Part shown: piece after piece, positions 1 through 64,000 of the stretch | Layout: every line of letters begins with the position of its first letter | Position numbering within the stretch: the stretch's first letter is position 1 | Assembly: GCA_947258755.1 (NCBI GenBank) | Contig: CAMYJO010000002.1 | Span: 208,909 to 272,908 of the forward strand | Direction of reading: 5' to 3' | Source of the DNA: an uncultured Gammaproteobacteria bacterium | GTDB taxonomy: Bacteria > Pseudomonadota > Gammaproteobacteria > JAADHQ01 | DNA length: 64,000 bases | Notes under the pieces: generated by a model | Told to the model about the DNA's origin: nothing | Database searches by the model: none | The model's input: the letters and a program-made list of their open reading frames with translations, nothing else | Translations under genes and position numbers: made by a program

Positions 1-1
1 C

Positions 2-1780
2 GCACACTTTCATTATGATAGTAACGGCAATGTCGATGGCGTCGAAGGCGTCACGCGCGACATTACCGAACTTAAAAATGCCGAGGCGCAGATCTTTAAG
101 GAAAAAGAGCGCGCTCATATTACCCTGCAATCTATTGGTGATGGCGTTATCACTATGGATGTTAGCGGTAATATAGAATATTTAAATCCCTATGCCGAAC
201 AGATGGTAGGCTGTTCCAGTGATAGTGCAGCCAATATGCCATTAGCATCCTTGCTGAGCTTCACTGATGCTGCCAAGCATGTGCCATTGGATGACCCTGT
301 ATCCATGTGCCTGGAAGAAGAGCAGGTAGTAGTTTTCAATGAGCATGTGCATGCGGTGCGCAAGGATGGAGCCCGCTTTGCAGTGAAATTAACCGTCTCG
401 CCGATGCGTGACCTACAGGGGCGGATTCAAGGCGTGGTCATGGTTCTGCATGATGCTTCAGAGATGTGGAAGATGGCGCAACAGCTCAGCTACCAGGCCT
501 CACATGATGCCTTAACCGGGCTTATTAATCGCCGCGAGTTTGATCAGCAATTAGCACAGGCTTTGGAGCGATGCCGAAAAACGGGTAGGCAACATACACT
601 CTGTTATATGGATCTTGATCAATTCAAGATTGTTAATGACACCTGTGGGCATATAGCCGGAGACAGATTGTTGAAGCAGCTATCGCAGGTGCTTGTTTCC
701 GATGTGCGAGATAATGATGTATTTGCCCGACTTGGCGGCGATGAGTTTGGCCTGTTGCTAGAGGGCTGTTCGTTGGGTAAGGCGGAATCCATAGTCGAGA
801 AAGTTCGCAAGAAGGTTAAAGGCTTCCGCTTTACTTGGGAAGATAAGAATTTTGAGATCGGTGTCAGTATCGGTATGGTGCCGATAGACAAGGATAGTGT
901 TAGTGTGACCGAGTTACTGAGTGAGGCCGATGCGGCCTGCTATGTCGCCAAGGATCTGGGACGTAATCGCATTCATAAGTATCAGCAAGGGGATTCCGAG
1001 CTGGTTAAGCATAAAAGCGAAATGCAGTGGGTTAATCGTATTCAGCAGGCCCTGGAAGAGGATCGATTGGTCTGCTATTGCCAATCGATACAACCGCTCG
1101 AATGTGATCTCGAATTGTATGCCGAAATTCTGATCAGGATGTTGGATGAAAATGGTGACATTGTCTTGCCGGGCGCGTTTATCCCGGCTGCAGAACGTTA
1201 TCATTTGATGTCTGATATAGACCGCTGGGTGATCCGTAATGTGTTTGCGTGGCTGCAAAAAATGGAGGTGGGTGTTGAGCAACACTACACGATCAATTTG
1301 TCTGGTCAATCTGTCGGTGATAACAAGATATTGCAATTTATTATTGATAATCTGAATGAGTTCGAAATTGATCCATCCTGTATTTGTTTCGAAATCACAG
1401 AAACGGCAGCGGTTGCTAATCTTGATAGTGCGCGCGATTTTATTGCTCATTTGCATGAGCTGGGTTGTAAGTTCGCTCTCGATGATTTTGGCAGCGGCCT
1501 GAGTTCATTTGCCTATTTGAAAAACCTGGATGTGGATTACTTGAAAATTGACGGTAGTTTTGTTCAGGATATCAATAATGACCCGGTTGACTATGCTATG
1601 GTGGCGTCCATCAATCGCATTGGCCACCTGATGGGCATCAAAACGATTGCAGAGTTTGTCGAAGACAGTGAAATATTGGAAAGATTGAAAGAAATCGGTG
1701 TGGATTATGTGCAGGGCTATAATATCGATATACCAAAACCACTTTCCGATTTATCCGCAGGAAAAATAGCGAGGGTATAA
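2..1780 (+). CDS. PAS/PAC-GGDEF-EAL signalling protein (diguanylate cyclase/phosphodiesterase), 5' end outside window
   Basis: Frame stays open from base 2. Intact GGDEF motif ([10 protein letters not shown]) with an RxxD I-site (RDND) just upstream. EAL-type domain follows ([14 protein letters not shown]..., DDFGSG). PAS-like N-terminal region. Confidence 0.85.
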
Positions 1781-2163
1781 TGCGATTACTACATACGATG
1801 CTTCGTGTTGGCAATCTGGAAAGGTCGATATCTTTTTATACCGAGATTCTCGGAATGAAATTACTACGCCAAAAAGATTACCCGGACGGTAAGTTTACCT
1901 TGGCATTTGTTGGTTATGGTGAGGAATCAGATAATACCGTGATAGAGCTGACTTTTAACTGGGACGTTGACAGCTATGATATAGGTGCTGGTTTTGGTCA
2001 TCTGGCCATCCAGGTGGATGATGTCTATCAGGCAACAGAGAGGATTCGTCAGCAGGGCGGTAAGATTATCAGGGACGCTGGACCAATGAATGCGGGGACC
2101 ACAATCATTGCTTTTGTCGAAGACCCTGATGGTTACCAGATTGAGCTGATTGGGCCACGCTAG
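1780..2163 (+). CDS. gloA: lactoylglutathione lyase (glyoxalase I)
   Basis: 127 aa with a typical GloA sequence ([17 protein letters not shown]..., GHLAIQVDD..., [10 protein letters not shown]). Start overlaps the upstream stop by 1 nt (TAATG). Confidence 0.9.
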
Positions 2164-2256
2164 CGGGTGTTTTGATTATCCTGAGTGCTTACTAGCGCTT
2201 GGCAGCGGGACAGGATAAAATACCGCCATTAGATGCTAAATCCACGAGGAAACTCT

Positions 2257-3936
2257 ATGTGTGCTGATGAAACATCATCGACTCCAAGTAATTTTATTCG
2301 TCATATTATTGATGATGACATCAAGGCCAATAAGAACGACGGCAAGGTCGCGACGCGTTTTCCGCCCGAGCCGAATGGCTATCTGCATATCGGCCACGCA
2401 AAATCGATTTGCCTCAATTTTGGCATCGGCAAAGATTATAATGGCACCTGTAACCTGCGTTTTGATGATACCAATCCACACAAAGAAAACCTGGAATTTG
2501 TTGAGGCGATCAAGGAAGATGTGCGCTGGCTGGAATACGATTGGGATGACCGGCTCTTTTATGCATCAGATTATTTTGAAGCGCTGTATCAATTTGCTGT
2601 GCAGTTGGTTGAGAAGCAACTGGCCTATGTCTGTGATCTGAACGCCGAGCAAATAAGGGACTATCGCGGCACCTTGACCGAGCCCGGACGCGACAGTCCC
2701 TACCGCAATCGCACAGTAGAAGAAAACCTTGACCTGTTCAAGCGTATGCGCGACGGCGAGTTCGAGGATGGTAGTAAGGTCTTGAGGGCGAAGATAGACA
2801 TGGCCTCGCCGAATATCAATTTACGCGATCCGACAATCTATCGTATTCGCCATGGCGTCATACATCATCAGACCGGCGAGTCATGGTGTATCTATCCAAT
2901 GTATGACTTTACCCATTGCTTGTCCGATTCCATCGAAGGCATCACGCATTCGCTGTGTACGCTGGAGTTTGAAGATCATCGACCATTGTATGATTGGTTT
3001 CTTGATAGCCTTGATGTCGATTGTCATCCACAACAAATAGAATTTTCAAGGTTGAATCTCGAATACACGGTGACTAGTAAGCGCAAATTGACCGAGTTGG
3101 TAGAGCAGGGTCATGTCGAAGGCTGGGATGATCCGCGTATGCCGACCATAGCCGGTTTGAGACGGCGAGGTTTTACATCCGCGTCCATTCGCGATTTTTG
3201 CAATCGTATCGGTGTGACCAAGGCCGATAACCTGGTCGAAATGGGTGTATTGGAGAGTTGCATTCGTGAAGACCTGAATGACAATGCGCCCAGACGCATG
3301 GCCGTCCTGCATCCGCTCAAGGTGATCTTAAGCAATTACCCTGAGGGCAAGCAGGAAGAGCTACAACCCGCTAACCACCCACAGCATGAGGCTATGGGTA
3401 CGCGTAAGGTGATTATGGAGCGCGAACTTTATATAGACAGGAATGATTTTGCCGAGATACCGCCAAAGAAATTCAAGCGCCTGATCCCTGGCGGTGAAGT
3501 ACGCCTACGTAATGGCTACGTTATCCGTTGCGATGAAGTGATCAAGGATGATAAGGGTGAGGTGATAGAATTACATTGCAGCTATGATGAGGCTACTCTC
3601 GGCGCCAATCCTGAGGGCCGCAAGGTCAAGGGTGTGATCCACTGGCTGTCGGCCAATCATTCGATCAAGGCAGAAATACGTCTGTATGACCGCCTGTTTA
3701 CCCATCCATTACCGGATGCAAGCAAGGAAGGTAAGGATTACAGCGAATACCTGAATCCGGAATCATTGCTGACCCTGACGCAATGTTATGTAGAGGCAAG
3801 TCTCGTCGATGCCCAGCCAGGCGATACCTTTCAGTTTGAGCGCGAGGGTTATTTTAGCCTGGATAAAGCACGATCCGCCAATGACATGCCTGTCTTCAAC
3901 CGCACCGTGACCTTGCGCGATACCTGGAAAAAATAG
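2257..3936 (+). CDS. glnS: glutaminyl-tRNA synthetase
   Basis: [10 protein letters not shown]..., class-I HIGH motif ([14 protein letters not shown]), full GlnS length. I prefer the start at ATG 2257, which has GAGGAAA 6 nt upstream, over the ORF-track start at 2233. Confidence 0.9.
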
Positions 3937-3937
3937 T

Positions 3938-4016
3938 GGCGAGTAGCTAGTGGCTAGTAGCTAGGTGAATGACTCTTTGTTTTTGATTGTCCTAGCCACT
4001 CGCAACTAGCTACTGT
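3938..4016. repeat. large imperfect inverted repeat (arms ~3938-3965 and ~3991-4016) directly after the glnS stop; left arm is built of 7-mer tandems TAGTGGC/TAGTAGC
   Basis: Seen directly: tagtggcgagtagctagtggctagtagctagg versus cctagccactcgcaactagctactg (reverse-complement related), separated by a T-rich loop. Possible glnS terminator structure. Confidence 0.5.
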
Positions 4017-4022
4017 TCTTTG

Positions 4023-4080
4023 GTAGGAGCGGCCCTTGGCCGCGAATCATATAATATCGCGAGCAAGGCTCGCTCCCACA
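4023..4080. repeat. 58-bp palindromic intergenic repeat, copy 1 (REP-like hairpin element)
   Basis: gtaggagcggcccttggccgcgaatcatataatatcgcgagcaaggctcgctcccaca is identical to 4307-4364. Internal ~19-bp imperfect stem (ggagcggcccttggccgcg / cgcgagcaaggctcgctcc) around an AT-rich loop containing TATAAT. Confidence 0.8.
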
Positions 4081-4306
4081 GGGATTGTGTCGGGTTTTTA
4101 TTTGAATGATTTTCACGGATGAAAAAATAACCAGCATAAAAAATACTTTTTCAGCACGCTTGCCTGCTGGATCGTAACTATTCATTTACTCGTAATGGAT
4201 GAGGGGGGCAATGCAGCGGCAGCATTTATGCTGAACTATTGTGAAGCCCAAACAGAAGTCTTGTTAGGTTTTTCGGTTTTTCCTAGCCACCCGCTACTAT
4301 GTTCCA

Positions 4307-4364
4307 GTAGGAGCGGCCCTTGGCCGCGAATCATATAATATCGCGAGCAAGGCTCGCTCCCACA
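4307..4364. repeat. 58-bp palindromic intergenic repeat, copy 2 (direct orientation)
   Basis: Exact copy of 4023-4080. The 5' flank (cctagccacccgctact...) is also related to the 5' flank of copy 1 (3991-4022). Confidence 0.8.
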
Positions 4365-4467
4365 AGAGCTGTGTTAAAAAAGCCATGGAGAAAGATGGTG
4401 TTAGCTGAGGAGTTTTTCACGGCACCATCAAACAGACTACTCTCCATGGCTATAAACTGTTACTAAG

Positions 4468-5061
4468 TCAGTAAGAAGGCCTGTTAAAAAGCCGGGCCAG
4501 CCAGTAATCGATGCTGAAGAACCTTCCCGCGCCGATAAAAAATAATACCAGTAGCATAATGAAGTAGGTTGCCGCGAACTCGATACCATTTTTCAGTACC
4601 GTGATCGATCCATGCTCGGTGATCCATTCATAATTGCTATTTTCCTTGAGGATCTCTCTGGCGCGCTCTTTGCGTATATTGGCTTCCTTGATCTTGTCTT
4701 TTTTCCATTCCCAGGGCACGGTGAGGGTGTCATCCGGGAGCGCATGCCAGCCATTTTCCCAATGCGCAGTGCCGGCAGCGACAGCCATCGTGAACATCAG
4801 CGGAATCGCTATCCAGCGTACGGCCAGGCCTACAAGCAGTAAAATGCCGCCGATTAATTCAGTTAGGCCTGCGAGCCAGACCATTAATTCAGGGGCTGGT
4901 AGACCCAAGGATCCGAAGTACCAGGCGGTGCTTTCTATATTTGATAATTTTCCAAGCCCTGCGTATATGAATATTGGTGCCAGGAAAATTCTCAGCGCCA
5001 GTGGGCCTAGAAAATCGAGGATGCGAGTTTTGTCGAGCAGGTTTTGCAAGGTCGTGAGCAT
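4468..5061 (-). CDS. DoxX-family membrane protein (4th gene of the bufferin-like operon)
   Basis: 197 aa with a hydrophobic DoxX-like N-terminal half (FLAPIFIYAGLGKL..., LAGLTELIGGILLLVGL). Begins 25 nt downstream of the DUF2063 gene on the same strand. Confidence 0.8.
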   Translation of the reverse strand: MLTTLQNLLDKTRILDFLGPLALRIFLAPIFIYAGLGKLSNIESTAWYFGSLGLPAPELMVWLAGLTELIGGILLLVGLAVRWIAIPLMFTMAVAAGTAHWENGWHALPDDTLTVPWEWKKDKIKEANIRKERAREILKENSNYEWITEHGSITVLKNGIEFAATYFIMLLVLFFIGAGRFFSIDYWLARLFNRPSY

Positions 5062-5085
5062 GGTAGGTCTCCCGTGCTGTTATTG

Positions 5086-5868
5086 TTATCGTGTGCGCAC
5101 GCCCAGTAGAATATCGGCTTCGCGCAATTGCTCCATTATTTCCAGTCCACCGGTTATGACAACGCTAGGGTCTGAATGGTTCAGCTCATCGGCGATATTT
5201 TTTAATAATTGCCCGCCGGTCTGTTCGCTATCCAGTTGCAGGCTTTGGATCATATGTGCTGTCACTGGATTGATTTCCATGAAACCGATTTCATCATCGC
5301 GGTCGCGGTAAACGATCAATGTCGTTATTTGCTCAGGCGGTAATGTGGGTTGATAATCAGGGCCGATATGTTGAACATCAAATTGGTAGCTGAGTAGCCA
5401 GGCCAGCGGTGATAAAACGGGAATGTTCTGCAGAAAATCACCTTGCGGGTCTATGCCGGTCTCATCGATCTCCTGCTCGGCAACGGTCAGTGCCAGCTCG
5501 ACCCATTCGTAATGGGCCAGTTCCTGCATGAATGCAGGATCGTTGCTGTTATCTCGTTCGTTTTCCAGGTAATCGAGAAACTCTTCGGATATTTCCAGAA
5601 AGTAAGGGGTCTTGCAATGATGGCGGGAGAAAAAGTCCCGGACCATGGCGTGCCAGGTTTTATCGTCAGTGAGATCACGCAGAACAGGAAAGCCGCTGGA
5701 AATAAAGCCTTCCACATTATTGTAAAACAGCTCGCGGTAGATACCCATGCGACGATCTTCGACATCATCCGGTTTGCTGTGGATGTCGGGGTTACGTATA
5801 TGCGCAGCAAATTCTAGCTGTTTGCTGATGAATTCTGGCTGCTTATCCTTGTGCGCTTTGCTGTTCAA
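5086..5868 (-). CDS. DUF2063-family protein (BufC-like partner of the MNIO enzyme)
   Basis: LEFAAHIRNPD..., RRMGIYRELFYNNVEGFISSGFPVL is typical of DUF2063. Proposed start is TTG at 5868 with GGAG 6 nt upstream. The ORF-track ATG at 6033 would overlap the DUF692 gene by 190 nt. Confidence 0.7.
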   Translation of the reverse strand: MNSKAHKDKQPEFISKQLEFAAHIRNPDIHSKPDDVEDRRMGIYRELFYNNVEGFISSGFPVLRDLTDDKTWHAMVRDFFSRHHCKTPYFLEISEEFLDYLENERDNSNDPAFMQELAHYEWVELALTVAEQEIDETGIDPQGDFLQNIPVLSPLAWLLSYQFDVQHIGPDYQPTLPPEQITTLIVYRDRDDEIGFMEINPVTAHMIQSLQLDSEQTGGQLLKNIADELNHSDPSVVITGGLEIMEQLREADILLGVRTR

Positions 5869-6697
5869 TGCGACTCCATTTTTCCTGCATGTTGGAAATG
5901 GTGGCAATTTCCTGTAACAGTTCGGCCAGTGGGGGTATGTTAAAATCACGTTCCAGTAAGGTTGGGACCACGCCAAGATGAGCGTAGGTCTGATCGAGTA
6001 ATTGCCAAACGGGATCAATAACATCGGCGCCATGTGTGTCGACGATCAGATCTTCGGCTTCCTGATAATGGCCGGCAACGTGTATATAGACCACGCGTTC
6101 TGCAGGTAATGCCTTCAGGTATTGTTCTGCATCGTAGCGGTGATTAACGCTATTGACGTAAATATTGTTTACATCGAGTAACAAATTGCAATCGGCCTCG
6201 TCGAGAACGGCATTGATAAAGTCAATTTCCGTCATCTGCTGGCCGGGTGCGGCATAGTACGAGACGTTTTCCATGGCAATGCGTTGTTCCAGCGTGTCCT
6301 GGACAATACGAATGCGTTCAGCAACGTATTTTACCGCTTCTTCTGTGAACGGGATGGGTAGCAGGTCATACAGGTGGCCGCTGTCACTGCAATAACTGAG
6401 GTGTTCGGTATAGGTTTTGATATCGTGATCTTTTAGGAAAACCTTGAGCTTTCGTAAAAAATCCATGTCCAGTGGAGATGGGCTGCCGATCGATAAAGAC
6501 AGTCCATGGCTGACAAACGGATACTGTTCGGTGAAATGGCGGAATTGTTTACCTAAGCTACCACCAACACCGATCCAGTTTTCCGGCGCAACTTCCATGA
6601 AGTCAATTTGTGTAGGACTGGCCTCGGCCAACGAATCCATCATGGATCGTCGCAGGCCAAGACCGGTTCCTTGCACAGGGTACTGTGTTTGCTTCAT
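5843..6697 (-). CDS. DUF692 / multinuclear non-heme iron oxidase (MNIO, BufB/MbnB-like)
   Basis: GTGLGLRRSM..., TIM-barrel DUF692 pattern (FMEVAPENW..., HVAGHYQ...). Start taken at ATG 6697 (MKQTQYP), 14 nt after the precursor stop. The ORF-track start 6742 lies inside the upstream gene. Confidence 0.8.
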   Translation of the reverse strand: MKQTQYPVQGTGLGLRRSMMDSLAEASPTQIDFMEVAPENWIGVGGSLGKQFRHFTEQYPFVSHGLSLSIGSPSPLDMDFLRKLKVFLKDHDIKTYTEHLSYCSDSGHLYDLLPIPFTEEAVKYVAERIRIVQDTLEQRIAMENVSYYAAPGQQMTEIDFINAVLDEADCNLLLDVNNIYVNSVNHRYDAEQYLKALPAERVVYIHVAGHYQEAEDLIVDTHGADVIDPVWQLLDQTYAHLGVVPTLLERDFNIPPLAELLQEIATISNMQEKWSRIEQQSAQG

Positions 6698-6710
6698 GAA
6701 GTGGCAGACC

Positions 6711-7244
6711 TTATTTCTTGCCGCCGCATTTGCCTTCACCACATTTGCCTTCTTTGGCTTTTTCCATCTTTTCAGAGCCTTTCATGCCGCCACATTTACC
6801 TTCGCCACATTTACCTTCCATGCCTTTTTTCTTGGCGTTTTTGTACATTTTCTTTTCTTCCATGGTGATCATGCCATCTTTGTTGGCATCCATACGATCG
6901 AACTTGCTTGCATGGTAGGCATCAAATTCAGCACGACTAACACTACCGTCACCGTCTTTATCCATTTTATTCATCATCTTGCCGCCGCATTTGCCCTGTT
7001 TGGCTTTCATGCCGCCGCACTTACCTTCGCCGCATTTGCCTTCTTTGGCTTTCTCGGTTTTCATGCCGCCGCATTTGCCTTCACCACATTTACCTTCCAT
7101 AGCAGCAATCTGCATATAGCCACTGCTGAGTTGTGTGGCGGAGAAAGGATTTTCATTGGCCTGTACTGCAGAGCTTGCAGTCACAGACAGGAATGCTGCA
7201 CCCAGTGCAGCCGCCAGAGGTTTTTGCGTATACTTCTTAGCCAT
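6711..7244 (-). CDS. secreted Cys-repeat RiPP precursor candidate (bufferin-like) with two EF-hand loops
   Basis: Start ATG 7244 has GAGGAG 8 nt upstream. Sec signal peptide ends AVQA|NE. Four EGKCGEGKCGG repeats plus one GKCGG give 9 Cys. Two canonical EF-hand loops, DKDGDGSVSRAE and DANKDGMITMEE, sit between the repeat blocks. Immediately upstream of DUF692. Confidence 0.75.
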   Translation of the reverse strand: MAKKYTQKPLAAALGAAFLSVTASSAVQANENPFSATQLSSGYMQIAAMEGKCGEGKCGGMKTEKAKEGKCGEGKCGGMKAKQGKCGGKMMNKMDKDGDGSVSRAEFDAYHASKFDRMDANKDGMITMEEKKMYKNAKKKGMEGKCGEGKCGGMKGSEKMEKAKEGKCGEGKCGGKK

Positions 7245-7415
7245 ATTTGTGCTCCTCGAGGATAATAATATATTAAAGTTGACCAATTAATTCTGTATCA
7301 GGCCGGTCTTCAGTGGTTGCAGCATCATGACTGCAGCGACTGTCTTGCCTTGAATGATAGGACTTGATCATTTACAGGAAGTTTCATTATAGGGGCAAAA
7401 AATCACAAATTTATA

Positions 7416-7853
7416 TCAAATTTTATCGATTAATCGCTTCAGGCAGTGGATATAGGTCAGTTCGTCAGGTAATTGACTATTATTTTGCGCCTGCCACAAA
7501 CTTTCACCAAGGCATTCCATCATCGCATGCTCGGCTTCATGTGGGTCACCGGCCTTTATTAGTATTTGTTGATATAGCTGTGTAATGCCGGATGGACGGT
7601 CTGTGCTGAATTGTTCGCGCAGACTGATGTGCATACCCATGTGCAGGAACGGATTGGTTTGACCCTGTTCCGGCAGGTAGTCCTGGTCGAGGTCATCAAG
7701 TTCGTTCTCCAGCATGGATTGATATTCCGGATGCATACTGACGACTTCGGCAATCATATTTTCCAGTGCCTCTATTGGTTGGCGGTTTTTGTATTTTAGC
7801 CACGCAGATCTGAACAGGTTTCTGATCTGATTTTTGTCCTGACCAACTATCAT
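7416..7853 (-). CDS. DUF1841-family protein
   Basis: 145 aa conserved hypothetical protein. Directly follows nth with a 3-nt gap on the same strand. Confidence 0.6.
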   Translation of the reverse strand: MIVGQDKNQIRNLFRSAWLKYKNRQPIEALENMIAEVVSMHPEYQSMLENELDDLDQDYLPEQGQTNPFLHMGMHISLREQFSTDRPSGITQLYQQILIKAGDPHEAEHAMMECLGESLWQAQNNSQLPDELTYIHCLKRLIDKI

Positions 7854-7856
7854 GTT

Positions 7857-8504
7857 TTACTCACTATCCAGGTCTTCGGTCTTGTGTTTGAATTCACACA
7901 AGTCTTCGATGATACAGGAACCACAGCGAGGTTTACGTGCGATGCAGGTGTAGCGTCCGTGTAGGATCAGCCAGTGATGGGCGTCAACTTTAAATTCATC
8001 AGGCACAAATTTCAGTAGTTTCTTTTCAACTTCAATGACATTTTTACCCGGCGCTAGCCCAATGCGATTCGAGACCCGAAAGATATGCGTGTCAACTGCA
8101 ATGGTGGGCTGACCAAAGGCAGTGTTCAAGACGACATTGGCCGTTTTTCTACCAACACCCGGTAATGCTTCCAATGCAGCGCGCTCAGCCGGTACCCGTC
8201 CCTTATGCTGATCGACCAGGATCTGGCATGTTTTAATGACATTGGCACCCTTGGTATTGAACAGGCCAATCGTCTTGATGTATTCCTTCACCCCGGCTTC
8301 ACCGAGCTTTAGCATAGCCGCAGGAGTTTTGCATTTTTTGAACAAGGCACGGGTTGCCTTGTTAACACCGACATCGGTTGCCTGTGCCGATAGCATGACC
8401 GCGATCAATAACTGAAAGGTATTGCTGTATTGCAGTTCTGTTTGCGGTGATGGGTTATGTTGTTTTAGGCGCTGAAAAATCTCGTAGCGTTTATTGGCAT
8501 TCAT
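7857..8504 (-). CDS. nth: endonuclease III
   Basis: HhH-GPD motif (LPGVGRKTANVVL) and a C-terminal 4Fe-4S cysteine cluster (CIARKPRCGSCIIEDLC). Sits downstream of rnfE as in the E. coli rsx-nth operon. Confidence 0.9.
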   Translation of the reverse strand: MNANKRYEIFQRLKQHNPSPQTELQYSNTFQLLIAVMLSAQATDVGVNKATRALFKKCKTPAAMLKLGEAGVKEYIKTIGLFNTKGANVIKTCQILVDQHKGRVPAERAALEALPGVGRKTANVVLNTAFGQPTIAVDTHIFRVSNRIGLAPGKNVIEVEKKLLKFVPDEFKVDAHHWLILHGRYTCIARKPRCGSCIIEDLCEFKHKTEDLDSE

Positions 8505-8521
8505 ACACGCAAACCCCGCTT

Positions 8522-9208
8522 TCAGGAACGGGCAGTTTCAGTCTGGGGGATGATTAATGGTTCAGTACGGGCGGCCATTCTACGATCAATGATATTCTTC
8601 AGCGCGATAATCAGCCCCAGGCCGATAAAGGCCCCCGGTGGCAGGATCGCTAGCAGGAAGCCGGGGTAGTCATCGCTGAAGGTAATGGTCAGGTCGCGTG
8701 CGGCCTGGCCGAACATCAGGTCGGCATTGGCCAGTAAGGTGCCTTGACCCAGTAGCTCGCGAATGCCACCCAACAGCACCAGTACAGCTGTAAATCCCAA
8801 TCCCATCATCAGACCATCAACAAAGGAATCTTGTACCGAATGTTTTGACGCGTAAGATTCCGCCCTGCCAATGATGGCGCAATTAGTGACGATCAGTGGA
8901 ATAAAAATGCCCAGGGTTTTATACAGGGGATGAAAATAAGCGCTCAGTACCAGCTCAACCGTAGTTACCAGGGCGGCAATGATCATGACAAAGACGGGAA
9001 TGCGAATCTCACTGCTGACGAAATTCCTGATCATGGAAACAATCACGTTGGATCCAGTAAGTACCAGCAGGGTGGCAATGCCCAGCCCCAGGCCATTGAT
9101 GACGGTTGATGTAACCGCCAGCAGTGGGCAAAGCCCGAGTAATTGCACCAGTGCTGGGTTGTTTGTCCAAAGACCATTTTTGATCAGTGTGTTTGTTTCT
9201 GCACTCAT
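8522..9208 (-). CDS. rnfE: Rnf/Rsx electron transport complex subunit E
   Basis: Polytopic membrane protein of the RnfA/E family ([20 protein letters not shown]). Confidence 0.9.
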
Positions 9209-9843
9209 GATTCTTTTTTTCCGCTGTCAGCAAACAAGGTCTGCTTATGTGTCCTGAAGTATAGCAAAGTATTATGCACTGCCTTGACGATAGCGCGTGG
9301 TGTGATCGTGGCGCCAGTAAACTGGTCAAAAAAGCCGCCATCTTTCTTCACTTTCCAGTGTTTCTCTGACGGGTTTTGTAAGGATTTTTCATTAAAGCCC
9401 AGTATCCAGTCAGATCGTTGTTCTTCGATAGCGTCGCCCAGGCCCGGCGTTTCAAGGTGACTGATGACGCGCACGCCAGTCAGTATGCCATTGAGATCGA
9501 CGCCCACTAATAGTTTTATTTTGCCATTATAGCCATTCGGGGCAATGCTCGCGAATACGGCAGCAACTGGCGTACCTTGCTTGCGCGCGATGTAGACATC
9601 GACCGGTTCATCAGAACCCAGTAGCTCGGCATCACTGATCTTGATGCTGTCATGGTACGGGTCATTGTCATGCATCTCGGGTTTGATGATGTTATGCAGG
9701 CTTTGCAGCAGGGCATCGCGTTCGTTCTGCATAATTCTGTCTTTGGTAGCATTATGGGTAATACTCAGTATCGAGGTGCCAACAAAGGCGAACAGCGACA
9801 GCAGGAGTGCCGAGCGAAACATGTTTTCCCGTGCACTTTTCAT
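9205..9843 (-). CDS. rnfG: Rnf/Rsx electron transport complex subunit G (FMN-binding)
   Basis: Signal/anchor followed by an FMN-binding domain ([11 protein letters not shown]). Overlaps rnfE by 4 nt. Confidence 0.85.
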
Positions 9844-10862
9844 TTTCCGGATGCTCCGAATACGCGCGGCTGAGTGTAGTAGTCGATGGTAGGCACAGCC
9901 ATGTTCATCAATAACACCGCAAAGGCGATGCCGTCAGGATAACCACCCCATGTTCTGATAATGAATGTCAGTGCGCCAATACCCACGGCATAGATGATTC
10001 TGCCTTTGGGTGTGGTGCTGGCGCTGACCGGGTCAGTAGCAATAAAAAATGCCGCCAGTATCGTACCGCCACTGAATAATTGGAATAAGGGGTTGCTGTA
10101 TTGCTGCGGGTCGGCAAGATAAAAAATACCGGCCATTACCACGATGCTTAATAATAGGCTCACGGGTATTTGCCAGCTGATAATGCCACGATAAATCAGC
10201 CACAGTCCACCCAGCAGGAAGGCGGCGGCGATCCATTCCCATCCTGCTCCACCCCAAAAACCAAACAGTGGCGAGGCGCTGATTTCGCTAATGCTCTGAT
10301 TCAGGCTTAGCCCGGTTTTAATGCTATCGATCGGTGTTGCCGAGGTAATGCTGTCGAGGCTGATAGCAGCATTCAGTTCACCCAGGAACAGGTACTGTAA
10401 AGCCTGGGATAAATCCAGCCCGGCATGTGGTTGTAACCACTGGGTCATGTATTGTGGAAACGAAATCATGACGACCACATAACCGACCATAGCGGGATTG
10501 AAGGGGTTATACCCGAGTCCTCCATAGAGATGCTTGGCGACAACAATAGCAAACAGGGTGGCGATGACGATTAACCACCAGGGTGCCAGGGTGGGTAGGG
10601 CCAGGGCAAGCAGGCAGGCAGTCAGTATGGCACTGTTGTCACGCAGGAAGAATGCCAGCGGCCGCTTTCTCAATAACAGCATCAGTGCTTCACTGGCTAC
10701 GGCTGTCAGGCAGGCGAGGATGATATTGACAAGGATGCTCCAGCCAAAAAAATAACTATAGACCAGGATGCCCGGAATCAACGCATAGATGACCTGCAAC
10801 ATAACCAGCGATATGTTCTGATTGTTGTGCAGATAGGGTGATGATGTTTTTTTAAATTGCAT
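9840..10862 (-). CDS. rnfD: Rnf/Rsx electron transport complex subunit D
   Basis: 340 aa polytopic membrane protein, NqrB/RnfD family, in conserved operon position. Confidence 0.85.
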   Translation of the reverse strand: MQFKKTSSPYLHNNQNISLVMLQVIYALIPGILVYSYFFGWSILVNIILACLTAVASEALMLLLRKRPLAFFLRDNSAILTACLLALALPTLAPWWLIVIATLFAIVVAKHLYGGLGYNPFNPAMVGYVVVMISFPQYMTQWLQPHAGLDLSQALQYLFLGELNAAISLDSITSATPIDSIKTGLSLNQSISEISASPLFGFWGGAGWEWIAAAFLLGGLWLIYRGIISWQIPVSLLLSIVVMAGIFYLADPQQYSNPLFQLFSGGTILAAFFIATDPVSASTTPKGRIIYAVGIGALTFIIRTWGGYPDGIAFAVLLMNMAVPTIDYYTQPRVFGASGK

Positions 10863-10868
10863 ATTTAT

Positions 10869-12515
10869 TTATGACGTTGAGTCTTTCTGTTCCTGGTTTC
10901 TTCTTGCATCTATGTCATCGATTTTCTTTTGCTGCTCGGCAGATAGATTGTCGATGTTCTTTGTTTGCGTCTGACTTTTTTTCTGTTTCTCGCGTACGCG
11001 CTCCAGCGCCGCCTCGATCGCATCCTTTTTACTGTCCTTGGTCTTTTCGTCCTTGCCGGTCTTGAGCGCAGCTTTTTTCTTGCGCATGCGCTCTTCGCGT
11101 TCCTTCTTCTCTTTTTCGAGACGTTCGAGCCTGAACTCATGGCGTAGGCGAGCCCGGTCGGATTTTTTCTTGTCTCTTTCCAGTGCCCATATTTCCGTTT
11201 TGGCAAAACGGTAGTATTGCACTAAGGGTATTTGACTAGGGCATACATAGGAACAACAGCCGCATTCGATACAGTCGAATAAATTATAATCCTGGATTTT
11301 ATCAAAATCCCTGGCATAGGCCTGCCAATATAATTGCTGCGGTAATAGCTGCGCGGGACACACGTCCATGCAGGCACCGCAGCGAATGCAGGGCATTGCT
11401 TGCTGTTCCTGGGCATCGGCTTCACCTTCCCCGAATGCCAGTACGCAATTGCTAGTCTTGATGATCGGTATCTTATCGGTGCCAAGATTAAAGCCCATCA
11501 TTGGCCCGCCCATGACGAGTCGCTTGATCGAATCGTGATAACCGCCGCAATATGTAATCCATTCATCAACCGGTGTGCCAATCAATACTTCATGATTGCC
11601 GGGCTGCTTAATGCCTTCGCCCGTTAGCGTGACGATGCGCGAGATCAATGGCTTGTTGTAAGTGACCGCCTGGTAAATCGCGGCTGCGGTGGCGACGTTC
11701 TGACAAACAACGCCGACATCCAGTGGCAAGCCATGGCTTGGCGATTCTTTGCCTGTTAGTACCTTGATCAGCTGCTTCTCACCACCGGCTGGATAGAGAG
11801 TCGGTATACTGATGATCTCTATGTCATCGATACCCAGTTTTGAGCAGGCATCTTTCAGGGCAGCATGAGCTTCAGGCTTGTTGTCTTCAATGCCGATCAG
11901 GCAGCGCCGCGCCTGTAATGCATGTTTCATGATGCGTATACCGTTGATGACATCCTCGGCACGCTCGCGCATCAACATGTCATCACAAGTGATGTAGGGT
12001 TCGCATTCAGCCGCGTTGATGATGAGTTCATCGATGGCTGTTTTCGCGCCTGGATTCAATTTAATAAAGGATGGAAATCCTGCGCCGCCCAGACCGACTA
12101 TGCCGGCATCGCGGATCCTGTTGCGTAAGGCGCTGGGATCCATCTGGCGGTAATCTGCGCTACTATCCAGATCGATCCATTCGTCCTTGCCATCTGGCTT
12201 GATAACGATACAGGTCGCTGACAGGCCGGACGGGTGTGGTACTGGCTGTTCAATGATCTGACTGACAGTACCCGATGTTGGCGCATGCAAGGGCACACTG
12301 ACATAACCATTGGCTTTGGCGATGATCTGTCCCTTCAAGACAGGGTCACCTTCCTTGACCGTTGCCTCCGAGGATTCACCGATATGTTGCTGTAAAGGCA
12401 GTACCAGGCGCGAGGGAATGAAGACATCGCCAATGGCCTGGCCGGTTGAGATTTCCTTGTGCCCGGGCAGATGCAGGCCGCCATGAAAGTTAAATAGTTT
12501 ATGCTTCGATTGCAT
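10869..12515 (-). CDS. rnfC: Rnf/Rsx electron transport complex subunit C
   Basis: LFNFHGGLHLPGHKE N-terminus and two 4Fe-4S ferredoxin motifs (CIRCGACMDVCP, CIECGCCSYVCP). Start set at ATG 12515, translationally coupled to rnfB (TAATG). Long Lys/Glu-rich C-terminal tail. Confidence 0.85.
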   Translation of the reverse strand: MQSKHKLFNFHGGLHLPGHKEISTGQAIGDVFIPSRLVLPLQQHIGESSEATVKEGDPVLKGQIIAKANGYVSVPLHAPTSGTVSQIIEQPVPHPSGLSATCIVIKPDGKDEWIDLDSSADYRQMDPSALRNRIRDAGIVGLGGAGFPSFIKLNPGAKTAIDELIINAAECEPYITCDDMLMRERAEDVINGIRIMKHALQARRCLIGIEDNKPEAHAALKDACSKLGIDDIEIISIPTLYPAGGEKQLIKVLTGKESPSHGLPLDVGVVCQNVATAAAIYQAVTYNKPLISRIVTLTGEGIKQPGNHEVLIGTPVDEWITYCGGYHDSIKRLVMGGPMMGFNLGTDKIPIIKTSNCVLAFGEGEADAQEQQAMPCIRCGACMDVCPAQLLPQQLYWQAYARDFDKIQDYNLFDCIECGCCSYVCPSQIPLVQYYRFAKTEIWALERDKKKSDRARLRHEFRLERLEKEKKEREERMRKKKAALKTGKDEKTKDSKKDAIEAALERVREKQKKSQTQTKNIDNLSAEQQKKIDDIDARRNQEQKDSTS

Positions 12516-13096
12516 TACTCTGTCACCGTCGTTTGCGTGTCCGGGGTGATCTCTGCACCTGCCTGGGTCGGGCTTGGCCATCTCCAGGTGCTGATATCTT
12601 CCTCAACGGGGATAATGTGGATACATTCAACCGGGCATGGCGGTATGCATAGATCACAGCCGGTACACTCACTGGCGATCACGGTATGCATTTGTTTGGC
12701 AGCGCCGAGTATCGCGTCGACCGGACAGGCCTGGATGCAAAGCGTGCAACCGATGCAGACCTTTTCATCGATATAGACGACTGTTTTTTCTTCGGCTTCA
12801 ATGCCATTTTCGGGGTTCAGGGGTTTTGGATCCAGACCCAGCAAATCGGCCAGGGCGACGATAGTCGCCTCGCCACCTGGGGGGCACTGGTTTATATCGG
12901 CTTCACCCTTGGCAATAGCCTCAGCATAGGGTCGACATCCGGGGAAGCTGCATTGGCCACATTGGGTCTGTGGCAGGATCGCATCGATCTTGTCGACGAC
13001 CGGATCGCCCTTGATGCGAAAACGGGTAGCGACATAACCGAGTATCACGCCAAAGATAGCGGCCAGCAGGCTCATTGTCAGGATAGCTTCAAGCAT
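12515..13096 (-). CDS. rnfB: Rnf/Rsx electron transport complex subunit B (ferredoxin-type)
   Basis: N-terminal anchor plus several CxxCxxCxxxCP clusters. Confidence 0.9.
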
Positions 13097-13680
13097 CAGA
13101 ATTTAATCAGGCCCGAGAACCCCATAAACGCAAGCGACATCAAACCGGCTGTGATCAGGGAGATGGCATTACCCTTGAAGGCCTCGGGCACATCGGCGAC
13201 AGCAATTCTTTCGCGCATGGCAGCGAATAATATCAGTACCATGGAAAACCCCACAGCGGCACCGAATCCATACAGTGTCGATGCGATAAAGCCATGCTGT
13301 TCCTGGATGTTGAGTAGGGCGACACCGAGGACGGCGCAATTGGTGGTAATCAATGGCAGAAATATGCCGAGCACCTGGTACAACAGCGGGCTGGTTTTAT
13401 GCACGACCATCTCGGTGACCTGGACAACAACGGCAATCACGAGAATAAAGCTGATGGTGCGTAGAAATTCGATTTCCAGTGGGATCAGCAAGTACTCATT
13501 GACCAGATAGCTGCACACCGAGGACAGGGTCAGGACAAAGGTTGTGGCCAGAGACATGCCGACGGCGGTTTCCAATTTTCGTGACACGCCCATGAACGGG
13601 CACAGGCCGAGAAATTTCACCAGCACGAAATTATTCACGAGGACAGTACTAACCAACAGCAGTGCGTATTCAGTCATCAT
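13096..13680 (-). CDS. rnfA: Rnf/Rsx electron transport complex subunit A
   Basis: 194 aa membrane protein ([10 protein letters not shown]...) and the first gene of rnfABCDGE. Overlaps the rnfB start by 1 nt. Confidence 0.9.
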
Positions 13681-13769
13681 TTAAAGATAAGATATCCACT
13701 GTAAAAGATAAAGGCGTATTGACAAAGACCTTCGATAAGGAAGGTTAAAAGGCATTGCAAATCGACAGG

Positions 13770-15845
13770 CTACTTGACCTTCATGCCGGCTTGCGCGCCC
13801 TCATCAGGTTCCAGTATCCATAAATCCTTGCCCCCCGGGCCGGCCGCCAGCACCATGCCTTCGGATACACCGAAACGCATTTTCCGTGGTGCTAGATTGG
13901 CCACCATGACGGTCAGCTTGCCTTGTAGTTGTTCCGGACTATAGGCCGACTTGATGCCGGCAAAGACATTGCGTTGTTGGTCACCGATATCCAGGGTCAG
14001 CTGTAACAGCTTGTCTGCCCCTTCGACATGTTCTGCCTTGACGATACGGGCAATACGCAGGTCGATCTTGGCAAAGTCATCATATTCAATGGTATTGGCG
14101 ATCGCCGGATGTTCACCCTGTTGCGCCTGTGCATGTCGCGTTGGCGAGTGGCTTTCTTTTTCTTCGGTGGCCTTTAGGTTTTCCTGGTTCTTATCCAGCA
14201 TGGCCTGGATTTGCTTGTCCTCAATACGCTTGGCCAGGTGCTTGTATTTCTGGATGTCATGATCCAGCAACAATTCATTGCTGTGATGCCATTGTAGCGG
14301 TTCGCTATTGAGGAATTCCTCGACCTGGCGCGCCAGTTCCGGTAACACCGGTTTCAGGTAGATGGTCAGGATCCTGAACAGATTGATACCGGTTGTACAA
14401 ATTTGCTGCAGGCGTTCTTCCTGGCCTTCTTGTTTGGCAATCACCCAGGGTTGGGTGTCATTGACATACTCGTTGGCGATGTCCGCCAGCGCCATGATCT
14501 CCCTGATGGCCTCGCTGAACTGACGTCGATCATATAGATCGGCAATGTCATCGGCGGCGCGTTGCAGTTTTTGCAAGGGCTCGATATCCATTTCATCGAT
14601 GCAGTTGCCCAGTTTGCCATCATAGCGCTTGCTGATAAAGCCGGCGGTACGGCTGGCGATGTTGATATACTTGCCAATCAGGTTGCTGTTGACGCGGGCG
14701 ACAAAGTCTTCCAGGTTAAGATCGATGTCCTCTACGCGGTCATTGAGTTTGGCAGCGAAATAATAGCGCAGGTATTCCGGTTGCAGGAATTCCAGGTAAG
14801 AGCGCGCGGTAATAAAGGTGCCGCGTGATTTTGACATTTTCTGGCCGTTGACGGTCAGGAAGCCATGCACGCAGATTTGATCAGGGGTGCGATAGCCCGA
14901 GTATTCGAGGGTCGCCGGCCAAAACAGCGCATGGAAACTGAGAATGTCCTTGCCGATGAAGTGATAGAGCTCGGCATCGCTACCTTTTTTCCAGTAGCTG
15001 TCAAAATCAATGTCTTCTCTGGCGCACAGGTTTTTAAAGCTCGCCATATAACCGACCGGTGCGTCCAGCCAGACGTAGAAATATTTGCCCGGAGCGTCCG
15101 GGATTTCGAAACCGAAATAAGGCGCATCGCGCGAGATTTCCCAGTCGCGCAGTCCGGCATCGAACCATTCCTCCAGTTTGTTTTTGGCCTCGGCCGGTAA
15201 CGGGCTGCTGCCACGGTTACCATTGTCGATCCAGTCACGTAAAAAGTCGATGCATTCACTGAGTTTGAAAAAGAAATGTTCGGTTTCCTTGCGTACCGGC
15301 TTGGCACCGGAGACAACCGAATACGGATTGATCAAATCGGTCGTTGTATAGGTAGTGCCACAAACCTCGCAGCCATCGCCATATTGATCCTGGCTATGAC
15401 ACTTCGGGCATTCACCCTTGATATAACGATCAGGAAGAAACATTTCTTTTTCCGGATCGTAATAATGCTCGGTCATGCGGCTTTCGATTAGCCCGGCTTG
15501 TTTTAACTGCAGGTAAATCTGTTCGGATAATTCACGGTTTTCGGATGAATTGGTCGAATAGTAATTATCGAAATCAATATGGAATTCGGTGAAATCCTGT
15601 AGATGCTCGGCATGCACGCGTTCGATCAGCTGTTCCGGGCTGATGCCTTCCTGCTCGGCACGCAGCATGATCGGTGTACCGTGGGTGTCGTCGGCACAGA
15701 CGTAATAACAGGTATGCCCCTGCATTTTCTGGAATCGCACCCAGATATCGGTCTGGATATATTCGACCAGATGGCCCAGATGAATACTGCCATTGGCATA
15801 GGGGAGGGCGCTAGTGGCCAGAATATTTCGGGGTTTGCTGCTCAT
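13770..15845 (-). CDS. metG: methionyl-tRNA synthetase
   Basis: HLGH motif ([14 protein letters not shown]), KMSKS motif, and a C-terminal tRNA-binding domain. 691 aa. Confidence 0.95.
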
Positions 15846-16091
15846 TTTTCACCCAATTGCTTGAATCTGTACATAAAAATTGGCCTAGTATAGCTGATTC
15901 CTGAGGACGCGACAGCTTTCTATGAGCAATCTACACCAATATGGGTCAATTCCGTCGGCTTCCACGGTGATGGCGTTGGCGGGCGCATTATGAAATACTA
16001 CGCAGCCGATGAAAATCGTGTATAATACCTGATCTTTTTACTCTGGAATACTGGATTAAATGTCTTGTAGGTTCTTTTAGGAGATTGTTGT

Positions 16092-17183
16092 ATGTCAAAT
16101 GTCAGCCAGACGCAGGTAGAAGAGGCCCTCAAGGGTTATGTTGATCCCCATCTGGAAAAGGATCTGGTCTCTACCAAGGCAGTTAAGAAAATTGATATTG
16201 ACGGTGGCAAGGTCACTGTTGCTATTACCCTGGGCTATCCGGCCAAGGGCTTCAAGGAAAAGCTTGAAGCAGAGTTAAAACAAATTATCGAAGCGCTGGA
16301 CGGTGTCGACTCGGCCGAGATCAAGGTCGACTGGAAAATCGCCGCCCATGTCGTGCAAAAGAGCCTGAAATCTATTGAAGGCGTTAAAAACATTATTGCC
16401 GTCGCCTCCGGTAAGGGTGGTGTTGGTAAATCCACGACTTCGGTCAACCTGGCCCTGGCCCTGGCGGCTGAAGGTGCCAACGTCGGTTTGCTGGACGCGG
16501 ACATCTACGGTCCCAGTCAGCCACGTATGCTGGGCATCTCCGGCAAGCCGGAGTCACAGGATGGCAAGACCTTGGAACCCATGAGCAGTTATGATATCCA
16601 GGCGATGTCGATTGGTTTTCTGATCGAAGAAGATACGCCAATGATCTGGCGTGGTCCGATGGTAACCCAGGCGTTGGAACAGTTACTGGTTGATACCCGC
16701 TGGGACAACCTCGATTATCTAATCATCGATCTGCCTCCCGGCACCGGCGATACGCAGCTGACATTGGCGCAAAAAGTGCCGGTCAGTGGTGCCGTGATCG
16801 TCACCACGCCACAGGACATTGCCTTACTGGATGCACGCAAGGGTCTGAAGATGTTCGAGAAGGTTGAAGTAGCCGTGCTCGGTATTGTCGAAAACATGAG
16901 TATCCATATCTGTAGTGAATGTGGTCATGAAGAACATATCTTCGGTCAAGGCGGCGGACAAAGCATGTCGGATGAATTCGATGTTGATTTCCTTGGCGCC
17001 CTGCCGTTGGATATTCGCATCCGTGAAGAAACCGATAATGGTAAACCTACCGTTGTCGCAGAGCCGGACAGTCGTATTGCGCAGATCTATCGCGAAATCG
17101 CACGTCGCACCGCAGCCAAGCTGTCACTGCAGGCCAAAAACCATAGCGCCAAATTTCCGCAGATCGTTATTCAGAATAATTAA
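16092..17183 (+). CDS. apbC: iron-sulfur cluster carrier ATPase ApbC/Mrp
   Basis: P-loop VASGKGGVGKSTTSVNLALALA and a CxxC motif (HICSECGH). Divergent from metG as in E. coli. RBS AGGAGA 8 nt upstream. Confidence 0.9.
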   Translation: MSNVSQTQVEEALKGYVDPHLEKDLVSTKAVKKIDIDGGKVTVAITLGYPAKGFKEKLEAELKQIIEALDGVDSAEIKVDWKIAAHVVQKSLKSIEGVKNIIAVASGKGGVGKSTTSVNLALALAAEGANVGLLDADIYGPSQPRMLGISGKPESQDGKTLEPMSSYDIQAMSIGFLIEEDTPMIWRGPMVTQALEQLLVDTRWDNLDYLIIDLPPGTGDTQLTLAQKVPVSGAVIVTTPQDIALLDARKGLKMFEKVEVAVLGIVENMSIHICSECGHEEHIFGQGGGQSMSDEFDVDFLGALPLDIRIREETDNGKPTVVAEPDSRIAQIYREIARRTAAKLSLQAKNHSAKFPQIVIQNN

Positions 17184-17208
17184 TAGCGTTTCAACGGGAA
17201 ACAAAAAA

Positions 17209-17235
17209 GGCGCAGCCCAGGCTGCGCCTTTTTTT
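17209..17235. terminator. bidirectional rho-independent terminator
   Basis: 8-bp GC stem ggcgcagc/gctgcgcc with a 4-nt loop, flanked by an A-run upstream and T7 downstream. Lies between convergent apbC and the TusE-like gene. Confidence 0.75.
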
Positions 17236-17269
17236 GTACCTGTGAAATGAAACTTTACCCATTGTTGCC

Positions 17270-17596
17270 TTACATATAGGTTTTGGCTTCTTCGCCGGGG
17301 TTGGGCAGACCAGCGACACGCCAGGCCTCACGTTGGCTATGAAACAGGTGCTCGACACAATGCTTATCAAGATGATTGACGATACTGACGTGATGAAACA
17401 TCGGCGGCGTGCCAAAATGTTTATAATGGTCTCGAAGGGTTTGTATGACCAGCCAGTGTGTTTCCGTGAGTTCTTCGATACCATCCATTCTGGCAACAAC
17501 TCGGGCAATTTGCTCGTTCCATACCCCGGGTTCGGTGAGAAAGCCGTCTTCATCAAATAGGCGTGAGGCGGCGGTGATGACATTAACTGTTAACAT
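17270..17596 (-). CDS. DsrC/TusE-family protein lacking the C-terminal catalytic cysteines
   Basis: 108 aa. Family-like N-terminus (NVITAASRLFDEDGFL..., THWLVIQTLRDHYKHFG) and the AGLP-P motif near the C-terminus, but it ends ...RVAGLPNPGEEAKTYM with no Cys in the last 25 residues. RBS AAGGAG present. Confidence 0.6.
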   Translation of the reverse strand: MLTVNVITAASRLFDEDGFLTEPGVWNEQIARVVARMDGIEELTETHWLVIQTLRDHYKHFGTPPMFHHVSIVNHLDKHCVEHLFHSQREAWRVAGLPNPGEEAKTYM

Positions 17597-17929
17597 GGCG
17601 GCTACTCCTTTGCATAAGGTTTGGGTATATGCCTCGGCAAGTTTGATGGTAGCGAAACCTGCGTTACTGCAGTCGATACAGTGCTGCCTGGAACAATCGA
17701 ATGATGAAAGCTGGGTACTGACTGCATTGCGGAAAAGCGAGTCTATATTATCAACATAGTAAAGCGAACGCCGTTAGTCAAATGCCTTGCTGATCGGTGC
17801 TTCCGCTATATTATTGGTGGAATATAAGCCGTTGTCATACCTGTAAAAGTGGCGCCTTGCTCTGGCAAATCCTTGCCGATCCCTGTACTATTTCGGGGTA
17901 AATATATAGATGAAATACACGGTAATTAT

Positions 17930-18496
17930 ATGAGTATCAAGGCTGACAAGTGGATACGCCAAATGGCGCAAGAACAGGGCATGATCGAACCGTTTGCGGG
18001 CGAGCAGATCAGGGCAAGCGAGCAGGGCAGGATCATCTCTTACGGTACCTCCAGCTATGGCTACGACGTCCGTTGTGCAGACGAATTCAAGATATTCACC
18101 AATATCAATTCGGCCATTGTCGATCCGAAGGACTTTTCCGAACACAGCTTCGTCGACTTCAAAGGCGATGTCTGTATTATCCCGCCGAATTCATTTGCAC
18201 TGGCCAGAACAGTCGAATATTTCCGCATACCCCGGAGTGTATTGACGGTCTGCCTGGGCAAATCCACCTATGCCCGCTGTGGCATTATTGTCAATGTGAC
18301 GCCACTAGAGCCGGAATGGGAAGGCCATGTGACCCTGGAGTTCTCAAATACCACACCGTTGCCGGCAAAGATTTATGCTAACGAAGGTGTCGCGCAAATG
18401 TTGTTTTTCGAATCGGATGAAGTATGCGAAACCTCTTATCGCGATCGCGGTGGAAAATATCAGGGCCAACAGGGCGTGACATTACCGAAAGCCTGA
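17930..18496 (+). CDS. dcd: dCTP deaminase
   Basis: [23 protein letters not shown]-terminus typical of Dcd. Start set at internal ATG 17930 rather than the ORF-track 17849. Confidence 0.85.
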
Positions 18497-18511
18497 CGCC
18501 CAGGTACTTAC

Positions 18512-19225
18512 TTGTTTAAAAAAATACCCATATCCTTTCTGATACTAAGCAACCTGGTGCCGGTGCTGGGTGTTATTTTTGCAGACTGGGATGCGGCTTC
18601 CATCGTGCTGGTGTACTGGGCGGAAAACCTGGTCATCGGTGTCTACAATATTTTGAAAATGCTGACCGTCGCGCCGATTGAATTAAAGGCCGTGGGCGCT
18701 CGACTCCTGGTGGTGTTGTTCTTTATTGTTCACTACGGCGGTTTTGCCGCCGGCCATGGTATGTTCCTATTGCAGTTTTTTGATGTCGGTCAGGGTAGCG
18801 ATATCATGGCTGCAAAGAATGACTGGCCAGGGCCCTTGGTACTGTTGCAGATGCTATATAAGGTCATACAGCAACTATGGGTCAGTATGCCGTCAGGGTT
18901 TATTTGGGCCATCATCGCCTTATTCATCAGTCATGGCGTGTCCTACGTCTATAACTTTGTGCTTGCCGGTGAGCGCCACAGAATAACCACCAAGAAGTTG
19001 ATGGGGCAGCCTTACGGCCGTGTTGTCATTATGCATATCGCTATCATTGCCGGGGGTGTATTTGTTGTTAAGCTGGGTTCGCCTGTGGTGTTGTTAATAG
19101 CGCTGGTGGCAGTTAAAACGGCAATGGATATCATGCTGCATAAAAAATCGCATAAAAAGTTACTGGCTGCAGAAAAAGGTAAGATTGTAAAAAGTGAGGA
19201 CAGCGAATCGTCTGCAAGCAGCTGA
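18512..19225 (+). CDS. hypothetical polytopic membrane protein
   Basis: 237 aa with several hydrophobic segments and a Lys-rich C-terminal tail. Starts 16 nt after the dcd stop. Confidence 0.5.
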   Translation: MFKKIPISFLILSNLVPVLGVIFADWDAASIVLVYWAENLVIGVYNILKMLTVAPIELKAVGARLLVVLFFIVHYGGFAAGHGMFLLQFFDVGQGSDIMAAKNDWPGPLVLLQMLYKVIQQLWVSMPSGFIWAIIALFISHGVSYVYNFVLAGERHRITTKKLMGQPYGRVVIMHIAIIAGGVFVVKLGSPVVLLIALVAVKTAMDIMLHKKSHKKLLAAEKGKIVKSEDSESSASS

Positions 19226-19288
19226 GCTATGGTCTTGCAACAGCCTTTTGAATAATCTTGAGGTCTTTAGCGGGCCGATTAAAATTTA

Positions 19289-19906
19289 TTATCGTGGCTT
19301 GGCAATGCCTTTGTAGATGTAACTAAAGGCCCTGGGTCCCTGCATGTATTGATAATCACCTTGCGTGATCGTGAAGCCGGCCTGTTTTATCAGGGTATCG
19401 AAGTCTCTGTTGAGATGGCAACCACCTGCAATTTTTTTCCAAAATGGGTTGAGCCGATTCTGCCATATTTGTATGTTTTGTTCCGGCGCATAGCCGTGTT
19501 CGCAAAAAAGCATTACCCCGTTCGGTTTGAGTACGCGTCGCATTTCCTCCAGGGCCTTTTCGAGCTTGTCGATGGAGCACAATGTGAATGTCGTGACGAT
19601 GGTATCAATGGACTGTGTATCGAGTGGAATATCTTCGGCGCCATTGGTAGACAATGCGACCGCTATGTTTATTTCTTTGGCCACCGCGCTGGCCTTTTGA
19701 CGCAGGCGCTCGTTCGGCTCCAGGCCGGTGATATGTTCAACCTGTTCTTCGGAGTAGAACGGCAGGTTAAGGCCGGAACCGATACCGATCTCGAGTACGC
19801 GGCCAGAGGCCTGCGGCAATAGCGATTGGCGTTTTTCAGTAAAGCGATTATTGGAACAGGCCAGCTGTATAAGTTCTGGGAGTATGTATTTTTGATACAG
19901 GTTCAT
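19289..19906 (-). CDS. class I SAM-dependent methyltransferase
   Basis: Methyltransferase motif I (VLEIGIGSGLN) and a post-I acidic residue; 205 aa. Confidence 0.75.
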   Translation of the reverse strand: MNLYQKYILPELIQLACSNNRFTEKRQSLLPQASGRVLEIGIGSGLNLPFYSEEQVEHITGLEPNERLRQKASAVAKEINIAVALSTNGAEDIPLDTQSIDTIVTTFTLCSIDKLEKALEEMRRVLKPNGVMLFCEHGYAPEQNIQIWQNRLNPFWKKIAGGCHLNRDFDTLIKQAGFTITQGDYQYMQGPRAFSYIYKGIAKPR

Positions 19907-19930
19907 GGCAGCAGGGATCGTGACAGTTGG

Positions 19931-20671
19931 TTAATCCGATGAGGCCTGCTTATCGGTTATTGCGCCGCTGACGCGGTCTAATAATAACGAGAATTTGCTG
20001 CCATCCGTTTCGATGTGTTGGATTTTTACCGGCAGGTAATGTAATTCAGGTGCGAGCCACATGATGGTGTTACGCTTGCTGTTCTCGCGACTACGCTCGA
20101 TCTTGATGGCCTTGAAGTCCCCGGCATCGGTCTCGATCGTTTCAGTACCGCGAACCTTGAAGATTATGTCATCCAGCTTGCCTTTTTTGACGATGCTATA
20201 GGATTGTGGTTTCCCGGCCGTTTGCAAGTCATGCATCAGTCTTAGCTGCATGGAAAAATAATCCACGGTTTCAGCCTTGATGCTGACGCTGGAGGGTTTG
20301 CCACTGATGGTTGAATTGGCTTGCAGCTTGTCCCAGTCAAAATCGACCGAGCGATTACGGTTCTTTTTGCCGCCCTTATGGATATATTGATAACTGACCG
20401 GCCTGAAATCATTCGCGACTTTTTTAAGCAAGGTTCGTTCAGTGATCTTGTCCTTGCGAAAAATGGAAATGACGCCTTTGGTTTTGGTCTGGCTTTGGTA
20501 TAACCAGGAGCCGTCAGCTTGCTGTTGCAATGAGCTGCTGGCCTGGGCAGCATGCATACCGAATTTATGCAGGCTATATTCGGCACTGAATTCCGGCGGC
20601 AGGCCGGCCTGGAGTGCATGACTGAACAGCAGGGCCGGTAACAGCATGCACAATAGCGGCTTGGTTTTCAT
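19931..20671 (-). CDS. DUF3108-family secreted protein
   Basis: Signal peptide MKTKPLLCMLLPALLFSHALQA. Conserved position downstream of purN. Start chosen at ATG 20671 to avoid overlap with purN. Confidence 0.6.
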   Translation of the reverse strand: MKTKPLLCMLLPALLFSHALQAGLPPEFSAEYSLHKFGMHAAQASSSLQQQADGSWLYQSQTKTKGVISIFRKDKITERTLLKKVANDFRPVSYQYIHKGGKKNRNRSVDFDWDKLQANSTISGKPSSVSIKAETVDYFSMQLRLMHDLQTAGKPQSYSIVKKGKLDDIIFKVRGTETIETDAGDFKAIKIERSRENSKRNTIMWLAPELHYLPVKIQHIETDGSKFSLLLDRVSGAITDKQASSD

Positions 20672-20696
20672 GCGAATAGCGTGTCCTTTTTCTTGC

Positions 20697-21350
20697 CTAT
20701 AAGTCATTCAGTAGTAGCGGTTTTTCCATTACTTCACCATCCAGACAGGCTTGACCATTGATGAGTTGCAGCCTTTTTTCGGCAAACCATTGTATGGCCT
20801 GGCGGTATAAACGGTGTTCCTGCTGCAGTAATCTGTTTGCCAGACCCTCGGCATCGTCATTTTCCAGTACCGGTACCTGTACCTGTATGACCACAGGACC
20901 GCCATCCAGTTCAGTAGTGACAAAATGAATACTGGCGCCATGCACATCATCACCATTATCGAGGACACGCTGGTGTGTGTTCAGGCCAGTGTATTTTGGT
21001 AAAAGTGATGGGTGTATATTGAGCATACGCCCCAGATAATGCTGTACAAATTCCTCGCCCAGAATGCGCATAAAACCGGCCAGAACAAGCAGCTGCGGCT
21101 GATATTGGTCAATGCTTTGTCGCAGTGCCTGTTCGAAGGCTTCGCGGCTGGCGAAGGCGCTATGGTCAATGGTCTCGGTCGGGATACCTGCTGCACGCGC
21201 ATGTTCAAGGCCGGCGGCACCGGGACGGTTGCTGATAACGGCCTTGATATCGATAGCTAGCTCATCCTGCTGCATGCCCTCGATGATGGATTGCAGATTG
21301 CTGCCGCGGCCTGAGATCAGCACAACCACCGGGGTTCTGGGTTTACTCAT
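20697..21350 (-). CDS. purN: phosphoribosylglycinamide formyltransferase
   Basis: 217 aa with PurN motifs (VVLISGRGSNLQ, NIHPSLLP). Confidence 0.9.
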   Translation of the reverse strand: MSKPRTPVVVLISGRGSNLQSIIEGMQQDELAIDIKAVISNRPGAAGLEHARAAGIPTETIDHSAFASREAFEQALRQSIDQYQPQLLVLAGFMRILGEEFVQHYLGRMLNIHPSLLPKYTGLNTHQRVLDNGDDVHGASIHFVTTELDGGPVVIQVQVPVLENDDAEGLANRLLQQEHRLYRQAIQWFAEKRLQLINGQACLDGEVMEKPLLLNDL

Positions 21351-21357
21351 AACAGTG

Positions 21358-22455
21358 TCAGCTGATCTGTACGCGCGGACCGTCGCCGCTATGCTGTTCT
21401 ATGCGGCCGATGACCTGTACCTGTTCGCCCTGATCTTGCAGGATAGCCAGTGTCTGGTCTACATCGGCAGGGTCTACACAAACAACCATGCCGATGCCGC
21501 AGTTAAAGGTCACGTACATATCTTCATCCTTGATATTGCCGTGTTGTTGCAGCCAGTCGAAGATAGGTGCTCGTGTCCAGCTATCGCTGTCGATCACGGC
21601 TGCCGTGCCTGCCGGCATCACCCGTGGCAGATTCTCGGTCAGGCCGCCGCCGGTAATATGGGCCAGGGCATGGACCTTGATCTGCTCGAATAGCTTCAGC
21701 AGCGGTTTGACATAGATGCGTGTGGGTTCAAGCAGGGCCTCACCGAGGCTACGCTTGTCGAATGCCTGGGTCAGGTCGGCGTCGGCCTGCTCCAGTACCT
21801 TTCTGATTAATGAATAACCGTTCGAATGCGGGCCCGATGATGCCAGTCCCAATATCACGTCGCCGGCCTTAACCTGAGAGCCGTCGATAATGTCTGCCTT
21901 TTCTACAATACCGACACAGAATCCAGCCAGGTCATAGTCGCCGTGCTCGTACATGCCGGGCATTTCAGCTGTTTCGCCCCCGGTTAGTGCTGCGCCGGCA
22001 AGCTCGCAGCCCTTGCCGATGCCGCGCATCACGTCCGCCGCTTCCTCGACATTCAGTGCGCCGGTAGCATAGTAATCGAGAAAATATAATGGTTCAGCAC
22101 CGCCCACGATCAGGTCATTGACGCACATCGCGACCAGGTCAATGCCGATGGTGTCGTGTTTATTCATTAACATGGCCAGCTTCAGTTTGGTGCCTACGCC
22201 ATCGGTGCCTGACACCAGGACCGGTTGCTGGTAACGATCCATCGGTAGCTCAAACAAAGCGCCGAAACCACCCAGTCCCGTCAACACCCCAGGCCTGAAT
22301 GTTTGTTTGGCTATGGGCTTGATACGTTCGACCAGCTCATTTCCGGCGTCGATATCTACACCGGCATCACGGTAATTGAGTGATTTTCCGGTCTGTTGTG
22401 ATTCGCTGTTGTTGGAATCATGGGTCACAATGCTGGTCTCCTGTAAAATGGCCAT
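21358..22455 (-). CDS. purM: phosphoribosylformylglycinamidine cyclo-ligase (AIR synthetase)
   Basis: [16 protein letters not shown]-terminus and full PurM length, immediately upstream of purN. Confidence 0.9.
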
Positions 22456-22530
22456 TAACCCGATAGCGCATGTGGTGTAACATGGCTGTCAGGACAAAAA
22501 CTATGTTATTTTACACTGTCATGGCACATT

Positions 22531-23679
22531 ATGGGTAATATTGCTGAATTTATGACTGAAATAGACAAAACAAGAATGCACACAGTGCTCATGGCCCTGA
22601 TGTTGTGGCTGTCGCCAGGCCTGCTCAGTGCCTCGGTCCAGGTCAAGAAATTGTATGATTTTGAGGTCTCTGTACGCGATCAGGGCGCGGCTGAACGCCA
22701 ACGGGCCATGCAGCTGGGGCTGACTACCGTGGTCAGGCGCCTGTCCGGGTCTAAAGGCATGCAGCAGCTGAGCGATACAAAATCGGTACTTAAACGTGCG
22801 CCGAAATATGTTGAGCAATACCGCTATCGCAAGTCCACCAGCAGCAAAGCCGGTCTGAAATTATGGATGCGTTTTAATTCCAGGGCGCTGCAGACATTAT
22901 TAAGCAACCAGCAACTACCCGTCTGGGGCAGTAGCCGACCACAAACTTTGCTATGGCTTGCGATCGAGAACAATCGAGGCCGTTCCATTCTCAGTAATAA
23001 GAAGAGCAGTAGCTTCTACCGCAGTGTCATGTCTCATGCACATCGTCGGGGCTTGCCGCTAAGCCTGCCAAAAATGGATCGCGAAGATCGTGGCAAGGTG
23101 CGTATGGGTGATATCTGGGGAGGGTTTTCGACCTCAGTGAAGGTCGCCTCGGCGCGCTATAAGTACGATAACTTATTGATGGGTAAGATTTATAAGACCT
23201 CAGGTGGTTGGCGTTCTGAATGGACCCTGGTCAGGGGGGCGGCAGAAAAACGCTGGTCCGGCAGTGGTACTTATGCAGGGCAGGCCATTGCTGCAGGCAT
23301 AGACGGGCTGGCGGATCTGCTGGTGTCCAGTTACAGCGTCAGGGGTGATGGTACGCAGACCAGCTATCGAATCGCGATCAATCAGGTAAATTCTTTACAG
23401 GATTATGACCGCTGCAATCGCTACCTCAGCGGAATATCGTTGATCTCGGCATTCAACTTATTGAGTATTTCCCAAGATCGCCTGGTATATCAGATCAATC
23501 TACGCGGTAATGTGGATAGACTGGAGCGGGCCTTGAAATTGGAAAGGGGGTTGCAGGAGGATAATAGCAGCCGGCCCCAGGATGCTGTCGGCAGTGCAAT
23601 GACGAGCGTGCGCAGTCTGGGTACAACACTTAATCAGGCGCAGATGCCGATAACCTTCTATTACAGGTTGCGGCAGTGA
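22531..23679 (+). CDS. DUF2066-family secreted protein
   Basis: Signal peptide MHTVLMALMLWLSPGLLSA; the true start may be ATG 22576. Conserved neighbour of purM in Pseudomonas-like genomes. Confidence 0.6.
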   Translation: MGNIAEFMTEIDKTRMHTVLMALMLWLSPGLLSASVQVKKLYDFEVSVRDQGAAERQRAMQLGLTTVVRRLSGSKGMQQLSDTKSVLKRAPKYVEQYRYRKSTSSKAGLKLWMRFNSRALQTLLSNQQLPVWGSSRPQTLLWLAIENNRGRSILSNKKSSSFYRSVMSHAHRRGLPLSLPKMDREDRGKVRMGDIWGGFSTSVKVASARYKYDNLLMGKIYKTSGGWRSEWTLVRGAAEKRWSGSGTYAGQAIAAGIDGLADLLVSSYSVRGDGTQTSYRIAINQVNSLQDYDRCNRYLSGISLISAFNLLSISQDRLVYQINLRGNVDRLERALKLERGLQEDNSSRPQDAVGSAMTSVRSLGTTLNQAQMPITFYYRLRQ

Positions 23680-24227
23680 AGAAAAGTGACATTCCCAATG
23701 TCATTAGCCTGTTACGGCTGTTGTTGATTATCCCGATCCTGTGGTTTCTGTTGCGCGAGCGCTATGAACTGGCACTAATACTATTTGTCATTGCAGGATT
23801 ATCGGATGCTCTGGATGGTTACCTGGCGCGAAAATATCATTGGGGCAGTCATATTGGTGGTTGGCTGGATCCATTAGCCGACAAGGCCATGCAGGTGTCG
23901 GTGTATATCGGTTTGACCTGGTTGCAATTGATACCGGTGTGGCTATTACTGACTGTTATTCTCAGGGACCTGATCATCGTCGCTGGCGGTGTTTATTATT
24001 ACTATGCTGTCGAAAAGGTGAATGCGGCACCTTCGTTTATCAGTAAATTAAATACCTTGATGCAGATTCTGCTGGTTATTATTTTTCTGTTACATAAAAG
24101 TCTGATACCGATGCCTGAGATTATTCTGGACATCACTATCTATTCTGTATTGGCGACAACTGTATTAAGTGGTTTAGATTACGTTTTTACCTGGGGCAGA
24201 AAGGCATGGAAAGTAAAGCGTGGATAG
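23676..24227 (+). CDS. CDP-alcohol phosphatidyltransferase family protein
   Basis: D-G-x2-A-R-x8-G-x3-D-x3-D signature present (DALDGYLARKYHWGSHIGGWLDPLADK). 183 aa membrane protein. Confidence 0.8.
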   Translation: MKKSDIPNVISLLRLLLIIPILWFLLRERYELALILFVIAGLSDALDGYLARKYHWGSHIGGWLDPLADKAMQVSVYIGLTWLQLIPVWLLLTVILRDLIIVAGGVYYYYAVEKVNAAPSFISKLNTLMQILLVIIFLLHKSLIPMPEIILDITIYSVLATTVLSGLDYVFTWGRKAWKVKRG

Positions 24228-25293
24228 TGGCATGACAGATTCTCAAAAATGGTTATGGTTTGCAGGGATCATGGCGACGGGATGGTTGATCTACCTGCTT
24301 GCGCCGATATTATTTCCATTTCTGTTGGCCGCTTTGCTTGCTTACCTGGGTGACCCGTTGGCAGATAAGTTGCAATCCCTGCGCATGTCGCGTACCTGGG
24401 CTGTCATTGTTGTCTTCAGCGGCTTTCTGCTTGTGCTAATCCTGGCACTGTTGCTACTGGTGCCGCAGATTGAAAAGCAGATTGTGTATCTGTTGAGTAA
24501 ATTGCCTGATTATATCGATGCTATTCAACACAGGTTGATTCCGTGGCTGGCGGCCCAATTCGGGATCACTGAATTCCAGGTTGATATGAACACGCTCAAG
24601 CAGTGGTTGGCTGAGAACTGGAAGCAGGCCGGTGGCTTTGCCAAAGTCGTGCTGGGTTCACTGTCCAATTCCGGTCTGGCTCTGGTGGGGTTCATCGGTT
24701 CACTGGTGCTGACCCCGGTTGTGGCCTTCTATCTGTTGCGCGACTGGGATCATTTAATACAAAGGATCAGGGAGCTAGTGCCCCGGCGTATGGAACCGGA
24801 TGTCAGTAAGCTTGCGCATGAATCTGATCTGGTGCTTGGCGCCTTCATTCGCGGGCAGCTACTGGTGATGCTGGCTTTGGGCATTGTCTACAGTATCGGG
24901 CTGTGGCTGGCAGGATTGAAATTGGCATTATTGATCGGTCTGTTGGCGGGGCTGGTCAGTTTTGTTCCTTATCTGGGTTTTATTGTCGGTGTCCTTGCTG
25001 CTGGAGTCGCCATGGTCTTGCAGACGAATGAACTAACCGGGCTGCTTTATGTGTTTGCTGTATTCGGTGTTGGCCAGCTACTCGAGAGTGTTATCTTGAC
25101 GCCGATGCTGGTTGGCGATCGTATCGGCCTGCATCCCGTAGCGGTTATTTTTGCGGTCATGGCGGGTGGCCAGCTATTTGGATTCATGGGCGTGTTGTTG
25201 GCGTTGCCGGTGGCCGCGGTGCTAGCGGTGGTGCTCAGGCACATACATGAAGGTTATGTCAAAAGCCCGCTTTATGATAATCGTGCCGCCTGA
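24220..25293 (+). CDS. AI-2E family transporter (PerM/UPF0118)
   Basis: 357 aa polytopic membrane protein of the AI-2E/PerM family; overlaps the preceding gene by 8 nt. Confidence 0.75.
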   Translation: MDSGMTDSQKWLWFAGIMATGWLIYLLAPILFPFLLAALLAYLGDPLADKLQSLRMSRTWAVIVVFSGFLLVLILALLLLVPQIEKQIVYLLSKLPDYIDAIQHRLIPWLAAQFGITEFQVDMNTLKQWLAENWKQAGGFAKVVLGSLSNSGLALVGFIGSLVLTPVVAFYLLRDWDHLIQRIRELVPRRMEPDVSKLAHESDLVLGAFIRGQLLVMLALGIVYSIGLWLAGLKLALLIGLLAGLVSFVPYLGFIVGVLAAGVAMVLQTNELTGLLYVFAVFGVGQLLESVILTPMLVGDRIGLHPVAVIFAVMAGGQLFGFMGVLLALPVAAVLAVVLRHIHEGYVKSPLYDNRAA

Positions 25294-25327
25294 ATTTTTG
25301 CCGACTGCTTAACGCGAATACAATACC

Positions 25328-26026
25328 ATGCAATTACCCTTGGCTATACAGATCAGTGAAGCGGCGAGCCTGGAAAATTTTCTTTGTCCGAGTGATGACT
25401 TTCTGATCGCCAGTCTACGTCAGCTTGCCGTCGAGGACAGTCGCGCGGTCACTTATCTCTGGGGCGCAAGCGGTAGTGGCAAGACGCATTTGTTACAAGC
25501 GGTCTGTCGCCAGGCCGGCCTATCAAATCAACTTAGCGCTTATCTGCCGTTGGCGGAGCTAAGTACGTATCCACCGACAATGCTGGAGGGCATGGAAAGC
25601 GCCGCGGTGATTTGTGTCGATGACGTACAGATGTTGCACGCTAAGCCCGAGTGGCAACAGGCTTTATTTAATTTATTCAACCGCGTTTATGAACAGGGTG
25701 GAAGAATGCTGTTTGCAGCGACGGCAAGTCCGACTGAATTGGATCTGAGCTTGGCGGACCTGGTGTCACGCCTGCAATCCGGGCCGGTTTTTCAGGTGTC
25801 GGTACTAAGCGATGAGCTCAAGCTGGAGGCGCTGCAGTTGCGCGCCCGACAACGCGGACTGGTACTCGAACAAGAGCCGGCTAAATACCTACTAAATCGC
25901 TTTCCGCGTGACCTTAATGCCTTGTTTGAGGTGTTGGATAAACTCGATCAGGCGTCATTGATTAAGCAGCGACGTATTACTATACCGTTTATTCGCGAGG
26001 TTTTTGCTGGCCGAATGCCTACCTGA
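25328..26026 (+). CDS. hda: DnaA-inactivating protein Hda
   Basis: DnaA-like AAA+ core (LWGASGSGKTHLLQAVC). 232 aa. Downstream of the AI-2E transporter as in E. coli/Pseudomonas. Confidence 0.85.
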   Translation: MQLPLAIQISEAASLENFLCPSDDFLIASLRQLAVEDSRAVTYLWGASGSGKTHLLQAVCRQAGLSNQLSAYLPLAELSTYPPTMLEGMESAAVICVDDVQMLHAKPEWQQALFNLFNRVYEQGGRMLFAATASPTELDLSLADLVSRLQSGPVFQVSVLSDELKLEALQLRARQRGLVLEQEPAKYLLNRFPRDLNALFEVLDKLDQASLIKQRRITIPFIREVFAGRMPT

Positions 26027-26097
26027 TCCTACGCTGTAATCTATAGCAGCGGTAAACAATCTGTTGGTAACAGCTTTAATCCTTAGAGCCTAAGCAC

Positions 26098-27436
<1,339 letters not shown>

Positions 27437-27829
27437 GGCGGTGGTGGGCCTCTTACCGAAAAATGCAGGATCAGGAGTGTATCGTTTGCCAGAATCGGCT
27501 GTCAAAAGCCATTTTATTTGTACTATCCTTAAATGAGCAGATGAACTTACTAAAGTAAGTCTATACTGTACCGATATGCTGAGTGTTATATCAGGATTAG
27601 ATTAATTCGCTAATTATGTGATTTTTTTAGTGAATTTACTTGACACCTCAATAAGTAGGGTGTTTACTAGCAAATATGTAAAGCACTGTAACTGATTCTA
27701 ATCAAAGGATATATTAATAAAAAGCTAAAGCGTTTGATATATCCAATTTAACATAGTGTCAGTTGTAATAATTTTAGCCGTCATTGGATTTTATTAATTA
27801 AGTATTGATGTTATTGGAGTGGATGAGCA

Positions 27830-28459
27830 ATGAAAATAGAGAGTAAAATTAAACACTTAGCTGTCGCCCTATTGACCGTGAGTATGGCCGTCGGTTGTGC
27901 CAGCCAACAAAAACAAGATACTGCTCCGGCTGCTGATACTGGTCCCAGCGCATCATCTGCTGCCATCGCCAACGCCAAAGCGGCCATCAAAAAGGCCACC
28001 TCGTTGGGTTACGTGTGGCGCGATACAGGCAAGATTCTGAAAAAGGCCGAAGCGGCTGCGAAAAAAGGCGATGAGTCCGCTGCGGTTAAACTGGCCAACG
28101 AAGCGCGTACGCAAGCCGAACTGGCCGTCAAGCAGTATTATCTCGAACAAGGTATGGATCGTAGTCTGCCAAGCGCAGACACATCAACTAGCTCATACAA
28201 CGTTGTCAGAGGTGACAGTCTTTGGGGTATCGCCGGAAAGGACAGTATTTACGGCAATCCATACCAGTGGCCACTGATCTACAAATCCAATAGCGACAAG
28301 ATCAAGGACGCCGATCTGATTTATCCTGGTCAGGAATTTGATATCAATAACAGCCCCAGTGATGCGGAAGTTGGTGCTGCAGTCAGTCATGCGAAAACAC
28401 GAGGTGCGTGGAGCATCGGAGCCGTGGAAGCAACTGACAAGGCCTATTTAGGAAACTAA
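27830..28459 (+). CDS. LysM-domain lipoprotein
   Basis: Lipoprotein signal ...LTVSMAVGC, Ala/Lys-rich linker, and a C-terminal LysM domain (YNVVRGDSLWGIAG...). Preceded by a ~320-bp AT-rich intergenic region. Confidence 0.8.
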   Translation: MKIESKIKHLAVALLTVSMAVGCASQQKQDTAPAADTGPSASSAAIANAKAAIKKATSLGYVWRDTGKILKKAEAAAKKGDESAAVKLANEARTQAELAVKQYYLEQGMDRSLPSADTSTSSYNVVRGDSLWGIAGKDSIYGNPYQWPLIYKSNSDKIKDADLIYPGQEFDINNSPSDAEVGAAVSHAKTRGAWSIGAVEATDKAYLGN

Positions 28460-28482
28460 TTAGTGCTTGATTCACATAAAAA

Positions 28483-28529
28483 GGGGCTCCTTGTAGGATC
28501 TCCTTTTTTAGTAGATAGCCCCTTTTTTT
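28483..28529 (+). terminator. putative rho-independent terminator
   Basis: GGGGCT...AGCCCC stem enclosing a smaller hairpin, followed by T7 (28523-28529), about 24 nt after the LysM gene stop. Confidence 0.5.
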
Positions 28530-28627
28530 CAGATCAGTTATTGATCCCTATGGGTTGGTAATTGACGTTACTCATACATTTTTTAATGTATGAGAGACAT
28601 GGATCTGCTGTTATGCATAGGTAGGAA

Positions 28628-28999
28628 ATGCCAGTAGAATCTTCACTCTCCTCTGATGGAAGTGTATTGAATTTAGTATTAAGCGGTGTATTTGATATTA
28701 ATCGATCACTTCAGCTGCAGGATATAATCAGTTCGTTTCCGGATACTGTCAGAGTTATTCGTATCGATCTGCAGGCTGTCACCAGCATGGATGCGACTAT
28801 TTTTTCGACATTGATATTGCTTCACTTTGAAAAAGACAGAAGATCGAGCATTGAATTAATTAATTGCGATAAGCCCCTGGCTCGACGTCTTTCACTGGCC
28901 GGGCTGAATCGATTGATCACCATCAGGATGTCTGCAACTGATACAGAATCCGGCTCACAGTTAGCCGCTGACGGCGACATAGCTAAAGATCATCAATGA
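28628..28999 (+). CDS. STAS-domain protein (anti-sigma-factor-antagonist-like)
   Basis: 123 aa with an SpoIIAA/STAS-like pattern (LNLVLSGVFDINRSLQLQD..., LQAVTSMDATIFSTLIL). Confidence 0.6.
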   Translation: MPVESSLSSDGSVLNLVLSGVFDINRSLQLQDIISSFPDTVRVIRIDLQAVTSMDATIFSTLILLHFEKDRRSSIELINCDKPLARRLSLAGLNRLITIRMSATDTESGSQLAADGDIAKDHQ

Positions 29000-29417
29000 G
29001 ATAAGCGATCGGCTCACCTGCATCTTCCTCACTAATGGCAAAGTGCTTAATGGAAATGCCGGCCATTTCAACCGATGATTGCTCACCACTGACTAATGGA
29101 TGCCATTCCGGTAGGTCTTTACCATCGGCAAGCCTGCGATAAGCGCAGGATTCAGGTAACCATTTCAGGCTGTTATACAAATCATGTTGCAAGGAAATAC
29201 AATCGGGAACGAAGGTAAAACGTTCGGGATAATTCTTGCAGCGACAGTTCTCCAGATCGAGTAATTTACAGGCGATACGCGTGTAGTGCAGTTTACCGGT
29301 GTCAGTATCTTCGAGTTTATGCAGGCAGCAACGCCCACATCCATCACAGACCGATTCCCATTCCTGTGAACTGAATTCATGCAGTTTTTTGTGTTTCCAG
29401 AAAGGCGCTTGAGTCAC
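28983..29417 (-). CDS. ycgN: YcgN-family cysteine-cluster protein (UPF0260)
   Basis: WESVCDGCGRCCLHK and CRCKNY motifs. Co-linear with E. coli YcgN if translation starts at GTG 29417 (VTQAPFWKHKK...), 5 nt after the fumA stop. Tail overlaps the convergent STAS gene by 17 nt. Confidence 0.7.
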   Translation of the reverse strand: MTQAPFWKHKKLHEFSSQEWESVCDGCGRCCLHKLEDTDTGKLHYTRIACKLLDLENCRCKNYPERFTFVPDCISLQHDLYNSLKWLPESCAYRRLADGKDLPEWHPLVSGEQSSVEMAGISIKHFAISEEDAGEPIAYLIDDL

Positions 29418-29421
29418 GTTG

Positions 29422-30948
29422 TTATTTCTGCGGTAGCGGGACTTCAATTTTGCCGATACGTTGCCGCCATTCGAGTGGTGCGCTTTGGTGAACGGAATGT
29501 CCGTCACTGTCGACTGCCACCGTGACCGGCATGTCACGTACTTCAAATTCATACACGGCCTCCATGCCGAGTTCGGCAAAGGCCACAACCCTGGATGAGC
29601 GAATGGCCTTGGCGACCAGGTAGGCGGCGCCACCTGTGGCGATCAGGTAGATTGAACGGTATTTTTTAATCGCTGCTATTGCCTCGGGTCCTCTCTCAGC
29701 TTTGCCGATCATACCGAGCAAGCCGGTTTTCGACAGCATTATATCGGTAAACTTATCCATGCGTGTCGCCGTGGTTGGACCAGCCGGCCCGACCACTTCG
29801 TCGCCGACCGGGTCAACAGGACCGACATAGTAGATAAATCGATTGTGGAAATCGAGTCCCTCAGGCAGAGGCTCGCCCTGTTCAAGCAATGTGGCTATTT
29901 TTTTATGTGCAGCATCTCGACCGGTGAGTAAATGCCCGCTCAGTAACAGGGTCTCGCCCGGTTTCCAATCGTGTATATCATCAGCGCTGATAGCATCGAT
30001 GTTCACTTTACGTGCATGGCTGGGATCCCATTCAATCTTTGGCCAGCGATCGAGATCAGGTGGCTCCAGCCTGGCTGGTCCACTGCCGTCAAGGAAGAAA
30101 TGTGCATGGCGGGTAGCGGCACAGTTCGGGATCATCGCCACTGGCATCGAGGCCGCATGCGTAGGGTAGTCCAGGATCTTGACGTCCAGTACCGTTACCA
30201 GCCCACCCAGGCCCTGCGCGCCGATGCCTAGTGCGTTGACCTTTTCATACAATTCCAGGCGCAATGCGTCGATGGTATTGGATGCTCCTTGCTTGATCAG
30301 TTGCTGAATATTGATCGGCTCCATCATCGCCTGTTTGGCCAACAACATGGCCTTTTCCGCAGTGCCGCCGATACCGATACTTAAAATCCCAGGAGGACAC
30401 CAGCCGGCACCGAGTTCAGACACTGTGTTCAGGACCCAGTCGACGATATTGTCGCTCGGATTCAGCACCGCAAATTTAGCCTTGTTTTCCGAGCCGCCGC
30501 CCTTAGCTGCGACCAGGACTTCCACTTTATTGCCCGGCACCAGGCGGGTGTGAATAACGGCCGGGGTATTGTCGCCGGTGTTTTTCCTGTTGCCGGCCGG
30601 ATCACTAACAATCGATGCACGCAAGACATTTTCCGGTAACAGGTAGGCGCGGCTGACGGCGCGATTAACCATATCCTCGACGCCGATGTCGGCATCCCAG
30701 CGGATATCCATGCCAATGTTGAGGAATATAGTGACAATGCCGGTATCCTGACAAATGGGTCGATGGCCGAGCGCACACATACGGGAATTGACCAGGATTT
30801 GCGCGATTGCATCCTTGGCCGCCGTCGATTCTTCCTGCTCATAGGCCGATTTCATCGCTTCGATAAAATCAACTGGATGGAAATAGGAGATGTATTGCAA
30901 GGCATCTGCAATACTGCTGATAAAGTCTTCCTGGCGGATAATGGTCAT
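29422..30948 (-). CDS. fumA: class I (Fe-S dependent) fumarate hydratase
   Basis: 508 aa of FumA/FumB type with joined N- and C-terminal catalytic domains (MTIIRQEDFISSIADALQYISYFHP...). Confidence 0.9.
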   Translation of the reverse strand: MTIIRQEDFISSIADALQYISYFHPVDFIEAMKSAYEQEESTAAKDAIAQILVNSRMCALGHRPICQDTGIVTIFLNIGMDIRWDADIGVEDMVNRAVSRAYLLPENVLRASIVSDPAGNRKNTGDNTPAVIHTRLVPGNKVEVLVAAKGGGSENKAKFAVLNPSDNIVDWVLNTVSELGAGWCPPGILSIGIGGTAEKAMLLAKQAMMEPINIQQLIKQGASNTIDALRLELYEKVNALGIGAQGLGGLVTVLDVKILDYPTHAASMPVAMIPNCAATRHAHFFLDGSGPARLEPPDLDRWPKIEWDPSHARKVNIDAISADDIHDWKPGETLLLSGHLLTGRDAAHKKIATLLEQGEPLPEGLDFHNRFIYYVGPVDPVGDEVVGPAGPTTATRMDKFTDIMLSKTGLLGMIGKAERGPEAIAAIKKYRSIYLIATGGAAYLVAKAIRSSRVVAFAELGMEAVYEFEVRDMPVTVAVDSDGHSVHQSAPLEWRQRIGKIEVPLPQK

Positions 30949-31140
30949 AGCTCTATTTTACCTGAACTTTTACAGGTTATATCAGTCTTATTTTAATATA
31001 TTATATGCGCTGAGATAATAAATTATATGCCCCTTGTGAATATATTATTTTCGCCAAGGCCTGTTATGCTAATTACCGTGCAGGATTCATCAGCAACGCA
31101 TGCCTGTAACATAACATAAGCCACAAAATGGAGTGTTGAT

Positions 31141-31692
31141 ATGGTTCGTTTGTATCACCTGATCACCGGCCTGATACTGGTGCTGATGTTGGGAAGTGCC
31201 TCTGCCGAGTTACCGCGAGACCCGGCCGAGTTCTTTTTCGAGCATACCCTGGGTGATTTGACCGCTGACCTGGAAGAAGCCAAAGCCAATAATAAGAAAG
31301 GCGTGTTACTGTTCTTCGAACAGGAGGAATGTCCTTTCTGTCATCGCATGAAAACGACCATCCTCAATCAAGTCAAGGTGCAGGATTATTTCCAACAACG
31401 CTTCCTGGTACTGAGTATAGATATCGAGAGTGATGAAGAGCTAAGGGATTTTGCCGGCAATGAGACGACGAAGAAAAAATTCTTTGCCAAGATTGCAAAA
31501 AATCGTGGGGCAACACCGGTGTTCGCCTTTTTTGATTTGCAAGGCAAGTTGGTGGTGCGCTATACCGGAGCCGCCTCGGGTGTAGACGAGTTTATCTGGT
31601 TGGGTGAATACGCCAGTCAAAAAGTCTATAAAAAGATGCCATTTTCCAAGTACAAGCGCGAGAAACGCCGCCAACACCGTCAGTCCAGTTAG
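31141..31692 (+). CDS. secreted thioredoxin-like protein (CPFC motif)
   Basis: Signal peptide, then a thioredoxin-fold region with EECPFCHRMK. 183 aa. Confidence 0.65.
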   Translation: MVRLYHLITGLILVLMLGSASAELPRDPAEFFFEHTLGDLTADLEEAKANNKKGVLLFFEQEECPFCHRMKTTILNQVKVQDYFQQRFLVLSIDIESDEELRDFAGNETTKKKFFAKIAKNRGATPVFAFFDLQGKLVVRYTGAASGVDEFIWLGEYASQKVYKKMPFSKYKREKRRQHRQSS

Positions 31693-31829
31693 GCTGTTTG
31701 CTCAGGTGATATCGCGATCAGGCACATGAATGTCTTTGAAGGCGCATAGCGACTGAGGTATGTTAATGACGGGAAGAATAGATTTCAGTTCATCGAATGC
31801 ATGTCTGAATTAATAAAAAGGTCGTCTGC

Positions 31830-33146
31830 TTGTCCAAATCCAGATTTATAATCACTATTGTTTTGTTGTTAATGTTGGGTCGGGTCGGCGCTGAAGTTGA
31901 AAAAGCGAGGACGCTGCCCGAGCCACTGACGCTCAAAGATGCCTTGGCGTTGAGTAATAATGGACATCCCGACAACCTCGTGGCACGCAGTCGTTTACAG
32001 GCCGCCGAGGCCAGCAAGGAGAGTGTTGAAGCCGACAGTGGTCTGCAAACCAGCCTGCAGGGAAGGCTCAGATGGGTGGAGCCCGCAAGCCGTGTGCTGG
32101 ATCCGGAGCGCGATGATCATCGCATTGCTTTATTGGCAAAAAAACGTGTGTATGATTTTGGCCGTAGTTCAGCCAGTATCGCATCCGCAGACGCTGTGCT
32201 TAACTCACAGCAATGGCTTCTGCAGGACCAGCAGAATAAGCATCGCATCGAAATCATGCAGGCCTTTTTTAATGTCATCCTGGCTGACCTGGCCTATGCA
32301 CGCGACAATGAATTGATGGCTATTCAGTTTGTGCGATTTGATCGCGCCAAGGACAGAAACAATTTAGGACAGATACCGGATGTCGATTTACTGCAAGCGG
32401 AAAATAATTATTTTCAGGCGCGTAGTATCCGCTATGCAAGTGATGTCAAGCGCCGCGCAACGCGCTCGACGCTTGCGAATATACTCAATCATCCCGGCCA
32501 ACTGCCTGCCAATCTGGTGCGCCCGCAACTTGCCATGCTCGAACGTAAGCTGCCCGATATAGAACCATTACAACAACAGGCGCTTCAGAACAATCCTGCT
32601 TTGCAGGCGCTGCGACAGCAAGTGGAAGCGGCCCATCAGCAACTGAAGTCAGTGCGGGCACGAAAAAAACCAAGCATTGATCTGGAGCTGGAAGCGGCTG
32701 ACTACTCCAGGGACTTTCGTTTCAGTGATAAATTCCGAGCCGGTCTTGTATTCGAAATGCCCTTGAGTACCAGTGGTGCAATCGATGCGGCCATTGCACA
32801 ACAACAATCGGCGTTAACTGCAGCGCGCGCGCAGCAACAGAAAACGGAAATGGAGCTGCAGCAACAAGTGCTGGAATTATGGCAGCAACTCTATATTGTC
32901 CGCGCCCAGCGTGATGAAGCCGCCGTATTCTCTGAATACCGTGATACCGCCCTGGATGTAGATCGGGGTTTATATGAACTGGACGTGGCTGCAGATCTTG
33001 GTGATTCACTGGCGCTGTACTCTGCGGCGATTTATCAGTCGGCAAAGGCGGATTTTGATTATGCGCTGGCCTGGGCGCGCCTGGATGCGATAATGGGTAA
33101 GCAGGTCGGTGCCAATGAAAACAACGTGCAAGCACCCGAAAAGTGA
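31830..33146 (+). CDS. TolC-family outer-membrane efflux protein
   Basis: Signal peptide and OEP-family tandem repeats (LTLKDALALS..., NPALQALRQQVEAA...). 438 aa. Confidence 0.8.
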   Translation: MSKSRFIITIVLLLMLGRVGAEVEKARTLPEPLTLKDALALSNNGHPDNLVARSRLQAAEASKESVEADSGLQTSLQGRLRWVEPASRVLDPERDDHRIALLAKKRVYDFGRSSASIASADAVLNSQQWLLQDQQNKHRIEIMQAFFNVILADLAYARDNELMAIQFVRFDRAKDRNNLGQIPDVDLLQAENNYFQARSIRYASDVKRRATRSTLANILNHPGQLPANLVRPQLAMLERKLPDIEPLQQQALQNNPALQALRQQVEAAHQQLKSVRARKKPSIDLELEAADYSRDFRFSDKFRAGLVFEMPLSTSGAIDAAIAQQQSALTAARAQQQKTEMELQQQVLELWQQLYIVRAQRDEAAVFSEYRDTALDVDRGLYELDVAADLGDSLALYSAAIYQSAKADFDYALAWARLDAIMGKQVGANENNVQAPEK

Positions 33147-33153
33147 GTGACTT

Positions 33154-33927
33154 ATGAAACAGTTGAGAACGATGCAATGTGGCCTGGTGTTATTGGGCAG
33201 TTTATTGGCTGGACAGTCACTGGCGGCCGACAAACCTGCCGTGCTGGACTGGTATCAACCGATGTTGTTATCGACGCCAATGTCCGGGGTGGTCGAACAG
33301 GTATACGTCAGTAGCGGCCAGCGTCTGAAACCGAAGCAAAAATTACTAAGGCTCGACAGTCGTGGTTTCCGTGCCCGGGTCAGCAAGGCGGAAGCGGTGT
33401 TGAGCAGGGCGACAGAAAGCCATGCCGAGGCCAAGCTAGAGATGGAGCGTGCGCAGGAACTGTTTGATCGTACTGCGATCTCGGTACACGACCGTGAATT
33501 GGTCAGGATAGAATTCGCCAAGGCCATTGCCAATCTGAAAGAGGCCAAGGCTGAGCTGGTACAGGCGAAACTGGAGCTTGAATATAGCGAGATACGCGCC
33601 CCAAACGCCGGTATCGTACTACAGGTCTTTGCACACAAGGGTCAAACCGTTGTCCATCGATCTCAGTCCAAGCCACTGGTGGCGATGGCCTCGATGGATA
33701 AAATGCTGGCACGCGCGCATGTCAGTGCCGAGGACCTGGAGGGCCTGAAAATAGGTATGCGCATGGATGTCCGATTACAGGGACAGACGCTGACAGGGAA
33801 AGTACATCGCCTGGGCATGGAGCCGGTCAATCCACAACAACCGCCTATGTACCTGCTTGAAGTCGAATTCGATACCGCTGCCAAGAGCTACCGTAAAGGG
33901 CAGGAAGCCAGTATTATTTTACCGTGA
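33154..33927 (+). CDS. HlyD-family periplasmic adaptor (short membrane-fusion protein)
   Basis: Signal peptide, biotinyl/lipoyl-like hairpin and coiled-coil segments. 257 aa. 8 nt after the TolC-like gene. Confidence 0.7.
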   Translation: MKQLRTMQCGLVLLGSLLAGQSLAADKPAVLDWYQPMLLSTPMSGVVEQVYVSSGQRLKPKQKLLRLDSRGFRARVSKAEAVLSRATESHAEAKLEMERAQELFDRTAISVHDRELVRIEFAKAIANLKEAKAELVQAKLELEYSEIRAPNAGIVLQVFAHKGQTVVHRSQSKPLVAMASMDKMLARAHVSAEDLEGLKIGMRMDVRLQGQTLTGKVHRLGMEPVNPQQPPMYLLEVEFDTAAKSYRKGQEASIILP

Positions 33928-34193
33928 GCCTGTGTCGGCATTGTATTGTCAGCGGGCGAGTGCAGGGTGTTTTTTTCCGCGACTCGACCCGGCGTATGGC
34001 TGTCGAGCTGGGTGTTTCCGGTTATGCCAGGAATTTAGTCGATGGAACAGTAGAGGTGTTGGCTTGCGGCAGTGAACAGGCAGTCAATGCGTTGTGTGAC
34101 TGGTTAAGGCAAGGTCCGCCCTCGGCACGGGTTGATGATATTGTCTGTGAATTGCGTGACTATCGTGCCCAGGATGGGTTCAGCATTAGATAA
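33924..34193 (+). CDS. acyP: acylphosphatase
   Basis: VSGRVQGVFFR acylphosphatase signature; 89 aa; ATGA overlap with the adaptor gene. Confidence 0.85.
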   Translation: MSLCRHCIVSGRVQGVFFRDSTRRMAVELGVSGYARNLVDGTVEVLACGSEQAVNALCDWLRQGPPSARVDDIVCELRDYRAQDGFSIR

Positions 34194-34218
34194 GACAGTA
34201 GCTCATCTATATTAATGA

Positions 34219-34794
34219 CTACTGTCTGTACCAACGCCTATGCAAGGCCTTGAATACCTTGTCCGGATATTTGCGTTTGCCAACACTGCCATTATAGCGC
34301 GCCAGTGCTTTGGTCTTGTCATTTTTTTCCTTGTCGAGGTAGTAACGCAATATCGTACAGCCCATGCGTAGGTTGACGCGTATATCAAACATGTTTTCAT
34401 GCGGTTTGCCTATTTCCTTGAGCCAGAATGGCATCACCTGCATCAGTCCTCTGGCGCCCACGGAAGAGATGGCAAAACGGTCGAAGGCGCTTTCAATCTG
34501 AATAACAGCAAGCACCAGTTCCGGATCCAGATTGGCACGCGTGGCTTCCTCGTGCAGTACTTTGAGGATGGTGATGCGCTCATCCTTGTTTTTGACATAA
34601 CGGCGCATGCGCAGTGACATGTCGGTTAGCCAGACTTCGGCGGCATACTTGTCCTTGAAGCTTTGCGAGTCATTGATGGCCTCGATCAAACGCTTGCGTA
34701 AATCAGTATCCAATGACTGTGTGGATGCCTGCAGCAATGGGGCTGTGCATAGAAGGCAGCATAGGAGGCTGTAATGGATAAATTTATTAAACAT
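34219..34794 (-). CDS. lytic transglycosylase domain protein (SLT family)
   Basis: Signal peptide and SLT catalytic motif (IQIESAFDRFAISSVGARGLMQVMP). Confidence 0.8.
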   Translation of the reverse strand: MFNKFIHYSLLCCLLCTAPLLQASTQSLDTDLRKRLIEAINDSQSFKDKYAAEVWLTDMSLRMRRYVKNKDERITILKVLHEEATRANLDPELVLAVIQIESAFDRFAISSVGARGLMQVMPFWLKEIGKPHENMFDIRVNLRMGCTILRYYLDKEKNDKTKALARYNGSVGKRKYPDKVFKALHRRWYRQ

Positions 34795-34807
34795 ATTATT
34801 TTAAGGG

Positions 34808-36520
34808 TTAATACCCTGATAGCTTCGTTTTAAGGAATTCAATCATATTATCGGCGTCGATAAAAGATGCTTTATCATCAGTTCGGCCTTTATATTCCAG
34901 TTCACCCTTGTCCAGGCCTTTTTCACTGATAACAATACGATGCGGAATACCGATCAGCTCCATATCGGCAAACATGAAGCCGGGGCGGACATTGCGGTCG
35001 TCGAGCAGGACATCAAAACCATTGTCGACCAAGGTCTGGTAATAGTCTTCAACGGCACTGCGTACTTTATCTGACTTGTGCATACCGACTGGAACCAGGG
35101 CGACCTCGAACGGCGCCAGTGCCTGCGGCCAGACGATGCCGTTGTCATCATGATTTTGTTCGATGGCCGAGGCGACAACACGCGAAACACCGATACCGTA
35201 ACAGCCCATGGTCATGGTGCTGGACTTGCCGTTCTCATCCAGAACATTGGCTTGCAGGGCCTCGCTGTATTTTGTACCGAGCTGAAAAATATGACCGACC
35301 TCAATCCCGCGCACAATCGATAACGTGCCCTTACCGTCTGGGCTGGGATCACCCTCAACAACATTACGGATATCCACCGCCTCAAAGTCGCCGCCGTCGC
35401 GCTGCCAGTTCGCGCCGGTATAGTGAAATCCGTCTTCGTTCGCGCCACAGACAAAATCGGCCAGCACCGCTGCACTGTGATCAACCAGGGTACGCACCGA
35501 CAGATTCAACGGACCTATAGAGCCGGGTTTGCAGCCGCAGACCTGCTCGACTTGTTGCTCGTTGGCAAAACACATGGGTGAGGCTATGCCGCTGATTTTT
35601 TCCAGTTTGATCTCGTTTAGTTCGTGATCGCCACGCAAGACCAGGGCAATAATGTCATCGTCTTTTCCCTGAACCAGTAGTGTCTTCACGCATTGCGAAG
35701 GCGGAACACCGAGGAACTGACTAACTTCCTCGATACTGTGCTGGTTTGGCGTGGCTGTTTTTTGTAACTCGGCTGTTGCCGCAGGGCGAGGGGTGTCAGG
35801 GGCGAGGGCCGGGGCCTTTTCGACATTAGCGGCATATTGACTGCTATCGGAGAAGGCAATCGCATCTTCGCCCGAGTCAGCCAATACATGAAACTCATGC
35901 GATGTATTGCCACCTATGCTGCCGGTGTCGGCCTCTACTGGCCGGTATTTCAGGCCCAGCCTGGAAAATATACGGCTGTAGGTCTCGAACATGATGTCAT
36001 AGGTCTGCTGTAGTGATTCCTGAGTCAGGTGAAAGGAGTAGGCATCTTTCATCAGGAATTCTCGCGCACGCATAATGCCAAAACGTGGTCGTACCTCATC
36101 CCGAAACTTGGTCTGGATTTGATAATAATTCACTGGCAGTTGTTTATAGCTGCGTAATTCACGACGCACCATGTCGGTGATGACCTCTTCATGGGTTGGG
36201 CCATAACAAAAATCGCGTTGGTGGCGATCATGGAAGCGCAGTAGTTCCGGACCATATTGCTCCCAGCGGCCGGATTCTTGCCAGAGTTCAGACGGTTGTA
36301 CTGAAGGCATTAGTATTTCGAGCGCACCGGCACGGTCCATTTCCTCGCGGACAATGGTTTCGGCCTTACGTAGTATGCGTAAACCTAATGGTAACCAGGT
36401 ATACACGCCGGCAGCCAGTTTGCGAATCATGCCACTGCGTAGCATCAGCTGATGGCTGGCTACCTCGGCGTCAGAGGGGACTTCTTTGATGGTCGACAGA
36501 GGGAAACGTGAAACTCGCAT
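34808..36520 (-). CDS. proS: prolyl-tRNA synthetase
   Basis: 570 aa bacterial-type ProRS with editing insertion ([19 protein letters not shown]...). Confidence 0.95.
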
Positions 36521-36607
36521 ATGACTGAATTGATCCTGTAATTATAAAAGACTGCAGCCGCTGCCGAATGTGTATCGATGGCAATGGCGACGTGAGCTGG
36601 TGGTAAA

Positions 36608-36865
36608 TTATTCTGTTTCCGGCAGTGCCGGTACAATGTTCGTGTTATGTAAATATTCCTGTTCTGTATAGGGCGTGCCAGCGCTTGGCGGTATTGAGGT
36701 GATTTGCCAGACACCATTATTGTCACGCCATTTATACACCTTGCTCGTGCTCTGCTCTTGACCGATCGATTTTAAAACCCAGTTTTTAACATCCTGATCC
36801 AAATAGGCAGTGATGCCGACAAGTGCGGCAATGATAAGCAAAATCAAAAAAATATTCTTTAGCAT
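36608..36865 (-). CDS. DUF4124-domain membrane-anchored protein
   Basis: N-terminal TM segment followed by the YKWRDNNGVWQITSIPP motif typical of DUF4124. Confidence 0.6.
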   Translation of the reverse strand: MLKNIFLILLIIAALVGITAYLDQDVKNWVLKSIGQEQSTSKVYKWRDNNGVWQITSIPPSAGTPYTEQEYLHNTNIVPALPETE

Positions 36866-36884
36866 TTAATAATCCCAGAGGTGA

Positions 36885-37229
36885 TTAGAAGGTGTCGCTG
36901 TTCCAGCCCCACAGATGACGTTCGGCCGCGGAGAATTCGATATATATTCTGTCGCGATTGATATCAAGTCGGGCGTTGATAAAATCGCATAATTGTTTTG
37001 AAAATTCACCGCTGCGGGATTCAGGCAGGCCAATGCTTTTCAATTCCAGATAAGCCAGTGGTTCAGCGCTGCCGGCAAATAACATGGACAGCCCTGATTG
37101 AATCTCGACCATGATATAGCTTTCAGGTTTACCCAGCATCGTGGCCAGTAATGGACTCATAGCAGCGGCCAGTTCAGATTCAGACTCTTTATCGAGCACC
37201 TGGTTGGTGCTGATTTTCAGATAGGGCAT
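36885..37229 (-). CDS. MIF / D-dopachrome tautomerase family protein (bacterial MIF homologue)
   Basis: 114 aa that aligns along its full length to macrophage migration inhibitory factor: Pro-1 start MPYLKISTN, ...GKPESYIMVEI..., ...SAEPLAYLELKSIG..., ...RIYIEF... and a ...GWNSDTF C-terminus. Confidence 0.8.
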   Translation of the reverse strand: MPYLKISTNQVLDKESESELAAAMSPLLATMLGKPESYIMVEIQSGLSMLFAGSAEPLAYLELKSIGLPESRSGEFSKQLCDFINARLDINRDRIYIEFSAAERHLWGWNSDTF

Positions 37230-37265
37230 TACTGGTAGCCGAAACCGTGAGCTGAAATGTGAAGC

Positions 37266-37724
37266 TTATTTTTTATCACATGCCTTCTCTATTTCTTCTT
37301 GAATTTTTTCGATTTCCTGTAACTGTTCTTCGTAGGGAACTTCGACCAATTCACCATTTTCGTTTTTTGCCACGCGTCGCTTGCCCAAGTAAAGTTGCAG
37401 GTTGTTACGCAAAGCGATGCAATTTTGCTCGCGTTGTTTTTCTTCCAGGGCCTTTTTCTGCGCCTGTTCTTCCTGTTTCTTTTGCTCTTCCTGACGCTTA
37501 TTGAATTCCTCGGTTTGTTTGTCCAGAATGACTTTCTGTTCGGTGGTCCCGGTAGGGGTCGCCGTGTGCGGATTCAGGGTCTCGGCCTTCTGGTTCACAG
37601 GAGGTTTGTCGGTATAGTGGACCTGACCCGCGGAATCGGTCCATTTATATAGTCCGGCCAGACTCGTCCCCGAAACCATCATCGCTATCAGGATCCACAT
37701 TATTCGCTGTCTGTAGCCGTTCAT
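37266..37724 (-). CDS. DUF4124-domain protein with coiled-coil Q/E/K-rich tail
   Basis: Signal/anchor, then LYKWTDSAGQVHYTDKPP (DUF4124), then a charged low-complexity region. Confidence 0.6.
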   Translation of the reverse strand: MNGYRQRIMWILIAMMVSGTSLAGLYKWTDSAGQVHYTDKPPVNQKAETLNPHTATPTGTTEQKVILDKQTEEFNKRQEEQKKQEEQAQKKALEEKQREQNCIALRNNLQLYLGKRRVAKNENGELVEVPYEEQLQEIEKIQEEIEKACDKK

Positions 37725-38048
37725 ATCTGCTTCCCGTTGGTAAAGTTGTCGAATATTAGATTATGATGAAAATACCCATGAAGACAAGGAAAATTTCCTG
37801 CTAATTCTGCGGGTTATGTCTGGTTTTCGGTATGATCCGCTCAAATGAGGCCATTGTAGTGGAAATTTTGTTATTTTTCTTGACCTTCGTGAACAATAAC
37901 AGTACTTTCTAATGTTTTACGATTTTGCTGCAGGCGGCCCGTTTATACGGGCATTTTTCGTCCAATATTCAGGGTTTTTTGACATCATCCTGGGTTAGGT
38001 GCTGCCGGTGGTGAATAAAATCATTGTTAAATCAAGGGGAAAACCAAG

Positions 38049-39743
38049 GTGGAAATAACCGGTGCCGAGATCTTTGTCCGCTGCCTCGAAGATGAAGGGG
38101 TCGATTGCCTGTTTGGTTATCCAGGCGGTGCGGTATTGCATATCTACGATGCCCTATACCGGCAGGACAAGGTCAAGCATTTCCTGGTACGACATGAACA
38201 GGCGGCCACGCACGCTGCAGACGGTTATGCGCGCGCCACCGGAAAACCGGGTGTTGTCCTGGTCACTTCCGGACCGGGAGCCACGAATGCGGTTACCGGT
38301 ATTGCCACGGCGCATTTGGACTCAATACCCTTGGTTGTCTTTACTGGTCAGGTGCCGACCAGTCTGATCGGCAATGATGCCTTTCAGGAGGTCGACTCGG
38401 TTGGCATTACCCGTCCCTGCGTGAAGCATAATTTCCTCGTCAAGGACATCAAAGACCTGGCTACCACGATCAAAAAGGCCTTTTATGTGGCTACCACCGG
38501 TCGCCCGGGTCCGGTTGTCGTTGATATACCCAAGGATGTGACCGCGCAACGTGCTGAATACCATTATCCTGCCGAGGTCTCCTTGCGTTCGTATAATCCT
38601 GTGGTCAAGGGTCATATTGGCCAAATTCGGCGTGCAGTAAAATTGATGGCACAAGCAAAACGGCCGATGCTTTATACCGGTGGCGGCGTGGTGCTGGATA
38701 ATGCCAGTGAGGAATTGACCGAACTGACGCGCTTATTGAATTTCCCGATTACCGAGACATTAATGGGCCTGGGTGCCTACCCGGCAACCGACAAACAGTT
38801 TGTCGGCATGCTCGGTATGCATGGTACCTATGAAGCCAACCTGGGCATGCATAATTGCGATGTGCTGGTGGCCATAGGTGCGCGCTTTGACGATCGCGTT
38901 ACCGGTAATATCGAGAAATTCTGCCCGACAGCGAAAATCATCCATATCGATATCGATCCGGCCTCTATTTCTAAAAATGTAAAGGTCGATGTACCGATTG
39001 TCGGCAGTGTCAGGGCCGTGCTCAAGGATATGCTCAAACTGGTTCGAGGTAGCAGCTTCAAGACTGATGAAGCGGCGCTGGCCGAATGGTGGAAGCAGAT
39101 CGAGGAGTGGCGTTCGATGGATTGCCTCAAATATGACAGCAGCGGACCCGTGATCAAACCGCAGATGGTGGTAGAAAAACTGTACCAGGTCACTAATGGT
39201 GAAGCCTTCGTGACCTCGGATGTCGGTCAGCACCAGATGTGGGCCGCGCAGTATTATAAATTCGACCAGCCCAGGCGCTGGATCAATTCCGGTGGCCTCG
39301 GCACGATGGGCTTCGGCATGCCGGCTGCGATGGGCGTACAATTGGCCTATCCGGATGCGACCGTTGCCTGTATTACCGGTGAAGGCAGTATCCAGATGAA
39401 TATCCAGGAGCTGTCAACATTGAAGCAATACGGATTGCCGATCAAGGTCATCACCCTGAATAATGGCTACCTGGGCATGGTGCGCCAGTGGCAGGAGTTT
39501 TTCTATGACAAGCGTTATGCCATGTCGTACATGGAATCGCTGCCGGATTTTGTCAAACTGGCCGAGAGTTATGGACATGCGGGTATCCGTGTAGAGAAGC
39601 CGTCTGATGTTGAAGGTGCCTTGAAGGAAGCGATGAGCGTCCGCGATCGAGTTGTATTCATGGACTTCATTACCGACAAGGAAGAAAATGTTTATCCGAT
39701 GATTCCTGCGGGCGCGGGACAAAATGAAATGATTCTGGTGTAA
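38049..39743 (+). CDS. ilvI: acetolactate synthase large subunit
   Basis: GTG start with AAGGGGA RBS about 10 nt upstream. TPP-binding motifs. 564 aa. Confidence 0.9.
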   Translation: MEITGAEIFVRCLEDEGVDCLFGYPGGAVLHIYDALYRQDKVKHFLVRHEQAATHAADGYARATGKPGVVLVTSGPGATNAVTGIATAHLDSIPLVVFTGQVPTSLIGNDAFQEVDSVGITRPCVKHNFLVKDIKDLATTIKKAFYVATTGRPGPVVVDIPKDVTAQRAEYHYPAEVSLRSYNPVVKGHIGQIRRAVKLMAQAKRPMLYTGGGVVLDNASEELTELTRLLNFPITETLMGLGAYPATDKQFVGMLGMHGTYEANLGMHNCDVLVAIGARFDDRVTGNIEKFCPTAKIIHIDIDPASISKNVKVDVPIVGSVRAVLKDMLKLVRGSSFKTDEAALAEWWKQIEEWRSMDCLKYDSSGPVIKPQMVVEKLYQVTNGEAFVTSDVGQHQMWAAQYYKFDQPRRWINSGGLGTMGFGMPAAMGVQLAYPDATVACITGEGSIQMNIQELSTLKQYGLPIKVITLNNGYLGMVRQWQEFFYDKRYAMSYMESLPDFVKLAESYGHAGIRVEKPSDVEGALKEAMSVRDRVVFMDFITDKEENVYPMIPAGAGQNEMILV

Positions 39744-39747
39744 CTCT

Positions 39748-41291
<1,544 letters not shown>

Positions 41292-41316
41292 CACGAATTG
41301 TCTATCGTACTATGAA

Positions 41317-41351
41317 AGGGGCGTGAACGTAGTTCGCGTCCCTTTTTTTTT
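41317..41351 (+). terminator. rho-independent terminator after ilvC
   Basis: 11-bp stem ggggcgtgaac/gttcgcgtccc (two G-U pairs) with a 3-nt loop, followed by T9. Confidence 0.8.
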
Positions 41352-41472
41352 AACGATAAAAGTACTGTTAGCTTACTGTCAGTCCGGCCCGAACGGGTAA
41401 TCCATGAAAATATGGGCCAATAAAGCTGATATGTTATACTGATATTGAAAAATTTACCCGGCTTGCGGAATA

Positions 41473-42303
41473 GTGTCAGGAAACCTTATGACTGAAGAAA
41501 ATATAAAAACAGTGCAGGATCCGACTGAAGAAAAAAAACCGAGGAGGGCGATCTACTTACTGCCTAACCTGTTTACAACGGCGGGTCTGTTTGCCGGTTT
41601 CTATGCCATTATCCTGGCCATGCAGGGACGTTTTACCGCGGCGGCTATTTCCGTGATAGTAGCCATGTTGCTGGATGGTATTGATGGTCGCGTCGCGCGC
41701 ATGACCAACACCCAGAGTGAGTTCGGTGCGCAATATGACAGCATCGCCGATATGGTTTCTTTTGGCCTGGCCCCGGCCCTGGTCATGTATCAGTGGTCGC
41801 TGGTGAGCCTGGTGGAATTGGGTGAGCAGTGGGGCAAGTTTGGTTGGTTGGCGGCATTCTTTTATGCTGCTATGGCGGCGTTGAGGTTGGCGCGCTTTAA
41901 TGTGCAGATCGGCACGCTGGATAAAAAGTATTTTATGGGGCTAGCCAGTCCGTCAGCGGCGACCTTGCTGGTTTCATTTATCTGGGTCTTTGATGATCTT
42001 GACTTGAAGGGCAGTGAAAGTTATTTGCTGGTGCCGTCACTACTGTTGACTATCCTTGCCGGCGTGTTGATGGTGAGTCCGGTATTATATAATAGCTTTA
42101 AAGACCAGAGTCGGAAGGAAAAGGTGCCTTTTGTTGGTATCCTGATCGTGGTGTTGATCTTTATCTTGGTGACAATCGATCCGCCCAAGGTATTCTTTGG
42201 GGTATTTCTTCTGTATGCCTTATCGGGCCCATTCATGATGCTGTTGCGCTGGAAGCGTAAAAAAATGCAAACAAATAGCGAAACCCCGGCGGATCAGGGC
42301 TAA
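41473..42303 (+). CDS. pssA: CDP-diacylglycerol--serine O-phosphatidyltransferase
   Basis: CDP-alcohol phosphatidyltransferase motif (DGIDGRVARMTNTQSEFGAQYDSIADMV). 276 aa. Confidence 0.85.
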   Translation: MSGNLMTEENIKTVQDPTEEKKPRRAIYLLPNLFTTAGLFAGFYAIILAMQGRFTAAAISVIVAMLLDGIDGRVARMTNTQSEFGAQYDSIADMVSFGLAPALVMYQWSLVSLVELGEQWGKFGWLAAFFYAAMAALRLARFNVQIGTLDKKYFMGLASPSAATLLVSFIWVFDDLDLKGSESYLLVPSLLLTILAGVLMVSPVLYNSFKDQSRKEKVPFVGILIVVLIFILVTIDPPKVFFGVFLLYALSGPFMMLLRWKRKKMQTNSETPADQG

Positions 42304-42555
42304 GGTACTTGGCAAATTCGGTTATTCGGGCTATATTTACTCTATGTTTGCTACAAACCATCAATTAGACGTTATTTTCAGTCAGGCCGCTCATGCGGTT
42401 ACTGCTGCTCCTCTTTCTTTGTCTCTGCTGCTACTGCCGTAAGGCAGCTACCAGATCCCCTGGCGAGGGTTACAGCGCGATTCCAAAACCGACTATCTAT
42501 AATACCCAAAGGCACGCGCCTGGGGTAAAATGCCCATATAACTGGAGCCAGGAAC

Positions 42556-44106
42556 ATGAGCAAGCAAGACAAACTCATTATTTTTGATACCACCCTTAGA
42601 GACGGTGAACAGAGTCCGGGTGCATCAATGACCGGTGATGAAAAGGTACGCATCGCCAGGGCACTCGAACGCATGCGTGTCGATGTCATCGAAGCGGGTT
42701 TTCCCATTGCCAGTCACGGTGATTTCGAGGCCGTGCAAAGTGTCGCCAAAGCGATCAGCGACAGTACCGTTTGTGGCCTGGCGCGAGCTTTGGATAAGGA
42801 TATTGACCGTGCCGGTGAGGCGCTGAAACCAGCCAACTCTGCACGAATCCATACCTTTATCGCCACATCCCCGATCCATATGCAAATGAAATTGCGTATG
42901 CAACCCGAACAGGTGATTGAGCAGGCCGTACGTGCCGTCAAAAGGGCGCGCCAATATACTGATAATATCGAGTTCTCCCCAGAAGACGCCGGTCGTTCCG
43001 AGCCGGAATTTTTATTTCGCATCCTCGAGGCTGTGATCGATGCCGGAGCAAGCACGGTCAATATCCCGGATACCGTGGGTTATAACCTGCCACATCAGTT
43101 TGGTGATCTGATCAAACAGTTGATCGAGAATGTGCCCAATTCAGACAAGGCCGTTTTTTCAGTGCATTGTCATAATGACCTGGGGCTCGCGGTTTCTAAT
43201 TCCTTGTCGGCGGTTCTGAATGGTGCGCGCCAAGTGGAATGCACTATCAATGGACTCGGGGAACGTGCCGGTAACGCAGCTTTGGAAGAAATCGTCATGG
43301 CGGTGCGTACACGTCAGGATATGTTCAGTTGCGACAGCGACCTTGATGCCACCCAGATCGTGACCTGTTCGAGACTGGTAGCCAACATCACCGGCTTTCC
43401 GGTACAGCCGAACAAATCGATTGTCGGTGCGAATGCCTTCGCGCATGAATCCGGCATTCATCAGGACGGCGTTTTAAAGAGCCGCGAGACCTACGAAATC
43501 ATGCGTGCCGAGGATGTGGGTTGGTCCGCCAACCGCATGGTGCTGGGTAAGCACTCCGGGCGCAATGCTTTCAAGACCCGATTGGCTGAGCTGGGTGTTG
43601 AGTTTTCTTCCGAGGAGGAGCTCAATGACACCTTTGCCCGCTTTAAAGACCTGGCCGATAAGAAACATGAGATCTTTGATGAAGACCTGCAGGCGCTGGT
43701 GACCGAGTCCAATCTGGAAGCCGAGAATGAGCGTTATAAGCTGGTCGCGCTGAAGGTCTGTTCGGAAACCGGCGAGATGCCGACATCGAGTATCACGATC
43801 AGTGCGGATGCTAAAGAGATGCAATGCAGTGCGCAAGGCGGAGGTCCGGTCGATGCGTCGTACAAGGCCATTGAAGAAATGGTCCATAGTGACACGCAGC
43901 TACAATTGTATTCGGTCAATAATATCACCAGCGGTACTGACTCACAGGGTGAGGTGACAGTGAGGTTGGAAAAAGCGGGCCGGATTGTCAACGGCCAGGG
44001 TTCAGATACCGATATTGTGGTCGCTTCCGTTAAAGCGTATATCAATGCCCTGAACAAGCTTGAGCAAACTTCAGCTCGTGAGCATCCGCAATCGGCTGAT
44101 GTTTAG
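42556..44106 (+). CDS. leuA: 2-isopropylmalate synthase
   Basis: [20 protein letters not shown]-terminus, [10 protein letters not shown], and a C-terminal LeuA regulatory domain. 516 aa. Confidence 0.95.
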
Positions 44107-44128
44107 AGTTAAGGATCGGTAATCTCGC

Positions 44129-44866
44129 ATGCACGAGCAGCTTCGACAACAGTATCTACAGGCAATGGGTATCCAGTTATGGGAACCGAAGATCAAGCCT
44201 GTCCTGGATGAAGCGCCGGCAGTGGACGCTGAGCCCGTACCGGTGATAGCTGATACAGAGCAGGCTGTTGCCCCAGTTGTTGATAGTAGCGCACAGGCCC
44301 TGCCTGATTGGCCGCTCTTGCAGCAAAACGTGGAATCCTGCACGGCCTGTGACTTGCATGAAAACCGCATCCATACGGTGTTTGGTACTGGCAACCGATC
44401 GGCGAAGATTATGTTTATCGGCGAGGCCCCAGGTGCAGACGAAGACCGCCAGGGTGAACCCTTTGTCGGCCGTGCCGGTCAGTTGTTGAATGAGATGTTG
44501 TTCGCGATCGGCTTTAGTCGGGAGCAGGTCTATATCGCCAATATACTCAAATGCAGACCACCGGGTAATCGTGATCCCAGGGTGGATGAAATCAATACCT
44601 GCAAGACCTTTCTGCAACAGCAAATACAACTGATCCAGCCCGAGCTGATTGTAGCCTTGGGTCGGATAGCAGCCCACCATTTGCTCAAGACAGATACCAG
44701 CCTGGCTAAACTACGCGGCCAATTGCATAGCAGTCCGGGCATCGATGTCCCTGTTATGGTGACCTACCATCCGGCTTATCTGTTGCGCTCGCCGCAGCAG
44801 AAACGCAAGGCATGGCAGGACCTTGTTATGTTGCAGCAACAACTGAGTACGGAGCAACCGGCATGA
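44129..44866 (+). CDS. uracil-DNA glycosylase, family 4
   Basis: GEAPGADEDRQGEPFVGRAGQLL and HPAYLLR motifs characteristic of family-4 UDG. Confidence 0.85.
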   Translation: MHEQLRQQYLQAMGIQLWEPKIKPVLDEAPAVDAEPVPVIADTEQAVAPVVDSSAQALPDWPLLQQNVESCTACDLHENRIHTVFGTGNRSAKIMFIGEAPGADEDRQGEPFVGRAGQLLNEMLFAIGFSREQVYIANILKCRPPGNRDPRVDEINTCKTFLQQQIQLIQPELIVALGRIAAHHLLKTDTSLAKLRGQLHSSPGIDVPVMVTYHPAYLLRSPQQKRKAWQDLVMLQQQLSTEQPA

Positions 44867-45327
44867 GCGCCATCCTCAGTCCAGGCAACATGAAAATGCG
44901 TGCCATGCTTGAGGAAGACATGGATTCGGTCATCCATATTGAGGAGTCCGCTTATAGTCACCCCTGGACCCGTGGTATTTTCAAGGATTGTATGCGTGTC
45001 GGTTATCATTGCCAGATATTGGAGCAGGACGGCATTATTCATGGTTATGCGGTGATGTCCGAGGCCGTCGGCGAGGCGCATATATTAAATGTGTGTGTGC
45101 ATCCGCGATCTCAGCGCATGGGTTTGGGGCGTTTGCTGGTCAATCACCTGCTCGATGCCGCCCGGCGTATGCGCGCCGAAATCATATTGTTAGAGGTTCG
45201 TCCATCCAATAAGGCCGCACTGGCCTTGTATCATGATATCGGTTTCTGCGAGGTTGGAACACGTAAGCACTACTATCCCAGTGACAATGGACGCGAGGAC
45301 GCATTGATCCTGGCCTTACACCTGTAG
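44863..45327 (+). CDS. rimI: ribosomal-protein-alanine N-acetyltransferase
   Basis: GNAT fold (AHILNVCVHPRSQRMGLGRLLV). Start ATG 44863 overlaps the UDG stop (ATGA). Confidence 0.8.
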   Translation: MSAILSPGNMKMRAMLEEDMDSVIHIEESAYSHPWTRGIFKDCMRVGYHCQILEQDGIIHGYAVMSEAVGEAHILNVCVHPRSQRMGLGRLLVNHLLDAARRMRAEIILLEVRPSNKAALALYHDIGFCEVGTRKHYYPSDNGREDALILALHL

Positions 45328-45417
45328 CCCTGGCGCGCGTGTAGCGCTCGCTGAATACCTGCAATCAACACCAATCTACTGTAGAATAACGCGTTTTAAG
45401 CGTAAAGAATTAATATC

Positions 45418-47007
45418 ATGTCCTTCGAGGAAGCCATAAGCCAGCGTCGTACCTTCGCCATTATTTCGCATCCGGATGCGGGCAAGACGACCTTGACCGA
45501 AAAACTGTTGTTGTTCGGGCGTGCTATTCAGCAATCCGGTACAGTCAAGGGCCGCAAATCTGACCGCCATGCGACCTCTGACTGGATGGAGATGGAAAAG
45601 GAACGTGGTATCTCGGTGACCTCATCGGTGATGCAGTTCCCTTTTAATGGCAAGATAATGAACCTGCTCGATACACCCGGGCATGAGGACTTTTCCGAAG
45701 ATACCTACCGTACTTTAACGGCAGTTGACTCGGCCTTGATGGTCATCGATTGTGCCAAAGGCGTCGAGGCCCGCACCATCAAATTGATGGGTGTTTGTCG
45801 TCTACGTACGACGCCGATTATTACCTTTATCAACAAACTTGACCGTGAAGGCCGTGATCCGATTGAATTGCTGGATGAAGTCGAGAGTGTGCTGGATATA
45901 AAATGTGCGCCTATTACCTGGCCGATTGGTATGGGTAAGGCCTTCAAAGGTGTGTTCAACCTAAAAGAAAATCGCATACACCTGTATAGCGCCACACACG
46001 GCGGCAAAATACAGCAGGGTGAAATCATAGATGGGCTTGATAACCCACGCCTGGATGAAGTGTTGGGTGATCAGGCGCAGGAATTGCGCGAAGAGATAGA
46101 ACTGGTGCAGGGCGCAAGTCACGAGTTTGATCTCGATGCCTATCTGGCTGGTGAGTTGACCCCGGTATTCTTCGGTTCTGCTATTAATAACTTCGGTGTG
46201 CAGGAATTACTCGAGGCCTTTGTTGAATATGCACCGGCGCCGCAAACGCGAACAACCATAAGCCGGACCGTTGAGCCGGTCGAGGACAAGCTCAGCGGCT
46301 TCGTTTTCAAGATACAGGCGAACATGGATCCGCAGCATCGTGATCGTATTGCTTTTATGCGTATATGCTCCGGACACTTTGCCAATGGCATGAAACTGCG
46401 CCATGTGCGTATTGCTCGTGATGTCAAAATCAGTAATGCAATCACCTTTATGGCTAGTGAGCGTGGTCAGGTTGAAGAGGCCTTTGCCGGTGATATTATT
46501 GGCCTGCATAATCACGGCACGATACAGATTGGTGATACCTTTACTCAGGGCGAAGACTTGCAATTTACCGGCATCCCAAATTTTGCCCCGGAACTATTCC
46601 GTCGGGTTGTGCTTAGAGATCCACTGCGCATGAAAGCATTGCAAAAGGGCTTGATTGAATTATGTGAGGAGGGTGCCTCGCAACTTTTCCGGCCACTGAA
46701 TAAAAATGATTTAATCCTCGGTGCTGTCGGTGTCTTGCAGTTCGACGTGGTCGCCTTCAGGCTGAAGGAAGAATACAATGTGGAATGTACTTTCGAGAAT
46801 GTCAATGTGGTCACTGCGCGATGGGTGTCTTGTTCTGATGAGAAGAAGTTAGAGGAATTTCGTAACAAGCTCTCTGATAATCTGGCCATCGATAGCGGCG
46901 GTAGTCTTGCCTATATTGCACCGACACGTGTTAATCTCGAATTGGCTATGGAGCGTTGGCCTGAGATTGAATTCCATGCGACCCGTGAGCATGGTATACC
47001 GTCCTAA
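45418..47007 (+). CDS. prfC: peptide chain release factor 3
   Basis: GTPase G1 motif [18 protein letters not shown], with DTPGHEDF. 529 aa. Confidence 0.95.
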
Positions 47008-47380
47008 ACTTCCTGGCAGGTGGTCTGGAGGGTGGTTTAGATTGTTTGAATTGCCCCAGATAGGTTGATGTTTTTGTCTTATAAAATGGTGTTTTACCGA
47101 TTTTTTTATATTTAATTGTGAATTAGACCATTATGATTAAAGGGAAGCTTTATCCCTCAATGTAATATCAAGATTTAATGGATGTTGAATTCTCACTGTC
47201 CTGAAAGCGATTTTTGTAAATATTGGTGTCAATCAAAACAAAAATCAACATGTTGAATACTTGTTCAGTAAACTCGATATGGTGGACAAAGAGTTTTAAT
47301 TCTTTCTAAGCTTAAATTAGGATATGATTACTCTGACTATTCAACCGTGGGTAGGTAGTATATGGGGCAGGATTAATAGT

Positions 47381-48169
47381 ATGCGGGTAAATTTCACACG
47401 GCGTATTCGTGATGCTCTGATAAGCGTGCTTGTGCCAGGAATAGTGGCCTGTGCAGCACCTGTCACCAGTCCAGAGCCGTATACGTTACAGCATGCTCGT
47501 AGACTGGAGGCCAGAATTGATGCGCAAACAATAAGCGTATCACCCACGAGAGCAATAACGGATTTACGGCAGGCATTACATCTGTATTCCTTGGCTGATG
47601 ATCTCGAAGGGCAGGTCCGTTGTCACCTGAAACTTATTCGTATTTATATCAGTCTCGAACAGACCGATACTGCAATGCAGTATTTGCAAAGTGCAAAATC
47701 CATTGCCAATACATTACAGTTACCCGAATACCTTTATGGCAGCTATTTGCTTGAAGCACGCTTGAGTGGTAAAAAGTCGGATTTTGAAACGGCCCTGAAA
47801 TGGTCTACAAGCTCTATTCAGCGAGCTGTGGTGCTGACCTATCTGTCCAGAGTGGATGAGGGATATCGGCTGATAGTGTCAAAAATGGATCAGGCTGAAG
47901 ATTCCCCGGAAGATTTTGCCTTTGTGCTTTACGAATATGCCCGGAAGCAGCGGCATGTTGGTGCAGGGGGAAATGCCCTGGTGCTGTTCAAGCAGATTGA
48001 TCATCACCTGGGAGTACGCAATACTTTACATCTGTTGGCGAAGATTTATAAGGAAAATGGTCGGCTTGAGCTGGCCAAACAATATTTTCAACGAGCGCGC
48101 GTAGTCAGTATCTCGCTTAACGATACAGCCAGGACTCGGATTATCGAGGCAGAACTGGACAGGTTCTAG
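47381..48169 (+). CDS. hypothetical lipoprotein, helical-repeat (TPR-like)
   Basis: Lipoprotein signal MRVNFTRRIRDALISVLVPGIVAC. The rest looks like helical repeats. The ORF-track start 47324 has no usable RBS. First gene of the Mla-like cluster. Confidence 0.5.
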   Translation: MRVNFTRRIRDALISVLVPGIVACAAPVTSPEPYTLQHARRLEARIDAQTISVSPTRAITDLRQALHLYSLADDLEGQVRCHLKLIRIYISLEQTDTAMQYLQSAKSIANTLQLPEYLYGSYLLEARLSGKKSDFETALKWSTSSIQRAVVLTYLSRVDEGYRLIVSKMDQAEDSPEDFAFVLYEYARKQRHVGAGGNALVLFKQIDHHLGVRNTLHLLAKIYKENGRLELAKQYFQRARVVSISLNDTARTRIIEAELDRF

Positions 48170-48173
48170 GATT

Positions 48174-48959
48174 ATGCTGGAAGCGATTGGAAGGCATGTA
48201 CTTCAGGCACTAAAACGTAGCAGCGATATACTGGGCTTATTAGCCCTGCTTGTCTCATCTAGACTCTCCATTGCGCACAGTAGTCGAAGGCTTGTTTTTT
48301 ACAAGTTGTATAGGTTGCAAATTTACTATACAGGGATACAGGGTTTTTATGTTACAGCGATCGTCTCCATACTGATAGGTTCCCTGCTGGTATTCAGACT
48401 CCCCGCTATATCACCGGCCGAACAGACTGTTACCGTATTTTCGGAGTTGTTTGTTGTGGTCATCATTCGCGAGTTGGCCCCTATTATGTGTGCATTGATT
48501 GCGATCGTTCGATCCGGTACTGCGGTAACCGCAAAGATTGGCTACCTTAAAATGTCTGGAGAATTTGAAATAGCCAAAACCCTCGGTATTGATCCTGTCC
48601 ATCTATTTCTGGTGCCAGTGTTTTTTGCTTTTCCAATCTCGATGCTGATGATGCTCATCTACTTTCTGTTTTTCAGTATGACCGCTGCATTCATAACTCT
48701 GTGGTTGCAGGATACGGGGATTGGCGCTGCGTTACTGATTGATAATATTCTTGAACGAGTGCAACTTTATGAAATTCTTGTTATTGTGATTAAATGCGTC
48801 TCCAGCGGGTTGGTAATTGGTTTGTATGCGATCCATTATGGCTCGACAGTCGAGGCGCGCCTGGCTATGGTTGCTCGCGGTATGTCCCTCGCTACGACCC
48901 GGGCTTTAGTGTTGGTGCTTTTTATCAACATAATGATATCGATATTGGCGTATCAATGA
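48174..48959 (+). CDS. MlaE-family ABC transporter permease
   Basis: 261 aa of MlaE/YrbE type (conserved EIAKTLGIDP-like region). Confidence 0.75.
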   Translation: MLEAIGRHVLQALKRSSDILGLLALLVSSRLSIAHSSRRLVFYKLYRLQIYYTGIQGFYVTAIVSILIGSLLVFRLPAISPAEQTVTVFSELFVVVIIRELAPIMCALIAIVRSGTAVTAKIGYLKMSGEFEIAKTLGIDPVHLFLVPVFFAFPISMLMMLIYFLFFSMTAAFITLWLQDTGIGAALLIDNILERVQLYEILVIVIKCVSSGLVIGLYAIHYGSTVEARLAMVARGMSLATTRALVLVLFINIMISILAYQ

Positions 48960-49627
48960 TGACTTTGCGCGTGCAGGATTTACAGATACCTTGTGATTCT
49001 GAAACTGTCATTAAGAACATATCCTTCAAAGCCGATGAGGGGGAATGCATTGTTATTAATTCGAGCGTGCTTTTACTTGGTACCTGCCTGTTGCAGGCCT
49101 TGGCGGGTATGGTCAGCGGTGTTGCTGGTCAACTGGTCTTTCAGGGTAAAGATCTAGCGGGTACACTTCCTTCCAAAGAGTTTTCTAAATTACGTGAGCA
49201 GATAGGGTATGTCTATCGTCACGGTGGGCTCATAAGTTTATTAAATGTCACTGACAACATTGCTCTGCCGCTGGCCTATCATTACAATATTAGTCGAAAG
49301 GAGCTTGCCGAAAACATTCATCGAGTTGCCACTCTCCTGGGTATCAACGAGCTGCTGGAGCTCGTTCCCGATGACCTGAATGTGACGCAGACACGTATGG
49401 TCAATTTGGCGCGAGCATTGATCAGTCGGCCTCGTTTAATCCTCATAGATGCTATTTTCGATGGGATGCCGAATATACATAAGCAGGTAGTGATCGATGC
49501 AATACAAAAGACCCAGGCTGAAGAGCGTTTTGCACTAGTTATGACTACCCGGCAACATCAGTTATTAGAACTAGCGACGGCTGCTTATGAGCTCACAGAA
49601 AACGGACTGGAGCAATCTACACTGTAA
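48956..49627 (+). CDS. degenerate ABC ATPase-like protein (MlaF-like fold, catalytic motifs lost)
   Basis: Collinear with MlaF, but Walker A is NSSVLLLGTC (no GKS/T), the signature is LNVTQTRMVNLARAL instead of LSGGQ, Walker B is LILIDAIF (DE->DA), and the H-loop His is replaced by MTTRQ. Start ATG 48956 overlaps the permease stop. Confidence 0.65.
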   Translation: MMTLRVQDLQIPCDSETVIKNISFKADEGECIVINSSVLLLGTCLLQALAGMVSGVAGQLVFQGKDLAGTLPSKEFSKLREQIGYVYRHGGLISLLNVTDNIALPLAYHYNISRKELAENIHRVATLLGINELLELVPDDLNVTQTRMVNLARALISRPRLILIDAIFDGMPNIHKQVVIDAIQKTQAEERFALVMTTRQHQLLELATAAYELTENGLEQSTL

Positions 49628-49629
49628 TT

Positions 49630-50640
49630 ATGGATAACCAGGGAAATCAGCCATATAAGATCACCTACATTGACCGCCTGGTTGGTTTTATCGTGCTTGC
49701 TGTACTGATAGTTATTGTCGCAGCTATCGTATTGCGCTATCAGGAAATCGGACCGGGTGTCAGTCGCGTCAATTACTATACAGTCCTCAATCAGGCTCAT
49801 AATATTGTGCGCGGCACTGACGTTCGCCTGGCTGGCATTCCCATTGGTCAGATAGAGAGTGTAACTCTACGAAGGGATGGGAACGTACGTGTGGATATTG
49901 TCATCTCTGATGAGTATAGGGAGTTTATTACAGAAGGATGCCGTTTGCGTGTGGCATCCTCGTTTGGCTTGAGTGCACTTATCGGCTGGACCGGTCTGCA
50001 TCTTATTCCAGGTGAAGAACCTGGTGAAACTCTGGAAGAAGGATCATTAATCGAAGCACTTCAGCCCGTAGAATTAGCAAAGACATTCAGTGACGTGGAG
50101 CTGAATAAAATGGCAGAGAACGTCAAGACAATTCTACGCAATCTCTCCGATATCAGTCGTGCGATAGGTGAAAGCGAGAACGCTATTTCTGCTACGCTTG
50201 AAAACTTGTCTGGAGTTACGCAAGATTTACGCGGTGCCGTCAATGCTGTTTCTGCAGCAGCGGCATCAGCGCAAACCGGATTCATGGCGTGGTCCGAAGC
50301 GGGGCAGAGCGTTCAAAATATTGTAGATGCATCTGATGAGGATATCAGGATGAGCGCCATCAACGCCAGAAAAGCATCGGAACAATTGAATGAATTGCTG
50401 CAAGAGCTGGGGACTGTGGTTGGGCAGCTAGGGCATGTCGTAAAACAGGTTGAAGTCGGAAGCGAGCATATCCCCACGTTGTTTTCTGAAGGGCGCATCC
50501 TGGTGGAACGTGCTAACGAGCTTACAGAACGACTTAATCGGCACTGGCTGTTGGGTGGGTCCTCACAACAGAAAAAATCTTACTACCCAAGGGTCCATCC
50601 TATCCCCGACCCAGAGTTGCCATTACCCGTTACGGAATGA
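49630..50640 (+). CDS. MCE/MlaD-family protein with long C-terminal extension
   Basis: N-terminal TM helix and MCE domain (LRRDGNVRVDIVISDEY). 336 aa. Confidence 0.75.
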   Translation: MDNQGNQPYKITYIDRLVGFIVLAVLIVIVAAIVLRYQEIGPGVSRVNYYTVLNQAHNIVRGTDVRLAGIPIGQIESVTLRRDGNVRVDIVISDEYREFITEGCRLRVASSFGLSALIGWTGLHLIPGEEPGETLEEGSLIEALQPVELAKTFSDVELNKMAENVKTILRNLSDISRAIGESENAISATLENLSGVTQDLRGAVNAVSAAAASAQTGFMAWSEAGQSVQNIVDASDEDIRMSAINARKASEQLNELLQELGTVVGQLGHVVKQVEVGSEHIPTLFSEGRILVERANELTERLNRHWLLGGSSQQKKSYYPRVHPIPDPELPLPVTE

Positions 50641-51039
50641 GTATAATACTTGATAAATATCTCTTGCCTGTACGGCAATCAATGCAGTATGAAGTCATTT
50701 TACAGCCTATAAAAGGGTGGTGTCATAATGTATAGCTGGGTTGCCCAAGGGTTATGGGTGTGGACTCTTTTGTCAAGATAATACAGAAAATGTTGCTAAT
50801 GTTGCGGTGGAAGTCTTACATGAATAAGGGTCTTTTTAACTATTTGTAAGTAAGCGATTGGCTTAAATAAGTAATGGCAGAACAGGTGCAGGAATATTTA
50901 CCTGGAAAATATAATTAAACCTTGATTCAGACGAACAGTATACGGTTTCCAAATATCGCAATTCTTGTTAGTCTAGGCGGTAATTATTATCTAAAAAAAA
51001 GAGTTTCTCGTCCGCTTGATTTTCTAAGCAGGGAGAATA

Positions 51040-53155
51040 TTGAATTGTGAAAATATGTTAAATGTCATCATCAAGGTAATTCTCAGGCTGGCTTTTCGTA
51101 TACAAGTCAGAGGGCTGTCTCATTATGATGCGGCGGGTGACAGGGTTCTTGTCATTGCCAATCATGTGTCACTGCTGGATGCATTAATTATTAAACTCTT
51201 TTTGTCGAATGACCTTGCCTATGCGATAAATAAATCGGCAGCCGATCGTTGGTGGGCCAAACCTTTTGTGCATATTCTTGATTTTTGTGTGATTGATACA
51301 CATAACCCGCTGTCGCTAAAAAAACTGATTGATTTTCTGCAACAGGACAACAAGGTTCTGCTGTTTCCTGAAGGGCGACTATCGAATAATAATTCGTTAA
51401 TGAAGATCTATCAGTCGACAGGGATGGTGCTTGATAAAACAGACGCGACTATCGTACCGGTACATATAGAGGGTAGTCAGTATTCATTTTTCACGCGTGC
51501 CCAGGGTACCGTCAGGCGCAGGCTTTTCCCGAAGATCACGTTAACTGTTTTGCCAGGCGAAAAAATGAAACTGGCCGATGAGCTCAAGGGGCAGAAGCGT
51601 AGAGAAGCATCGGTTGAATATTTAACAGCATTGATGCGCGAAGCGAAGTTTCAACGGCGGACGTCATGTCATTCTTGAAGATATTAAGCGTAAGCCGCTT
51701 AATTACAATCAAGTTATCTTCCGTATTATTCTGCTTTCCCGATTACTGGAAAAAGAGACCAGTCAAGAGCAGGCTGTAGGTATGTTTTTACCCAACACGG
51801 TTATTGCAACTGTCATGGTCTATGCCTTGAGTTTCAGTGGTCGATGTCCGGCGATGTTGAACTATGGTGCAGGTAAAAAAGCATTATTGAGTAGTATTAC
51901 CAACGCCAACATACAATATGTTTATACATCGCGAGCGTTTATAAAAGAAGCCGGCCTTGAAGAACAGTTGCAGGCCATGAGTGAGCATACGCAGGTGCGT
52001 TATGTTGAAGACATGGCGGCGCAGTTAAGTCTCGGTAGCAAGATTAGTAGTTATTTCATAAGTTTTTTTGCAGGTAGTTATTATAAAAAATTCGAGCAAT
52101 CCATTTCAGCTGATGATACTGCTGTCATCCTGTTTACATCGGGTTCAGAGGGTCTGCCAAAAGGTGTGGCACTGAGCCATAGGAATTTGTTAGCAAACTG
52201 TTGGCAAGTGATTTGTATACTCGATTTTAGTCACAAAGATGTATTGTTGAACTTTTTACCGATCTTTCATTCCTTTGGCCTGACGGCCGGAACCATTTTG
52301 CCGCTTGAGCACGGCATACGCTTTTTACAATATCCTTCGCCCTTGCACTATAAAATCATACCCGAGTTGGTGTATGAAACCGATACCACGGTGATCTTTG
52401 CAACCAATACCTTCCTTAATGGTTATGGTCAGCAGGCCCATCCCTATGATTTTCATACATTACGCTATGTGTTTGCCGGTGCCGAATCACTGCAGGAGTC
52501 GACAGAAAACTTATGGCTGGAAAAATTCGGCATACGAATCCTGCAGGGTTATGGTGCGACTGAAACCTCGCCTGTGTTGGCAGCGAATACCATGTTGACC
52601 TATAAAAGAGGCGCGGTCGGTCATCTGGTGCCGGGTATGGAATATCGATTGATTGATGTCCCAGGTATAAATAATGGAGGTCAGTTGCAGGTCAAGGGGG
52701 CGAATGTGATGAAGGGCTACTTGCTGGCGGATCGCCCCGGTGAGATTGTTCCGCCTTCAACCCCGGAGTCTGGTGCTGGCTGGTATGATACCGGGGATAT
52801 TGTTGATATAGATGAGGATGGCTATCTTTTTATTCGAGGCCGCGCAAAACGCTTTGCCAAGATCGGCGGCGAGATGATCTCGCTGGTTGCGGTAGAGAAC
52901 ATGGTCGCAAAGACCTGGCCAGATTATTTGCATGCCGTCATCAGTATGGCAGATGAATCCAAGGGTGAGCAGCTGATTTTATTTACCGAATTCAGTCAGG
53001 CTGACCGTAAGAGTTTGATCGCACAATTCAGGCAGGAAGGCCTGAGCGATTTGCACATCCCCAAAAAAATAAAATTGATCGAGCAGTTGCCTTTATTGCC
53101 TAGTGGTAAGATAGATTATGTTGTTTTGCAGGAAGAAATTGTGTCGGCATTGTGA
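51040..53155 (+). pseudogene. aas: aas (2-acylglycerophosphoethanolamine acyltransferase / acyl-ACP synthetase), apparent +1 frameshift between the two domains
   Basis: Acyltransferase part 51040-51678 is in frame 1. AMP-binding part 51782-53155 is in frame 2. Frame 2 is open from 51635 and encodes linker-like sequence (GGRHVILEDIKRKPLNYNQVIFRIILLSRLLEKETSQEQAVGMFLPN) continuous with the synthetase domain. A fused Aas lies next to a transporter gene in E. coli. Confidence 0.55.
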
Positions 53156-54438
53156 GTCATCAGCACGGTAACAAGCAAATCATATCCTGGGCCTTGTACG
53201 ATTGGGCCAACTCCGCCTATGCAGTGACCGTCATGACGGGTTTTTTTCCGTTGTTTTTCAAGCAATACTGGGCCGACACATTAAGCCCGGAACAAAGCAC
53301 CTATCAACTGGGATTAGCCAATTCCATTGCCAGCCTGAGTATTGTCATATTAGCGCCCCTGCTCGGTTCGATTGCAGATCAGGCCGGGAGTAAAAAACGT
53401 TTCCTGTTGTTATTTACCTTCCTTGGTGTCGCCATGTGTGCTGGCTTGTTTCTGGTCAAACAGGGTGACTGGGAGCTGGCGATTATTATTTATATGCTGG
53501 CGTCGATCGGTTTTATGGGCGGTGTTAGTTTTTCCGATTCACTACTGGTGCATGTTGCCCCCAAGAAAAAATTAGATCGGGTCTCTGCACTCGGTTATGG
53601 CCTCGGTTATATCGGCGGCGGATTATTGTTTGCGTTATGCGTATGGATGTTACGCAGTCCTAGCGCCTTCGGTTTGAGTGAAGCAGCGGATGCAATACGC
53701 TTGTCTTTCGTTCTGGTCGCAGCCTGGTGGCTGGTGTTTGCGATACCCGTATTTATCTGGGTGGCGGAACCGCCGACTGCAGGGAATGCAAAGGGCATTA
53801 GAGAGAGCACCTTCGCTGGCATCCGTCAGCTGCGCGATACTTTTCAGGAGATCAGGCAATTAAAAATCGTGTTTACCTTTCTATTGGCCTACTGGTTGTA
53901 TATAGACGGCGTTGACACGATTGTGCGTATGGCGGTTGACTATGGGCTTTCATTGAATCTGGATAGTGGCGATTTAATTCTGGCGATACTCATCACTCAG
54001 TTCATTGGTTTTCCGTCGGCAATCCTGTTTGGCCACCTGGGTGAGAGGTTGGGGCCGAAGACGGGTATACTCATCGCCCTGGCGGTATATATTTTTGTGG
54101 TCCTGTGGGCCTATCAGATGGAATCGAGCTGGGAGTTTTATGTATTGGCAACACTGATTGGCTTGGTCCAGGGAGGCGTGCAATCGTTAAGTCGTTCGCT
54201 GTATGCTCGCATCATACCGGCACACCGGTCCGCTGAGTTCTTTGGTTTTTATAATATGCTGGGTAAATTTGCGGCGGTGTTGGGCCCGATTATTGTCGGC
54301 TGGGTGGCGCTGATATCGGGCAGTCACCGGGTTGCCATGTTATCGATCATTGTTCTGTTTGTACTGGGTGCAATCTTGTTACTCAGGGTGGATATCAATA
54401 AAGGCATGCAAATAGCGAGATCCCTGGATGAGACGTAG
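53152..54438 (+). CDS. MFS transporter (Atg22/UMF1-like)
   Basis: WALYDWANSAYAV N-terminal motif; 12-TM organisation; 4-nt overlap with the aas 3' part. Confidence 0.7.
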   Translation: MSHQHGNKQIISWALYDWANSAYAVTVMTGFFPLFFKQYWADTLSPEQSTYQLGLANSIASLSIVILAPLLGSIADQAGSKKRFLLLFTFLGVAMCAGLFLVKQGDWELAIIIYMLASIGFMGGVSFSDSLLVHVAPKKKLDRVSALGYGLGYIGGGLLFALCVWMLRSPSAFGLSEAADAIRLSFVLVAAWWLVFAIPVFIWVAEPPTAGNAKGIRESTFAGIRQLRDTFQEIRQLKIVFTFLLAYWLYIDGVDTIVRMAVDYGLSLNLDSGDLILAILITQFIGFPSAILFGHLGERLGPKTGILIALAVYIFVVLWAYQMESSWEFYVLATLIGLVQGGVQSLSRSLYARIIPAHRSAEFFGFYNMLGKFAAVLGPIIVGWVALISGSHRVAMLSIIVLFVLGAILLLRVDINKGMQIARSLDET

Positions 54439-55657
54439 AGCATTTCTGCTCGGTGCCGGGTCGGCCGGTTTGCTGGTCATGCATCAGCGCTATTGGCCGG
54501 AGGATGGGCTGTATAACGAATGCCTGGATCAGCGTATACCTGCAAACTTGCAACAGCATGCAATGATCAGTGAGGCCATTGCCGGACTGGATTTCAGCCA
54601 GGTTTGGGATAATCATGTCCATTTGATTGGCCTCGGGGACATGGACAAAACCGTGTTTACCAATCCGGACATGATGACCTGGCGGCACCCGTTAAAGCAT
54701 GTTCAATACCAGTTTTACATGGATGCCTCCTGTGCAGGTGAGCGCGGTCAGGTTGATCAAGGCTATGTCGATCGTATGCGCTTGCTGACGCATGACCTGC
54801 CGCCCGGTATGAAAATCATGTTGCTGGCATTTGATTATTTTCACGATGAGCATGGTCGGCACGATAAAGAGAAATCCTTTTTTCATATTCCGAATGATTA
54901 CACAGCAAGGGTTGCTGTCAGTGATCCGCAACGCTTTGAGTGGGTGGCTTCGATACATCCCTATCGAGAAGACAGTATCGCCTTGTTGGAGTCCGCAGTG
55001 GCCAAAGGTGCACGCGCCATTAAATGGTTGCCCGAGGCGATGGGGATTGACCCGGCTGCGCGCCGCTGTATTCCCTTCTATCAGGCCATGCAGCGTCTCG
55101 GCCTGCCGTTGCTGAGCCATGCCGGGCATGAAACGGCGGTCGGCACTGAGGGCAGTCGTGAGTCGGCCAATCCATTGGTGTTAAGACATGCACTCGATCA
55201 GGGCGTTAAGGTCATTGTCGCGCATTGTGCGTCACTGGGTAAGGCGGCAGACCTGGACAAGGGGGCCGGGCGTACTGAGAAGCCCTGTTTTGACTTGTTT
55301 GTGCGCATGATGAACGAGCGACAGTATGAAGGTCTATTAACGGGTGATATCTCTGCATTGCTACAAATGAATAGGCTGGATGAACCGATCAAATACCTGT
55401 TACTGAAAGAGGAATGGCACCCGCGGTTGATTAATGGTTCGGACTACCCATTGCCCGGTATCCTGCCGATCATACCGCTGAAACAGATTGTGCGTATGGG
55501 GTTGTTACAGCAACAACAGGCGACCCTGTTGAGTGAGGTACGGCGCTATAATCCGATATGGTTTGATTTTTTATTGAAGCGCATGCTGCGATGGCAGGGC
55601 AAGGGTTTTGCTGATAGTGTTTATGAGACGCGCCAGCATTTTATCCGGGAAATTTAA
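54428..55657 (+). CDS. Tat-exported amidohydrolase-family (TIM-barrel metal hydrolase) protein
   Basis: Twin-arginine signal MRRRAFLLGAGSAGLL, then an amidohydrolase_2-like fold (HVHLIG..., HAGHE..., VAHCAS). Confidence 0.6.
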   Translation: MRRRAFLLGAGSAGLLVMHQRYWPEDGLYNECLDQRIPANLQQHAMISEAIAGLDFSQVWDNHVHLIGLGDMDKTVFTNPDMMTWRHPLKHVQYQFYMDASCAGERGQVDQGYVDRMRLLTHDLPPGMKIMLLAFDYFHDEHGRHDKEKSFFHIPNDYTARVAVSDPQRFEWVASIHPYREDSIALLESAVAKGARAIKWLPEAMGIDPAARRCIPFYQAMQRLGLPLLSHAGHETAVGTEGSRESANPLVLRHALDQGVKVIVAHCASLGKAADLDKGAGRTEKPCFDLFVRMMNERQYEGLLTGDISALLQMNRLDEPIKYLLLKEEWHPRLINGSDYPLPGILPIIPLKQIVRMGLLQQQQATLLSEVRRYNPIWFDFLLKRMLRWQGKGFADSVYETRQHFIREI

Positions 55658-55678
55658 AGTGTCTCAGTATCTTGATAG

Positions 55679-55912
55679 TTGTATAAACAGGTAATAAGTA
55701 TGAGTGAGCAGGATAAAGAGCTTAGTTTATTTAAAGTGGTGTTAAGTGTATTGGCTGCCATGTTTGGTGTGCAAACCAGTAAAAATAGAGATCGGGACTT
55801 TGCCAAGGGCCGTCCGGCAGCCTACATTATTGTTGGTCTTATCATGACCGTTCTTTTTATTCTGACGATATGGCTGGTGGTCAAGTTTGTCATGAGTGCG
55901 GCTGGGGTTTGA
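55679..55912 (+). CDS. DUF2970-family small membrane protein
   Basis: MFGVQTSKNRDRDFAKG motif and one TM helix. The start may be ATG 55700. Confidence 0.6.
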   Translation: MYKQVISMSEQDKELSLFKVVLSVLAAMFGVQTSKNRDRDFAKGRPAAYIIVGLIMTVLFILTIWLVVKFVMSAAGV

Positions 55913-55968
55913 ATGTATAAGGAATCATGGCAAAGATCATTTATAATGATTTTTTGGACTTGGCTTCC

Positions 55969-56139
55969 TTATTCGTTAGTGTCGTTCTTTTTACGCCATT
56001 TGTCATAGCAATCCAGGCCACAAAAATTGATGACATAGTCGTTAGCCTCCACGATTTTTGCCTCCGATTTAGGTATTTCTTTAAGGCATTCTTCGCACGG
56101 TACTTTCTCTGTTTCAGTTGATTTGTCTTGCTCTTTCAT
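55969..56139 (-). CDS. small zinc-ribbon protein (DUF3330-like), not in the ORF track (<60 aa)
   Basis: 56 aa: MKEQDKSTETEKVPCEECLKEIPKSEAKIVEANDYVINFCGLDCYDKWRKKNDTNE. Has CxxC and CxxxC pairs. GAGG RBS 7 nt upstream. Begins 18 nt after the valS stop on the same strand. Confidence 0.55.
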   Translation of the reverse strand: MKEQDKSTETEKVPCEECLKEIPKSEAKIVEANDYVINFCGLDCYDKWRKKNDTNE

Positions 56140-56157
56140 ATCATACCTCTACCAAGT

Positions 56158-58917
56158 TCAGATATTTGCTATCCTTTCAAGTTGTTCCTGCAGGCTTTGT
56201 AGTGATGTGCGCATGTCGTCTACTTTTTTGCGTTCCTTGTCGACGACTTCGGCGGGTGCGCGATCGGTGAAGTTCGAGTTGGCCAATTTGGCTTCGCCGC
56301 GCTGCAGGTCTTTATCCAGCTTATCGATTTCCTTGCCCAATCGCGCTGTTTCTTCAGCTTTGTCGATTAGCCCGGCCATCGGTATCAACACTTTCATCTC
56401 ACCGACCAGCGCGGTTGCCGATTCGGGGGCTTGCTCCTTACCCAGTACTTCGACAGATTCGATTCGTGCCAGTGACTTCAGGTAGTGTAGTGTGTTTTGC
56501 AGTCGTTTCTGGTCCTGCTCTGAGGCATTTTGTAATAATACGGGTAGTGGCTTACCCGGTTTAATGTTCATGCCACTGCGTATTTTGCGAATACCGAGTA
56601 CAAAGTCCATGAGCCATTGAATTTCGTCAACGGCACCAGGATAGACCTGGCGTTGGTCACTGACGGGGTAGGCCTGTAACATAATGGTCTCGCCTGACTG
56701 GCCGGCCAGTGTCGATACCCGCTGCCAGATTTCTTCAGTAATAAACGGCATGATCGGGTGCGCCAGCCTTAATAGTGACTCCAGCACTTGTACCAGTGTC
56801 TGCCGGGTGCCACGCAGTTGTTCTGCGCTGCTATCTTCGTTGTATAGCACCGGCTTGGACAGTTCCAGGTACCAGTCACAATATTCGTTCCAGGTAAATT
56901 CATAGATGGCCTGTGCTGCATGGTCAAAGCGATAGCCTTCAATGGATTTGCGTACTGTGTCTATGGTGTTTTGCAGGCGACTCAATATCCAGTGGTCTGC
57001 GCTGTTCAGTTCTACCGGGTCACCCTGTTGTCCGCAGTCCTGAGCTTCGGTATTCATCAGTACATAGCGTGCGGCATTCCACAGCTTGTTACAAAAATTA
57101 CGGTAGCCCTCGACCCGATCCATCGACAACACGATGTCACGGCCAGTGGTGGCCAGCGATGCAAAGGTAAAACGTAAGGCGTCGGTGCCGAAGGCAGGAA
57201 TGCCATCAGGCAGGTTATTGCGTGTCTGTTTCTCGATACGCTCGGCCAGGTGCGGTTGCATCATGCCAGTGGTGCGTTTGCTGATCAGGGACTCGAGGTC
57301 AATGCCGTCGATAACATCAATAGGGTCGAGTACATTGCCTTTCGACTTGGACATTTTCTGACCTTCGCCGTCGCGTACCAGTCCATGTATGTAGACCTCA
57401 CGGAACGGTACCTGACCCATGAACTTGATACCCATCATGATCATGCGCGCGACCCAGAAAAAGATAATATCGAAACCGGTCACCAGTACACTACCGGGGT
57501 AGAAGGTCTTGACGGCGTCATTCTGCTGTGGCCAGCCGAGTGTGGAGAACGGCCATAGTGCAGATGAAAACCAGGTGTCGAGCACGTCTTCATCCTGGGT
57601 CAGGATGACATCGGCTGACAGGTTATGTTTTTCGCGCACATCCGCTTCATCGAGGCCGACGTAGACATTGCCATCCAAGTCATACCAGGCCGGGATGCGA
57701 TGCCCCCACCAGATCTGGCGGCTGATACACCAATCCTGGATGTTGTTCATCCATTCATAGTAGGTATTTTTCCAGTTGTCGGGCACGAAGCGAATATCGC
57801 CATCCTCGACGGCCTTGATCGCAGGCTCCGCAAGTGGTGCGATCTTGACGTACCACTGGTCGGTCAGGAAGGGTTCGACGACAGCACCCGATCGATCGCC
57901 GCGCGGCACCATCAGTTTGTGGTCGTCAATTTTTTCCAGTAAGTCCAGTTCCTTGAGGTCATGGATAATCATGTCGCGTGCTTCATAGCGATCCTGGCCA
58001 CGGTATTTTTCCGGCGCCTCATCATTAATGCAGGCGTCGATGGTCAGGATATTATATAGCGGCAGGTCATGACGTTTACCCATTTCGTAATCGTTGAAGT
58101 CATGTGCCGGCGTGATCTTGACGCAGCCGGTACCGAATTCCATATCGACATAGTCATCGGCAATGATCGGGATATCGCGGCCGACCAGCGGCAGCTTGAT
58201 GGTTTGACCGATCAGGTGTTGATAACGTTCATCGTCCGGGTGCACGGCGACGGCGGCATCACCGAGCATGGTCTCGGGGCGCGTGGTCGCTACCACCAGG
58301 TGACTGCCATCGCTGACCGGGTAACGCAGATGCCAGAGGTGACCGCTTTCCTCTGTAGAAATGACCTCAAGATCGGATACGGCGGTGTGCAGTACCGGGT
58401 CCCAGTTGACCAGCCTTTTGCCACGGTAAATCAGGCCCTCTTCGTGCAGGCTGACAAACACCTCGGTGACCGCAGCGGACATGCCTTCGTCCATTGTGAA
58501 ACGTTCGTTGGACCAGTCGAGAGAGGTACCCATGCGCCGTAATTGACGGGTAATAGTGCCGCCGGATTGTTCTTTCCAGTCCCAGATCTTTTTCGTGAAG
58601 GCATCGCGGCCGAGGTCATGACGGGTCTTGCCTTCGGCGTTGAGCAGGCGTTCGACCACCATTTGCGTGGCGATACCGGCATGATCGGTGCCAGCCTGCC
58701 ACAGGGTGTTGTCGCCACACATACGGTGATAGCGGATCAGGGTATCCATGATCGTATCCTGAAAGGCATGGCCCATATGCAGACTGCCGGTAACATTGGG
58801 CGGCGGGATCATGATGCAGTAGGGGTCGCCTTCGCCGCTAGGAGAGAAAAGATTTTTTTCTTCCCAGGTGTTATACCAGCGTTGCTCTATGTCTTGCGGG
58901 TTGTAAGTTTTGTCCAT
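56158..58917 (-). CDS. valS: valyl-tRNA synthetase
   Basis: 919 aa with HIGH ([14 protein letters not shown]) and KMSKS motifs and a C-terminal coiled coil. Confidence 0.95.
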
Positions 58918-59079
58918 GCCTTAGGTCTTTATGCAATGATGTCAGTGGATCTATGCCCGCCAGTGGAATGTTGGGCATCCGAACTACCATTATAACCCCC
59001 GCCTGGATATCTAACCAGAAAAACATAGCTGGCTTGTTAGGGGTCGGCCATCAATGGGACCGGCAGATTTGAAGGGCTT

Positions 59080-59406
59080 CTATTTGGACACTAGTTTGTC
59101 GGTATGCGCCTGGTTTGCAGTTTGAATAATATCGGGCAGTTGTTGTTGTAGCTTATCCAGGATTTTCTCGGACAATTTCTGGCTTTCTTGTTTGACGACT
59201 TCATGCAAGGTTTTGACCATAGTCTGGTACAGGTGTTGCTGGAAAATGGCCTGTAATTCATCGCCCATGTGGCCGACCATCACATCCAGTTTAATATCGT
59301 TGTTGCCAGGTTTTTCGACCGGGGTATCCAGTGTCGGGATATTACCGGAGTTGTGCACCAGGTTCAGCAAGGGGGCTTTCTGATATGTATTCATATTGAT
59401 GACCAT
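59080..59406 (-). CDS. hypothetical protein between holC and valS
   Basis: 108 aa with no recognisable motif; 1-nt overlap with the holC stop. Confidence 0.4.
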   Translation of the reverse strand: MVINMNTYQKAPLLNLVHNSGNIPTLDTPVEKPGNNDIKLDVMVGHMGDELQAIFQQHLYQTMVKTLHEVVKQESQKLSEKILDKLQQQLPDIIQTANQAHTDKLVSK

Positions 59407-59831
59407 TACAATTTATGTGTTTGTAATTCATATCCACGGTCCCGATAAAACTTGTAGCGTTCACGCGCATGCAACTTCGAGTCCGGGGCCTCACTGACGA
59501 CTTCGGCCACACGTTCAAATTGGCTAAAGCATGCCGGAACTTCATCGGCCAGATTAATCAGTACATCGGCCCCGTGTTGCAATTCTTTATCATGTCCTAT
59601 GAGAATTGGTGCAGGTTTTTCACTATTTTCAGCATTTTTCTGGTGGGGTATAAAACTGCCGTCCCTGAAGGTCCACAACAGGTCATCGATGAATCCGGCC
59701 TGTTCGCTGGAACCGGCGTGGATATAGACAGTATTGCCCAATTTATACGCTTTTTCGGTGATTTTACACGCCAGTTGCAAACGGTCTTTATCTCGACTGG
59801 TCTGGCTGATATAGAAATCGATACGGGTCAT
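59406..59831 (-). CDS. holC: DNA polymerase III chi subunit
   Basis: MTRIDFYISQTSRDKDRLQLACKITEKAY... matches HolC. Conserved pepA-holC-valS order. Confidence 0.8.
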   Translation of the reverse strand: MTRIDFYISQTSRDKDRLQLACKITEKAYKLGNTVYIHAGSSEQAGFIDDLLWTFRDGSFIPHQKNAENSEKPAPILIGHDKELQHGADVLINLADEVPACFSQFERVAEVVSEAPDSKLHARERYKFYRDRGYELQTHKL

Positions 59832-59853
59832 GGACGCGGACTAAGGGCAATCG

Positions 59854-61344
59854 TTACTGAACACGGTTCATCAGGAATTGCATCAATAGCGGTACCGGTC
59901 GTCCGGTAGCCCCTTTTTCCTTGCCACTTTTCCACGCCGTACCGGCAATATCGAGATGCGCCCATTTGAATTTTTTCGTATAGCGCGACAGGAAGCAGGC
60001 CGCCGTGATGGTGCCGGCACCCTTGCCGCCGATATTGGCCATGTCGGCAAAATTACTGTCCAACTGGCTTTGATAGTCATCCCACAACGGTAATTCCCAG
60101 GCGCGGTCATGGATCTGTTTGCCGGCATTCAATAATTCGTGGGTCAGCGGGTTATGGTTACTGAGCAGGGCCTGTGCATGATGGCCGAGTGCGACAATGC
60201 AGGCACCGGTCAGTGTCGCCATGTCGATGACTGCAGACGGTTCGAAACGCTCGCAATAAGTCAGTGCATCACACAGGATCAGGCGACCTTCGGCATCGGT
60301 ATTGAGTATCTCAATGGTCTGCCCGGACATACTGGTGACCACATCCCCTGGTTTGTTGGCGTCACCGTCCGGGAGATTTTCCGAGCTGGGGACCACGCCG
60401 ACAACGCTTAATGGCAGCTGTAATTCGGCACAGGCCTGCAGGGTGCCAATAACACTGGCGCCACCGCACATATCGTATTTCATTTCATCCATGCCTGCAG
60501 ACGGTTTGATAGAGATACCGCCGGCATCAAAGGTCAGGCCCTTGCCTACCAGTACAATCGGGTTGTCATTGTTTTCGGCACCCTTGTATTCCATGACGAT
60601 CAACTTGGCAGGTTCGCGACTGCCTCGGGATACGGACAATAAGGAACCCATCCCCAGCTCTTCCATGTCGGCTTCTTCGAGAATGCTGGTGCTCAGGGCC
60701 TCATGTTCTTTTGCCAGCTGCAGTGCTGTCTTGGCAAGATAGGTCGGCGTGCAGATATTGCCGGGTAAATTGCCCAGGTCTTTGGCCGTCGATACTCCGA
60801 GGGCGATAGCCTGTGCAGACTTCAGTGCTTCCTCGCATTCGGCCAGTTCACGGCGGCTGGGTATGCTGATGATAATTTTTCGCAATGGTCTGCGGAACTC
60901 GTCTTTCTCTGACTTGAGCTGATCAAACTGATACAGCGTGTCTTCTACGGTCAGGATCAGTTGGCTGACTTTCCAGGGGCTGTCCTGTCCCTTGATATTG
61001 ATATCGGTCAGGTAAAACACGGCTTCCATGGTGCCGCCTTCGTTCAGGGCGCGGGTAGCGGTAGCAATGATGGTGGCGTATTTGTCCGGGCTCAGTTCAC
61101 GTTCACGTCCGCAACCGACCAGTAGAACCCGATCGCACAGTGTGCCAGGCACATTATATAGCAGCAGTGATTGTCCGAGCTTGCCTTCGATGTCGCCACG
61201 CCGGATAAGATTAGACAGATAGCCGTCACTGGCCTTGTCGATTTGCTCGGCAGACTGCGATAGCCGGCGTGGTTCGAAAACGCCGACGACGACGCAGGCC
61301 GAACGTTGTTTTTCAGGGTTGCCGCTTTTTACACTGAATTCCAT
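59854..61344 (-). CDS. pepA: leucyl aminopeptidase
   Basis: Start set at [23 protein letters not shown] (ATG 61344, AGGAGA RBS). M17 motifs NTDAEGRL. The ORF-track start 61500 adds a 52-aa extension unlikely to be real. Confidence 0.9.
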
Positions 61345-61606
61345 AAGATCTCCTGGTCGGGTCGGTGTGTCCCGGGCATCGCTCTGGTGCCTGAATTGCT
61401 TGCTGAATGAATAATTCGCATTATCATTTATCCATGCCGAGGATGATGTATAATAATAATTAAAGTCTTGAATCAAGGCTGATTTGCACGCCTGATTCAC
61501 TATCTGCCGGCACGATTAAACAATAGATTATTGCTATTTTTGGAAGTTTACTACAAATAATGCATTTTTCCAGCCAAAATGATAACTTTTCAATAGTAGC
61601 GAAAGC

Positions 61607-62713
61607 ATGATTTCGATACTGGATCGCTATATCAGTAGGGAAATACTGAAGACGCTGGCCGGTGTTGGCATTGTTTTATATCTAATTTTTCTCAGTAACA
61701 AGGTCGTTCGTTACCTCGGTGAGGTGGCCTCCGGTGAGTTGCCGGGTAGTTATCTGCTGATTATTATTTCTCTGGTTTCCATCCGTTATCTGATTATCCT
61801 GACGCCGTTGGCCTTTTATCTGGCGATACTGTTGTTGTTCGGTCGACTGTACCGGGACCATGAAATGGTGTCGCTGTCCTCCTGCGGAGTCGGCGCCGGA
61901 CGGCTCTATCGGCCGGTCTTTCAGGTGGCCATACCGATGGCGCTGGTGATCGCAGTGTTGAGCTTCTACGCGGTCCCCTGGGCAGCCAGTTACGAAGCCC
62001 GTCTGGCCAAGGAGTTTTCAAAGAACCTGGAATTCACTGGCATCAGCCCGGGTAAAATTCATGTCGTTGGTGATCGTATTATCTATCTTGAAGAGATGTC
62101 CGAAGATCGTACTGAAATGCGTCATGTCTTTATTCGTGCAGCCTACAAAGAGCGTGATATCTTGATGGTCGCAGATAAGGCGCACATGGAGGTGGACCCC
62201 TATACCCAGGAACGGAAGTTGGTGTTAGTGAACGGTTCCCGTTATGAAGGCAACCCCGGTGAAACCGATTTCCGTCAGATGCGTTTTTCCCGACACAGCA
62301 TGCGCGTGGCTGCTTCCAGCAAAAAAGTGACAAGCTCATCGTATGAGGCGATGTCGACGATGCAGTTAATCAATGATGGTTCGCTGGCGGCAGCCGCCGA
62401 GGTTCAATGGCGTCTGGCGATACCCCTGTCTATCCTGCTATTGGCCTTTCTGGCGGTGCCTCTGGCGCGTATCCAGCCGCGCCAGGGACAATTTGGTAAA
62501 TTGTTTGTCGGTATATTGATCTATGTTGTTTATATTAACTTGATTGCCATATCGAAGGCCTGGATTGTGCAGGAAAAACTGCCCTTGTATGTCGGCTTGA
62601 GTTGGGTGCATGTGTTGTTGTTTGTTCTGACCTTGTTGATCTTACTCAAGCAATATGGCACTTACTGGGCCGGACAGGTGATGTTTACATTTGATCGGGG
62701 TGGTCGACAATGA
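61607..62713 (+). CDS. lptF: LPS export ABC transporter permease LptF
   Basis: MISILDRYISREILKTL N-terminus; divergent from pepA as in E. coli. Confidence 0.9.
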   Translation: MISILDRYISREILKTLAGVGIVLYLIFLSNKVVRYLGEVASGELPGSYLLIIISLVSIRYLIILTPLAFYLAILLLFGRLYRDHEMVSLSSCGVGAGRLYRPVFQVAIPMALVIAVLSFYAVPWAASYEARLAKEFSKNLEFTGISPGKIHVVGDRIIYLEEMSEDRTEMRHVFIRAAYKERDILMVADKAHMEVDPYTQERKLVLVNGSRYEGNPGETDFRQMRFSRHSMRVAASSKKVTSSSYEAMSTMQLINDGSLAAAAEVQWRLAIPLSILLLAFLAVPLARIQPRQGQFGKLFVGILIYVVYINLIAISKAWIVQEKLPLYVGLSWVHVLLFVLTLLILLKQYGTYWAGQVMFTFDRGGRQ

Positions 62714-63771
62714 AAATTATCGATCGCTATCTTGGCCTCGCAGTATTGTATGGTTCTTTGCTTGCATTCCTGGTGCTGCTGTCATTGTCGGCCTTTTTTG
62801 CATTCATTGACGAGCTTGGCGATTTGAAGGGTGATTACACTGCCTTCAAGGCGTTGGAGTATGTATTTTTTTCATTACCACAAAAAGGGTATGAGCTGTT
62901 TCATACGTCGATATTGCTGGGCTCATTGATGAGCCTGGGCAGCATGGCCAGCAATAGTGAATTGATTGTCCTGCGTGCGGCCGGTATGTCGATTGCACAG
63001 ATTACCTGGTCAGTGATAAAGGCCGGTCTGTTGTTGATGCTGCTGGGCGCATTTCTTGGCGAGGTCGTGGCGCCACCCGCGGAACGGCATGCGCAGAACT
63101 TACGCACGACCGCGATCACCGGGTCAACCACTATTCTGAGTGGTCAGGGTGTCTGGTCGAAGAATAAACAAAATTTTATTCGTGTAGGTCAGGTATTCCA
63201 GGATGCCAGGATTGCCGATATTGCTATCTATACCTTCGATGATGATCGCAGGCTCAGCTCCATTACCAAAGCCAAAGCGGCGACCTACACATCTTCGCTA
63301 TGGCGTATGCGTGATGTAACGGAAACGCGTTTTAGCGAGCAATCATACAATCAAAAACATTATGCCGAATTGGATTGGGATGCTTTGTTGCAACCGGAAA
63401 TGCTGGATACCTTGTCCGTCGACGAACATAATTTGTCGGTATTGTCCCTGTTTCGTTACATGAAGTATTTGAAAGGTAATCAACTCGATGCTTCCCGCTA
63501 TGAACTGGCATTCTGGATGAAGATGGTGAAACCATTCTCGGCACTGATAATGCTGTTGATCGCGATGCCGTTTGTTTTTGGTTCAATGCGTTCCAGTAGT
63601 ATCGGTCAACGTCTGTTGGTTGGTGTATTACTTGGGCTTGGTTTTCATATGTTTAATCAGGCATTGAATTACATTGGTGTCGGCTATGGTCTTAACGCGG
63701 TCGTGAGTGCGCTGTTACCGAGTTTAATTTTTGCGATAGGCGGTTTTTGGGCCTTGAAAAAGGTATTCTAG
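62710..63771 (+). CDS. lptG: LPS export ABC transporter permease LptG
   Basis: MKIIDRYLGLAVL N-terminus; 4-nt overlap with lptF. Confidence 0.9.
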   Translation: MKIIDRYLGLAVLYGSLLAFLVLLSLSAFFAFIDELGDLKGDYTAFKALEYVFFSLPQKGYELFHTSILLGSLMSLGSMASNSELIVLRAAGMSIAQITWSVIKAGLLLMLLGAFLGEVVAPPAERHAQNLRTTAITGSTTILSGQGVWSKNKQNFIRVGQVFQDARIADIAIYTFDDDRRLSSITKAKAATYTSSLWRMRDVTETRFSEQSYNQKHYAELDWDALLQPEMLDTLSVDEHNLSVLSLFRYMKYLKGNQLDASRYELAFWMKMVKPFSALIMLLIAMPFVFGSMRSSSIGQRLLVGVLLGLGFHMFNQALNYIGVGYGLNAVVSALLPSLIFAIGGFWALKKVF

Positions 63772-63783
63772 TCCGGCCCGGTT

Positions 63784-64000
63784 TTAATTGATGGGAGGCA
63801 CATAGCCCTTATCGACACGGACAACCTGGGTGCGTGCCAAAACATCATAAATGGCGCGGTATTGATGGTCCCACAGGCACCACAGTAAGCCGATACCAAA
63901 AGTCAGAATAGCCAGAATAAAGCGCAGCAATGCCTGTGACCAGTTCAGGTTGGCGCCGCTATCCAGTTGCAGTCGGATTTTCCATGCGCGCATTCCCAGT
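63784..64000 (-). CDS. RDD-family membrane protein, N-terminal part outside window
   Basis: C-terminal RDD-domain-like sequence (WSQALLRFILAILTFGIGLLWCLWDHQYRAIYDVLARTQVV). Frame is open to the window edge. Confidence 0.5.
   Translation of the reverse strand, partial: LGMRAWKIRLQLDSGANLNWSQALLRFILAILTFGIGLLWCLWDHQYRAIYDVLARTQVVRVDKGYVPPIN

Follow-up and report, generated by a model that had tools for sequence, protein, structure and literature searches.

Among the described relatives of this locus, the hvfABCX operon of nontypeable Haemophilus influenzae (NTHi), which specifies oxazolin, is built from the same four gene families. In HvfABC, FonABC, and NgoABC, each EGKCG cysteine is converted to a 5-thiooxazole, and the products bind copper (PMC11252979, PMC13097082). 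Precursors with EGKCG repeats are filed as Buf_EGKCG/oxazolin (PMC12452194), and the number of such BGCs catalogued exceeds 20,000 (PMC13097082). Cleavage of the HvfA signal peptide was shown experimentally (PMC11252979), and an ECF sigma factor is required by the operons of H. influenzae (RpoE2) and Neisseria (sigmaE) (PMC7907618, PMC2893595). Fontiphorin (fonABC, from Fontimonas thermophila), gonophorin (ngo), and mmr of Microbulbifer are the EGKCG “captophorins.” They resemble the system described here in their EGKCG repeat core, their MNIO with a DUF2063/PME1 partner, their conserved N-terminal region, their variable number of repeats, and, we expect, their 5-thiooxazole chemistry and copper binding, but no characterised precursor among them has an embedded folded domain.

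Fusions of this BGC type to EF-hands have already been described (PMC12452194). In the EfhP-like Buf_EGKC/EF-hand_5 chimaera (PMC12452194), two EF-hand_5 domains are fused to an EGKC-type region, and the gene lies directly upstream of those for the MNIO and DUF2063 proteins, as it does here. As described (PMC12452194, PMC4053335), the EGKC domain of these chimaeras is N-terminal and short and lacks 17-residue repeats; a TM anchor is predicted, and the EF-hands are at the C-terminus. The precursor here instead has full double repeats, another Cys arm beyond the EF-hands, and a predicted signal peptide with a cleavage site of the AXA type. The bufferins Buf1 (DUF2282) and Buf2 (6/12 Cys) of Caulobacter vibrioides are also comparable, with A-B-C and DoxX genes, a Sec signal peptide, conversion of Cys to 5-thiooxazole, a copper-stress function, and frequent ECF control. 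However, their precursors are of another family, and Buf1 clusters frequently include a sigma/NrsF pair of their own, which this locus does not.

Layout and setting of the operon

The stretch of DNA that we analysed (the window; 64 kb) contains a real four-gene operon for a Cys-repeat peptide that is predicted to be secreted (Table 1). Four tightly packed, co-directional genes had been proposed in an initial annotation, and the ORF listing and the sequence bear out both the genes and their coordinates. The gene order is A-B-C-X (hvfA-hvfB-hvfC-hvfX), while in NTHi the DoxX gene comes first. We consider it highly probable that the four genes make up an MNIO RiPP operon of the Hvf/oxazolin type (Buf_EGKCG, “captophorin”) whose precursor belongs to the EF-hand-bearing subtype of Hvf/oxazolin precursors, and by analogy with its relatives, the iron enzyme most likely turns that precursor into a copper binder.

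Table 1. Features of the operon and its upstream region (positions in the window)
Feature	Position	Strand	Details
Candidate ECF (RpoE/AlgU-like) promoter	7358..7385	-	-35 GAAACTT (7385-7379), 16-nt spacer, -10 (G)TCCTA (7363/7362-7358)
Ribosome-binding site GAGGAG	7252..7257	-	7 nt before the hvfA ATG; read from the sequence
hvfA-like precursor	6711..7244	-	177 aa; ATG start
Predicted Sec-type signal peptide, residues 1-28	7161..7244	-	MAKKYTQKPLAAALGAAFLSVTASSAVQA/NE; hydropathy profile and AXA rule
Conserved N-terminal motif	7104..7154	-	ENPFSATQLSSGYMQIA; putative HvfC docking site
N-terminal Cys arm	6984..7100	-	two EGKCGEGKCGG double repeats and one GKCGG; Cys 53, 58, 71, 76, 86
EF-hand pair, residues 88-143	6816..6983	-	loops DKDGDGSVSRAE (95-106) and DANKDGMITMEE (119-130)
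C-terminal Cys arm	6714..6815	-	two EGKCGEGKCGG double repeats; Cys 146, 151, 168, 173
hvfB, MNIO (DUF692) iron oxidase	5843..6697	-	284 aa
hvfC, DUF2063 partner protein (HvfC_N and NGO1945_C/HvfC_C)	5086..5868	-	260 aa; predicted TTG start
hvfX, DoxX-family inner-membrane protein	4468..5061	-	197 aa; ATG start

From the precursor through the MNIO and DUF2063 genes to DoxX, the spacings are +13, -26, and +24 nt. The negative value is an overlap of hvfC with hvfB, which recurs in three related loci (L081-L083); it follows from a predicted TTG start for hvfC, and the HvfC profile begins at residue 17. The tight spacing and the overlap indicate co-translation of the enzyme pair. Related loci have GGAG in the same place before the start of their hvfA-type genes, and the sequence GGGAGA lies 8 nt before the ATG of hvfX. 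The closest homologue of the precursor (P0001) starts at the same residue.

The operon lies directly after the rnf-nth-DUF1841 genes, as had been noted. This position is not an oddity of the one genome, because 27 of 61 related loci share it, and all three of the EF-hand relatives that we examined have identical rnf-nth-(DUF1841)-A-B-C-X loci.

Family assignment and predicted cysteine chemistry

The three Pfam families named in the initial annotation were all recovered with scores far beyond chance: PF05114 in HvfB (3e-108), PF09836 in HvfC (6e-27; also PF22106, 6e-30), and PF07681 in HvfX (1.6e-23). HvfB, HvfC, and HvfX also pass the cutoffs of the corresponding NCBIfam models, with 455.9 bits for NF003818 (HvfB equivalog, residues 11-271; cutoff 360), 323.2 bits for NF050145 (HvfC equivalog; cutoff 142), and 195.5 bits for NF050144 (HvfX family; cutoff 80). 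Hydrophobic segments of HvfX begin near residues 14-21, 58-79, and 158-168. The closest solved structures to the MNIO and HvfC are 3bww (8.8e-77) and 3dee (1.4e-10), which also serve as references for this BGC class (PMC13097082). The metal-site motifs of the MNIO are intact (HGLS64, EHLS98, MEN142, DVNN175, HVAGH206, DTH220, and ERD249) and align with 3bww. At the level of motifs, the N...D-x-H set matches the site-3 ligands N175/D242/H244, which are essential in HvfB (bioRxiv 10.64898/2026.07.17.739211). The 80 best-matching loci mostly encode plain EGKCG precursors, and their MNIOs are 66-76% identical to this one. A methanobactin (MbnABC) system was also considered and rejected: the MNIO scores 41.9 bits against TIGR04159 (MbnB), under the cutoff of 325, and there is no MbnA-like ORF.

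The locus had been described as a bufferin-like MNIO RiPP operon. The MNIO, the Cys-repeat precursor, the DUF2063 and DoxX genes, and their order all stand, but the bufferin label needs narrowing to the Hvf/oxazolin branch of the bufferin-like family. A strict bufferin operon (Buf1/DUF2282 or Buf2/6-12-Cys with BufB/BufC) would have the same gene order, the same DUF2063 partner and DoxX, and a Sec-exported precursor, and the BufB equivalog (NF050167) is indeed the second-best NCBIfam match to the MNIO (1.5e-82). That score (276.8 bits) is nevertheless under the BufB cutoff of 310, and together the equivalog scores indicate that the MNIO belongs in the HvfB/FonB clade, away from BufB1/BufB2. 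Nor does the precursor fit a bufferin family: there was no DUF2282 match in the Pfam search, and its cysteines form EGKCG repeats, as in Buf_EGKCG/oxazolin, rather than the 6/12-Cys pattern, so that we regard a true bufferin as extremely improbable. Conversion of Cys to thiooxazole, at -4 Da each, had been predicted on the bufferin model, and it should hold for the EGKCG branch as well because oxazolin has been reassigned from an oxazolone/thioamide to a 5-thiooxazole (PMC13097082; bioRxiv 10.64898/2026.07.17.739211). HvfA was at first assigned an oxazolone/thioamide pair, as in methanobactin (PMC11252979). Such a pair has the same -4 Da mass change and survives in the NCBIfam names, which still read “oxazolone/thioamide-modified.” But since alkylation-assisted HMBC NMR has reassigned oxazolin, fontiphorin, and gonophorin (PMC13097082), and the original authors concur (bioRxiv 10.64898/2026.06.05.730506, 10.64898/2026.07.17.739211), we think it very unlikely that this operon makes the older structure.

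The precursor and its EF-hand pair

The precursor consists of a predicted signal peptide, an NPF..L.SGYM motif, EGKCG repeats, a pair of EF-hands, and more EGKCG repeats. In the predicted signal peptide, a KK n-region precedes a hydrophobic core (residues 9-19) and an AVQA/NE site, as judged by hydropathy and the AXA rule only. Almost every precursor of the 80 best-matching loci has the N-terminal motif. An alignment of 81 sequences shows no variation at P33 and F34 and conservation of 90% or more at N32, G42, and Y43. The motif is a likely docking site for HvfC; a contact between leader and RRE has been modelled for MmrA/MmrC (PMC12538549).

All nine cysteines of the precursor are within KCG motifs. 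They form four EGKCGEGKCG units and one GKCGG, with 2.5 repeats on the N-terminal side of the EF-hands and 2 on the C-terminal side, and the KCGExKCG_twice model (NF050137) matches in three stretches (55 bits; cutoff 19.5). Two C-terminal double repeats, with four cysteines in all, likewise follow the EF-hands in most of the EF-hand homologues listed. In the alignment, C86 does not vary. Since no modification was seen in vitro on single EGKCG repeats of FonA (PMC13097082), the lone site at Cys86 may remain a thiol.

The HvfA equivalog model (NF050188) covers only residues 12-87 and scores 62.4 bits, under its cutoff of 95, so the precursor is not simply an orthologue of HvfA; the model does not extend to the EF-hand insertion or the second Cys arm. 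NTHi HvfA, at 95 amino acids, lacks an EF-hand and has three repeats along with an N-terminal disulfide pair, whereas the precursor here is much longer (Table 1) and its repeats flank the EF-hand pair.

The EF-hand pair is the operon's only unusual feature. Both loops are canonical, with 12 residues each, and Pfam identifies EF-hand_5 (PF13202; 1.4e-9) in two stretches along with EF-hand_1, EF-hand_7, and EF-hand_6. It is also the one part of the AF2 model that is folded with confidence (pLDDT 89-96). In a fold search, the top matches were all EF-hand proteins, none of them significant. The same EF-hand layout is present in 80 of the 120 best homologue clusters. The initial annotation is silent on the EF-hands. 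As far as we found in the literature, precursors of this subtype are known only from bioinformatics and have never been tried as substrates of an MNIO.

Published relatives suggest how the product might be made. The precursor would be synthesised in the cytoplasm and bound by HvfC, which has an RRE-like C-terminal domain, probably through the NPF..L.SGYM segment; HvfC would also enable the active mixed-valent diiron state of HvfB. HvfB would then oxidise the EGKCG cysteines by four electrons each to 5-thiooxazoles, at up to nine sites (about -36 Da). The peptide would be exported by Sec, with predicted cleavage after AVQA28, and the thiooxazole arms may sequester copper in the periplasm or outside the cell while the central EF-hand pair would bind two calcium ions. 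HvfX (DoxX) is a predicted membrane protein.

Candidate promoter, regulation, and role

The upstream intergenic region of hvfA (7245-7415), which had been put at about 170 bp, measures 171 nt. It contains a candidate promoter of the ECF type that is a consensus match only. Its conserved form is GAAACTT-N16-GTCNTA; the commonest -10 element is GTCATA, and here it is TCCTA. The strict pattern matches just twice in the 64-kb window (both strands). It is present in 18 of 30 curated upstream regions of hvfA (0.06 expected from shuffles) and in 19 of 48 that were collected automatically (0.18 expected). Across 1.3 Mb of related loci there are 36 strict matches, 21 of which are directly upstream of hvfA-type precursor genes, and the strict motif is absent from many loci of Nitrosomonas, Neptuniibacter, and Porticoccus. 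The motif is enriched and steady in position, within DNA that is otherwise unconserved. We infer the class of sigma factor from its likeness to the sigmaE consensus of E. coli, GGAACTT/TCAAA (PMC2893595). The motif fits the ECF dependence of the Haemophilus and Neisseria operons, and the resemblance to NTHi hvfABCX extends from a precursor predicted to be Sec-exported, with EGKCGEGKCG repeats to, probably, ECF-dependent expression. The initial annotation had called regulation of the operon unclear, which this conserved promoter-like motif now revises; its statement that no ECF sigma/anti-sigma pair is nearby was correct, as there is no sigma or anti-sigma gene in positions 1-22455 of the window, and a tblastn search of the entire window with RpoE gave no match. 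The most likely point for transcription to start is the candidate promoter, GAAACTT-N16-TCCTA, about 105 nt upstream of hvfA, with a predicted 5' UTR of that length. The operon would then belong to a regulon for envelope, oxidative, or metal stress, under a sigma factor encoded elsewhere.

Alternatively, the operon might have no dedicated stress promoter and be transcribed by read-through from rnf-nth-DUF1841, in which case the motif would have another function or be a remnant. There is no terminator-like site between DUF1841 and hvfA, so read-through may contribute; there is also no sigma70-like promoter in the upstream region, and the adjacency to rnf-nth is conserved. However, the motif accompanies hvfA where nth and DUF1841 are missing (e.g., loci L002 and L073) and is kept where hvfA is apart from hvfB (L040, L045, and L053). 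Given that its two blocks and fixed spacer also match the form of an ECF promoter and that relatives are ECF-controlled (PMC7907618), we view read-through as the sole source of transcription as unlikely. A different objection concerns function. The precursor might be mainly a periplasmic sensor or buffer of calcium, like EfhP, with the Cys repeats and the MNIO secondary or with the EF-hand domain blocking full modification, so that the product is not chiefly a copper-binding RiPP. EfhP of Pseudomonas aeruginosa (PA4107) is in an operon with DUF692 and DUF2063 genes, binds calcium, and affects calcium-dependent phenotypes (PMC4053335, PMC9132961); calcium homeostasis or signalling has been raised for such fusions (PMC12452194); and the two canonical loops here lie in a confidently folded domain. 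Yet 4.5 full units of EGKCGEGKCG, the motif that is modified experimentally, are kept on both sides of the EF-hands, the N-terminal motif of plain precursors is kept too, and the MNIO is closely related to enzymes that mostly serve plain EGKCG precursors. A primarily calcium-related role therefore seems improbable to us, and we prefer the Hvf/oxazolin-type reading, with an EF-hand-bearing precursor.

Earlier publications already cover the BGC type and its thiooxazole chemistry, as well as fusions to EF-hands and the control of the Haemophilus and Neisseria operons by ECF sigma factors. Operons of this type are among the commonest RiPP classes and have been characterised biochemically, and in chemistry this locus brings nothing new. 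What it does provide is a clear-cut case of the EF-hand-bearing precursor subtype, and it belongs to a cluster whose place after rnf-nth(-DUF1841) is the same across many environmental Gammaproteobacteria. Where the sigma gene is not adjacent, the conserved ECF-type motif could serve as a guide to the cognate sigma factor and the rest of its regulon. More speculatively, precursors with EF-hands sandwiched between Cys arms might be a distinct RiPP-derived class, with a folded calcium-binding domain inside the modified core. The N- and C-termini of an EF-hand pair are close together, so calcium binding could shift the two thiooxazole arms together or apart and tie the capture or release of copper to periplasmic calcium, or the protein might be a sensor of calcium and copper. 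We give this proposal a rather low probability, but if it is true, the product would be a metallophore gated by another metal instead of a passive copper sponge, and an effect of calcium on copper binding would bear on the cellular role of EGKCG metallophores.

Layout and family of the operon

The initial annotation described four open reading frames in a row on the minus strand, encoding a precursor, an MNIO (DUF692) enzyme, a DUF2063 partner and a DoxX protein, and all four are present with those boundaries (see the table). The start methionine of the precursor is the same in its closest homologue, and the overlap of the MNIO and partner genes is found again in relatives (L081-L083, the contigs of three EF-hand precursor homologues). 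GC content across the operon (0.47-0.50) is no different from that of the flanks, which together with the conserved synteny rules out recent horizontal acquisition. On the plus strand, a 273-aa open reading frame antisense to the precursor mirrors its Gly/Lys/Cys repeats; it had no match as a gene, and we rejected it as a low-complexity mirror of the repeats that could mislead gene callers.

Coordinates of the operon and related features in the window and in related loci (L001-L080 are the genome loci whose MNIO is closest)
Feature	Sequence	Coordinates	Strand	Remarks
Precursor gene (hvfA)	Window	6711-7244	-	ORF listing; GAGGAG 7 nt 5' of ATG
MNIO gene (hvfB)	Window	5843-6697	-	ORF listing; 13-nt gap after precursor
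DUF2063 gene (hvfC)	Window	5086-5868	-	ORF listing; TTG start, 26-nt overlap with MNIO gene
DoxX gene (hvfX)	Window	4468-5061	-	ORF listing; 24-nt gap, with GGGAGA, before it
Intergenic region, DUF1841/precursor	Window	7245-7415		171 nt; read from sequence
Two-block motif	Window	7385-7379; 7363-7358		GAAACTT, 16 nt, (G)TCCTA
Antisense ORF	Window	6444-7265	+
Second strict motif match	Window	30962-30993	+	Intergenic
Secreted thioredoxin-like gene	Window	31141-31692		PF13098
OEP gene	Window	31830-33146
HlyD gene	Window	33154-33927
92-nt repeat, two copies	Window	3999-4090; 4283-4374		Between hvfX and convergent glnS
Tandem 14-mer and inverted repeats	Window	3928-4021		Just after glnS stop
hvf after rnf-nth(-DUF1841)	Window	7416-13680		Also L001, L004, L008, L009, L022, L025, L029-L032, L041, L051, L055, L062, L070, L079, L081-L083
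PF01645 protein gene	L028	7618-9114
PF01645 protein gene	L040	7901-9436
PF01645 protein gene	L081	9070-10605
Thiol-disulfide oxidoreductase genes	L083	8811-9852		Adjoin hvfX
Thiol-disulfide oxidoreductase genes	L082	9229-9739		Adjoin hvfX
Repeated module in precursor gene	L075	9412-9975
Two precursor genes	L060	2408-2674; 4164-4403

The Pfam families that the initial annotation had proposed to look for were each matched in the corresponding protein: PF05114 in the MNIO (3e-108), PF09836 in the partner (which also matches PF22106), and PF07681 in the membrane protein HvfX. Among the NCBIfam models, the MNIO scores above the cutoff for the HvfB equivalog (455.9 bits versus 360), falls below that for BufB (276.8 bits versus 310), and also fails ApyH, ChrH and MbnB. 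The partner passes HvfC (323, cutoff 142) and the DoxX protein passes HvfX (195, cutoff 80). For the precursor, the score exceeds the cutoff of the KCGExKCG_twice domain (55 versus 19.5) and does not reach that of the full-length HvfA equivalog (62 versus 95). The closest solved structures are 3bww for the MNIO (8.8e-77) and 3dee for the partner (1.4e-10), which are the reference entries for this class of biosynthetic gene cluster (BGC) in the captophorin paper (PMC13097082). At the level of motifs, the MNIO keeps the conserved His/Glu/Asp residues, including DVNN175 and D220-T-H222, and these match the site-3 Asn/Asp/His that are essential in HvfB (bioRxiv 10.64898/2026.07.17.739211). Given the profile scores, the nearest structures and the metal-site motifs, we classify the locus as a Hvf/oxazolin (Buf_EGKCG) cluster and not as Buf1 or Buf2. 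These clusters are a sister group of bufferins proper. The initial reading of a bufferin-like MNIO operon was broadly right but named the wrong subfamily.

Precursor architecture and its spread among relatives

The precursor has a Sec-type N-terminus (MAKKYTQKPLAAALGAAFLSVTASSAVQA, then NE after the predicted cleavage site), beyond which an ENPF..QLSSGYM motif is conserved. A pair of EGKCGEGKCGG units and one lone GKCGG come next, then the canonical EF-hand loops DKDGDGSVSRAE (residues 95-106) and DANKDGMITMEE (119-130), and finally two further EGKCGEGKCGG units. All nine cysteines lie within KCG motifs. The EF-hands were unexpected; in Pfam, the protein matches four EF-hand families. An AlphaFold2 model based on 81 homologues is confident only at residues ~88-146 (pLDDT 89-96), where three helices surround both loops, and the cysteine arms are predicted to be disordered. 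A PDB search with this model, of which two thirds is disordered, had only EF-hand proteins as its top matches; because of the disorder none reached significance (E 0.19 or higher), and the result is qualitative only. An exact-sequence look-up of the precursor returned no identical protein on record; its closest protein match shares 64% identity, and for the MNIO the top genome match reaches 76%. These matches place the source no more closely than as a gammaproteobacterium related to MAG HyVt-415.

Among the 120 best-scoring homologue clusters, cysteine motifs flank the EF loops on both sides in 85, and 80 have an adjacent pair of EF loops. C86, the Asp/Gly/Glu positions of the loops, P33 and F34 are invariant in the precursor alignment, and most of the EF-hand homologues listed carry four cysteines beyond the loops, corresponding to two C-terminal double repeats. 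Within the 80 loci ranked highest by MNIO similarity (66-76% identity), just two (L004 and L028) have an EF-hand precursor, and the rest, including the closest (L001), have plain EGKCG precursors. This scattered occurrence suggests that the EF-hand domain was repeatedly gained or lost in an otherwise constant enzymatic background.

Other variants of the precursor or cluster are seen in close relatives (L028, L043, L044 and L053 among them). For example, the EGKCG blocks of L075 are separated by a repeated MTLDECKAKMKKMKAKMK module in place of the EF-hand, and L060 has two precursor genes. In several such loci, hvfA adjoins nth and the DoxX-hvfB-hvfC genes are 2-6 kb away.

Genomic setting and promoter-like motif

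The gene order rnfG-rnfE-nth-(DUF1841)-hvfA-B-C-X is widely recurrent among related loci. In the 61 with enough upstream sequence, nth lies on the same strand and within 3.5 kb in 27, with DUF1841 in between in 18 of the 27; rnfABCDGE-nth-(DUF1841)-A-B-C-DoxX is found in all three fetched contigs of EF-hand homologues; and convergent glnS is common to the window and L001. The cluster had been viewed as an isolated system amid housekeeping genes, which these shared arrangements contradict. Judging from gene order, the rnf-nth(-DUF1841) site is a conserved chromosomal address of the hvf cluster across several gammaproteobacterial families: the hosts of the linked loci are uncultured Gammaproteobacteria, including Thioalkalispiraceae, Chromatiales and Woeseiaceae. 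In Nitrosomonas, Neptuniibacter and Porticoccus the cluster is at another genome position. We ruled out DUF1841 as a member of the system because its gene precedes the promoter motif and 9 of the 27 nth-linked loci lack it.

Besides the rnf genes, window positions 1-22455 encode PAS-GGDEF-EAL, gloA, glnS, metG, apbC, dcd, purN and purM. No sigma or anti-sigma genes were found there, in agreement with the initial annotation that no ECF sigma/anti-sigma pair is nearby, and tblastn with E. coli RpoE had no match in the window. A generic promoter scan found no sigma70-like promoter in the DUF1841/precursor intergenic region, and a terminator scan found none after DUF1841. The ~105-nt leader contains no known riboswitch or sRNA (Rfam on 3800-8000 gave only a chance miRNA match, E 0.87).

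Comparison of the upstream regions of related loci identified a two-block motif, [GA]AAC[TC][TC]-N15-17-GTCNT[AT], located 95-160 nt 5' of the start codon in DNA that is otherwise unalignable. Among curated upstream regions, 18 of 30 contain it (shuffles: mean 0.06, maximum 2), as do 19 of 48 that were collected automatically (shuffle mean 0.18). Across both strands of 1.3 Mb of loci there are 36 matches, 21 of them directly upstream of hvfA-type genes, and the motif accompanies hvfA even without nth and where hvfA is apart from hvfB. The motif resembles the E. coli sigmaE consensus GGAACTT/TCAAA in form, and its -10 block is similar to CGTCTAA of Neisseria (PMC2893595 quotes both). Furthermore, all four hvf genes are RpoE2-dependent in H. 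influenzae (PMC7907618), and the homologous genes in Neisseria are part of a sigmaE operon (PMC2893595, PMC3240639). From the sigmaE-like form and this ECF control, we infer an ECF-type promoter whose sigma factor would be encoded elsewhere.

The 64-kb window has just one further strict match (GAACTTTTACAGGTTATATCAGTCTTA), ~150 nt upstream of the secreted thioredoxin-like gene; OEP and HlyD genes come after that gene. The same regulon may include it as a second member, and its position is suggestive given that periplasmic Trx-MsrAB belongs to the regulons of Neisseria and Haemophilus. We rejected orthology to the redoxin beside hvfX in L083 (24% identity over 78 aa, E 0.003), which leaves the link between the two weak.

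In two of the EF-hand-type loci, thiol-disulfide oxidoreductase genes (ResA/TlpA-like, AhpC/Redoxin) adjoin hvfX, a hint that periplasmic redox proteins may be a recurrent association. In three loci unrelated to one another, a protein of ~500 aa with a glutamate-synthase FMN domain (PF01645) is encoded beside the DoxX/MNIO genes; its gene separates hvfA from DoxX-hvfB-hvfC in L028 and L040. It is not among the accessory genes in the BGC surveys we consulted, and the window has no such gene.

Downstream of hvfX, the two copies of the 92-nt repeat are 85% identical, and their core 21-mer occurs at just these two sites in the 64-kb window. With two GC-rich hairpins per copy (GGAGCGGCCCTTGGCCGCGA, GCGAGCAAGGCTCGC), the repeat looks like a REP element, and it may act as a terminator or stabiliser of the convergent transcripts. 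A tandem 14-mer (TAGTGGCGAGTAGC / TAGTGGCTAGTAGC) with 29-30-nt imperfect inverted repeats may be the glnS terminator region.

Proposed function and relation to known systems

By analogy with HvfABC, FonABC and NgoABC (PMC11252979, PMC13097082), HvfC would recruit the precursor and enable the mixed-valent diiron state of HvfB, which would turn each EGKCG cysteine into a 5-thiooxazole (-4 Da each). The precursor would be exported by Sec and bind copper, and its EF-hand pair should bind two Ca2+ ions.

BGCs of this type have been characterised experimentally and catalogued in thousands (PMC12452194, PMC13097082), and fusions of EF-hands to EGKC domains have already been noted (PMC12452194). In P. 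aeruginosa, the gene for EfhP shares an operon with DUF692/DUF2063 genes, and the protein has been investigated as a Ca2+ sensor (PMC4053335, PMC9132961). As described, EfhP and the published fusions have a short EGKC region, a transmembrane anchor and C-terminal EF-hands, whereas in the window's precursor the signal peptide is of the cleavable type, the double repeats are full and there is a second cysteine arm. This sub-architecture is common in metagenomes and is not spelled out in the literature we examined on these fusions. Neither the rnf-nth linkage nor the promoter motif was mentioned in the same literature, and we do not claim that they are unreported. Overall, the BGC type and the EF-hand/EGKC fusions were known already, and the precursor in the window is a modestly interesting variant of them.

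Follow-up and report, generated by a model that had tools for sequence, protein, structure and literature searches.

A predicted HvfA-type metallophore precursor with an EF-hand pair between two EGKCG repeat modules

The window, a 64,000-nucleotide stretch of DNA from an uncultured Gammaproteobacteria bacterium, contains a complete hvfA-hvfB-hvfC-hvfX operon on its minus strand (Table 1). The precursor gene comes first, with its ATG at 7244 and its stop codon at 6711-6713, and hvfB starts 13 nt past that stop. HvfB, for which an identical protein is recorded on an NCBI contig, lies below the cut-offs of both the BufB model (276.8 vs 310) and the MbnB model (41.9 vs 325). The start of hvfC is probably the TTG at 5866-5868, a choice that rests on an alignment with the HvfC of a related locus, L082, and on the codon table, and that would make hvfC overlap the end of hvfB by 26 nt. 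Upstream of the precursor gene, alignment A3 with two related loci has a mean column identity of 79%, including a TATAAT at 7386-7391, and this region is possibly the operon promoter and leader. A scan for consensus promoters and terminators gave no convincing operon promoter in it, and Rfam and tRNA scans of the whole window found nothing. The choice of the ATG at 7244 is backed by a strong Shine-Dalgarno sequence, GAGGAG, which precedes it by 7 nt, and AGGAGCA at the ribosome-binding site is kept in two related loci. Neither the 177-aa precursor nor its 191-aa form, which would start at a TTG, is present in a collection of 15 billion proteins that does hold four neighbouring proteins, HvfB, HvfX, DUF1841, and MetG, each as a singleton. 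Thus, there is no independent gene call for the precursor. GTDB species representatives gave no near-identical match, the best reaching 51%.

Table 1. Features of the precursor operon in the window
Feature	Position	Strand	Description and basis
hvfA-type precursor gene	6711..7244	minus	177 aa; ORF and translation, NF050137, Pfam EF-hand, alignments A1 and A2
Shine-Dalgarno GAGGAG	7252..7257	minus	7 nt upstream of the ATG; read from the sequence
Predicted Sec-type signal peptide MAKKYTQKPLAAALGAAFLSVTASSAVQA	7158..7244	minus	residues 1-29, AxA site before NENPF; sequence inspection
N-box NENPFSATQLSSGYMQIAAM	7098..7157	minus	residues 30-49; conservation
N-terminal metallophore module	6981..7097	minus	residues 50-88; two EGKCGEGKCGG and a lone QGKCGG; Cys 53, 58, 71, 76, 86
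EF-hand cassette	6825..6980	minus	residues about 89-140; Pfam, AlphaFold2, absence from the L082 orthologue
C-terminal metallophore module	6720..6818	minus	residues 143-175; two EGKCGEGKCGG; Cys 146, 151, 168, 173
hvfB, MNIO (DUF692) peptide maturase	5843..6697	minus	284 aa; PF05114 361.5 bits; NF003818 455.9 vs 360
hvfC, DUF2063/RRE partner	5086..5868	minus	NF050145 322.3 bits vs 142; Pfam DUF2063 and NGO1945_C
hvfX, DoxX-family membrane protein	4468..5061	minus	NF050144 195.5 bits vs 80; Pfam DoxX
Upstream intergenic region	7245..7415	minus	blocks conserved in two related loci; alignment A3

The precursor is built, in order, of a signal peptide, an NPF..SGYM box (the N-box), an EGKCG module, a pair of EF-hands, and a second EGKCG module. 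Its translation agrees exactly with the initial annotation, which had listed a 177-aa protein with nine cysteines, four EGKCGEGKCGG repeats and two EF-hand loops. Judged by eye, the signal peptide combines a basic n-region (KK..K) with the hydrophobic core PLAAALGAAFLSV and has its AxA site between VQA and NE; this feature is conserved in an alignment of 83 homologues. Within the N-box, P33 and F34 are invariant in these 83 sequences, and N32, G42, and Y43 are at least 90% conserved. The box is also found in HvfA homologues without EF-hands and is probably a segment that aids recognition by HvfC.

Exact EGKCGEGKCGG units occupy residues 50-60, 68-78, 143-153, and 165-175, with the unit starts 18 residues apart in the N-terminal pair and 22 residues apart in the C-terminal pair; a fifth, lone QGKCGG lies at residues 83-88. 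Canonical metallophore units hold eight of the nine cysteines (residues 53, 58, 71, 76, 86, 146, 151, 168, and 173). Both Cys modules are kept across the 83 sequences: C86 is invariant, and the stretches E50-G59 and E165-G174 are at least 90% conserved. In addition, the mature precursor is 9.5% Met, and a high Met content is typical of periplasmic proteins that handle Cu(I).

The two EF-hand loops, DKDGDGSVSRAE (residues 95-106, nt 6927-6962) and DANKDGMITMEE (residues 119-130, nt 6855-6890), are placed between the second and third EGKCGEGKCGG units. Four Pfam EF-hand models exceed their gathering cut-offs, the best being EF-hand_5 (37.4 bits vs 25.9, E=1.4e-9), followed by EF-hand_1 (33.4 vs 25.4), EF-hand_7 (31.5 vs 30), and EF-hand_6 (28.4 vs 25). 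Both loops are canonical: positions 1, 3, 5, and 9 hold acidic or polar ligands, position 6 is Gly, position 8 is hydrophobic, and position 12 is Glu. The loops had been called "textbook", with PROSITE PS00018 proposed as a check; loop 1 is a strict match, but loop 2 fails the last position of the pattern, K131, which is the residue after the loop. Even one EF-loop pattern arises in only 43 of 20,000 shuffles of the mature sequence. D95, E106, D119, and E130 are invariant in the 83 sequences. The helix between the loops is 12 residues long and holds a conserved residue, His111; an inter-loop His is present in 88 of the 89 homologues that have this 12-residue spacing. The conservation of the loop ligands and of His111 suggests selection on metal binding itself.

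In the AlphaFold2 prediction, a pLDDT of 88-96 is confined to residues about 88-146, and the repeats come out as disordered. In the model, helices at 88-94, 104-118, and 128-146 flank both loops, as expected for a helix-loop-helix arrangement. A fold search of the model against the PDB returned weak EF-hand matches that are statistically insignificant (E>=0.16), among them polcalcin Che a 3, EhCaBP1, and 1ht9, which are EF proteins of domain-swapped or extended form. As far as the model goes, this search says nothing beyond "EF-hand", and neither pairing geometry nor dimerisation should be read from such weak matches.

By its sequence, the precursor is a member of the HvfA / Buf_EGKCG-oxazolin / "captophorin" family, whose precursors have a Sec-type signal peptide where other RiPPs have a classical leader. 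It matches the NCBIfam domain model NF050137 (KCGExKCG_twice) with 55 bits over three stretches, against a cut-off of 19.5. Its score for the HvfA equivalog model NF050188, 62.4, stays under the cut-off of 95, and a syntenic orthologue without EF-hands falls below this cut-off as well (76.3). Thus, NF050188 is narrower than the family, and NF050137 is the relevant model. The Pfam and NF050137 matches, together with the hvfB, hvfC, and hvfX genes that follow, bear out the proposal that one protein with a Sec signal (by inspection) combines an EF-hand pair with MNIO-type Cys-Gly motifs. The further suggestion, that this composite had no counterpart among described MNIO substrates, fails because such fusions are already published: a Buf_EGKCG/EF-hand_5 chimaera linked to MNIO and DUF2063 genes is a described class (PMC12452194), EfhP of Pseudomonas aeruginosa is known, and NF050137 itself names such proteins as HvfA-family RiPP metallophores. 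The layout with the EF pair between repeat modules is, moreover, common in metagenomes.

Of the 120 best database homologues, 85 have this sandwich layout, and it recurs across many lineages at 25 of 80 genome loci; Pseudoxanthomonas and Thermomonas are examples of hosts with a sandwich-type gene. The initial annotation had recommended a survey for DUF692 neighbours with EF-hands plus KCG repeats, and 22 of the 25 loci carry an HvfB homologue directly downstream. The order precursor-MNIO-partner is kept in the same fraction of sandwich loci (22/25) and in 41 of 47 loci with EF-less precursors. In a search of a representative library, 100 of 144 new matches are generic multi-EF-hand proteins without KCG, which makes this search of little use for counting architectures; its matches with both features divide into 12 KEEK and 2 KEE.

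Close relatives indicate that the EF pair is a unit of its own. The orthologous locus L082/L083 has the order rnfCDGE-nth-DUF1841-precursor-hvfB-hvfC-doxX-glnS-gloA-GGDEF, is fully syntenic with the window, and encodes flanking proteins 75-80% identical to their window counterparts. Its precursor consists of four units without EF-hands; aligned with it as DNA, the window gene has about 60 extra codons, and the C-terminal module of the window protein aligns with units 3 and 4 of L082. Since a syntenic orthologue lacks these codons, the EF pair is an in-frame cassette. The EF pair is present at the same insertion place in a closer relative, L081, whose HvfB is 85% identical to that of the window. 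The cassette has been gained or lost among close relatives; the topology of the HvfB neighbour-joining tree, which has no bootstrap support, is a hint only. An EF-less close homologue in a characterised family had been named beforehand as evidence against the composite. Such an orthologue does exist and belongs to the characterised family, so this objection is half borne out, but it makes the EF pair a cassette within a known precursor and not an artefact.

The window gene probably encodes the hvfA-type precursor of a Sec-exported, MNIO-modified, Cu-binding peptide, with an EF-hand cassette as an in-frame insertion between its units 2 and 3. The predicted chemistry, Cu(I) binding, Ca2+ binding, and export follow the example of characterised relatives. 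In HvfA, each of six cysteines loses 4 Da, and about one Cu(I) is bound per pair (PMC11252979); the modification has since been reassigned as 5-thiooxazole (PMC13097082). Conversion of Cys to 5-thiooxazole, which absorbs near 305 nm, with Cu(I) binding has been demonstrated for HvfA, FonA, and NgoA only, and the searchable literature contains no report of modification, Cu binding, or Ca2+ binding for any EF-hand-bearing member in the MNIO-modified state. HvfA and the bufferin precursors are exported by the Sec system (PMC11252979, PMC12452194).

By this analogy, the hvfA-hvfB-hvfC-hvfX operon would be transcribed from the minus strand, and the HvfB-HvfC complex would engage the unfolded precursor in the cytoplasm, probably helped by the NPF..SGYM box. 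Acting on the KCG motifs before and after the EF segment, the complex would then oxidise their cysteines to 5-thiooxazoles, each Cys losing 4 Da. After export by the Sec system and cleavage of the signal peptide after VQA29, each EGKCGEGKCG pair would bind about one Cu(I) in the periplasm, or about four Cu(I) in all. FonBC leaves a peptide with a single EGKCG repeat unmodified in vitro (PMC13097082), and thus, the lone Cys86 may stay unmodified too. The EF pair would bind Ca2+ and fold as the sole ordered part of the protein; with a flexible Cu-binding arm on either side, it would serve as a scaffold or sensor that depends on Ca2+.

How much of this depends on Ca2+ can be read in other ways. 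It is possible, though on balance unlikely, that the EF pair is a passive spacer or solubility module, constitutively loaded with Ca2+, that parts the Cu-binding arms or promotes dimerisation and has no regulatory role. It is the only confidently folded segment of the AlphaFold2 model, and its gain or loss among close relatives fits such an accessory part. Furthermore, Cu-loaded EGKCG peptides tend to aggregate in vitro (PMC13097082), and thus a folded, charged spacer could help. The strong conservation of the loop ligands and His111 speaks against this idea, and the domain-swapped and extended EF proteins that would favour it are the statistically insignificant fold matches. A doubtful reading gives Ca2+ the leading part: the protein would be mainly a periplasmic Ca2+ sensor of the EfhP type, in which Ca2+ exposes a surface for signalling to a partner and the Cys motifs serve as a second input (Cu, Fe, or redox) rather than for bulk Cu sequestration. 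EfhP also combines EGKCG motifs with EF-hands beside DUF692 and DUF2063 genes; its Kd for Ca2+ is 13.7 uM, and virulence and iron-uptake genes are under its control. An EfhP-type homologue, L039, shares 40% identity with the window protein over 139 residues, and a role in Ca homeostasis or signalling has been suggested for the fusions (PMC12452194). However, the EfhP-type proteins at the loci collected here have a 15-residue loop spacing, no inter-loop His, no C-terminal EGKCG module, and a Cys-free tail (..GKPMPKGLFS..), with no Cys after the EF pair at L017, L031, L039, L045, L060, L065, or L075. In addition, eight of the nine window cysteines belong to canonical metallophore units, and a related organism manages with a plain four-unit precursor at the orthologous locus, which argues that the core job belongs to the repeats. 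A two-metal switch is a further reading, which we regard as improbable: periplasmic Ca2+ would fold the central module, bring the thiooxazole arms together, and so gate the capture or release of Cu(I), or oligomerisation. Two residues that might contribute are His111, near-invariant and placed in the inter-loop helix, and Cys86, which is invariant and lies shortly before loop 1. Ca2+-gated coupling of this kind is undescribed for any RiPP metallophore.

Other readings dispute the chemistry, the metal, or the gene itself. It is very improbable that the Cys repeats stay unmodified and act as a metallothionein-like thiolate metal buffer while the neighbouring MNIO acts elsewhere. Nothing specific favours this, apart from the use of recombinant unmodified protein in the EfhP studies. 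The strict order of precursor, MNIO, and partner genes in both sandwich and EF-less loci opposes it, as does the fact that the cognate MNIO modifies every EGKCG precursor tested; the KCG context also fits the substrate rules of FonBC, a Lys before the Cys and a small residue after it. A lanmodulin-like lanthanide site in place of a Ca2+ site is scarcely credible. A short, 12-residue inter-loop spacing does occur in lanmodulin as it does here, and there are weak sequence matches to the lanmodulin structures 6mi5 and 8fns (E about 7e-4). Yet the lanmodulin-like identity is rejected by the score of 22.6 bits for NF053806, far below its cut-off of 135, and by the loop sequence. Pro at loop position 2 is characteristic of lanmodulin, whereas the window protein has Lys or Ala there, in two loops instead of four. 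Near the operon, no xoxF-like or other lanthanide-dependent genes were seen. Finally, the internal repeats and the missing database entry could point to an assembly or annotation artefact, either a collapse or expansion of repeats or a chimera made by joining an hvfA gene to one that encodes EF-hands. At the protein level the repeat blocks are indeed near-identical, as initially described, but their DNA has diverged: 28-32 of 33 bases are shared among the 33-nt units, identity among the four 51-nt copies is 78-88%, and no exact direct repeat is longer than 28 nt. This divergence makes an artefact very unlikely, and the warning that the repeats are a hazard for assembly and recombination carries little weight. 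The layout recurs in more than 100 independent sequences, that is, in the homologues and genome loci counted above, and L081 has the insert at the matching place; reading frame, Shine-Dalgarno sequence, and operon spacing are intact. With diverged DNA repeats and a widely recurrent layout, the artefact was rejected, and its chance is negligible.

Separate groups have worked on the EGKCG metallophores (oxazolin and the captophorins) and on the Ca2+ sensor EfhP, and proteins like that of the window reveal both to be parts of one modular family. The sandwich layout implies that the complex of MNIO and partner can process Cys motifs flanking a foldable domain before Sec export. It also raises the question of whether the published phenotypes of EfhP depend on MNIO modification. 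The orthologous loci share the operon and its chromosomal place and differ in the presence of the EF cassette, so that comparing them is a clean way to ask what Ca2+ binding contributes to a Cu-binding RiPP; for the two-metal switch, a natural pair to compare would be the window gene and its EF-less syntenic counterpart.

Among characterised systems, HvfA (oxazolin) of nontypeable Haemophilus influenzae is similar to the window protein in its Sec signal, an N-region of about 20 residues, and (A)EGKCGEGKCG repeats, and the families of HvfB (MNIO), HvfC (RRE partner), and HvfX (DoxX) are common to H. influenzae hvfABCX and the window operon. HvfA, however, is a protein of 95 aa with three units, two extra N-terminal disulfide cysteines, and no EF-hands, whereas the window protein has four units plus the lone KCGG, no Cys in its N-region, and an EF cassette of about 60 residues. 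In addition, doxX lies downstream in the window but upstream of hvfA in H. influenzae, according to the gene numbering (PMC11252979). The fontiphorin, gonophorin, and captophorin class shares with the window the Lys-Cys group, the EGKCG 5-mer, and an MNIO with PME1 (DUF2063-RRE), often with DoxX; FonA binds up to four Cu (PMC13097082). Unlike the window protein, the captophorin precursors characterised have no reported EF-hand or other folded domain inside them (PMC13097082). The bufferins Buf1 (DUF2282) and Buf2 are likewise Sec-exported, Cu-binding thiooxazole RiPPs that depend on an MNIO and DUF2063, with DoxX in the cluster, and their MNIOs fall into the same large sequence cluster (PMC12452194). 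The window precursor differs from them in fold and motifs and has no DUF2282 match in Pfam. Lanmodulin and other periplasmic EF-hand proteins are, like the window protein, small and exported with closely spaced loops (12 residues), but lanmodulin has four loops, and the window protein has two, with Cys-Gly metallophore repeats and an MNIO operon.

The closest comparison is with the EfhP type. EfhP (PA4107) of P. aeruginosa, studied since 2014, has four EGKCG motifs and two EF-hands, adjoins DUF692 and DUF2063 genes, and changes conformation upon binding Ca2+, a result obtained with recombinant unmodified protein (PMC9132961); among these proteins, Ca2+ binding has been demonstrated for EfhP only. 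As in this type, the window protein has EGKCG motifs followed by two EF-hand_5 loops and is encoded directly upstream of the DUF692 (MNIO) and DUF2063 genes. In the EfhP type as published, the N-terminal EGKCG part is short and free of 17-residue repeats, a TM helix is predicted, and the EF-hands are C-terminal. In contrast, repeat units flank the EF pair of the window protein, which also has the 12-residue spacing, the conserved His111, and an apparently cleavable signal peptide; its N-terminal helix contains an AxA cleavage motif on inspection, and the predictions for EfhP are themselves conflicting. The window protein thus departs from the published description in having its EF pair between two repeat modules and not at the C-terminus after a short EGKCG stretch without repeats.

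The EF-hand and Cys-Gly (KCG) composite of the window's HvfA-type precursor is a real and well-conserved feature, and the protein is a member of a known family. Translation of the window gives an ORF of 177 codons plus stop; a Shine-Dalgarno sequence, GAGGAG, can be read 7 nt 5' of its ATG at 7244. On retranslation, the initial annotation, which had placed two EF-hand loops between KCG repeats in a protein with 9 Cys, was right in every coordinate. The loops are only 12 residues apart, and Lys, Gly, and Met make up 21%, 20%, and 9.5% of the mature protein. NF050137, the NCBIfam model for "HvfA family oxazolone/thioamide-modified RiPP metallophore", scores 55 bits (cut-off 19.5), and the protein clears the gathering score of four Pfam EF-hand models. 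The loops had been called textbook, which holds for loop 1, a strict match to PROSITE PS00018, and less fully for loop 2, which misses that pattern only at the residue following the loop. Neither the exact 177-aa protein nor a 191-aa, TTG-started form (6711-7286) is present in a collection of 15 billion proteins, although HvfB, HvfX, DUF1841, and MetG of the same contig are. Thus, the source annotation may lack the precursor or give it in another form.

Features of the precursor, its operon, and the adjoining sequences (nt of the window unless residues are stated)
Feature	Position	Strand	Description
Precursor gene (hvfA type)	6711-7244	minus	
Precursor N-terminus			MAKKYTQKPLAAALGAAFLSVTASSAVQA, then NE; typical Sec-type signal peptide, by inspection only
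N-box			NENPFSATQLSSGYMQIAAM; 20 residues, after signal peptide
N-terminal units	residues 50-60, 68-78		exact EGKCGEGKCGG, twice
Lone motif	residues 83-88		QGKCGG, after unit 2
Cys86 codon	6987-6989		
EF loop 1	residues 95-106		DKDGDGSVSRAE; 12 residues
His111 codon	6912-6914		
EF loop 2	residues 119-130		DANKDGMITMEE; 12 residues
C-terminal units	residues 143-153, 165-175		exact EGKCGEGKCGG, twice, then KK
hvfB	5843-6697	minus	first base 13 nt past precursor stop
hvfC	5086-5868	minus	probable TTG start 5866-5868; 26-nt overlap with hvfB 3' end (5843-5868)
hvfX	4468-5061	minus	DoxX protein
DUF1841 gene	7416-7853	minus	adjoins precursor upstream
glnS ORF as listed	2233-3936	plus	ATG at 2233
Tandem repeat	3934-3961		14-nt TAGTGGCGAGTAGC, twice
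Inverted repeats	3942-4014		
Element of ~92 nt	3999-4090, 4283-4374		identical 58-nt core at 4023-4080 and 4307-4364

The precursor gene, hvfB, hvfC, and hvfX are consecutive on one strand. HvfB scores 361 bits with Pfam MbnB_TglH_ChrH and 456 bits with the NCBIfam HvfB family model (cut-off 360), HvfC 322 bits with NF050145 (cut-off 142), and HvfX 195 bits with NF050144 (cut-off 80). A longer, ATG-started hvfC ORF that reaches 6033 is probably not used; at the orthologous locus hvfB and hvfC likewise overlap, by 20 nt. The operon lies among housekeeping genes, with glnS, gloA, and a GGDEF-EAL protein gene on one side and DUF1841, nth, the rnf operon, and metG on the other. The adjacency of DUF1841 and precursor recurs in loci L010, L013, L018, L066, L077, and L082/L083, and may reflect lineage synteny or a functional link. 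For glnS, the exact protein of the listed ORF is not on record in the protein collection; since the alignment to its orthologue begins only at residue 13, the true start is probably a downstream Met around 2257.

Several blocks in the 170 nt upstream of hvfA (7245-7415) are conserved in two related loci (L082, 4835-5000; L081, 296-461), with a mean column identity of 79% across the three sequences: TTGTGATTTTT..CCTATAATGAA (TATAAT at 7386-7391), AGTCCTAT, TTAAGGCAAG, and AATGGTCAA. This region may comprise a promoter and a long leader or operator; Rfam gives no match within 7245-7415, and a consensus promoter scan finds no convincing sigma-70 consensus there. The gap between glnS and hvfX (3937-4467) contains a ~92-nt element twice, the copies being 85% identical overall. 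With two GC-rich hairpins in each copy, the element looks REP- or MITE-like; the 64-kb window holds no copies beyond these two.

The initial annotation had proposed a survey of genomes for DUF692 neighbours with EF-hands and KCG motifs. Species-representative genomes supplied 80 loci: 47 encode plain repeat precursors, 25 a "sandwich" in which the EF pair has KCG motifs on either side, and 7 motifs on the N-terminal side only. Of the 25 sandwich loci, 22 have an HvfB homologue as the next gene downstream. The best 120 database homologues comprise 85 sandwich proteins, 33 plain precursors, and 2 of the N-only kind. The sandwich loci belong to Lysobacterales genera, Thiobacillus, many uncultured Gammaproteobacteria, and two Pseudomonas, while N-only loci are of the EfhP type, with a Cys-free tail, and come from Pseudomonas and Stenotrophomonas. 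The internal DNA repeats had been taken as near-identical and as an assembly hazard, yet the four 51-nt copies are only 78-88% identical, the four 33-nt units have 28-32 of 33 bases in common, and the longest exact repeat inside the gene, 28 nt, is far under any modern read length. Given this short exact match and the wide recurrence of the layout, an assembly artefact is very unlikely.

Across 83 aligned sandwich proteins, little or no variation is seen in either Cys module, an NPF..GY box, the loop ligands, or Cys86. The window subtype has a 12-residue inter-loop helix, with a His there in 88 of 89 such proteins (His111 in the window). Cys86, invariant in the alignment, is here without a partner Cys and lies 9 residues ahead of loop 1, as against 6 in most homologues; EfhP-type proteins have no equivalent of His111. 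Together, Cys86 and His111 might supply an additional set of metal ligands. In larger relatives of 218-234 aa (P0014, P0015, P0026, P0038), a KCG module, an EF pair, a second KCG module, and a second EF pair follow one another, and a further KCG module may close the series; given this alternation, the EF pair and KCG units behave as shuffleable modules.

At the sequence level, comparison with the orthologous locus shows the EF pair to be an in-frame cassette in a four-unit precursor. The metagenomic contigs L082 and L083 both keep the gene order of the window throughout (rnfC-D-G-E, nth, DUF1841, precursor, MNIO, HvfC, DoxX, glnS, gloA, GGDEF), and most flanking proteins are 75-80% identical, with lower values for DUF1841 (63%) and HvfX (53%). 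Their 117-aa precursor, P0018, has a signal peptide and four EGKCGEGKCGG units, is 79% identical to the window protein across the first 56 residues (signal peptide and N-box), and contains no EF-hands. Aligned as DNA, the window gene is ~60 codons longer, and the additional codons (residues ~79-139) fall after unit 2 and before unit 3. L081, which is more closely related (HvfB 85% identical), carries its EF pair in the matching position, while other close relatives, P0011 and L010, are without it. A neighbour-joining HvfB tree of 68 loci, only suggestive as it carries no support values, scatters the window subtype among EF-less clades and contains a uniformly EF-bearing Lysobacterales/Pseudomonas clade, in which the EfhP type is nested inside sandwich types.

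AlphaFold2, given the 83-sequence alignment, is confident only for residues ~88-146 (pLDDT 88-96; helices 88-94, 104-118, and 128-146), with the signal peptide and every KCG repeat scoring under 50. Foldseek against the PDB returns only weak EF-hand matches (E of at least 0.16). In HvfA of nontypeable H. influenzae, three AEGKCGEGKCG units follow a signal peptide; their six Cys are oxidised by HvfB and HvfC (-4 Da each), and the modified peptide binds ~1 Cu(I) per pair (PMC11252979). Later work has revised the Cys modification of this family, now named captophorins (PMC13097082), to 5-thiooxazole (bioRxiv 10.64898/2026.06.05.730506; PMC13097082). By analogy with these relatives, HvfB and HvfC would convert the KCG-motif Cys N- and C-terminal to the EF segment into 5-thiooxazoles in the cytoplasm, while the precursor is still unfolded; Sec export and signal peptide cleavage would follow. 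At ~1 Cu(I) per EGKCGEGKCG pair, the protein would have about four copper sites, and the EF pair, binding periplasmic Ca2+, would be the sole folded part, with a flexible copper-binding arm on each side. The FonBC minimal substrate needs two repeats, with a small residue preferred after Cys (PMC13097082); since FonBC failed on a single repeat, the lone Cys86 may stay outside modification. Ca2+ might gate copper binding, the EF pair might report Ca2+ as EfhP does, or Ca2+ might merely stabilise and space the arms.

The composite had not been recognised among described bufferin, methanobactin, or other MNIO substrates, a claim of novelty that is too high, since EF-hand fusions are a published class (PMC12452194; EfhP). 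In one published set, ~2,000 "Buf_EGKCG/oxazolin" precursors fall into two types, of which one is repeat arrays (PMC12452194). P. aeruginosa EfhP (PA4107), which has four EGKCG motifs (PMC11559002) and binds Ca2+ with a Kd of 13.7 uM (PMC9132961), adjoins DUF692 and DUF2063 genes (PMC4053335). The sandwich layout was not found described in words in the literature that could be searched; present in NCBI nr, sandwich proteins are almost certainly part of published data sets. The window protein fits the broad Buf_EGKCG/oxazolin (HvfA) family, but the published chimaera type is "devoid of repeats", with "EF-hands C-terminal", and the window protein is neither. Unlike EfhP-type proteins, whose loops are 15 residues apart with no inter-loop His, it has a 12-residue spacing and His111. 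The advance over the published description is thus modest: the cassette nature of the EF pair, shown at an orthologous locus, and a sandwich sub-architecture with 12-residue spacing and a conserved His.

Follow-up and report, generated by a model that had tools for sequence, protein, structure and literature searches.

In a 64-kb window, meaning here the whole stretch of 64,000 nucleotides of gammaproteobacterial DNA that was analysed, the genes for an MlaE-like permease and an MCE protein enclose a gene for a pseudo-NBD (pNBD), a protein with the fold of an ABC nucleotide-binding domain whose ATP motifs have been replaced. The explanation that we consider best, with a probability of roughly 0.55, is that pNBD is a conserved, nucleotide-dead descendant of an MlaF-type NBD, kept as a docked structural subunit of an MCE system that carries out no ATP hydrolysis of its own; the mechanism is inferred. 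Because the ATPase subunit of this envelope system lacks the residues that handle ATP, the cassette probably works without its own ATP motor, an inference made from motif loss alone. The genes of the cassette and the positions of the replaced motifs are the following:

47381 to 48169, + strand: TPR-repeat lipoprotein, gene 1 of the cassette (Pfam TPR_8 2.5e-8, TPR_12 3.4e-8)
48174 to 48959, + strand: MlaE-like ABC permease, 261 aa (Pfam MlaE PF02405 4e-30)
48956 to 49627, + strand: pNBD, MlaF-derived NBD fold, 223 aa (Pfam, AF2, Foldseek and PDB sequence matches)
49061 to 49084, + strand: Walker A equivalent SSVLLLGT, pNBD residues 36-43 (alignment to canonical NBDs)
49217 to 49219, + strand: Q-loop position, Gln replaced by Arg88 in pNBD (alignment)
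49376 to 49390, + strand: signature-motif equivalent LNVTQ (L141-Q145) in place of LSGGQ/M (alignment)
49436 to 49453, + strand: Walker B equivalent LILIDA, Asp165 kept, Glu replaced by Ala166 (alignment)
49544 to 49552, + strand: H-loop region TTR, without His (alignment)
49630 to 50640, + strand: MCE (MlaD-like) protein, 336 aa (Pfam MlaD PF02470 4e-10, TIGR00996 1.5e-17)

The stop codon of the permease gene overlaps the start codon of the pNBD gene in the sequence ATGA (junction caATGAtg), and only 2 nt separate the pNBD stop codon from the start of the MCE gene (junction TAAttATG). The permease-ORF-MCE order and the tight coupling given in a preliminary description of this DNA are thus upheld. 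Since the homologues of pNBD begin with M(M)TLRV or MILxV, its start was placed at 48956 or 48959 and not at 48794, where a longer ORF opens. A promoter and terminator scan of positions 46900-51200 was uninformative, as it returned fewer sites than shuffled sequence.

Fold and motifs of pNBD

Is pNBD an ABC protein at all? Against Pfam ABC_tran (PF00005) it scores 44.4 bits (E 3.3e-11), above the gathering cut-off of 25 bits, and the reservation of the preliminary description, that the protein might prove not to be ABC-like, is not borne out. Because this match joins residues 43-165 only to profile positions 25-133, the Walker A part of the model is skipped. The best relatives of solved structure at the sequence level are the MlaF proteins of A. 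baumannii, E. coli and P. aeruginosa (E ~1e-15), which are collinear with pNBD over residues 5-215. The AF2 model was obtained with high scores (pLDDT 92.3, pTM 0.90), and the top Foldseek matches to it are E. coli MlaF structures (6xgz and 6xbd, TM 0.88-0.91, 22% identity). This range of TM values spans MlaF, LolD and MceG, and the RecA-like core and the helical subdomain are both present in the fold. The collinearity with MlaF-type NBDs proposed earlier is therefore supported by sequence and by predicted structure. At the level of protein families, pNBD reaches 59.1 bits with the NCBIfam MlaF equivalog NF008809, for which the cut-off is 441, and no NCBIfam model attains its cut-off, the best being DevA (85.6 versus 295.8). 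What pNBD keeps is the MlaF-type block GLISL..NIALPL..H together with the core helix RxVNLARAL, and we infer that its Q-loop/helical-subdomain block faces the permease.

Alignment to canonical NBDs confirmed the loss of the four motifs named in the preliminary description and revealed that a fifth, the Q-loop Gln, is also lost (Arg88). Walker A, GxSGxGK[ST] in canonical proteins, reads S36-S-V-L-L-L-G42-T43, so that three Gly and the Lys are gone, the latter replaced by Gly42. LSGGQ has become LNVTQ, the catalytic Glu of Walker B is Ala166, directly after the kept Asp165, and no His stands at the H-loop position, which falls on T198 or R199 according to which alignment is used. The D-loop reads FDGMP instead of SGLD. 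The AF2 model ends the strand at S36 and begins the helix at L39, three residues before the canonical GK[ST] position, with a 2-residue turn in place of the P-loop. Because established ABC enzymology requires the Walker A Lys, the Gly-rich loop, the Walker B Glu and the H-loop His for hydrolysis, pNBD is predicted to be unable to hydrolyse ATP, and also to bind it, a prediction that derives from motif loss and not from biochemistry.

Conservation, selection and genomic context

The pNBD family comprises ~90 clusters at 90% identity and ~35 at 50%, with proteins of 216-229 aa that have conserved non-canonical motifs; among 1.84 billion representatives, ~35 clusters are family-like. Its alignment contains 19 invariant columns, mostly at 91-109 and 147-155, plus D165. 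The motif loss is not a matter of chance, since the same motifs are replaced across the family and the replacements are conserved in turn. One family member is carried by a cultured host, Catenovulum agarivorans. In the literature searched, we found no description of this family and nothing on fully degenerate MlaF paralogues.

The window is related to two uncultured gammaproteobacterial MAGs (77-79% identity for pNBD, 93% for PrfC). Against its two closest relatives, the dN/dS of pNBD is 0.087-0.091, compared with 0.025 for PrfC. Within the cassette, the permease is the most constrained gene (0.05-0.06), the MCE gene has values of 0.09-0.11 and the TPR lipoprotein of 0.15-0.20. The pNBD gene is under purifying selection and is not decaying.

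These results leave very little room for the idea that pNBD is a decaying pseudogene or a sequencing or frame artefact, or that it binds ATP through non-canonical residues. It is true that the nearby aas gene has a frameshift or deletion, which points to some gene damage or assembly error close by. However, the pNBD ORF is intact, its dN/dS is ~0.09 and its fold is confidently predicted. The preliminary description had judged it unlikely that a sequencing error would restore the motifs, and the recurrence of the same replacements in 28 independent genome loci and ~90 protein clusters agrees with that judgement. As for non-canonical ATP binding, the Lys is absent and the model offers just the two-residue turn where the P-loop should be.

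The replacements are not the same throughout the family. Distant members keep the D-E of Walker B, and in the distant clade the Q-loop position is Glu and the signature equivalent is a near-invariant LNDVQTR. The preliminary description mentions neither the existence of a family, nor the Glu that its distant members keep, nor the lipoprotein gene upstream. The former ATP pocket of that clade is lined by five acidic residues (D40, E88, D143, D165 and E166), whereas the window's clade has exchanged them together for L40/L41, R88, V143 and A166. In the distant clade, the conserved ex-signature loop suggests, as far as sequence can tell, an interaction or a ligand at the former ATP site. A re-purposed pocket that holds a non-nucleotide ligand, for example a cation or small molecule, would make the pNBD dimer a ligand-gated switch of the MCE conduit. 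We regard this as unlikely, even though both the ex-signature loop and the stretch in place of the P-loop show high conservation inside each clade without serving ATP, and the acidic set is exchanged as a whole. The concerted swap separates only two clades and may reflect a single evolutionary event rather than statistical covariation, none of the analyses points to a ligand, and the hydrophobic or neutral pocket of the window's clade is better suited to packing between proteins than to holding a ligand.

The genes for MlaE, pNBD and MCE lie side by side in 24-27 of 28 genome loci; almost all of these loci are gammaproteobacterial, and the cultured Catenovulum is among them. An MlaE-family permease gene adjoins pNBD in 27 of the 28 and an MCE gene in 24, the loci without an MCE gene being truncated contigs or outliers, and a homologue of the TPR lipoprotein lies directly upstream of the permease in 19. 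Beyond the cassette, the flanks vary in the window's clade; clade-A loci other than the window and its closest relative (L001) are flanked by GGDEF/EAL, UbiA, HAD, MCP and Na/Pi cotransporter genes. Lipid-related neighbours were considered as a clue to function and discarded, as the adjacency of aas and an MFS gene is found only in the window and L001. The aas gene next to the cassette in the window is itself disrupted by a frameshift or a deletion. Neither the cassette nor those conserved neighbours that were scanned encode a STAS (MlaB) protein.

The 64-kb window contains no other ABC NBD, and no canonical ATPase occurs among the conserved neighbours of the cassette loci; a canonical MlaF or another NBD elsewhere in the genome is not excluded. 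The only additional NBD within 8 kb of any locus, in L021, belongs to a canonical ABC ATPase that lies at a distance of 7 kb and is unrelated; it was set aside. Because no ATPase is encoded in cis, any ATP drive would need to come in trans, from a canonical MlaF or another NBD that would replace pNBD or heterodimerise with it. Precedent exists in mycobacteria, whose Mce systems share an ATPase, MceG, that is encoded outside the mce operons and is found in complex with YrbE permeases; the Mce1 complex (8fed) is among the fold and sequence matches, and mlaFEDCB is present in most Gammaproteobacteria. Nevertheless, such borrowing seems improbable to us. Being coupled to the permease and strongly conserved, pNBD should itself take up the positions where an NBD docks. 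If pNBD paired with MlaF, neither composite site would be intact, since one would be missing Walker A, the Walker B Glu and the H-loop and its counterpart the signature. Moreover, the Mce operons that borrow MceG have no NBD gene, whereas the pNBD cassette keeps one.

In Pseudomonadales MAGs and in Catenovulum, the cassette is located inside a conserved cluster of ~10 genes that encode LPP20-like lipoproteins, an MltC-like lytic transglycosylase, a second TPR protein, a 620-aa GNA1162-like/fn3/beta-helix protein and a DUF4384 protein. In the literature searched, no LPP20/GNA1162/DUF4384 clusters were linked to MCE. This setting speaks for a reading in which the module is not primarily a transporter and instead anchors an envelope-spanning structure in the inner membrane, with pNBD as its cytoplasmic foot. 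We hold this to be unlikely, as no such cluster lies near the cassette in the window or in L001-L005, and as MlaE and MCE domains are, to our knowledge, known only from transport of lipids or hydrophobic substrates.

Partners of pNBD and proposed mechanism

The permease matches, among PDB sequences, the MlaE proteins of P. aeruginosa, E. coli and A. baumannii and mycobacterial YrbE1A, and the core motifs of its family are kept (RELGP, RSxTAxTAEIG and SxxTT). No conserved charged residues, which could have hinted at proton coupling, stood out in its TM helices. The MCE protein has an N-terminal TM helix (hydropathy, residues 17-35), one MCE domain (Pfam MlaD, residues 48-111) and ~150 C-terminal residues predicted to be helical, and TIGR00996 (Mtu_fam_mce) matches residues 20-274. 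AF2 places helices at 155-232, 240-277 and 281-303. Because this model is poor (pLDDT 45.6, from a 12-sequence alignment), a needle architecture of the MCE protein is only inferred; a PDB sequence search matched nothing beyond a designed coiled coil. The ORF of the TPR lipoprotein opens at 47324 with a likely start Met at 47381, and its signal peptide (MRVNFTRRIRDALISVLVPGIVA) is followed by the lipobox Cys, C, at 47450-47452. This Cys (L/I/V-x-[AGS]-C) is kept in 14 of 16 aligned homologues, those of L002 and L010 having no N-terminus or a masked one. Localization of the lipoprotein at the outer membrane is inferred and has not been shown, and no PqiC-like Pfam match was obtained for it; by analogy with PqiC and PA3214, it is a candidate outer-membrane docking partner.

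How could such a complex operate? Given its translational coupling to the permease, pNBD should sit where an NBD normally docks. We envisage that two copies of pNBD remain bound to the coupling helices on the cytoplasmic side of the permease dimer, although neither docking nor the dimeric state has been shown, and that they would neither bind nor hydrolyse ATP. Instead, they may form a fixed clamp or cap that holds the permease in one conformation. The complex would then link the inner membrane to the channel of the MCE hexamer as a portal independent of ATP, through which lipids or other hydrophobic cargo might move down a gradient or be driven by a partner located elsewhere. A static, structural scaffold is favoured over an ATPase borrowed in trans because pNBD is under purifying selection, keeps the MlaF-type block and is translationally coupled to the permease; neither has been proven.

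A purely passive clamp does not explain the conserved ex-signature loop. A bolder version, which remains tentative and which we rate as less likely than not, is a natural MCE transporter of ABC architecture that makes no use of nucleotides, where a protein-only pNBD dimer, permanent or gated by a cation or ligand, sets the conformation of the permease. The wider form of this system, in Pseudomonadales and Catenovulum, would be the inner-membrane base of an undescribed multi-lipoprotein envelope machine.

Relation to known MCE and ABC systems

The energy source of MCE systems and the direction in which they move lipids are long-running questions, and opinions differ on whether lipids can move only if MlaF hydrolyses ATP or whether hydrolysis serves just one direction of that movement. 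Because purifying selection has kept the MlaE/MlaF/MCE architecture while the ATP-handling residues have been removed, the pNBD family constitutes a natural experiment on which parts of this machine work without ATP. If the nucleotide-free reading is true, lipid traffic through an MlaE/MCE machine would need no ATP. The existence of a family member in the cultured C. agarivorans makes the question directly testable.

The cassette most resembles MlaFEDB, the phospholipid ABC transporter of E. coli, A. baumannii and P. aeruginosa, with which it shares an MlaE-type permease, an MlaF-type NBD fold and an MlaD-type MCE protein. MlaF is the best match of pNBD in sequence and in structure, and the 'PL..H' block after the Q-loop is common to both. 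Yet MlaF has 263-269 aa with a C-terminal extension that the 223-aa pNBD lacks, and it keeps the ATP motifs, whereas pNBD is without Walker A, Q-loop Gln, signature, catalytic Glu and H-loop His. The gene order also differs (E-F-D in the cassette, F-E-D in Mla), there is no counterpart of the MlaB STAS partner, the MCE protein is much longer than the soluble ring of MlaD and has a long tail predicted to be helical, and the cassette, unlike MlaFEDB, includes a TPR lipoprotein gene. In line with these differences, the cassette proteins score far below the cut-offs of the NCBIfam MlaF, MlaE and MlaD equivalogs.

Mycobacterial Mce1/Mce4 with MceG (8fed) likewise pair a permease of the YrbE/MlaE type with MCE proteins containing helical domains, and TIGR00996 covers most of the cassette MCE protein (residues 20-274). 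Mce operons, however, encode six different MCE proteins and no NBD, in contrast to the single MCE gene and dedicated dead NBD of the cassette.

In P. aeruginosa, PA3211-PA3214 encode a permease, an ATPase, a needle-type MCE protein and a PqiC-like outer-membrane lipoprotein that form a tripartite trans-envelope architecture (PMC13631591). The permease-NBD-MCE gene order is the same as in the cassette, without homology of the subunits having been compared, and the MCE proteins, of 312 and 336 aa respectively, both have a C-terminal helical region, which in the cassette protein is only predicted. The lipoprotein is PqiC-like and encoded downstream in that system but is a TPR protein encoded upstream in the cassette, and PA3212 is described as an ATPase (PMC13631591; motifs not compared), as opposed to the motif-dead pNBD. 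PqiABC and LetAB are devoid of ABC components, and their energy source is unresolved (PMC13017536). They resemble the cassette in being MCE-based envelope systems without an ATPase of their own, but their membrane subunits, PqiA and LetA, are not related to MlaE and lack an NBD-like partner, whereas the cassette has both an MlaE-like permease and pNBD.

Partial loss of ATP motifs is documented in heterodimeric ABC exporters with one degenerate site, such as TM287/288, TAP, CFTR and ABCG5/G8, which carry substitutions of the catalytic Glu, the H-loop and the signature (PMC7756269). As far as the literature searched shows, a degenerate site has so far always been accompanied by a competent one, and this is the first bacterial ABC-type transporter operon whose sole NBD is fully degenerate. 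In those exporters one competent site is kept and the degenerate site still binds ATP; in the cassette, because the only NBD gene lacks a P-loop, both sites of a pNBD homodimer would be empty.

Motif loss in an MlaF-derived subunit

Four closely packed genes on the + strand, at 47.3–50.6 kb of the window, make up the cassette of the pseudo nucleotide-binding domain (pNBD):

47324 (likely start 47381) to 48169, +, TPR protein, first gene of the cassette
48174–48959, +, MlaE-family permease (Pfam MlaE, 4e-30)
48956–49627, +, pNBD ORF, 223 aa (Pfam ABC_tran, 3e-11)
49630–50640, +, MCE/MlaD-family protein (Pfam MlaD, 4e-10; TIGR00996, 1.5e-17)

The preliminary description held that pNBD is collinear with MlaF-type domains, and this is borne out. 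Its best PDB sequence matches are the MlaF proteins of A. baumannii, E. coli and P. aeruginosa (E ~1e-15, collinear over residues 5–215), and the AlphaFold2 model, for which 26 family members were used, has high confidence (pLDDT 92.3, pTM 0.90) and most closely matches E. coli MlaF chains (TM 0.88–0.91, 22% identity), followed by LolD, MetN, MceG and FtsE. Alignment to canonical NBDs reveals that all catalytic motifs are replaced.

Catalytic motifs in canonical NBDs and in pNBD
Walker A: GxSGxGK[ST]; S36-SVLLL-G42-T43
Q-loop: Gln; R88
Signature: LSGGQ/M; L141-NVT-Q145
Walker B: hhhhDE; LILI-D165-A166
D-loop: SGLD; FDGMP
H-loop: His; T198 or R199

Thus, the Walker A without Lys, the LNVTQ signature, the Walker B Glu changed to Ala and the replaced H-loop His all stand as first reported, and the Q-loop loss is to be added to them. 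Pfam ABC_tran does recognise the protein, yet its match starts at residue 43, which corresponds to profile position 25, so that the Walker A part is skipped. In the model, the helix usually begun at GK[ST] begins three residues sooner, at L39, right after a two-residue turn, which leaves no Gly-rich phosphate-binding loop. Because pNBD lacks the catalytic features that define an ABC ATPase and its NCBIfam scores lie far under every cut-off (59 versus 441 for MlaF), it should not be filed as MlaF.

The proposed translational coupling to the permease and the downstream position of the MCE gene also hold: the permease stop overlaps the pNBD start (ATGA), and 2 nt separate the pNBD stop from the MCE start. 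Since homologues begin with M(M)TLRV or MILxV, pNBD starts at 48956 or 48959, and a longer ORF from 48794 was ruled out. The longest ORF of the TPR protein (from 47324) carries 19 extra residues absent from homologues; judging from the sequence, the internal Met at 47381 is likely its true start and opens a signal peptide of the classic lipoprotein type with a lipobox at its end (MRVNFTRRIRDALISVLVPGIVA followed by C, window 47381–47452, +). The lipobox Cys lies at nt 47450–47452 (residue 43 of the long ORF) and is kept in 14 of 16 aligned homologues, the N-terminus being absent or masked in the other two (from loci L002 and L010). Signal peptide and conserved Cys together identify the protein as a lipoprotein, whose outer-membrane location is only inferred.

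Conservation across the family

Is pNBD merely a pseudogene, an artefact, or a cryptic ATP binder? This is very unlikely, given the confident fold, low dN/dS and recurrence of non-canonical motifs. Among 5.8 billion proteins searched, ~90 clusters matched (216–223 aa, 30–100% identity), every one non-canonical at all five motif sites, and in a profile search against 1.84 billion representatives at 50% identity ~35 family-like clusters ranked ahead of generic NBDs. Scanning 185,579 species genomes gave 28 loci, 26 of them in Gammaproteobacteria, including two uncultured MAGs (77–79% identity), a Sedimenticolaceae MAG, 'Milos-ODIII6', numerous Pseudomonadales MAGs (Azotimanducaceae/HTCC2089 and Ketobacter among them) and three cultured Catenovulum genomes. 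Neither a Planctomycetota MAG nor a weak deltaproteobacterial match is a true family member. Against the two closest genomic relatives, dN/dS was 0.087–0.091 for pNBD, 0.05–0.06 for the permease, 0.09–0.11 for the MCE protein, 0.15–0.20 for the TPR protein and 0.025 for PrfC; as dS is high (1.2–1.8), these ratios are only approximate, though clearly far below 1. pNBD is neither an accident nor a dying gene.

The replacement motifs are themselves conserved and define two clades, that of the window (VLLLGT / VYR / LN[VI][AT]Q / ID[AG]) and a larger, distant one (VLDG[GA]TS / VYE / LNDVQTR / IDELEGGM) that keeps the Walker B Glu. The strong conservation of the former signature loop, together with five residues swapped in concert between clades (D40/E88/D143/E166 to L40/R88/V143/A166), suggests, as a rival reading, that the former ATP pocket has been re-purposed, but the swap divides only two clades and may represent a single event. 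Family-wide, 19 columns are invariant and cluster in GLISL..NIALPL..H (residues 91–109), RxVNLARAL (147–155) and D165. The first of these blocks corresponds to the MlaF-type region after the Q-loop. In ABC transporters generally, that region provides the groove in which the permease coupling helix sits; by inference, residues 91–109 would be that groove.

Genomic context and a possible mechanism

Permease, pNBD and MCE genes adjoin in 24–27 of the 28 loci, and a TPR homologue lies directly upstream in 19. In the window's clade the flanking genes vary between genomes, which makes the four genes a self-contained cassette. Just downstream in the window, an aas-like gene (acyl-ACP-phospholipid acyltransferase / acyl-ACP synthetase; 51040–53155, +) is broken into two ORFs that lie in different frames (51040–51678 and 51782–53155, +). 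Residues 23–223 of the intact 740-aa orthologue in L001, the window's closest relative, align in one frame and 238–739 in another, and ~15 codons are absent near 51650–51665; this frameshift or deletion reflects a pseudogene or else an error in assembly. The next gene (53152–54438) encodes an ATG22-like MFS transporter.

The cassette of Pseudomonadales MAGs and Catenovulum is part of a conserved ~10-gene cluster (L007:1695-10917, L013:2505-10726, equivalents in L006-L025): LPP20-like lipoproteins, an MltC-like SLT lytic transglycosylase and a second TPR protein precede the cassette, and a 620-aa GNA1162-like/fn3/beta-helix protein, another LPP20-like protein and a DUF4384 protein follow. The cluster looks like an undescribed envelope-spanning assembly, of which the literature searched gives no account. 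That the distant clade's cassette lies within this LPP20/MltC/TPR/GNA1162/DUF4384 cluster suggests, as another rival reading, a structural role for pNBD in a larger envelope machine, although none of the LPP20, MltC-like, second TPR, GNA1162-like or DUF4384 genes occurs near the cassette in the window.

Could an ATPase act in trans? Neither a further ABC NBD, MlaE or MCE gene in the 64-kb window nor a canonical NBD among the conserved neighbours at any locus was found; the rest of the genome was outside the search, so this remains possible. It fits poorly, however, with the conservation of pNBD and its stoichiometric coupling to the permease, and a pNBD:MlaF heterodimer would have two defective composite sites. 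We therefore favour a structural subunit over a borrowed ATPase. The original observation is confirmed and its interpretation supported, while the mechanism is unproven.

We have shown that pNBD is a folded, selected MlaF derivative without the residues needed for ATP binding or hydrolysis, co-encoded and translationally coupled with the permease and MCE protein. As a structural subunit, it may still fill the NBD docking sites on the permease dimer, where a nucleotide-free clamp would fix the permease in one conformation; permease and MCE protein could then form a portal for lipid or other hydrophobic cargo with no ATP of its own, cargo movement being passive or partner-driven. The C-terminal half of the MCE protein (residues 155–303), predicted to be helical, would fit the needle type of MCE protein known from Mce1 and PA3213, a likeness that is tentative because the model has low confidence. 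For the outer-membrane end, analogy with PqiC and PA3214 (PMC13631591) makes the TPR lipoprotein a candidate.

Relation to known MCE and ABC systems

Partly degenerate NBDs were also seen in other MlaE-NBD-MlaD operons, of Verrucomicrobia-like (L029:4171-7046), Chitinispirillales (L030:3079-6423) and Planctomycetota (L026:2963-5381) origin. L026 and the search matches P0098 and P0095 keep the Walker A Lys and have lost the signature, catalytic Glu and/or His: P0098 reads WSGKTD / LSRGM / IDSP without His, P0095 is degenerate in the signature alone (LGAAQ) and has a TPR gene downstream, and L026 keeps GSGKS with LSAYQ / LDDP but lacks the His. NBDs linked to MCE genes thus seem to have lost their motifs in a graded way, perhaps on more than one occasion. 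Two single-domain NBDs from the representative library scoring slightly under the family, P0155 and P0162, keep Walker A, Q-loop, D-E and His with a degenerate signature (LAEGE, LTTSQ), share the NVALPLRYH block, and may be a sister group at the first step of degeneration.

The literature searched contains no description of a pNBD family of this kind. The family should interest the MCE and ABC fields, since it has a bearing on the way MCE transport is energised, and it can be tested in a cultured host. The system descends from, and works like, MlaFED-type MCE-ABC systems. Among characterised architectures, P. aeruginosa PA3211-PA3214 comes closest: it has the permease-NBD-MCE gene order in common and likewise encodes a lipoprotein in the operon. 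An ATP-less MCE system has precedent in Pqi and Let, which have no ABC components and whose energisation is unknown (PMC13017536); an MCE system retaining a dead NBD is without precedent in the literature searched. Degenerate ABC sites are known in heterodimers that retain one competent site (PMC7756269), whereas here the sole NBD gene of the cassette is dead.
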